Shown: in pieces, positions 1 to 9,690 of the stretch
Layout of the letters: the number at the start of each line of letters is the position of its first letter
Numbering within the stretch: the stretch's first letter is position 1
IMG/VR virus record: IMGVR_UViG_2551306491_000022
Source of the DNA: a virus
Taxonomy: Duplodnaviria > Heunggongvirae > Uroviricota > Caudoviricetes
Reading direction: 5' to 3' (one strand)
Length of the DNA stretch: 9,690 nucleotides
Program-made: the position numbers and the translations under genes
The notes under the pieces: model-generated
Seen by the model: only the letters and a program-made list of their open reading frames with translations
Told to the model about the DNA's origin: nothing
Databases searched by the model: none

Positions 1-6402: not shown

Positions 6403-6485
6403 GGTGTAAGACACAATGTAAAATAACGGTGTCTTACACGTCAACCCTTCAAAATATTTTTTTTTCGTGTATATTGTCTTACACC
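6403..6485 (+). promoter_or_regulatory. Operator array and promoter of RHH module 1: three copies of GTGT-N3-ACAC palindrome
   Basis: GGTGTAAGACAC (6403-6414, inverted orientation), GGTGTCTTACACG (6428-6440), TTGTCTTACACC (6474-6485). Candidate -35 TTCAAA (6448-6453) and -10 TATATT (6470-6475) with 16-nt spacer. The third operator overlaps the -10 and start site. Confidence 0.5.
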
Positions 6486-6505
6486 AAAAACATGAGGGGT
6501 TAAAC

Positions 6506-6685
6506 ATGGCAACGGGGCCAAAGAATGCAAAATCACAATCTGTAACTGCACGTATTGCCCATGAAATTATTGAAGGCATGGAGAACGTGAAAGAAGAAGG
6601 TGAAAGCACGGGGCAGTTTATAAACGCAGCCATGCGCGGCGAAATCAAACGCCGCCAGCGTCGCAAGGCCAAAGAATCAGAATAA
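6506..6685 (+). CDS. Ribbon-helix-helix (CopG/Arc/MetJ-like) DNA-binding protein, 59 aa; putative repressor of module 1
   Basis: ATG at 6506 with GAGGGG 6 nt upstream (track start 6467 is GTG and would include the operator). Sequence KSQSVTARIAHEIIEGMENVKEEGESTGQFINAAMRGEI fits the RHH pattern of beta-strand, helix, G-x-S/T turn, helix, with a basic tail. Confidence 0.55.
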   Translation: MATGPKNAKSQSVTARIAHEIIEGMENVKEEGESTGQFINAAMRGEIKRRQRRKAKESE

Positions 6686-6690
6686 TCACT

Positions 6691-6734
6691 ATCAGCGCCG
6701 TGGTGTGAGGTACTACGGCGCATTGCTTTACAGG
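6691..6734 (+). repeat. Conserved 44-bp element with internal hairpin (copy 1), between the RHH gene and the downstream small gene
   Basis: ATCAGCGCCGTGGTGTGAGGTACTACGGCGCATTGCTTTACAGG is 43/44 identical to 7369-7412. Stem GCGCCGT(6695-6701) / ACGGCGC(6715-6721) with a 13-nt loop; the single difference is in the loop. Confidence 0.6.
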
Positions 6735-6742
6735 GCAGTATC

Positions 6743-6970
6743 ATGACCAACAACACACTATCACCAATACAAGACACGCAGACGCAAGAAGATGAAATCA
6801 TTCGGCAAAGGCAGTTAGAAACCTGTGCTCGCCTTGAAGCCGAACTGGCTAATCCTCTGAATATCCAACTAATACCGATAGAAATGAAACCTGGACTATT
6901 CGCGTTGGAGGCATTTTTAGCAAGCTGCCCACGGCGGCTAAAGTCCCGTAAGAATCGCCCGCCAGGATGA
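6743..6970 (+). CDS. Hypothetical small protein (75 aa), partner gene of RHH module 1
   Basis: ATG at 6743 with AGGG 7 nt upstream. N-terminus MTNNTLSPIQDTQTQ resembles MTNKESTDTPSQKT of the gene at 7421. TGA at 6968-6970. Confidence 0.45.
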   Translation: MTNNTLSPIQDTQTQEDEIIRQRQLETCARLEAELANPLNIQLIPIEMKPGLFALEAFLASCPRRLKSRKNRPPG

Positions 6971-7089
6971 GTACACAAAACCGAACTATGAAACGGATTA
7001 TTCCGTTTCCGGGGCGTTTGTGTGTGTATAAAGAGTAAGCTATGCTCTTTTATAGCCATAATCGTTACCTCAATTAATGGTTTGGTTAG

Positions 7090-7131
7090 ACGCCCCATAT
7101 GTGAGCCACCACTGCGGGGCGTTGTTTTTTG
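7090..7131 (+). terminator. Intrinsic terminator ending RHH module 1
   Basis: CGCCCC(7091-7096)...GGGGCG(7116-7121) stem followed by TTGTTTTTTG (7122-7131). Confidence 0.6.
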
Positions 7132-7147
7132 TATAACGGTAAGTACA

Positions 7148-7191
7148 ATGGTAATTACCATGTAACTATAGTAATTAAGGGTAATTACCAT
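7148..7191 (+). promoter_or_regulatory. Operator pair of RHH module 2: palindrome GGTAATTACC x2
   Basis: ATGGTAATTACCAT (7148-7161) is a perfect 14-bp palindrome. The second copy GGTAATTACC (7180-7189) sits between the Shine-Dalgarno and the ATG of the RHH gene. Centres are 30 bp apart. Candidate -10 TATAGT (7167-7172) lies between the two sites. Confidence 0.5.
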
Positions 7192-7363
7192 GTCAACACC
7201 ATTGGAAAAGCGATCGCCTCCATACCAAATGCGGCTACCAGAAGAATTCAGAGCACAACTTGAAGAGGCAGCGAAAGCAGACGGTGACACTTCTTTAGCC
7301 ACCTGGATCAAGCGAGTACTCCGAAAAGAATTACAGCAACGCGGTATTGAACCCAAAGGATAA
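7190..7363 (+). CDS. Arc-like ribbon-helix-helix DNA-binding protein, 57 aa (below the length cutoff of the ORF track); putative repressor of module 2
   Basis: ATG 7190 to TAA 7361-7363, Shine-Dalgarno AAGGG. Translation MSTPLEKRSPPYQMRLPEEFRAQLEEAAKADGDTSLATWIKRVLRKELQQRGIEPKG has the Arc/Mnt-type RHH pattern. The operator palindrome overlaps its start. Confidence 0.55.
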   Translation: MSTPLEKRSPPYQMRLPEEFRAQLEEAAKADGDTSLATWIKRVLRKELQQRGIEPKG

Positions 7364-7368
7364 AAAAC

Positions 7369-7412
7369 ATCAGCGCCGTGGCGTGAGGTACTACGGCGCA
7401 TTGCTTTACAGG
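7369..7412 (+). repeat. Conserved 44-bp element with internal hairpin (copy 2)
   Basis: ATCAGCGCCGTGGCGTGAGGTACTACGGCGCATTGCTTTACAGG, 43/44 identical to 6691-6734, at the same position relative to the RHH stop and the downstream ATG. Confidence 0.6.
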
Positions 7413-7420
7413 TACACACA

Positions 7421-7624
7421 ATGACCAATAAAGAATCAACCGATACACCATCGCAAAAAACGAACAGAGAGCACGAAAATATGGCGCTCGAGCATGAATC
7501 AGAAAGATTCGCACCATGCGCTTTTGTCCTTGATGAGTTTCTAAAAAAATATTCACGTTCTGAACGGATGAAAATGGCAGCACAATACGGCCCCAACAAG
7601 AAAGATAATTGCCCACCAGCCTGA
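7421..7624 (+). CDS. Hypothetical small protein (67 aa), partner gene of RHH module 2
   Basis: ATG at 7421 with AGGT 7 nt upstream; TGA at 7622-7624. N-terminal similarity to the 6743 gene product. Confidence 0.45.
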   Translation: MTNKESTDTPSQKTNREHENMALEHESERFAPCAFVLDEFLKKYSRSERMKMAAQYGPNKKDNCPPA

Positions 7625-7691
7625 TCGCGGTTATCATGCCCAAGCTTATGATTGTTGACACATACGGCGCAGCGGGTTAATTGTTCAGAAA

Positions 7692-7720
7692 GGTGGCTCC
7701 ATTTCGGGGCCGCTTTTTTT
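7692..7720 (+). terminator. Intrinsic terminator between the convergent plus-strand module 2 and alpA
   Basis: GGTGGCTCC(7692-7700), loop ATTTC, GGGGCCGC(7706-7713), then TTTTTTT(7714-7720). Stem includes G-U pairs. An A-run on the other side could allow weak bidirectional action. Confidence 0.6.
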
Positions 7721-7745
7721 ATGTTCATCATTTGCCCTATATATG

Positions 7746-7952
7746 TTAAGCGGTCGTTCCGCGCGCTTCTTGTTCTCGTTCTTTCATCCATGCGATTACG
7801 TCTTCCTCATACCATCCGCGACGGCGCAAACCGACACGAAAACCCTGCGGGAATTCTCCGGCGTTGATCATGCTTTGCAGCGTGCTGTCTGCCTTAATGT
7901 GGATAAGTTTTTTTACTTCCTGGCGAAAGATGACTTTTTTGATTGCTTCCAT
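7746..7952 (-). CDS. alpA: AlpA-family transcriptional regulator (phage excisionase-like DNA-binding protein)
   Basis: 68-aa ORF, ATG with GAGGT upstream. FRQEVKKLIHIKADSTLQSMINAGEFPQGFRVGLRRRGWYEEDVIAWMKER fits the AlpA pattern (R.EV....G.S.ST.Y.....G.FP.P.K.G.R...W...EV..W). Position next to a P4-type integrase is typical. Confidence 0.8.
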   Translation of the reverse strand: MEAIKKVIFRQEVKKLIHIKADSTLQSMINAGEFPQGFRVGLRRRGWYEEDVIAWMKEREQEARGTTA

Positions 7953-7970
7953 CGTGATTTACCTCATTAA

Positions 7971-8059
7971 TCCGGTGTATTCCGGTGAGAAATACGGTAA
8001 ATCATCGGATGCAGGGAAAAACAGTACTCACCGTTTTTAAACGGTATACACCGTTTTTT
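7971..8059. promoter_or_regulatory. Repeat cluster in the alpA upstream region
   Basis: Direct repeat TCCGGTG (7971-7977, 7981-7987); 16-bp palindrome ACCGTTTTTAAACGGT (8030-8045); a further CACCGTTTTTT (8049-8059). All lie within about 110 bp upstream of the alpA start. Confidence 0.35.
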
Positions 8060-8085
8060 ATATTGATGATTTGAAAGGGATTTAT

Positions 8086-8109
8086 AAAAAAAGCGGCATT
8101 TCTGCCGCT
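8086..8109 (-). terminator. Intrinsic terminator downstream of the 8120-8350 ORF
   Basis: Plus strand AAAAAAA(8086-8092) GCGGCA TTTC TGCCGC(8103-8108). On the minus strand this is a stem-loop followed by seven U, 10 nt after the ORF stop. Confidence 0.55.
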
Positions 8110-8119
8110 TTCAGGATTG

Positions 8120-8350
8120 TTACCGCCATTTTTTTGGCCTGCCTCCGGTCTTCATGGATGCCGGACGTACAACCTTATCAATACTTACAGCCAGATTTCT
8201 GGAAGCCCCACGGGATACCAGGAAATCTACTACCTGTTTTTTTGATGGGGCCGTCGTTCTGTCCTCCGGATCGTAGGTTGACCAAAATTCATGCTGAACC
8301 ATCAGGGCCAGTTGCAGCCCGTCGCAATTGCATCTGAAATTTGTTTGCAT
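8120..8350 (-). CDS. Hypothetical small protein (76 aa from the ATG; track ORF starts at a TTG at 8371)
   Basis: ORF between int and alpA, followed by a minus-strand terminator and preceded by a perfect TATAAT (minus strand, plus coordinates 8397-8402). No clear Shine-Dalgarno at the ATG. An antisense ORF (8071-8337, +) overlaps, so the coding strand is uncertain. Confidence 0.3.
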   Translation of the reverse strand: MQTNFRCNCDGLQLALMVQHEFWSTYDPEDRTTAPSKKQVVDFLVSRGASRNLAVSIDKVVRPASMKTGGRPKKWR

Positions 8351-8448
8351 CTTAACAGTTTCATTTTTCAAGGCCTCGTCGTTAAATGTGATGCAATTAT
8401 ACGACGGTTTTAAATGGTTTTCGTAGTTTTTACTGGTTTTCTGTACAG

Positions 8449-9690
8449 CTAAACGGCTCGGATACCCCTTTTACCACTGGCGAGGGTTACGCCCGTCGCC
8501 GCAGCCTCGACAAATTCGCCCCACCAGCGCATAAGCACGATGCGTTTTTCTATGTAGTTGCTCCGGTTGTATGCCCGTCTGACTTCGTTGGTGTCGACGT
8601 GGGCAAGTGCGGCCTCTATTACGTCCGGCTCAAAGCCTTCTTCGTTCGCTGCTGTGCTGAATATGGCGCGTAATCCATGAGACACCAGCACGCCAGCGAA
8701 TCCCATGCGTCGTAATGCTGCGTTAGCGGTCTGGCTGTTCATCGGCTGCTGTGGGTCTTTCAGACTCGGGAAAACATAATCGCGGTGGTGGCTGATTGGT
8801 TTCATAGCCTCCAGCACTGCCATAGCCTGGTCACAAAGCGGGATAACGTGGTCGCGGCGCATCTTCATGCGTCCGGCGGGTATGGTCCAGCGTTGCGCTT
8901 CCATGTCGATTTCTTCCCAGCGTGCCGACGATGCTTCAACGGGACGGGTTACGGTCAGTAACTGCCATTCAATCAGTAATCTGGTCTGCCGTTCTGTTGC
9001 CGATACTGATAAAGCCTGCATAAGCTCCGGCAGCTGTTCGGGGCGGATTGTTGGCATATGTTTTTTTACAGGGGAGGGGAACGCCTTACGCACATTCATA
9101 GCCGGATTGGCATCAATCATCCCACTATTGGCGGCGTAATCCATTACCTCATTTATACGCTGTAAAACTCGCTTGAGCGTTTCCAGGTTGCCACGTTCCT
9201 TGATGGGGGTAAGCACCTCAACGAACCTGCGAGCGGTCAGGGTGTCTATTGGCGTGTTGCCGATGAACGGGAATACATATTTTTCCAGCGATCGCCAGAT
9301 GTCTTTAATCGTATTGGGGGCCAGATTCTGGCTGATTTTCACCTGGTACCATGCTGTTGCCACATTTTCGAACGTGTTCCCTTGTCTTCGGGCCTCTGTC
9401 TCTCTTTTTTGCCTCTCGTGGTCCTGCGGGTCAGTTCCGGCACGAATTAACGCCCTGTACTCGCTACGGCGTTTTCTGGCATCAGCCAGGGAAACATCAT
9501 CAAGCGATCCAAAACTCAGCAATATTCTTTTTTTGTCCGATGGTCGGTAGTAGGAAAATCTCCAGAGTTTTGATCCGGACGGTTTGATCAGGAGAAAAAG
9601 CCCTCCGCCGTCCTGTAGGGTGTATTCCTTTTCTGCTGGTCTGGCTGCTTTGATCTGTACTGTGGTTAATGGGGGTGTTTTTCTCGCCAT
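8449..9690 (-). CDS. int: Tyrosine site-specific integrase, P4 family
   Basis: 413-aa ORF whose ATG is the last three bases of the window. N-terminus MARKTPPLTTVQIKAARPAEKEYTLQDGGGLFLLIKPSGSKLWRFSYY is the conserved P4-type integrase N-terminal signature. C-terminal catalytic region has HGLRAIFST...RAYNRSNY (His/Arg and Tyr motifs). Confidence 0.9.
   Translation of the reverse strand: MARKTPPLTTVQIKAARPAEKEYTLQDGGGLFLLIKPSGSKLWRFSYYRPSDKKRILLSFGSLDDVSLADARKRRSEYRALIRAGTDPQDHERQKRETEARRQGNTFENVATAWYQVKISQNLAPNTIKDIWRSLEKYVFPFIGNTPIDTLTARRFVEVLTPIKERGNLETLKRVLQRINEVMDYAANSGMIDANPAMNVRKAFPSPVKKHMPTIRPEQLPELMQALSVSATERQTRLLIEWQLLTVTRPVEASSARWEEIDMEAQRWTIPAGRMKMRRDHVIPLCDQAMAVLEAMKPISHHRDYVFPSLKDPQQPMNSQTANAALRRMGFAGVLVSHGLRAIFSTAANEEGFEPDVIEAALAHVDTNEVRRAYNRSNYIEKRIVLMRWWGEFVEAAATGVTLASGKRGIRAV

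Follow-up and report, generated by a model that had tools for sequence, protein, structure and literature searches.

Three short related sites lie in the 192-bp gap that separates two divergent genes, an Icd-like gene on the minus strand and a small ribbon-helix-helix (RHH) gene, RHH 1, on the plus strand. Their presence raises the question of which protein recognizes them and which of the two genes that protein controls. The 9,690-bp stretch of DNA that we analyzed (hereafter the window) belongs to a capsid-forming PICI-type island of Escherichia coli and carries the gene set of such elements: an integrase, an AlpA-like gene, a primase, and a capsid and a protease of its own (Table 1). Packed ORFs run from the Icd-like gene down to the primase. 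One E. coli locus, 98% identical to the window over positions 6115-7000, is annotated as encoding an integrase, an HTH regulator, a YlcI/YnfO protein, an Icd-like protein, DUF4222, a primase, a capsid, a protease, a portal and a head-closure protein; its HK97 protease and capsid are encoded by separate genes and not by a fusion as in the window. The occurrence of different head modules beside the same regulatory module indicates that this module is common to islands with different heads. Part of the region 6100-7000 was matched in 1,070 of the 5,426 complete E. coli genomes, and at least 80% of it was covered in only 48 of them.

Table 1. Features of the window referred to in the text, with their positions, strands and sequences.
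Feature	Position	Strand	Sequence	Basis and remarks
ClpP-like prohead protease/major capsid fusion	540-2429	minus		NF045540, 890 bits
Primase-family gene	3962-5371	minus		Annotated in the 98% identical locus
Icd-like gene	6113-6313	minus		NCBIfam NF033153, 64.6 bits (cut-off 25); first gene of the leftward operon
Candidate promoter of the antisense RNA	6272-6277 and 6295-6300	plus	TTGTGT, 17 nt, TATGAT	Consensus-level guess
Candidate cis-antisense RNA, ~79 nt	6307-6385	plus		Antisense to the leader of the Icd-like mRNA, its Shine-Dalgarno and its AUG
Operator O1	6404-6414	minus	GTGTAAGACAC on plus, GTGTCTTACAC on minus	Abuts the predicted P_L -10 and covers the predicted P_L start (~6408)
P_L, predicted divergent promoter	6415-6444	minus	-35 TTGACG (6444-6439), -10 TACATT (6420-6415)	18-nt spacer containing O2
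Operator O2	6429-6439	plus	GTGTCTTACAC	Inside the P_L spacer; last base common to the P_L -35
P_R candidate -35	6448-6453	plus	TTCAAA	16 nt from the -10; weak, poorly conserved
P_R -10, predicted promoter of the RHH gene	6470-6475	plus	TATATT	Consensus scan and conservation
Operator O3	6474-6484		TTGTCTTACAC	Overlaps the last 2 nt of the P_R -10 and the predicted start (~6482)
RHH 1 gene, YlcI/YnfO family, 59 aa	6506-6685	plus		Shine-Dalgarno GAGGGG at 6494-6499
Terminator-like hairpin	6695-6721	plus		Directly 3' of the RHH 1 gene
AlpA-like gene	7746-7952	minus		Weak Pfam match below cut-off; PHROG excisionase/regulator match
Integrase ORF	8449-9690	minus		Matches the annotated tyrosine-type integrase of the 98% identical locus

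The repeated sites and the neighboring RHH protein

Read directly from the sequence, positions 6403-6414 are GGTGTAAGACAC (reverse complement GTGTCTTACACC), positions 6428-6440 are GGTGTCTTACACG and positions 6474-6485 are TTGTCTTACACC. These segments contain two exact copies of the 11-mer GTGTCTTACAC on opposite strands (O1 and O2) and a third copy, TTGTCTTACAC (O3), which differs by a single mismatch, T for G at position 1. When up to one mismatch was allowed, GTGTCTTACAC presented three matches in the entire window, all within 82 bp, relative to 0.09 expected from 200 dinucleotide-preserving shuffles, none of which reached three matches. Allowing two mismatches added just one more match, which is at chance level, and a repeat search of the window returned the same three copies. 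The first-pass annotation had described three operators sharing a core of the form GTGT-N3-ACAC. These counts indicate that the three repeated sites are real, but the shared core is exact only in sites 1 and 2. Likewise, the GTGT-N3-ACAC motif fits the window, but the motif of the family at large is GTG-N5-CAC with an asymmetric center that bears the specificity; the 4-bp arms are a peculiarity of the specificity class found in the window.

The protein encoded beside the sites matches NCBIfam family NF041551 (YlcI/YnfO) over all 42 profile positions (64.8 bits; cut-off 30; E = 5e-18). No Pfam family was matched at E <= 1, the Arc and RHH_1 models included. Against the PDB, RHH 1 yielded chance-level matches only by sequence-profile search and nothing by Foldseek, and a tblastn search of 50,697 phage records returned no match. 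Our search of the literature on the YlcI/YnfO family, which also covered DUF3950, found no functional study. The AlphaFold2 monomer model (39 homologues; pLDDT 87.8) is extended at residues 10-17 and helical at residues 19-28 and 35-58, which corresponds to the layout of the RHH superfamily, i.e., an N-terminal beta-strand followed by two helices within about 45 residues. In the ribbon-helix-helix fold, helix 2 characteristically opens with a G-x-S/T/N turn. The turn that precedes helix 2 in RHH 1 is G32-E33-S34, of which E33 and S34 are invariant in the 39 aligned homologues; a few of these have D or N in place of G32. The top structural neighbors are plasmid RHH autoregulators (CopG, omega and ParG), along with many RHH antitoxins (MazE6, HicB, TacA and RelB). 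It is the predicted fold, and not the sequence, that places RHH 1 in this superfamily. Residues 11-15, which belong to the predicted strand, are the sole hypervariable stretch of an otherwise conserved alignment. We take the residues R16-I17-(A/P)18 of RHH 1 to be aligned with R13-W14-P15 of Arc, and on this alignment residues 12, 14 and 16 would face the DNA.

Promoters and other elements around the sites

A promoter scan of the region yielded 5 promoter-like sites relative to 4.1 in shuffled sequences. The scan returns about as many promoter-like sites as the shuffles, so that our promoter calls rest on conservation and not on score; promoter geometry was compared in 56 non-redundant loci. 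At P_R, the hexamer whose last 2 nt belong to site 3 reads TATACT in 45 of the 56 loci (TATATT in the window), and a TAnnnT hexamer occupies the -10 position in 54. Site 3 systematically begins with T or C, and not with G, in the relatives, since its positions 1 and 2 are also the last two bases of the -10. These two shared nucleotides likewise account for the one base by which O3 departs from the consensus. The overlap of site 3 with a -10, as initially proposed, is thereby borne out, and the comparison across loci also favors the autorepression that had been suggested for this site, which overlaps the RHH gene's own -10 and predicted start.

On the opposite strand, a TTGAC-type hexamer (TTGAC/A/G plus G) abuts site 2 in 51 of the 56 loci and would constitute the -35 of P_L. 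A TAnnnT hexamer is found 17-18 nt from it in 55 loci, the -10 being the one picked as best among four spacings. Site 1 begins -2 to +1 nt beyond this -10 in 35 loci and +10/+11 nt beyond it in 20. The conservation of the P_L hexamers at O1 and O2 indicates that the upstream pair of sites sits on a divergent promoter, and not merely upstream of the RHH promoter. The pair had been thought to allow cooperative binding at the RHH promoter; this view needs to be revised, as the two sites are not just helpers but lie on a conserved P_L, with its -35 abutting site 2 and with site 1 at or after its -10. P_L heads the operon that extends from the Icd-like gene to the primase. At both promoters, a repeated and partly symmetric sequence was thus found over core promoter elements (consensus matches backed by conservation), which is the arrangement of repressor operators.

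This geometry bears on three other readings of the sites. We consider it quite unlikely that all of them serve the RHH promoter, with the upstream pair as cooperative auxiliaries and no functional leftward promoter. O3 does overlap the P_R -10, nearly all loci keep sites 2 and 3 at a distance of 45 bp, and P_L is itself a consensus-level prediction. However, pure autoregulation leaves unexplained the two conserved hexamers of P_L, as well as the position of O1, which tracks the P_L -10 and not P_R at a spacing from O2 that varies among loci (22-25 or about 35 bp; range 22 to 35 bp), and it would leave the leftward operon without any other evident promoter of its own in the window. The P_R -35 is poor and not conserved across the 56 loci, while the distance from O2 to O3 and the -10 is invariant, and this combination would suit a bifunctional RHH protein. 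Bound at O2, which is centered some 48 bp before the predicted start of P_R, the protein would activate P_R and repress P_L, and O3 would shut P_R only at high concentration; the argument is purely geometric, and we regard such a dual role as unlikely. Finally, O1 and O2 could form the arms of an RNA or DNA hairpin (an attenuator or a terminator), as these 11-nt arms are perfectly complementary and 14 nt apart. Site 1 is indeed inverted in the window, as the first-pass annotation had noted, but its orientation has no meaning across relatives: it is inverted relative to site 2 in 26 of the 56 loci and is a direct repeat of it, from which no hairpin is possible, in the other 30. The orientation varies even within one class, and the third copy lies 45 bp off, at the other promoter, all of which makes a hairpin extremely improbable.

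The leader of the Icd-like gene contains a candidate cis-antisense RNA with two hairpins; 18 nt separate O1 from the end of its terminator hairpin and U-run. The plus strand of 6307-6385 folds at -32 kcal/mol (z = -4.4), relative to -19.4 kcal/mol (z = -0.4) for the minus strand. Across 32 relatives, 96.6% of the cells are paired and compensatory changes are seen in 12 of 23 pairs, a result that none of 500 shuffles reached; among the non-Watson-Crick cells, 59 are G.U on the plus strand and 4 on the minus strand. A leader structured in the minus-strand sense was rejected, because RNAalifold gave it a poor energy (-8.65 kcal/mol) and the plus strand is the structured one. No Rfam family matched the region or its surroundings at E <= 1, and C4 (RF01695) and isrK had no match in the window. 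We also observed that the A of the antisense RNA's putative -10 comes from a His/Ser codon, which always ends in T in the loci compared. Another terminator-like hairpin with a T-rich tail is found on the minus strand at 6258-6278, inside the 5' part of the Icd-like ORF, where its T-run coincides with conserved RFLAL codons.

A second RHH module is present in the window (7006-7200, plus 7340-7470), and its palindrome had been called unrelated to the sites described above. The sequences do differ, but the two modules are paralogous versions of a single cassette. It contains a 5' remnant of the Icd-like gene (CAT at 7047-7049) with the same two hairpins and T-run. The motif GGTAATTACC occurs at 7150-7159 and 7181-7190, positions equivalent to O1 and O2, and a strong leftward promoter, TTGACA-17-TACTAT, is found at 7196-7168. 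Module 2 has no P_R/O3 segment, and the ATG of RHH 2 lies at the O2/-35 junction. Both RHH genes are followed by the same terminator-like hairpin (7374-7400 after RHH 2) and by an ORF that begins with MTN.

An ORF of 496 codons (6301-7791, minus strand) runs antisense across both RHH modules, starting 46 nt inside the end of alpA. Neither Pfam nor PHROG yielded a match to the 496-aa product. An equivalent antisense frame without stops is in frame with the ATG of the Icd-like gene in 25 of 37 non-redundant loci, with a median of 207 open codons relative to 4 in the other two frames. This frame keeps a constant phase relative to the RHH reading frame and its N-terminal parts are not conserved. 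It may represent translated read-through from alpA, for which we take the PLL transcripts of P4 to be a parallel.

Operator classes and cassette exchange among relatives

An alignment-based search identified 78 loci in more than 20 Enterobacterales genera. In most of them, a motif-blind repeat search recovered a locus-specific 11-mer present three times, at -32, -77 and -99 to -114 from the ATG of the RHH gene; the positions of O3 (-32) and O2 (-77) are fixed in nearly all relatives. The sites have the GTG-N5-CAC frame in common, often as GGTG...CACC, and their central 5 bp agree among the three sites of one locus and differ between loci. In the class of the window (S/T), the three sites and the adjoining promoter hexamers stand as conserved blocks in diverged spacers. 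The most distant loci (L071-L073 and L077-L079, with strands such as QLKNI and QYKGI) carry three or four repeats at shifted positions (about -57, -80 and -103) and in a different frame, e.g., GTGTGTATTTA, which seems to be an alternative layout of this system.

We compared the operator centers with the beta-strands of the RHH proteins in 53 non-redundant loci, where 21 strand variants correspond to 19 centers. Every center is associated with one residue-14 identity and with one residue-12 identity, the exception being TGGCC (Ala or Ser at residue 12). S12/T14 was found with TCTTA in E. coli, Superficieibacter and three Xenorhabdus species, and the other residue 12/14 pairs include K/E with TCAGC, Q/N with AATCG, and M/T with AAATA or ACATA. 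These pairings suggest a recognition model in which an S12/T14 strand would read GTGTCTTACAC and a K12/E14 strand (KKLEA class) would read GTGTCAGCCAC. Operator distance correlates with strand distance when the rest of the protein is controlled for (partial Mantel r = 0.43; reached by none of 5000 permutations). The correlation with operator class is nevertheless similar for the rest of the protein (r = 0.69) and for the beta-strand (r = 0.67), because the cassette carries the N-terminal part as a whole, and the statistics therefore do not single out residues 12 and 14. The sample contained no same-operator pair with less than 65% identity in the rest of the protein, and no pair with at least 85% identity and different operators. 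The co-variation of the variable strand residues with the operator center lends indirect support to a model in which an RHH dimer would insert its paired strands into the major groove.

Natural swaps of operators and RHH proteins were identified in four pairs of loci (L046/L051, L017/L051, L004/L019 and L006/L041), which are 90-97% identical on both sides of the exchange, the Icd-like gene included. The identical flanks reach the integrase in the Pectobacterium/Samsonia pairs. Between L046 and L051, identity amounts to 96.6% on the upstream side (-568 to -162) and to 90.8% on the downstream side (+131 to +576), with no alignable sequence between the two, and it is about 90% farther out, across the integrase. 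The divergent gap extends from -120 to +112 in L017/L051 and from -274 to +136 in L004/L019. Overall, the three pairs delimited by BLAST diverge from about -120 to -274 through +112 to +136, a segment that comprises the operators and the first 37-45 RHH codons. The swapped cassette is about 230-410 bp long and comprises nothing but the operators and the part of the RHH gene that encodes the N-terminus, in elements that are otherwise about 90% identical. In the alignment of L006 with L041, the divergent block starts just past the T-run of the upstream hairpin, ends inside helix 2, and keeps only the promoter hexamers and the GTG/CAC flanks. These swaps indicate that the determinant of operator specificity is encoded in the interval from about -120 to +131, in which nothing is annotated as coding except the N-terminal part of the RHH protein. 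Cassette exchange is, to us, the strongest argument from sequence comparison for the pairing of operators with RHH proteins. Together with co-variation, it suggests that operator specificity is tied to the cognate RHH protein.

The swaps also bear on the possibility that the sites are bound by another protein of the element, as primase/replication iterons, as arm-type sites of the integrase, or as sites for the Icd-like or AlpA-like protein. Repeated intergenic 11-mers are typical of iterons and integrase arm sites in mobile elements, and the Icd-like protein matches PHROG families labelled "transcriptional repressor". In the swapped pairs, however, all three sites change along with the N-terminus of the RHH protein while the Icd-like gene, the downstream genes and the integrase remain 90-97% identical; in addition, loci whose primases are equally similar to that of the window (59%) carry different operators, and the sites overlap promoter hexamers. 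Another element-encoded binder is very unlikely in light of these observations. A different proposal would keep RHH 1 as the binder and make it a type II antitoxin paired with the 75-aa ORF that follows at 6743-6970, the sites being antitoxin operators. The many antitoxins among the top structural neighbors agree with it, but a terminator-like hairpin separates RHH 1 from this ORF, and the Xenorhabdus relatives have a different terminator hairpin right after the RHH gene and no partner gene. Moreover, the 75-aa ORF has no family match and is unannotated in the 98% identical E. coli locus, and RHH 1 presents only a short basic tail and no toxin-binding domain. We consider a toxin-antitoxin pair highly improbable.

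Up to four cassettes of different classes were found in a single genome, which led us to reject a host factor as the binder. Genomes with multiple cassettes are those of Xenorhabdus mauleonii (L004/L019/L049/L054), X. innexi (L022/L043/L056/L065) and 11 others. Co-resident pairs of the same class amount to 1 of 28 relative to 2.9 expected, a difference that is not significant, and that single pair looks like an assembly duplicate. The co-residence of different classes is suggestive of heteroimmunity.

A candidate repressor switch and comparable systems

The reading that we favor, and that we consider likely, is that RHH 1 acts through three operators on the divergent promoters P_L and P_R to repress both the Icd-like-to-primase operon and its own gene, in a manner resembling the OR region of lambda. 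One RHH dimer would bind each 11-bp site. Residues 12, 14 and 16 of both subunits, in the two-stranded beta-ribbon, would read the 5 bp that vary at the center, and the invariant GTG/CAC flanks would be read by conserved parts of the protein. O1, over the start, and O2, in the spacer and touching the -35, would block P_L and with it the Icd-like gene, several small ORFs and the primase operon of a capsid-forming PICI-like satellite. O3, over the -10 and start of P_R, would block transcription of the RHH gene and result in autorepression; it may be an intrinsically weaker site than O1 and O2. The net effect would be that the replication-side operon is kept off while the RHH protein limits its own synthesis. 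We infer binding, stoichiometry, transcription starts, the direction of regulation and the lifting of repression from these comparisons of sequences. If the model holds, it assigns a function to the YlcI/YnfO family and provides satellites with a repressor-operator switch in front of their replication genes. About 20 natural matched pairs of beta-strand and operator would then constitute a test set for DNA reading by RHH proteins and for satellite heteroimmunity.

A much broader hypothesis can be formulated, which we advance tentatively and hold to be somewhat unlikely. The RHH protein and its operators may represent the missing immunity-type master repressor of many Enterobacterales satellites, capsid-forming PICIs included, with at least about 19 mutually exclusive specificities swapped as cassettes of about 230-410 bp. 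This repressor would work together with a cis-antisense RNA directed against the Icd-like gene and would be overridden by translated read-through from alpA, as in the case of P4 PLL. Were this true, control of Gram-negative PICIs would be a repressor/anti-repression switch and not AlpA activation alone. Published work on Gram-negative PICIs describes control by an activator, the master regulator AlpA, and not by a repressor, and the region beside alpA in capsid-forming PICIs has been described as variable and of unknown function. In the literature on Gram-negative PICIs, EcCIEDL933 included, we found no description of a repressor-operator switch.

One parallel in layout is with lambda, where OR1, OR2 and OR3 lie between PR and PRM and where CI bound at OR2 activates PRM. 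As in lambda OR, three related sites are found between back-to-back divergent promoters, two on the "active-cycle" promoter and one on that of the repressor gene, and the latter site is off consensus. Unlike in lambda OR, the proposed binder is a 59-aa RHH protein and not a helix-turn-helix protein, the sites are 11-bp GTG-N5-CAC sequences with an asymmetric center, and no Cro-like regulator is evident. In the immI region of P22, the RHH repressors Arc and Mnt act at the divergent promoters Pant and Pmnt, next to the sar antisense RNA, and Arc binds its 21-bp operator as a tetramer. The region studied here resembles P22 immI in its proposed RHH repressor at operators in a divergent promoter region and in its small antisense RNA (a candidate in the window). 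It differs in that the Pfam Arc model misses RHH 1, no antirepressor gene is present and the target would be the Icd-like/primase operon.

In the immI region of P1/P7 (c4-icd-ant) and in P4 immunity (CI RNA, PLE/PLL), the repressor is a trans-acting processed RNA, and we know of no protein repressor with operators described for these systems. As in both of them, an Icd-like gene heads the operon that would be regulated and a small RNA may take part in leader control, and as in P4 the same operon reaches a primase; in contrast to them, Rfam models C4 and isrK are unmatched here and a protein repressor with operators is proposed. Among Gram-positive islands, the SaPI repressor Stl is a large helix-turn-helix protein released by helper-phage proteins. 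As with SaPI Stl/Str, the repressor gene of a satellite would be divergent from the replication/packaging operon under its control; unlike Stl, the binder proposed here is a small RHH protein.

The plasmid regulators CopG (pMV158), omega (pSM19035) and ParG are, like the protein proposed here, small RHH dimers that bind repeated short sites over promoter elements and regulate their own synthesis. Omega uses arrays of heptads and CopG a 13-bp pseudo-palindrome, and the repeat architecture of our loci differs from theirs, as does RHH 1 itself, which has no detectable sequence relationship with these proteins. YlcI (DLP12) and YnfO (Qin) of E. coli K-12 belong to the same NCBIfam family, NF041551, as RHH 1. 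An RHH autoregulator with repeated operators is a textbook principle, of which we found no description for the YlcI/YnfO family.

Follow-up and report, generated by a model that had tools for sequence, protein, structure and literature searches.

A conserved stem-loop between the ribbon-helix-helix and partner genes of Escherichia coli phage satellites

The window (the whole 9,690-nucleotide stretch of DNA that was analysed) is an E. coli PICI-type phage satellite. It contains two tandem plus-strand modules, each made up of operators and promoters, a ribbon-helix-helix (RHH) gene, a hairpin and a small partner gene. Both modules, with both hairpins, lie inside a long stop-free frame of the minus strand. 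The features of the region are the following:

6113 to 6313, minus strand: icd-like gene, encoding a host cell division inhibitor Icd-like protein (NF033153, 6e-18; annotation)
6304 to 7806, minus strand: antisense frame without stops over 501 codons, with a 496-aa ORF from its first ATG (7791)
6335 to 6388, plus strand: D2 hairpin copy 1, terminator-like on the plus strand (z = -3.7)
6396 to 6485, no strand: module-1 control region, with three GTGTAAGACAC half-sites (6404-6414, 6429-6439 and 6475-6485)
6506 to 6685, plus strand: RHH1, a 59-aa YlcI/YnfO-family ribbon-helix-helix protein (NCBIfam NF041551, 5e-18; phrog_949, 1e-18)
6691 to 6734, plus strand: copy 1 of the 44-mer element (sequence read, repeat finder and fold), hairpin at 6695-6721
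6743 to 6970, plus strand: partner 1, 75 aa, C-terminal end PRRLKSRKNRPPG, no family match
7010 to 7071, minus strand: remnant of a second icd start (Shine-Dalgarno 7068-7071, ATG 7059), encoding MAIKEHSLLFIHTQT
7082 to 7135, plus strand: D2 hairpin copy 2, 80% identical to copy 1
7148 to 7196, no strand: module-2 control region, with ATGGTAATTACCAT palindromes at 7148-7161 and 7178-7191 and a related site at 7168-7177
7190 to 7363, plus strand: RHH2, a 57-aa Arc-like ribbon-helix-helix protein (Pfam Arc, 0.008; phrog_228, 5e-7; YlcI_YnfO_N, 5e-4)
7369 to 7412, plus strand: copy 2 of the 44-mer element (sequence read, repeat finder and fold), hairpin at 7373-7399
7421 to 7624, plus strand: partner 2, 67 aa, conserved core HESERFAPCAF (phrog_21027, a family without assigned function)
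7686 to 7722, plus strand: hairpin with T-run, GGCTCCATTTCGGGGCCGCTTTTTTT (sequence read; weak Rfam terminator-type matches at 7689-7724)
7746 to 7952, minus strand: AlpA-like helix-turn-helix regulator or excisionase (profile matches, annotation)

The first-pass annotation of this DNA had read the two upstream genes as RHH genes, and the family searches agreed, with RHH1 matching NCBIfam YlcI_YnfO_N (5e-18) and RHH2 matching an Arc-like PHROG (5e-7) and Pfam Arc (0.008). Judged by its sequence, partner 1 is a distant paralogue of partner 2, and neither partner gave a credible match to a Pfam, NCBIfam or PADLOC family; the weak Cas8-type matches of partner 2 reached 17.6 bits against a curated cut-off of 125. 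A type II toxin-antitoxin operon was considered and rejected, as the partners matched no toxin family and the sole placement obtained was that of phrog_21027.

The control regions of the two modules differ in operator sequence. The half-sites of module 1 overlap divergent promoter-like sites, two of them on the plus strand towards RHH1 and one on the minus strand (TTGACG-18-TACATT) pointing towards icd, while the sites of module 2 are overlapped by a minus-strand promoter-like sequence, TTGACA-17-TACTAT, with 10/12 matches. The second D2 hairpin is positioned to terminate the module-1 plus-strand transcript, and the GGCTCCATTTCGGGGCCGCTTTTTTT hairpin and T-run are the probable terminator of the module-2 transcript; viewed on the minus strand, D2 copy 1 falls within the 5' leader of icd. 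The antisense frame overlaps the 3' end of alpA and stops 10 nt inside icd. Its 496-aa ORF was rejected as a real protein family, with no match in Pfam, NCBIfam or PHROG. The remnant of an icd start between the modules shares its reading frame with the antisense frame and shows where the tandem duplication has its boundary. The element is present twice because the whole module was duplicated, including the 5' end of icd and the hairpin upstream of it.

A near-identical 44-bp element between each RHH gene and its partner, amid strongly diverged coding sequences, was what had first drawn attention to the locus, and this description held. The repeat finder aligned 6691-6734 with 7369-7412 at 43/44 bases, the one difference being T6704 in the loop of copy 1, which is C in copy 2; by arithmetic, a 44-mer with one mismatch is expected about 1e-17 times by chance in 9.7 kb. 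Identity between the copies drops from 97.7% across the 44-mer to 81% over 75 nt, and it is 52.8% for the RHH and 53.8% for the partner coding sequences, against about 48% for shuffled sequences; the operator/promoter regions are 33% identical, which is the shuffled value. No inverted copy of the element was found within the window by the repeat finder. The 7-bp stem GCGCCGT/ACGGCGC is present as described, as is a Shine-Dalgarno sequence (AGG/AGGG) 8-9 nt before each partner ATG. In copy 1 a 9-nt spacer separates the RHH1 stop codon (6683-6685) from the stem, and a 21-nt leader containing AGGG precedes the partner-1 ATG (6743); the same 9-nt and 21-nt spacings link copy 2 to the RHH2 stop codon (7361-7363) and to the partner-2 ATG (7421). 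Both distances were constant across all the variants read, a fixed spacing attributable to the antisense frame, which forbids frameshifting indels.

Folding both copies, as had been proposed, extended the stem beyond 7 bp in each. For copy 1, RNAfold gave 11 bp closing a 5-nt loop, at -24.3 kcal/mol over 71 nt (z = -3.1); the stem of copy 2 came to 9 bp around a 9-nt loop. The minus strand folded no better than its shuffles (z = -0.9 for copy 1 and -1.6 for copy 2). Among the variants 89.5% of the stem cells are paired, double changes occur at four pairs and slid controls pair far worse; RNAalifold recovered the same helix, with a covariation term of only -0.29, and divergence is shallow. In the core stem, 11 non-Watson-Crick cells form G·U on the plus strand and 1 does so on the minus strand, about 11 cells are broken on both strands, and one variant (L125) has three adjacent mismatches. 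In a diverged copy, L208, the stem has acquired three transitions, all of them wobble-preserving, and in another, L040, the 3' arm is altered and 9 bp still form. The variant sample is shallow, covering Escherichia and Shigella only and including many recombinants, and the high sequence conservation of the element could in part reflect recent shared ancestry. The wobble bias, together with some compensatory pairs, favours an RNA hairpin on the plus strand.

The same figures bear on a role for the opposite strand, in which the element would act as a pause site or terminator in an alpA-to-icd read-through transcript and be overcome either when ribosomes translate the long frame, on the model of P4 eta, or when AlpA acts as an antiterminator, as in Pseudomonas. 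In copy 2 and in other modules whose RHH ends in IEPKG, the minus-strand hairpin is indeed followed by UGAUGUUUUUUAU. There are precedents for both forms of relief: PMC10111431 reports that translation of P4 eta blocks termination within the immunity region, and Pseudomonas AlpA is described as a processive antiterminator. Against this, the wobble bias runs 11 to 1 in favour of the plus strand and each of those G·U pairs is an A·C mismatch on the minus strand, the minus-strand U-run lies 5 nt off the stem and is missing from most RHH-type contexts (e.g. UGAUAGUGAUUAUUC, UGGUGAUGGUUACU), and this strand folds no better than its shuffles. We regard such a role as quite improbable.

On the plus strand, the element has the GC-rich stem-loop of an intrinsic terminator, with a 7-bp core that grows to 9-11 bp, but lacks the U-tract. 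The tail AUUGCUUUA has 2 U in its first 5 positions, and the sequence ATTGCTTTAC is weakly T-rich, in line with the earlier remark that the tail is not U-rich enough for a strong terminator. A lenient terminator scan scored copy 1 as terminator-like and copy 2 as not. In addition, the tails are not U-rich in diverged copies in which the hairpin persists (L208, ACUGGGUUA; L040, GCAAUCAUA), which makes classical termination an unlikely candidate for the conserved function. Of the readings first offered for the element, one as an RNA hairpin found support, on the plus strand, in the wobble bias and some compensatory pairs, whereas a true attenuator is doubtful, given the poor U-tract and its loss from these copies.

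The element is a regular companion of one type of module. Its presence in homologous modules elsewhere, on which the initial reading depended, was borne out: 3046 related copies were found in 1694 of 5426 complete E. coli genomes (about 31%), with a median of one and a maximum of 8 copies per positive genome, and the model island EcCICFT073 carries the same module, hairpin included (NC_004431.1, about 1380416-1380472 on the complementary strand for the element). The inspected copies all lie in satellite-type islands, between the stop codon of a YlcI/YnfO RHH gene and a small downstream gene; the element was absent from 50,697 phage genomes. It was present in 179 of 179 cases in which an RHH gene was followed by an ORF of the partner family and missing in 14 of 14 RHH-only modules, and in two loci (L126, L128) it stands upstream of partner-like genes without any RHH gene. 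RHH homologues are widespread, but the regions downstream of them do not contain the element; in four other genera a terminator or an abutting gene occupies its place, and in Enterobacter and Pectobacterium RHH homologues are accompanied by a second gene with no hairpin. In Yersinia a strong intrinsic terminator lies 3 nt past the stop codon of the homologous RHH gene, and the position right after RHH is thus a natural transcript boundary. Homologues of partner 2 were found in E. coli only, a search of 5.8 billion proteins returned 10 partner homologues, all from E. coli, and when one genome per species was scanned with the partner, Shigella flexneri alone turned up. A covariance-model search for diverged copies over about 200 loci added only a handful. 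Rfam gave no match to the element at E <= 10 in 6200-7760 and no match to the C4 or isrK families anywhere in the window, and a literature search found no paper on the RHH-partner module or its hairpin. We rejected an assignment to REP/BIME elements, as the element is not dispersed across intergenic regions of the host chromosome.

The first-pass annotation had also raised the swapping of modules around the element, and RHH and partner alleles are indeed reassorted. The element might accordingly be a recombination linker without any RNA function, that is, a patch of crossover homology that reassorts RHH/operator and partner alleles and whose uniformity is kept by repeated recombinant passage or gene conversion. 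RHH 3' ends and partner types occur in every combination, and the loop haplotype follows the partner type while the 5' spacer goes with the type of RHH, so that many breakpoints must fall within the 5' arm. The island is also rich in Chi (8 sites versus 0.23 expected). Lambdoid phages have conserved boundary "linker" sequences at mosaic joints, and the likeness is clear, with a short conserved intergenic patch, diverged alleles on either side and many combinations. Nevertheless, recombination needs a conserved patch and does not make one, and a neutral 44-nt spacer amid alleles about 50% diverged should have diverged too. Breakpoints occur outside the element as well, with mosaic joints inside partner genes (e.g. 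L200, L204). The polarity with which Chi stimulates exchange is known, and the conserved Chi at the partner 3' end directs exchange to alpA/int, away from the hairpin; this orientation argues against Chi as the driver of exchange at the element, a candidate that we rejected. Unlike lambdoid linkers, the element folds, and its stem changes are skewed towards keeping pairing on the plus strand; such preservation of one-strand pairing argues for a function beyond the provision of homology. The pervasive reassortment lends weight to a linker without RNA function, in our view an unlikely explanation.

Conservation at the sequence level poses a different question, as the AG of the loop and the CAUUGC are conserved in sequence and not just in structure. 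This exceeds the needs of a simple barrier hairpin and hints at a specific ligand. The element could then be an RNA recognition site, either a hairpin with a conserved loop RAG(G/U) and a 3' CAUUGC bound by the partner, the RHH protein or a host factor such as ProQ, CsrA or a ribosome drawn to the GAGG loop, or the site of a sense-antisense kissing-loop contact through which the RHH-partner mRNA and the fully complementary transcript from alpA to icd would help to throw the switch of the island. The sequence KRRQRRKAKE is found at the end of many RHH proteins and RKRRRRK in many partners, but these basic tails are not universal, as RHH2 ends in IEPKG and partner 2 has no Arg run, and the element is present in both contexts; CsrA-type GGA motifs are not conserved. 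As to the kissing contact, the module is wholly antisense to a translated-looking frame, so that pairing would be unavoidable if both strands were transcribed, and the minus-strand loop CUCA/CUUA, as read from the sequence, fits the YUNR motif. Cis-antisense pairs are, on the other hand, complementary by construction and do not need conservation across islands, and the element showed no complementarity to the D2 hairpin above shuffles, its duplex energies with D2 on both strands being within those of shuffles (z from -1.4 to +0.1). We consider a recognition site rather unlikely overall. Other candidates were discarded, namely a P4-like RNA-RNA pairing of the 44-mer with D2, which gave no signal above shuffles; CsrA-type GGA sites and a boxA-like reading of UGCUUUACA, which are not conserved across variants; and a second helix, CAUUG/CAAUG, hiding the partner start, which occurs in several variants and is lost in L131-133, L208 and type-3 partners.

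A coding role would have the hairpin stimulate read-through of the RHH stop codon, giving an RHH-partner fusion, or encode the antisense peptide CKAMRRSTSRHGAD. In the window RHH, spacer and partner share one frame with only TAA between them, all four genes being in that frame, and the 9-nt distance from stop codon to hairpin resembles that of known read-through signals. The shared frame and the fixed spacing nonetheless follow from the antisense-frame ban on frameshifting indels, and common variants have an in-frame TAA or TGA inside the hairpin (GAG TAA CTA, CCG TGA TGT), which makes a general RHH-partner fusion impossible; read-through fusion was rejected on this ground. The variable sites distribute about 5:5:2 over the third, second and first antisense codon positions, with no synonymous excess, and the antisense ORF has no family match. 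We judge a coding or recoding role very improbable.

The reading that we prefer, with a probability of roughly 40%, is that the intercistronic stem-loop is a 3' barrier, leaky terminator or processing site through which more repressor than partner is made, the expression of the two genes being thereby uncoupled. The 44-mer would be the core of a fixed 57-nt intercistronic cassette acting in cis as RNA within a plus-strand transcript that runs from RHH to partner, and comprising the 9-nt spacer, the 27-nt GC-rich stem-loop and the 21-nt leader with the partner's weak Shine-Dalgarno sequence. The stem-loop would stand just past the stretch covered by a ribosome that terminates at the RHH stop codon and would provide the RHH message with a 3' barrier, as a leaky terminator or a block to exonucleases. 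Directly 3' of the stem, RNase E-type cleavage could plausibly take place at the conserved single-stranded GC|AUU, and a cut there would lower both the stability and the translation of the partner cistron. In sum, one promoter would yield more RHH repressor than partner protein. The presence and distribution of the element, the strand preference of its stem, its fixed geometry and its linkage to partner genes are observed, whereas termination, processing and the protein ratio are what we infer. The copies would be near-identical because only the cassette is constant in a module in which the alleles of RHH, operator and partner are highly diverged and freely reassorted.

Intercistronic stem-loops that set differential expression are familiar from the REP hairpins in malEFG, the processing of papBA and the puf operon of Rhodobacter. 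As in these cases, the hairpin of the element comes directly after the upstream cistron, AU-rich single-stranded RNA lies 3' of it, and the upstream product is expected to exceed the downstream one. Unlike REP sequences, the element is not dispersed but belongs to one module on satellite islands only, its sequence itself is conserved and its processing is a prediction. An example of a leaky intrinsic terminator or attenuator between a regulator and a downstream gene is lambda tR1, after cro. The resemblance consists in a GC-rich hairpin a few nucleotides past a small repressor gene and in the lower expression expected for the second gene; in contrast to tR1, the U-tract of the element is weak and not conserved in diverged copies, and no nut, boxA or boxB-type features were established.

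The comparison with the immunity region of phage P4 concerns the genomic context. This region, as described in PMC10111431, comprises the nested genes eta and kil, the CI RNA and its seqA/seqC targets. The modules occupy the same genomic slot, between an alpA/vis homologue and replication genes, and the alpA-to-icd antisense frame resembles eta/kil in that a long alpA-coupled frame runs into a kil/icd-like gene and harbors short structured repeats. Unlike in P4, there is no C4/CI or isrK match here and the repeats are not complementary to one another; antisense targets of the seqA/seqC type were rejected, as there was no complementarity above shuffles and no inverted copy. Moreover, the slot holds counter-oriented RHH and partner genes with DNA operators where P4 has an RNA repressor, and the favoured strand of the hairpin is opposite to eta.

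By itself the hairpin is of modest interest: it is a lineage-specific cis element that had no annotation and belongs to a familiar class, and it offers a handy 44-nt marker for locating RHH-partner modules. Its context outweighs it, as about 31% of complete E. coli genomes carry the module and so does EcCICFT073. Gram-negative PICIs have been described as unidirectionally transcribed and without a known repressor (PMC6092414). It is conceivable, if a long shot, that these islands have their missing immunity switch in the counter-oriented unit of RHH, hairpin and partner. If so, RHH would shut the icd/replication promoter through allele-specific operators, and control at the RNA level would fall to the conserved hairpin, as a processing site, a ligand-binding site or a sense-antisense kissing site against the translated alpA-to-icd frame, that sets the amount of the partner, possibly an anti-repressor or co-factor, and hence the time at which the island fires. 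A diversifying RHH/operator pair joined to a constant hairpin and partner, antisense within a translated frame like that of P4 eta/kil, provides a testable hypothesis for how satellites may be kept silent and, through the diversifying pair, for how different islands may avoid cross-talk.

The two copies of the hairpin element, at 6691-6734 and 7369-7412, matched at 43 of 44 positions by sequence reading and with a repeat finder, in agreement with the near-identical 44-bp repeat reported in the first-pass annotation; just beyond the 44-mer identity dropped, to 81% over 75 nt. The accompanying claim of diverged flanks also held, as pairwise identities compared with shuffles showed the surrounding window sequences to be essentially unalignable. 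The coding sequences of the two ribbon-helix-helix (RHH) genes (RHH1, 6506-6685; RHH2, 7190-7363) shared 52.8% identity and those of their partners (6743-6970 and 7421-7624) 53.8%, with ~48% for shuffled sequence; the operator/promoter regions of the two modules stood at the shuffled value, 33%, and the module proteins, copy versus copy, had 15/61 and 20/87 aligned positions in common. In RNAfold both copies fold around the 7-bp GC core stem that had been accurately described before, copy 1 with 11 bp closing a 5-nt loop and copy 2 with 9 bp closing a 9-nt loop.

Among complete E. coli genomes, redundant collections in which counts are not independent events, we found 3046 copies of the element in 1694 of 5426 genomes, mostly at 90-95% identity. 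It was present in eight plasmid records, all from Escherichia, and in none of the 50,697 phage genomes scanned; Rfam gave no match. All the copies inspected lay in the same island type, flanked by a YlcI/YnfO RHH stop codon and a small gene downstream. The experimentally studied island EcCICFT073 also has the element, in an RHH-hairpin-partner module whose orientation is opposite to that of the remaining island (locus L216, 8417-8473; NC_004431.1, ~1380416-1380472, complementary strand). Across ~210 fetched loci, most of them gathered by patterns or models built on the element or close relatives, it was found at 179/179 RHH genes with a partner-family ORF downstream and was lacking in 14/14 RHH-only modules. 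It was kept in 19 cases, from a single lineage, where an AT-rich cargo insertion had replaced the partner, stood 5' of partner-like genes with no upstream RHH in loci L126 (twice in a row) and L128 (once), and in a diverged form preceded a small lipoprotein-like gene in locus L040. RHH homologues were found across Enterobacterales. Yersinia has a strong terminator after RHH in place of the element, Citrobacter only a weak, different stem-loop and no partner gene, and in Enterobacter and Pectobacterium a second gene abuts RHH. Because these four genera differ after RHH, and partner homologues were found in E. coli and Shigella only, sequence comparison identifies the element as an Escherichia-lineage trait bound to the RHH-partner gene junction.

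The AT-rich insert (L127, L010 and related loci, one lineage), which may be accessory or defence cargo, replaces the partner directly after ...ATTGCTATG, ~330 nt past the element; the product it encodes, of about 130-180 aa (MNLKKIATN...), is predicted to be a membrane protein. The antisense frame described below is broken where it sits. The lipoprotein-like gene (47-50 aa; motifs ..LLISCFEKN.. / ..LLKSCISEK..) takes the partner's place after RHH in the second module of E. coli L040 (3'-ward of 4021-4069) and in Pectobacterium L214 (2690-2833), and only the E. coli version has the hairpin at this junction.

A covariance model gathered 38 distinct versions of the element, in which 89.5% of the stem cells paired, four stem pairs had changed on both sides, and slid controls paired far more poorly than the true stem. 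RNAalifold independently gave the same helix, with a small covariation term. The most informative signal came from the non-Watson-Crick cells of the 7-bp core: 11 were + strand G·U pairs, which would be A·C if read from the - strand, one was of the reverse kind, and a further 11 were broken on both strands; by our own count of independent events this bias is roughly 7 versus 1. Two variants stand out: locus L208, with three transitions that preserve wobble pairing, and L040, which still forms 9 bp with a changed 3' arm. Copy 1 surpassed shuffles in stability on the + strand only. On the basis of this G·U bias, these variants and the stability of copy 1, a + strand RNA hairpin is favoured over one on the - strand, at a divergence too shallow for proof; that the element is a terminator or pause on the - strand appears very unlikely.

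In every variant read, 9 nt separate the RHH stop codon from the stem, and 21 nt lie between the end of the stem and the ATG of the next gene. Part of this fixed spacing is due to the module lying antisense in a stop-free frame:

7806-6304, - strand: stop-free antisense frame of 501 codons, overlapping the 3' end of alpA (AlpA-like HTH gene, 7746-7952, - strand), spanning both modules and ending 10 nt inside icd (host cell division inhibitor Icd-like gene, 6113-6313, - strand)

Through the element this frame was open in 123/123 independent instances, its median open length being 333 codons and its range 190-765, whereas the other two frames had medians of 31 and 18 open codons; in 188 of 196 untruncated cases it shared the icd stop, overlapped icd or ended ≤60 nt from it. 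Islands of Citrobacter, Enterobacter, Yersinia and Pectobacterium also have it (loci listed with the frame: the window, L002-L004, L125-L133 and L211-L214). Its product had no match in protein-family searches, and the alpA-to-icd arrangement mirrors that of P4 eta/kil. With this frame in place no part of the module can tolerate a frameshifting indel, which explains the single phase of all four + strand genes. Read-through from RHH into the partner was rejected, as common hairpin variants have in-frame stops and the shared phase is owed to the antisense frame; a coding or recoding constraint on the element is highly improbable. That the element is a recognition site for a particular protein or RNA, be it through sense-antisense kissing with the alpA-to-icd transcript or otherwise, we consider unlikely.

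Three features are constant at the junction: a stable stem just past the place where a ribosome ending translation of RHH would sit, a GC|AUU 3' of the stem that is conserved and predicted to be single-stranded, and a weak Shine-Dalgarno before the partner. RNase E prefers RN|WUU, and since GC|AUU fits this preference it is a candidate RNase E-type processing site. These constant features led us to a tentative reading (probability about 0.4), inferred, like every function given here, from sequence: the element would be an intercistronic decoupler. For the RHH message it would be a 3' barrier or leaky stop, and for the partner a processing site or leader, with repressor made in excess of partner. 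The attenuator or processing site proposed in the first-pass annotation agrees in part with the favoured + strand RNA hairpin. A classical terminator is unlikely as the conserved role, the U-tract being weak and gone in diverged copies that retain the hairpin. A recombination hotspot had been proposed as well, and RHH and partner alleles are indeed pervasively reassorted around the element; however, that it is purely a recombination linker seems unlikely to us, and we rank this below the decoupler.

The nearest annotated relative (95.8% identity over 1561 nt) is a ~9.5-kb island adjoining tRNA-Pro and yejM. Its gene order (integrase, AlpA-like HTH, four small + strand genes, Icd-like, DUF4222, RepA-family helicase, PerC and ClpP/major-capsid fusion) is the Integration/Bro/Replication/Late layout given for Gram-negative PICIs (PMC10111431). 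RHH1 is a YlcI/YnfO-family RHH protein (family match 5e-18), and profile matches place RHH2 as Arc-like. The following features accompany the two modules:

6404-6485: module 1 operator set, three copies of palindromic GTGTAAGACAC 5' of RHH1, overlapping divergent promoter-like sites
7148-7191: module 2 operator set, two copies of palindromic ATGGTAATTACCAT and a related site 5' of RHH2, overlapping divergent promoter-like sites
6335-6388 and 7082-7135: D2 repeat, 80% identity between copies, a hairpin, terminator-like on the + strand and icd 5' leader on the - strand
ATG 7059, - strand: remnant icd start 3' of the second D2 copy, sharing its phase with the long antisense frame (repeat 6264-6285 / 7010-7031)

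The D2 repeat and the remnant icd start show tandem duplication of the whole unit (icd 5' end, D2 hairpin, operators, RHH, 44-mer and partner) to be the origin of the two modules, and at least 41 genomes have this two-module arrangement. As the operators differ (GTGTAAGACAC versus ATGGTAATTACCAT), the two modules differ in predicted DNA specificity, which suggests that the putative RHH repressors are allele-specific and control icd and the replication operon. In the founding PICI paper, Gram-negative PICIs were described as transcribed unidirectionally, with an unclear global repressor (PMC6092414); our analysis suggests the RHH/operator pair as a candidate for it.

Other repeats were seen in the window. 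Chi sites (GCTGGTGG) number eight in 9.7 kb versus 0.23 expected from shuffles (1209, 1381, 3449, 3475, 4213, 5437, 7613 and 8521); the one at 7613-7620 (- strand) falls in the final codons of partner 2, and most modules have a conserved CCACCAGC ~220-260 nt 3' of the element. Just beyond the end of the RepA-helicase gene, three iteron-like repeats (TTTTAGTGCCCACTTTTT, 83-85 nt spacing) and an inverted pair (3777-3963) probably mark the island's replication origin. A 42-nt direct repeat (438-479 and 2976-3017, 79% identity; ATAAAA..AAAAATGCGC.TTTTTCCGCGCC) follows both the capsid-fusion gene and the SSB-like gene and is a possible shared terminator.

In summary, our literature search found no paper on the RHH-partner module or its hairpin, and the element is a newly found intercistronic stem-loop of a familiar class. 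Its setting is of greater interest than the hairpin itself: a counter-oriented, allele-diverse RHH/operator module lying antisense within an eta/kil-like frame, which is directly testable since the model island EcCICFT073 carries it.

Follow-up and report, generated by a model that had tools for sequence, protein, structure and literature searches.

What do two copies of a short palindrome control when they flank the start of a small ribbon-helix-helix (RHH) gene in a satellite island? The stretch of DNA analysed here (9,690 nucleotides; the window) is such an island of about 9.7 kb, with its integrase beside tRNA-Pro. An earlier note on positions 7148–7191 had proposed an autoregulatory operator pair for the Arc-like protein encoded immediately downstream. 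The part of this proposal that ties the sites to the protein stood, as the sites at the start of the gene track the class of RHH protein and the gene is real. The proposal was too narrow in its scope, having missed a stronger promoter on the opposite strand that is found at 53 of 60 related loci.

The only perfect 14-bp palindrome that a palindrome scan found in the window, ATGGTAATTACCAT, can be read directly at 7148–7161 (site 1). Its 10-bp core, GGTAATTACC (7150–7159), recurs exactly at 7180–7189 in a second putative operator, site 2 (AGGGTAATTACCAT, 7178–7191), with the ATG of the RHH gene directly after it at 7190. As the earlier note had described, the two cores are 30 bp apart from start to start, and site 2 lies between a Shine–Dalgarno (SD)-like TAAGG (7176–7180) and the ATG. 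The repeat unit is longer than stated there, with AATGGTAATTACCATGT and AAGGGTAATTACCATGT matching at 16 of 17 positions. No further exact copy of the core was found among all 9,690 bases. Because about half of simulated windows (Markov-1) contain some 14-bp palindrome, a single one is unremarkable; two identical 10-bp palindromes 10–60 bp apart arose in 2 of 1,500 such simulations. A possible weak third site, GGTAAGTACA (7138–7147), sits 12 bp upstream of site 1 with two mismatches to the core, and a look-alike recurs at this position in several relatives, not in all lineages. We dropped an inner look-alike, AGTAATTAAG (7170–7179), as a fourth operator, since the relatives do not conserve it.

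The gene beside the sites, RHH2 (7190–7363, plus strand), encodes a 57-residue Arc-like RHH protein, a presumed repressor. Its 93 homologues share 63–96% identity across many Gammaproteobacteria, and their alignment has an Arc-like pattern, P(Q/P)YQMRLPEEF, followed by two helices. RHH2 matches PHROG 228 ‘Arc-like repressor’ over residues 6–55 (E = 4.9e-7). It falls below the thresholds of Pfam Arc (PF03869; 16.5 bits versus a gathering score of 20.4, E = 0.0079) and NCBIfam YlcI/YnfO (NF041551; 20.1 bits versus 30, E = 4.8e-4); by the Pfam Arc model it is a distant relative and not a certified member. The AlphaFold2 monomer (pLDDT 75.8) is extended or unstructured at residues 1–17 and has helices at 18–31 and 36–50; we expect the β-strand only once the protein dimerises. 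With this model, the top Foldseek matches in the PDB were AmrZ, Arc, ParG, NikR and ParD, and nearly all matches were RHH proteins, at E-values that are weak (0.95 or above), as expected for a chain of only 57 residues. Searching PDB sequences with a profile brought up designed helical repeat proteins, which we discarded as a matter of helix-hairpin composition, not homology; AmrZ reached only E = 0.73. Taken together, AlphaFold2, Foldseek and PHROG 228 fit the RHH arrangement of an N-terminal β-strand and two helices in about 45 residues, so that membership of the RHH superfamily is supported by fold and PHROG profile and not by the Pfam threshold. Codon variation among 27 distinct 57-codon homologues falls mainly on third positions (summed entropy 27.5, 15.5 and 67.2 for the three positions), with 635 synonymous versus 305 non-synonymous differences. 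We conclude that RHH2 is a real, conserved RHH-type gene and that the claim of an Arc-like protein immediately downstream of the sites was sound.

Scanning one genome per species yielded 68 loci with RHH2 homologues, whose upstream regions we aligned on the start codon. The paired sites keep their positions in about 60 loci of Enterobacterales, Pasteurellaceae, Orbales and Aeromonadales, while the spacer drifts and conserves only a −10-like ATnATA. The equivalent of site 2 is a 10-bp palindrome at −10 to −1 in most of the 60 loci, nearly always perfect, and that of site 1 lies at −37 to −45, 27–35 bp further upstream. Class-1 relatives have site 1 at −40/−41 from the start codon, often with an imperfect left half (GGTCATTACC, GGTCGTTACC). 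Equivalents of the third site occur at −52/−53 as TGTAATTACA, TGTCATTACA or CGTAATTACA in loci L002, L003 and L014–L017, and L021 and L025 carry a second GGTCGTTACC there. We ruled out fixed helical phasing of the site pair, which could have backed cooperative binding, because the spacing varies between classes (27, 30–31 and 31–35 bp). The module is present in many other genera, and a matching stretch (at least 80% of 7082–7365 covered) occurs in 496 of 5,426 complete E. coli genomes (about 9%).

The genes around the module are those of a phage satellite. On the minus strand, the window encodes the integrase (8449–9690), an AlpA-like helix-turn-helix (HTH) protein (7746–7952; PHROG 66/2790, E = 1e-7, below the Pfam cut-off), an icd-like gene (6113–6313), a DUF4222 gene, a RepA-type helicase (3962–5371; AAA_25, 3.7e-44), an SSB and a ClpP-protease/major-capsid fusion (540–2429). 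The non-coding stretch at 315–516 is 89–91% identical to Stx1 and Stx2 phages and lies in VT1-Sakai between the Rz and terminase genes; it is probably a helper-type cos site. The same match hints at which phages package the island. Gram-negative PICIs and cf-PICIs are islands of about 10–15 kb at a fixed attachment site, with int, alpA, replication and packaging or capsid genes and a cos or pac site like that of a helper; the window fits this composition, and we read the element as a satellite of this type integrated at tRNA-Pro. In E. coli O157:H7, the same module belongs to an island with int, alpA and RepA and with genes for major capsid, decoration and small terminase proteins.

Two promoters are predicted to face each other across the palindromes, both of them, with their start sites, from consensus matches. 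The leftward promoter, P-left (7168–7196, minus strand), combines a −35 TTGACA (7196–7191), a 17-bp spacer and a −10 TACTAT (7173–7168), with a start at about 7161. It has 10 of 12 consensus matches in a consensus scan and a position weight matrix (PWM) score of 13.6, versus a background 99th percentile of 11.9. The rightward promoter of RHH2, P-right (7122–7149, plus strand), has a −35 TTGTTT (7122–7127), a 16-bp spacer and a −10 TACAAT (7144–7149), with a start at about 7156, and is the weaker prediction (PWM score 9.2 versus a background 95th percentile of 9.9). In the PWM scan, P-left was constant in position at 53 of 60 loci, with scores of 11–15.5. The P-right −10 ends at −41/−42, the left edge of site 1, at 28 of 60 loci, and class-2 loci have TTGCAA-17/18-TGTAAT with the −10 inside site 1. 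The P-left −35 is the complement of TGTCAA, from Met-Ser codons 1 and 2 of the RHH gene; almost all loci encode this Ser as TCA, a choice that keeps TTGACA intact.

Both sites fall on predicted elements of this promoter pair. Site 2 fills the P-left spacer beside the −35 and site 1 covers the predicted P-left start; since P-right faces P-left, site 1, abutting the P-right −10, overlies both predicted starts. The predicted promoter and translation start of the presumed repressor are both overlapped, by site 1 at the −10 and by site 2 in the SD–ATG gap. To the left of P-left, relatives always have a gene starting at about 130 nt, behind a conserved leader: icd-like, P4-alpha-like primase or other. 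In E. coli O157:H7, a single module stands directly upstream of the icd-like/RepA/capsid operon of a cf-PICI-type island. Module B of the window faces only a 16-codon truncated icd-like remnant (ATG 7059–7057, minus strand). The strong promoter is not intact everywhere, since the O157:H7 −10 (L070 7068–7110) reads TGCTAT, not TACTAT, and has lost the key A at position 2; P-left may be weakened in that lineage.

A second module in the same island repeats this arrangement. Between alpA and icd, two plus-strand modules, A with RHH1 and B with RHH2, share the order of a G+C-rich hairpin with T-run, repeated sites, a small RHH gene, a second hairpin and a small open reading frame (ORF). Module A has three putative operators, GTGT(AAG/CTT)ACAC, at 6404–6414, 6429–6439 and 6475–6485, upstream of RHH1 (6506–6685, plus strand), which belongs to the YlcI/YnfO family (64.8 bits to NF041551, cut-off 30). 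Its predicted minus-strand promoter (6444–6415; TTGACG 6444–6439, 18-bp spacer, TACATT 6420–6415) has one site in the spacer and one at the start, the same geometry as in module B. That the operator differs while the layout stays the same speaks for each repressor having its own operator type. RHH1 and RHH2 gave no BLASTP alignment; the paralogy of the modules lies in their layout and flanks, not in the sequences of their proteins. A third module type, in locus L071, repeats the layout, again with a different operator.

These findings bear on the reading closest to the original proposal, in which the sites serve simple autoregulation, controlling just the RHH2 promoter and translation start, and P-left goes unused. 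As a rule, Arc, Mnt, CopG and many RHH antitoxins repress themselves. The placement of site 1 against the RHH2 −10 and of site 2 between SD and ATG speaks for this reading, and it gains from the truncated remnant that P-left faces here and from the damaged −10 in O157:H7. However, P-left is stronger than P-right, scoring above the 99th percentile, and more constant; the TCA codon keeps its −35, a gene always lies to its left, and module A has the same two-promoter layout. We therefore regard autoregulation alone as unlikely and favour a repressor switch with two facing promoters.

The identity of the binding protein was addressed by comparing site sequences with the proteins encoded beside them. 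Five specificity classes emerged, in which the site co-varies with the N-terminal arm and β-strand of the RHH2 homologue: arm/strand RSP(Q/P)(Y/F)QMRL with GGTAATTACC; KTDQYQ(I/L)RL with TGTAATTACA; RSPQFPMRL, in both Citrobacter and Photorhabdus, with GGTATATACC; GNPPFQFRL with GTGTAATTACAC, or GTGTATATACAC in an E. coli copy; and, in Pasteurellaceae, KS(Q/T)QYQ(I/L)RL with (T/A)GTAATTACA. The site centre tracks residue 13 and the outer bases track residues 9–10, in a co-variation that spans related sequences and holds few independent switches, about four or five. A change of β-strand Gln13 to Pro accompanies a change of the centre from AATT to TATA, and an N-terminal arm with Ser-Pro versus Thr-Asp and others accompanies outer bases GG..CC versus TG..CA. 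Yersinia similis (L017 and L049) and Photorhabdus heterorhabditis (L009 and L034) each carry two classes in one genome, with separate sites for each class. RHH proteins act as homodimers that insert paired β-strands into the major groove of a symmetric or repeated site; the palindromes here co-vary with residues 9–13 of the arm and strand.

A different protein could bind the sites instead, be it RHH1, the AlpA-like regulator, a helper-phage protein or a host factor. AlpA is the known activator of Gram-negative PICIs (PMC6092414) and its gene is 550 bp away, and the assignment to RHH2 comes from sequence comparison. Yet the site sequence follows the arm and strand class of RHH2 in every lineage examined. 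A tblastn search (E 1e-4) detected no homologue of RHH1 and no AlpA of the type in this window beside the 68 loci, although diverged AlpA-like genes lie near some. RHH1 has its own distinct repeats at the equivalent positions, and co-resident modules keep distinct sites. On these grounds we rejected RHH1 as the binder: with no RHH1 homologue detected beside the RHH2 homologues, its binding to the GGTAATTACC sites is unlikely, and a different binder of any kind seems to us quite improbable. Because the sites follow the RHH2 class, coexist as separate sets and occur without a detected RHH1 neighbour, we conclude that they belong with RHH2, and we consider it likely that both GGTAATTACC sites are RHH2 operators.

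Leftward of the promoters, the window contains a conserved two-hairpin RNA element (7052–7131, plus strand), made of an anti-SD hairpin with the loop CCUC and a G+C-rich, terminator-like hairpin with a U-run. A second copy, 80% identical, lies at 6305–6388 on the plus strand (repeat at 6335–6388). The element lies antisense to the first leftward gene, here the truncated icd-like remnant, at that gene's ribosome-binding site and start codon, and its CCUC loop is complementary to the SD of the gene. In the alignment, 94.8% of cells are paired and 13 of 18 pairs have compensatory changes, and none of 500 shuffles was as good; the minimum free energy is −28.6 kcal/mol (z −3.6). By our own tally from the alignment tables, about 64 G.U cells far exceed about 5 A.C cells, which indicates that the plus strand is the one selected. 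A promoter-like TTGTGT (7018–7023)-17-TATGCT (7041–7046) precedes the element, a relative placement shared by about 20 loci; some 30 nt separate this match from the 5′ end of the element downstream. We infer that the element is an RNA about 78 nt long, predicted to start near 7053, that acts in cis as an antisense to the ribosome-binding site of the first early gene. The hairpin alone (query 1–53 covered) also matches many E. coli islands that lack RHH2. Scanned against Rfam (E up to 1), the whole window had no family at the hairpins or the operators and only two weak unrelated hits, after which we dropped the idea of a P1/P4 c4/CI RNA for the hairpins.

The palindromes themselves might act at the RNA level, the two copies pairing as a 12-bp stem in read-through transcripts and hiding the RHH2 ribosome-binding site and AUG. 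Their arms at 7148–7159 and 7180–7191 are 100% complementary over 12 nt around a 20-nt loop, and the plus-strand operon of module A ends just upstream, making read-through conceivable. However, with the predicted starts at 7156 and 7161 neither transcript contains both arms, and a conserved terminator lies between module A and the sites. Relatives in which one half of site 1 diverges (GGTCATTACC, GGTCGTTACC) have no compensating change in site 2, which fits the tolerance of a protein for half-sites, not base pairing. We judge RNA-level action to be very unlikely.

A 75-nt repeat follows each RHH gene (6679–6753 and 7357–7431; 81% identical), composed of the hairpin GCGCCGTGG.GTGAGGTACTACGGCGC, then ATTGCTTTACAGG and then the start of a small ORF, ATGACCAA. 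The ORFs begun in this way, orfA2 (6743–6970) and orfB2 (7421–7624), encode products whose resemblance is limited to the first residues and a C-terminal N(R/C)PP motif; they gave no BLASTP alignment, and the 67-residue orfB2 product matched no toxin family in Pfam or NCBIfam and only a PHROG of unknown function. That RHH2 is an antitoxin paired with this product, with the palindromes as the toxin–antitoxin operator, is hardly credible and was rejected, despite the HicB-family antitoxin labels that some sources give to RHH2 homologues and the small ORF that follows RHH2, as the ORF was found beside none of the 68 loci, where neighbours vary and an AlpA-like gene or integrase directly follows the RHH2 homologue in many cases.

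Modules of this kind are stacked in tandem between alpA and icd. The window has two (6335–7624) and O157:H7 has a single one; E. coli 07-4299 carries three, and strain W24 carries two that are of other types (stacks in relatives at L071 7740–9730 and L111 2230–3550). Each stacked module carries a different operator sequence, and the outer modules retain a truncated icd-like 5′ end (window 7010–7059, compare 6264–6313).

The same region is open on the other strand. A minus-strand frame without stop runs for 501 codons (6304–7806), antisense to both RHH modules; its ATG (7791) overlaps the 3′ end of alpA and its stop (6301–6303) is just past the icd-like ATG (6313). Shuffles of the region gave longest open stretches with a median of 86 and a maximum of 189 codons. 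In O157:H7, an open stretch of 333 codons begins right after the alpA stop and enters icd in frame. Antisense open frames in relatives include L070 6785–7783, L071 7840–9231 and 9170–9934, and L111 2259–3053 and 2992–3741, and the frame is kept in about half of the relatives. We rejected the 496-residue antisense ORF as a real protein, given that it has no PHROG match and that non-synonymous changes exceed synonymous ones in its frame. The frame may be a translated bridge that shields AlpA-driven read-through from Rho. In O157:H7, the antisense open frame is entered in RefSeq as an incomplete ‘Icd-like’ pseudogene (L070 7133–7726, about 7210–7800 of the window), and the RHH2 homologue on the other strand is unannotated in the two O157:H7 records whose features were read.

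We propose that RHH2 is the repressor of a PICI/cf-PICI-type satellite and that the two GGTAATTACC palindromes are its operators. P-left, in related islands, would drive the early operon of icd-like and helicase/primase genes, and P-right would make RHH2. With site 2 in the P-left spacer and the SD–ATG gap, and site 1 on both starts, RHH2 bound at the two sites would silence the early operon and hold down its own production. Each palindrome would probably take one RHH dimer centred on its dyad, which fits the dependence of the centre on residue 13 and of the outer bases on residues 9–10. In this window, module B is the outer of two, and P-left would read through the icd-like remnant and the antisense strand of module A to the icd-like gene at 6313. 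The analysis shows the sequences, how they are conserved, their co-variation with the protein and the promoter-like matches. Binding, stoichiometry, transcription starts and the direction of regulation are all inferred here. We hold this model as a whole, with RHH2 operators, a satellite and facing promoters, to be probable.

A wider reading is possible and, in our view, tentative. RHH2 and its palindromes might form the repressor switch so far missing from the picture of Gram-negative PICIs and cf-PICIs, a portable immunity cassette of three parts: an Arc-like repressor, face-to-face promoters and a cis-antisense RNA masking the ribosome-binding site of the first early gene. Such cassettes would exist in at least five specificities, and two or three of them could stand in tandem between alpA and the early operon, so that one island could answer several signals, with AlpA read-through along the stop-free frame overriding the repressors.

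Transcription in Gram-negative PICIs is described as unidirectional and activated by AlpA, with the global repressor unclear (PMC6092414), and control has been assigned to the activator AlpA, a repressor not being needed (PMC6092414; 10.1101/2022.09.08.507074). This published account of control by AlpA alone counts against a repressor switch. The accessible literature on RHH proteins with satellites, Icd-like, YlcI/YnfO and EcCIEDL933/cf-PICI contained no description of the module and no repressor for this class of element. We conclude that the module is an uncharacterised example of a familiar type of switch, in a class of elements for which no such switch has been described. A repressor/operator module read the opposite way would add a second layer of control to islands now explained by AlpA alone, including the capsid-forming O157:H7 type. 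If the model is true, two 10-bp sites and a 57-residue protein are precise, mutable targets for studying how these islands stay silent and fire, and the natural specificity classes form a compact set of putatively orthogonal RHH repressor/operator pairs.

Several known systems resemble the module in part. YlcI/YnfO (NF041551) comprises short RHH-like proteins of prophages and satellites with the same module layout as RHH2, which matches the family only below threshold; our literature search found no functional study of them. AmrZ of Pseudomonas aeruginosa (PDB 3qoq) is the best solved-structure match of RHH2 (Foldseek rank 1, 30–32% identity), a statistically weak one. It has the RHH fold and an N-terminal arm that contributes to DNA recognition, as in our reading of RHH2; unlike RHH2, it is a global regulator encoded on the chromosome, carries a C-terminal region for oligomerisation and binds unrelated sites.

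Another close parallel is the immI region of Salmonella phage P22, where Arc and Mnt have operators at opposing promoters and a small antisense RNA, sar, is encoded. Arc and Mnt, like RHH2, are small RHH repressors of about 50–80 residues; their short symmetric or pseudosymmetric operators lie over the −10/+1 of close opposing promoters, a layout like the present one, and they repress themselves, as proposed for RHH2. The Arc segment PQFNLRWP.. aligns with PPYQMRLP.. of RHH2, and Arc is among its best fold matches. In P22, however, one 21-bp operator is taken by an Arc tetramer, whereas here two separate, perfect 10–14-bp palindromes stand 30 bp apart. The P22 target is an antirepressor and the target here would be the icd-like/replication operon of a satellite, predicted from sequence, with a protein similarity below the Pfam cut-off.

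The switches of phages P2 (Pe/Pc) and 186 (pR/pL) also have promoters that fire toward each other over a short overlap. As in the module, a small repressor acts at repeated sites around a strong −10/+1; their repressors are HTH proteins, whereas RHH2 has the RHH fold, and the predicted promoter overlap here is only about 5 nt. In SaPIs and Gram-positive PICIs, the repressors Stl and Rpr are encoded beside int, opposite to the replication and packaging operon, the same position and presumed role as RHH2 (PMC6092414). Stl proteins are larger HTH proteins that are removed by helper-phage proteins and differ from RHH2 in fold; an Stl/Rpr-like role for RHH2, silencing the early operon, would fit its position and its predicted operator and promoter geometry.

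Follow-up and report, generated by a model that had tools for sequence, protein, structure and literature searches.

The window, by which we mean the whole stretch of 9,690 nucleotides that was analysed, belongs to a chromosomal island of E. coli. Its genes of interest here are on the minus strand. A P4-type integrase with an Arm-DNA-bind_3 domain (E 2.4e-23) is encoded by int (8449-9690); next comes a conserved, RefSeq-annotated gene of 76 aa (8123-8350; 83 aa from a TTG), and then alpA (7746-7952; 68 aa), whose ATG lies at 7952-7950. Further minus-strand genes encode a DUF4222 protein, an AAA_25 replication protein, an SSB-like protein and a protease-capsid fusion. The order is thus int, small ORF, terminator, alpA, replication module and capsid module, and the integration site is tRNA-Pro. 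With an integrase, alpA, a replication module, packaging/capsid genes and a specific att site all present, we class the island, by gene content and att site, as a Gram-negative alpA-type phage-inducible chromosomal island (PICI) of E. coli. Positions 7600-8500 have a 100%-identical copy in strain 2014C-4587, where it adjoins tRNA-Pro and yejM. This locus (L001), of which 21 kb were examined for motifs, is 99.8% identical to positions 6679-9690 and was used for the att region, which lies just outside the window. An Rfam scan of the window returned nothing relevant.

The alpA product, AlpA, is one of the small winged-helix proteins of the AlpA/Vis/excisionase type. At the sequence level its family assignment is weak: the match to Pfam Phage_AlpA (E 0.003) falls below the family cut-off and that to the PDB "AlpA family" chain 8c3t has an E value of 0.07. 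The PHROG family "excisionase and transcriptional regulator" is matched at E 1.4e-7, P4 Vis shares 33% identity over 49 aa, and RefSeq names the protein "AlpA family" or "helix-turn-helix transcriptional regulator". These matches lend modest support to the view that the island encodes, in AlpA, its cognate small winged-helix excision factor (RDF), the function ascribed to AlpA-family proteins (PMC8844411). In related islands the alpA promoter is activated by AlpA and is induced by helper phage independently of AlpA (PMC6092414, PMC11773190). In EcCICFT073, AlpA supplied from a plasmid activates an alpA-promoter reporter, and helper phage induces the promoter of both EcCICFT073 and EcCIMP1, in the latter even without alpA (PMC6092414, PMC11773190). 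Consequently, the alpA promoter has two inputs; in the literature on these islands we found no mapped binding site for either of them in any PICI alpA promoter.

Architecture of the region upstream of alpA

The gene upstream of alpA is closed by an intrinsic terminator at 8090-8111 on the minus strand, with a perfect 9-bp stem (AAAGCGGCA/TGCCGCTTT), a 4-nt loop and a following T7, and we take this terminator as the upstream limit of the alpA control region. A second clade of islands (clade 2) has a different hairpin and T-run at the same position. Positions 7955-8059 are best read as the cis-regulatory region of alpA, in which three layers overlap on the minus strand, the strand of alpA: a 38-bp quasi-palindrome, three direct repeats and a hairpin that pairs with the RBS. 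Read in the sense of alpA, the terminator (8111-8090) is followed by ATAAAAAACGGT-GTAT-ACCGTTT-AA-AAACGGT-GAGT-ACTGTTTTT, by 15 variable nucleotides, and then by TTTACCGTATTT-CT-CACCGGAAT-A-CACCGGATT-AAT-GAGG-N9-ATG.

The quasi-palindrome (8019-8056) is made of four ACYGTTT half-sites, numbered on the alpA strand from distal to proximal: H1 (8056-8050), H2 (8045-8039), H3 (8036-8030) and H4 (8025-8019), the last reading AAACAGT on the strand presented. It can equally be described as two 18-bp inverted repeats, AAACNGT-N4-ACNGTTT, placed 20 bp apart. H3 and H2 together form the central 7-2-7 palindrome ACCGTTT-TT-AAACGGT, or ACCGTTTTTAAACGGT, at 8030-8045; its 7-nt arms, ACCGTTT and AAACGGT, are perfectly complementary and its central TT is asymmetric. 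From core to core the half-sites are spaced by 9, 11 and 9 bp, that is, about one per helical turn. The direct repeats lie nearer to the gene: repeat a (ACCGTATT, 7991-7998) overlaps a candidate -10 hexamer, repeat b (CACCGGAAT) occupies 7979-7987, and repeat c (CACCGGATT, 7969-7977), 10 bp from b, ends 4 nt before the Shine-Dalgarno sequence GAGG (7962-7965), which was read from the sequence and stands 9 nt before the ATG. Arranged head to tail with starts at 7998, 7986 and 7976, and thus with spacings of 12 and 10 bp, they form a tandem array with a period of about one helical turn, which is the layout expected of RDF boxes. Repeats and half-sites share an ACCG core; the 27 bp that separate H4 from repeat a do not keep the helical phase.

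An earlier note on this DNA had pointed to two copies of TCCGGTG, to the 16-bp palindrome and to a third copy, ACCGTTTTT, all within about 110 bp of the alpA start. These elements are indeed there: TCCGGTG at 7971-7977 and 7981-7987, each within a 10-nt direct repeat TAWTCCGGTG (7968-7977 and 7978-7987), so that the second copy belongs to repeat b; the palindrome with its perfectly complementary arms at 8030-8045; and ACCGTTTTT at 8050-8058, with the far end of the cluster 107 bp from the start. The inventory was incomplete, as it held two of the three direct repeats and three of the four half-sites, and missed ACCGTATT (7998-7991) and the half-site at 8019-8025. Two further features can be added to it: a hairpin that masks the RBS, with the direct repeats enclosed, and additional copies of their motif that stand by the att site, outside the window.

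The 5' arm of the hairpin is UGAUUUACC (7996-8004, minus strand) and the 3' arm is GGUAAAUCA (7955-7963, minus strand), which covers the last two G of the Shine-Dalgarno sequence and the spacer to the ATG. RNA from 8008 to 7948 is predicted to fold at -20.8 kcal/mol (z -3.9), and none of 200 shuffled sequences folds as well; the corresponding clade 2 RNA reaches -19.0 (z -3.3). In the consensus fold, the 9-bp helix UGAUUUACC/GGUAAAUCA is paired in 98.5% of cells and contains one compensatory pair between the clades, AU in 8 sequences and UA in 6. An upstream segment complementary to the Shine-Dalgarno sequence and spacer, with conserved pairing, is what a fold-back element would look like; the compensation is a single evolutionary event, and as support for RBS masking it is suggestive. 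The corresponding regions of EcCICFT073 and K-12 CP4-57 have a similar layout by eye and fold no better than shuffled sequence.

Individually the short words are weak evidence, being only weakly enriched: ACCGTTT occurs 4 times against 1.69 expected (19 of 200 shuffles reach 4) and TCCGGTG 4 times against 1.08 expected (4 of 200 shuffles). The arrangements are not chance, as they are absent from shuffled sequence. AAACNGT-N4-ACNGTTT was observed twice and the 7-2-7 palindrome once, each against 0.00 expected, and the quasi-palindrome pattern has no other occurrence in the window or in L001. Lone copies of CACCGGA or ACCGTTAT elsewhere in the window (5679, 6101, 6423 and 7133) are no more frequent than chance predicts when the cluster is left out.

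Conservation of the cluster

Among 5,426 complete E. coli genomes, 374 have the region, and their copies fall into three identity classes, of about 99%, 90-93% and 77-79%. In the most distant class (within 60-80% identity) the similarity ends at 8067-8072, just past the cluster. Nine loci from genomes, 49 viral contigs and the island-carrying metagenome contigs among 74 pattern hits were combined into 32 distinct variants, a sample that covers two or three closely related E. coli clades. Environmental contigs that share ACCGTTTTAAAACGGT-N4-ACTGTTTT were set aside because of their unrelated context. AlpA homologues of at least 75% identity are confined to E. coli and Shigella; a protein-based scan and a pattern scan with one genome per species revealed no wider relative, no relative outside these two groups was found, and BLAST of the cluster against phage records gave no significant match.

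Between the window and clade 2, the repeats are kept better than the spacers and better than the alpA coding sequence. The four half-sites agree at 27 of 28 positions (96%) and the block 7953-8001, which holds the RBS, the direct repeats and TTTACCGTATTT, at 46 of 49 (94%). The alpA coding sequence agrees at 155 of 207 (75%), and the spacers and flanks between the conserved blocks at 53-64% (the two 4-nt spacers at 5 of 8 positions, the 15 nt between the blocks at 8 of 15, the distal 11 nt at 7 of 11). The same footprint pattern recurs across the 32 variants. H2, H3 and H4 are almost invariant, and H1 varies (CGGT, CAGT, CGAT, CGTT or CTGT). In clade 2 the central palindrome is a perfect 16-mer, ACCGTTTTAAAACGGT, and the whole 38-bp palindrome is near-perfect. 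Among the direct repeats, b is invariant in the 32 variants except for one T/C, and c reads RCCGGATT across the clades. TTTACCGTATTT, which overlaps repeat a, is invariant in the nine BLAST-found loci; TTACCGTATTT was the anchor for collecting the 32 variants, and its invariance is independent only in those nine loci. Protein-binding sites usually show just this combination, half-sites that are conserved and spacers that are free to change. One contig (L042) carries an extra 10-bp direct-repeat unit.

Recurrence of the direct-repeat motif in the attachment arm

L001 contains 17 copies of CACCGRA, the motif of the direct repeats, where 5.1 are expected, and pairs at an exact 10-bp spacing (CACCGRA-N3-CACCGRA) occur 4 times in the 21-kb locus against 0.02 expected. 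One of these pairs lies before alpA and three lie between the tRNA-Pro att core and int, all of them on the int/alpA strand. In the att arm, which was read from L001, they make up two arrays near the core: one of three units that begins 8 nt after the 3' end of tRNA-Pro and one of two units about 75 bp farther from the tRNA. In nine other loci that extend into this arm, the same arrays occur with the distances unchanged. In clade 2 the repeats by the core are of the ATCGGA/ATCGGT type, with two CCGGATT copies only, and the alpA repeats are unchanged. As int and AlpA alleles change together, a change of motif between islands cannot tell which of the two proteins binds.

The arrays occupy one arm only, abut the core and are helix-phased, which fits the published pattern for excision factors: RDFs bind head-to-tail repeats one helical turn apart at att sites and promoters with relaxed specificity (PMC7498355), and those of 186 and P2 also bind similar repeats at a promoter (PMC7498355, PMC3936717). 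A different motif, AGTTATACG, is present on both att arms as tandem 12-bp units, some copies direct and others inverted; as an integrase arm site it is the stronger candidate, since it resembles the annotated P4 attP arm repeats, which are also tandem 12-bp units on both arms. No box of the TT type (ACCGTT) was found in the att arms, and at positions 5-6 the half-sites of the palindrome have TT where the att-type boxes have GA.

Candidate promoters for alpA

The promoter scan found no minus-strand promoter in the region. A rough position-weight scan, built on consensus frequencies, returned weak candidates only, all of at most 5 bits and with a poor -35. The absence of a good sigma-70 promoter fits dependence on an activator. 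The hexamer TACCGT (7994-7999, minus strand; about 2-3 bits, poor -35) is kept in every sequence of both clades. If it is the -10 element, transcription would start near 7987, the two inverted repeats would be centred at about -40.5 and -60.5 with the central palindrome at -50.5, and the direct repeats would cover about -11 to +19; this geometry suggests that the palindrome activates and that the direct repeats limit. Alternatively, TACTGT (8021-8026, minus strand; AACTGT in many variants), which persists across the clades as WACTGT, would place the start near 8014, with the palindrome over -10/-35 and the direct repeats at +17 to +46, and would suggest that the palindrome is a repressor operator. 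A plus-strand promoter, TTTAAA-17-TATATT at 8036-8064, was rejected because it is not conserved in clade 2. By eye, neither a LexA box (CTGT-N8-ACAG) nor an Ogr/delta dyad (TGT-N12-ACA) is present.

A proposed control region and its rivals

We propose, with about an even chance of being right, that the repeats constitute the control region of alpA, which would combine AlpA boxes shared with the att arm, an upstream operator of four half-sites and a hairpin that masks the RBS. The three direct repeats just 5' of the RBS would be boxes for AlpA, an RDF of the Vis/Xis/Cox kind, and would give autoregulation. The occurrence of the same motif in phased arrays by the att core suggests one protein for excision and for control of its own gene, a double duty that AlpA may share with Apl in 186, Cox in P2 and Vis in P4. 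The 38-bp quasi-palindrome would be the upstream operator; with TACCGT as the -10 element, inverted repeats near -41 and -61 form a geometry suggestive of an activator. It could be bound by AlpA molecules in mixed orientation, or else by another, dimeric factor that carries the helper-phage signal. A mixed-orientation AlpA array, comparable to cox boxes, is possible given that the ACCG core is common to half-sites and direct repeats and that the half-site cores are spaced by 9, 11 and 9 bp; the near-perfect dyad and the lack of TT-type boxes at att point instead to a dimeric or tetrameric binder, and an AlpA-independent phage input requires some site in the promoter region. Finally, read-through transcripts from int would be kept translationally silent by the pairing of 8004-7996 with the RBS, and transcripts that start inside the hairpin would be translated. 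Several observations weigh against the scheme. Direct repeats at -10 to +19 or further downstream predict repression, and the published AlpA autoregulation is positive; the repeats by the att core of clade 2 are mostly of another type than those before its alpA; the half-sites depart from the att-type boxes; the family assignment of AlpA is weak; the conservation comes from two or three closely related clades; and the RBS-masking layout has no statistical support in EcCICFT073 or K-12 CP4-57.

This scheme leaves standing the general idea of the earlier note that the repeats are binding sites controlling alpA, possibly autoregulatory ones. That idea is partly supported, in that it fits the conservation, the recurrence in the att arm and the published two-input promoter. 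A role of the island's RHH proteins here, which the note proposed to check, looks unlikely: RHH cassettes differ among islands that have the same, invariant palindrome, and they have operator-like repeats of their own, GTGTAAGACAC and GGTAATTACC. The product of the 76-aa gene is a possible, as yet unsupported candidate for binding the palindrome; it is 67-96% identical between clades and has a basic GGRPKKWR tail, family and profile searches gave no match, and its three-helix model (pLDDT 70) matched no known fold. A scheme based on AlpA of Pseudomonas aeruginosa was considered and rejected. That antiterminator has an N-terminal RNA-polymerase-binding segment, helices up to H8 and DNA contacts at R128-H142, and acts at a GGGACG element between -35 and -10 with a terminator downstream (PMC9371919); the 68 residues encoded here are too few for the required domains, there is no GGGACG element, and no convincing minus-strand terminator follows alpA.

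The half-sites of the palindrome and the direct repeats all have an ACCG/ACTG core followed by an A/T-rich flank, and ACCGTATT is intermediate between the two types, so one could regard all seven as AlpA boxes (YACYGKWWT), four alternating and three direct, over which AlpA would form a Cox- or Apl-like filament; activation would come from the distal block and limitation of expression from the proximal one, no second factor would bind here, and the helper signal would enter elsewhere or through AlpA. The core spacings of 9, 11 and 9 bp, about one site per turn, agree with this, as do the cox boxes, which occur in both orientations at 10-11 bp spacing, and the relaxed specificity of RDFs (PMC3936717, PMC7498355); AlpA alone, moreover, activates the alpA promoter of EcCICFT073. 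Against it, the att arms have no ACCGTT box, the 27 bp from H4 to the first direct repeat break the helical phase, AlpA-independent induction demands another site in the promoter region, and a near-perfect dyad, which in clade 2 extends to a near-perfect 38-bp palindrome, looks more like the operator of a dimer or tetramer. We judge a single protein on seven boxes to be unlikely, if still a serious candidate. A little more doubtful in our estimation is the specific proposal that the palindrome (8019-8056) is the helper-phage-responsive element, on which a dimeric or winged-helix protein of the phage, for example the helper's excision factor or a Cro-like protein, would dock and switch on alpA, the direct repeats and the hairpin keeping alpA silent against read-through until that signal arrives. 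It would parallel the switching on of P4 PLL by P2 Cox and, if true, would open a concrete way into the sensing of helpers by Gram-negative PICIs, for which we found no explanation in the literature on these islands.

Other explanations dispense with AlpA, or with proteins altogether. The CACCGGA repeats sit in an att arm, the integrase has an arm-binding domain (Arm-DNA-bind_3, E 2.4e-23) and int and AlpA alleles change together, so that either protein could be the partner; were the repeats integrase arm-type sites, alpA expression would follow the integrase level through Int bound close to the alpA start. The CACCGRA arrays, however, lie on one arm only, whereas the 12-bp AGTTATACG units lie on both, like the arm repeats of P4; head-to-tail 10-bp phasing next to the core is the pattern of an RDF, and AlpA by itself acts on the alpA promoter of EcCICFT073, all of which makes integrase sites distinctly improbable. 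Nor do we think it probable that nucleic-acid structure suffices without any sequence-specific protein, the palindrome being a hairpin that serves as insulator or as a second, weak terminator in both directions, or part of an attenuator with alternative 1:2, 2:3 and 3:4 hairpins, and the direct repeats being retained for the pairing of their CCGG cores inside the RBS-masking hairpin. The 40-nt palindrome does fold at -16.1 kcal/mol (z -3.4) between A-runs and T-runs, the scan flags terminator-like 7-bp stems on both strands, the consensus fold has a CCGG/CCGG apical stem besides the 9-bp RBS helix, and a quasi-palindrome correction in one variant (L009) implies that the hairpin forms in vivo. 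But its spacers are mostly unpaired in the long hairpin, changes in H1 are uncompensated, no covariation was found in the 40-nt hairpin, the stems have 3 G-C pairs in 7, and a strong terminator already stands 40 nt upstream; RNA pairing would also leave the phased att-arm arrays of the same motif unexplained. As for functionless left-overs of slippage or recombination, the 10-bp unit has been expanded by slippage in one contig (L042), but 94-96% identity in the half-site and repeat blocks against 53-64% in the flanks and 75% in the coding sequence, together with arrangements that shuffled sequence lacks, makes this explanation very improbable indeed.

A control region of the preferred kind would matter because Gram-negative phage-inducible islands have alpA as their master switch. 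For the two published inputs, AlpA and the helper-phage signal, it offers two separable and conserved candidate elements with exact coordinates, and the boxes shared with the region by the att core predict that AlpA is both excision factor and regulator of its own gene.

Relation to known systems

Fold-back inhibition of read-through transcripts has reportedly been described for IS10 and IS50, by Davis, Simons and Kleckner in 1985. In these elements, transcripts that enter from outside are not translated. The island resembles them in having an upstream segment complementary to the RBS, here with arms at 8004-7996 and 7963-7955; unlike them, its hairpin also holds putative protein-binding repeats in the loop.

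Satellite P4 is similar in several respects. Both are satellites with a P4-type integrase, and in both the gene for a small excision factor of the winged-helix kind stands behind a promoter that is weak and, in the island, putatively dependent on an activator, as in P4. Vis reportedly regulates P4 PLL (Polo et al. 1996). The RBS regions are alike (ATTAATGAGGTA vs ATTAACGAGGTA), the P4 vis leader contains CCGGA/ATCCGGTG words, the P4 attP arm from core to int has TCCG-type repeats with a period of 10-11 bp, and tandem 12-bp arm repeats lie on both arms. Upstream, the likeness ends: the regions do not align, and in place of the three cox boxes and the TGT-N12-ACA dyad of P4 the island has the ACYGTTT palindrome, with no TGT-N12-ACA. 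The helper's Cox activates PLL, which lies upstream of vis, through phased boxes, and cox boxes occur in both orientations (PMC3936717). In gene content the island differs from the P4 type, being of the PICI type (int-alpA, DUF4222, AAA_25 replication protein, capsid genes).

Apl of 186 and Cox of P2 bind direct repeats one helical turn apart, similar in sequence and arrangement, at the att site and at a regulatory promoter (PMC7498355). The 10-bp-period CACCGRA repeats at the att arm and before alpA recall this pattern, and the likeness is one of site layout. Apl and Cox are placed between lytic and lysogenic promoters that face each other, and they repress these; in the island, by contrast, the array immediately precedes the gene of the factor itself, and the published AlpA autoregulation is positive.

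The same gene order is found in EcCICFT073, which we located in the CFT073 genome, and EcCIMP1, with int, alpA and oppositely oriented small genes, followed by an Icd-like, DUF4222 and primase operon. The AlpA of EcCICFT073 is only 27% identical to that of the window, and its int-alpA spacer of 365 bp contains no ORF, and the ACYGTTT palindrome is absent. EcCICFT073 has ACAAV repeats with a 10-bp period (0.00 expected) by the att core, right after int and before alpA, where GACACAAT-CC-GACACAAC precedes the RBS. In K-12 CP4-57, AACCAA occurs twice, 10 bp apart, at the corresponding place before alpA. As read from these sequences, EcCICFT073 thus combines an unrelated AlpA allele with the same layout and a different motif. 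In concept, what we propose is the scheme known from P4 Vis/PLL, P2 Cox and 186 Apl, of which the alpA control region described here would be a new instance.

Duplicated cassettes and their operator-like repeats

On the + strand, duplicated cassettes make up the interval that separates alpA from the replication operon; their corresponding parts lie at 6270-6390 and 7018-7136 and at 6690-6735 and 7370-7413. Each cassette has the word GTTTGTGTGTGTAYAA, a CCCCG...CGGGG stem-loop and a small ribbon-helix-helix (RHH) gene of the YlcI/YnfO or Arc-like type, together with another stem-loop (TCAGCGCCGTGG...CTACGGCGC) and one more small gene. Between the two cassettes lies a perfect 7-4-7 palindrome, AAACGGATTATTCCGTTT (6991-7008), which resembles the alpA half-sites, with two mismatches to AAACGGT-N4-ACCGTTT.

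Operator-like repeats precede both RHH genes: three copies of GTGTAAGACAC/GTCTTACAC at 6404-6486 ahead of one, and two copies of GGTAATTACCATG at 7150-7192 ahead of the other. Copies of the first set lie on either side of a decent promoter on the - strand, TTGACG-18-TACATT, that points at the Icd-like gene (6116-6313), and because of this arrangement the divergently encoded YlcI/YnfO protein may be a repressor of the main operon. Four small + strand open reading frames that share one frame (6467-6685, 6743-6970, 7190-7363 and 7421-7624) lie opposite a 496-aa open reading frame on the - strand (6301-7791), which is probably a spurious antisense frame, though of unusual length.

Natural variants of the alpA upstream region, and an unrelated environmental family

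Ahead of alpA, the contig IMGVR_UViG_2703718821_000013 carries three copies, not two, of the 10-bp unit CACCGGAATA, a natural copy-number variant of the direct repeat. Upstream of alpA in NZ_CP043217, the first spacer between half-sites, ACCC, is the exact complement of the second, GGGT, and there is one change in the half-site H3; together these look like a quasi-palindrome correction via template switching, which would imply that the hairpin forms in vivo. In NZ_CP044312 (L005, strain RM13745) the entire control region is kept (3001-3136); alpA is without annotation there, and similarity stops about 20 nt into the gene.

An unrelated environmental family, made up of L103 (9690-9830) and some 30 further metagenome contigs, for example L072, L085, L098 and L105, shares TACCGTTTTATACCGTTTTAAAACGGTACATACTGTTTTGG with a conserved segment of about 100 nt after it, close to a tRNA gene. 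Of the L103 open reading frames scanned against Pfam, one matched an ECF sigma factor, one matched a protein kinase and three gave no meaningful match; neither an integrase nor an AlpA family was among them.

Island ends and integration sites

SKEW01001852.1 is a recombinant island, whose alpA 5' region is of the clade-2 type and whose att arm bears CACCGGA arrays of the clade-1 type; in other clade-2 islands (L002, L004 and L005) the core is adjoined by ATCGGA/ATCGGT repeats instead. An island of the window's type in NZ_CP148493 (5170-5330) adjoins rplQ and a truncated DnaJ-like gene, not tRNA-Pro, having integrated at the core-like sequence CACGTGCCGACCAAA. In EcCICFT073, the phage-inducible island of CFT073, both ends (17841-17875 and 29060-29130 of the CFT073 locus, L011) share the core GTGCAACGATCGGTGTAGTTAATGGTGTAGT, and at each end a similar array of the phased repeat motif ACAAV adjoins the core on the same side. 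The left flank of EcCICFT073 may be left over from an earlier element.
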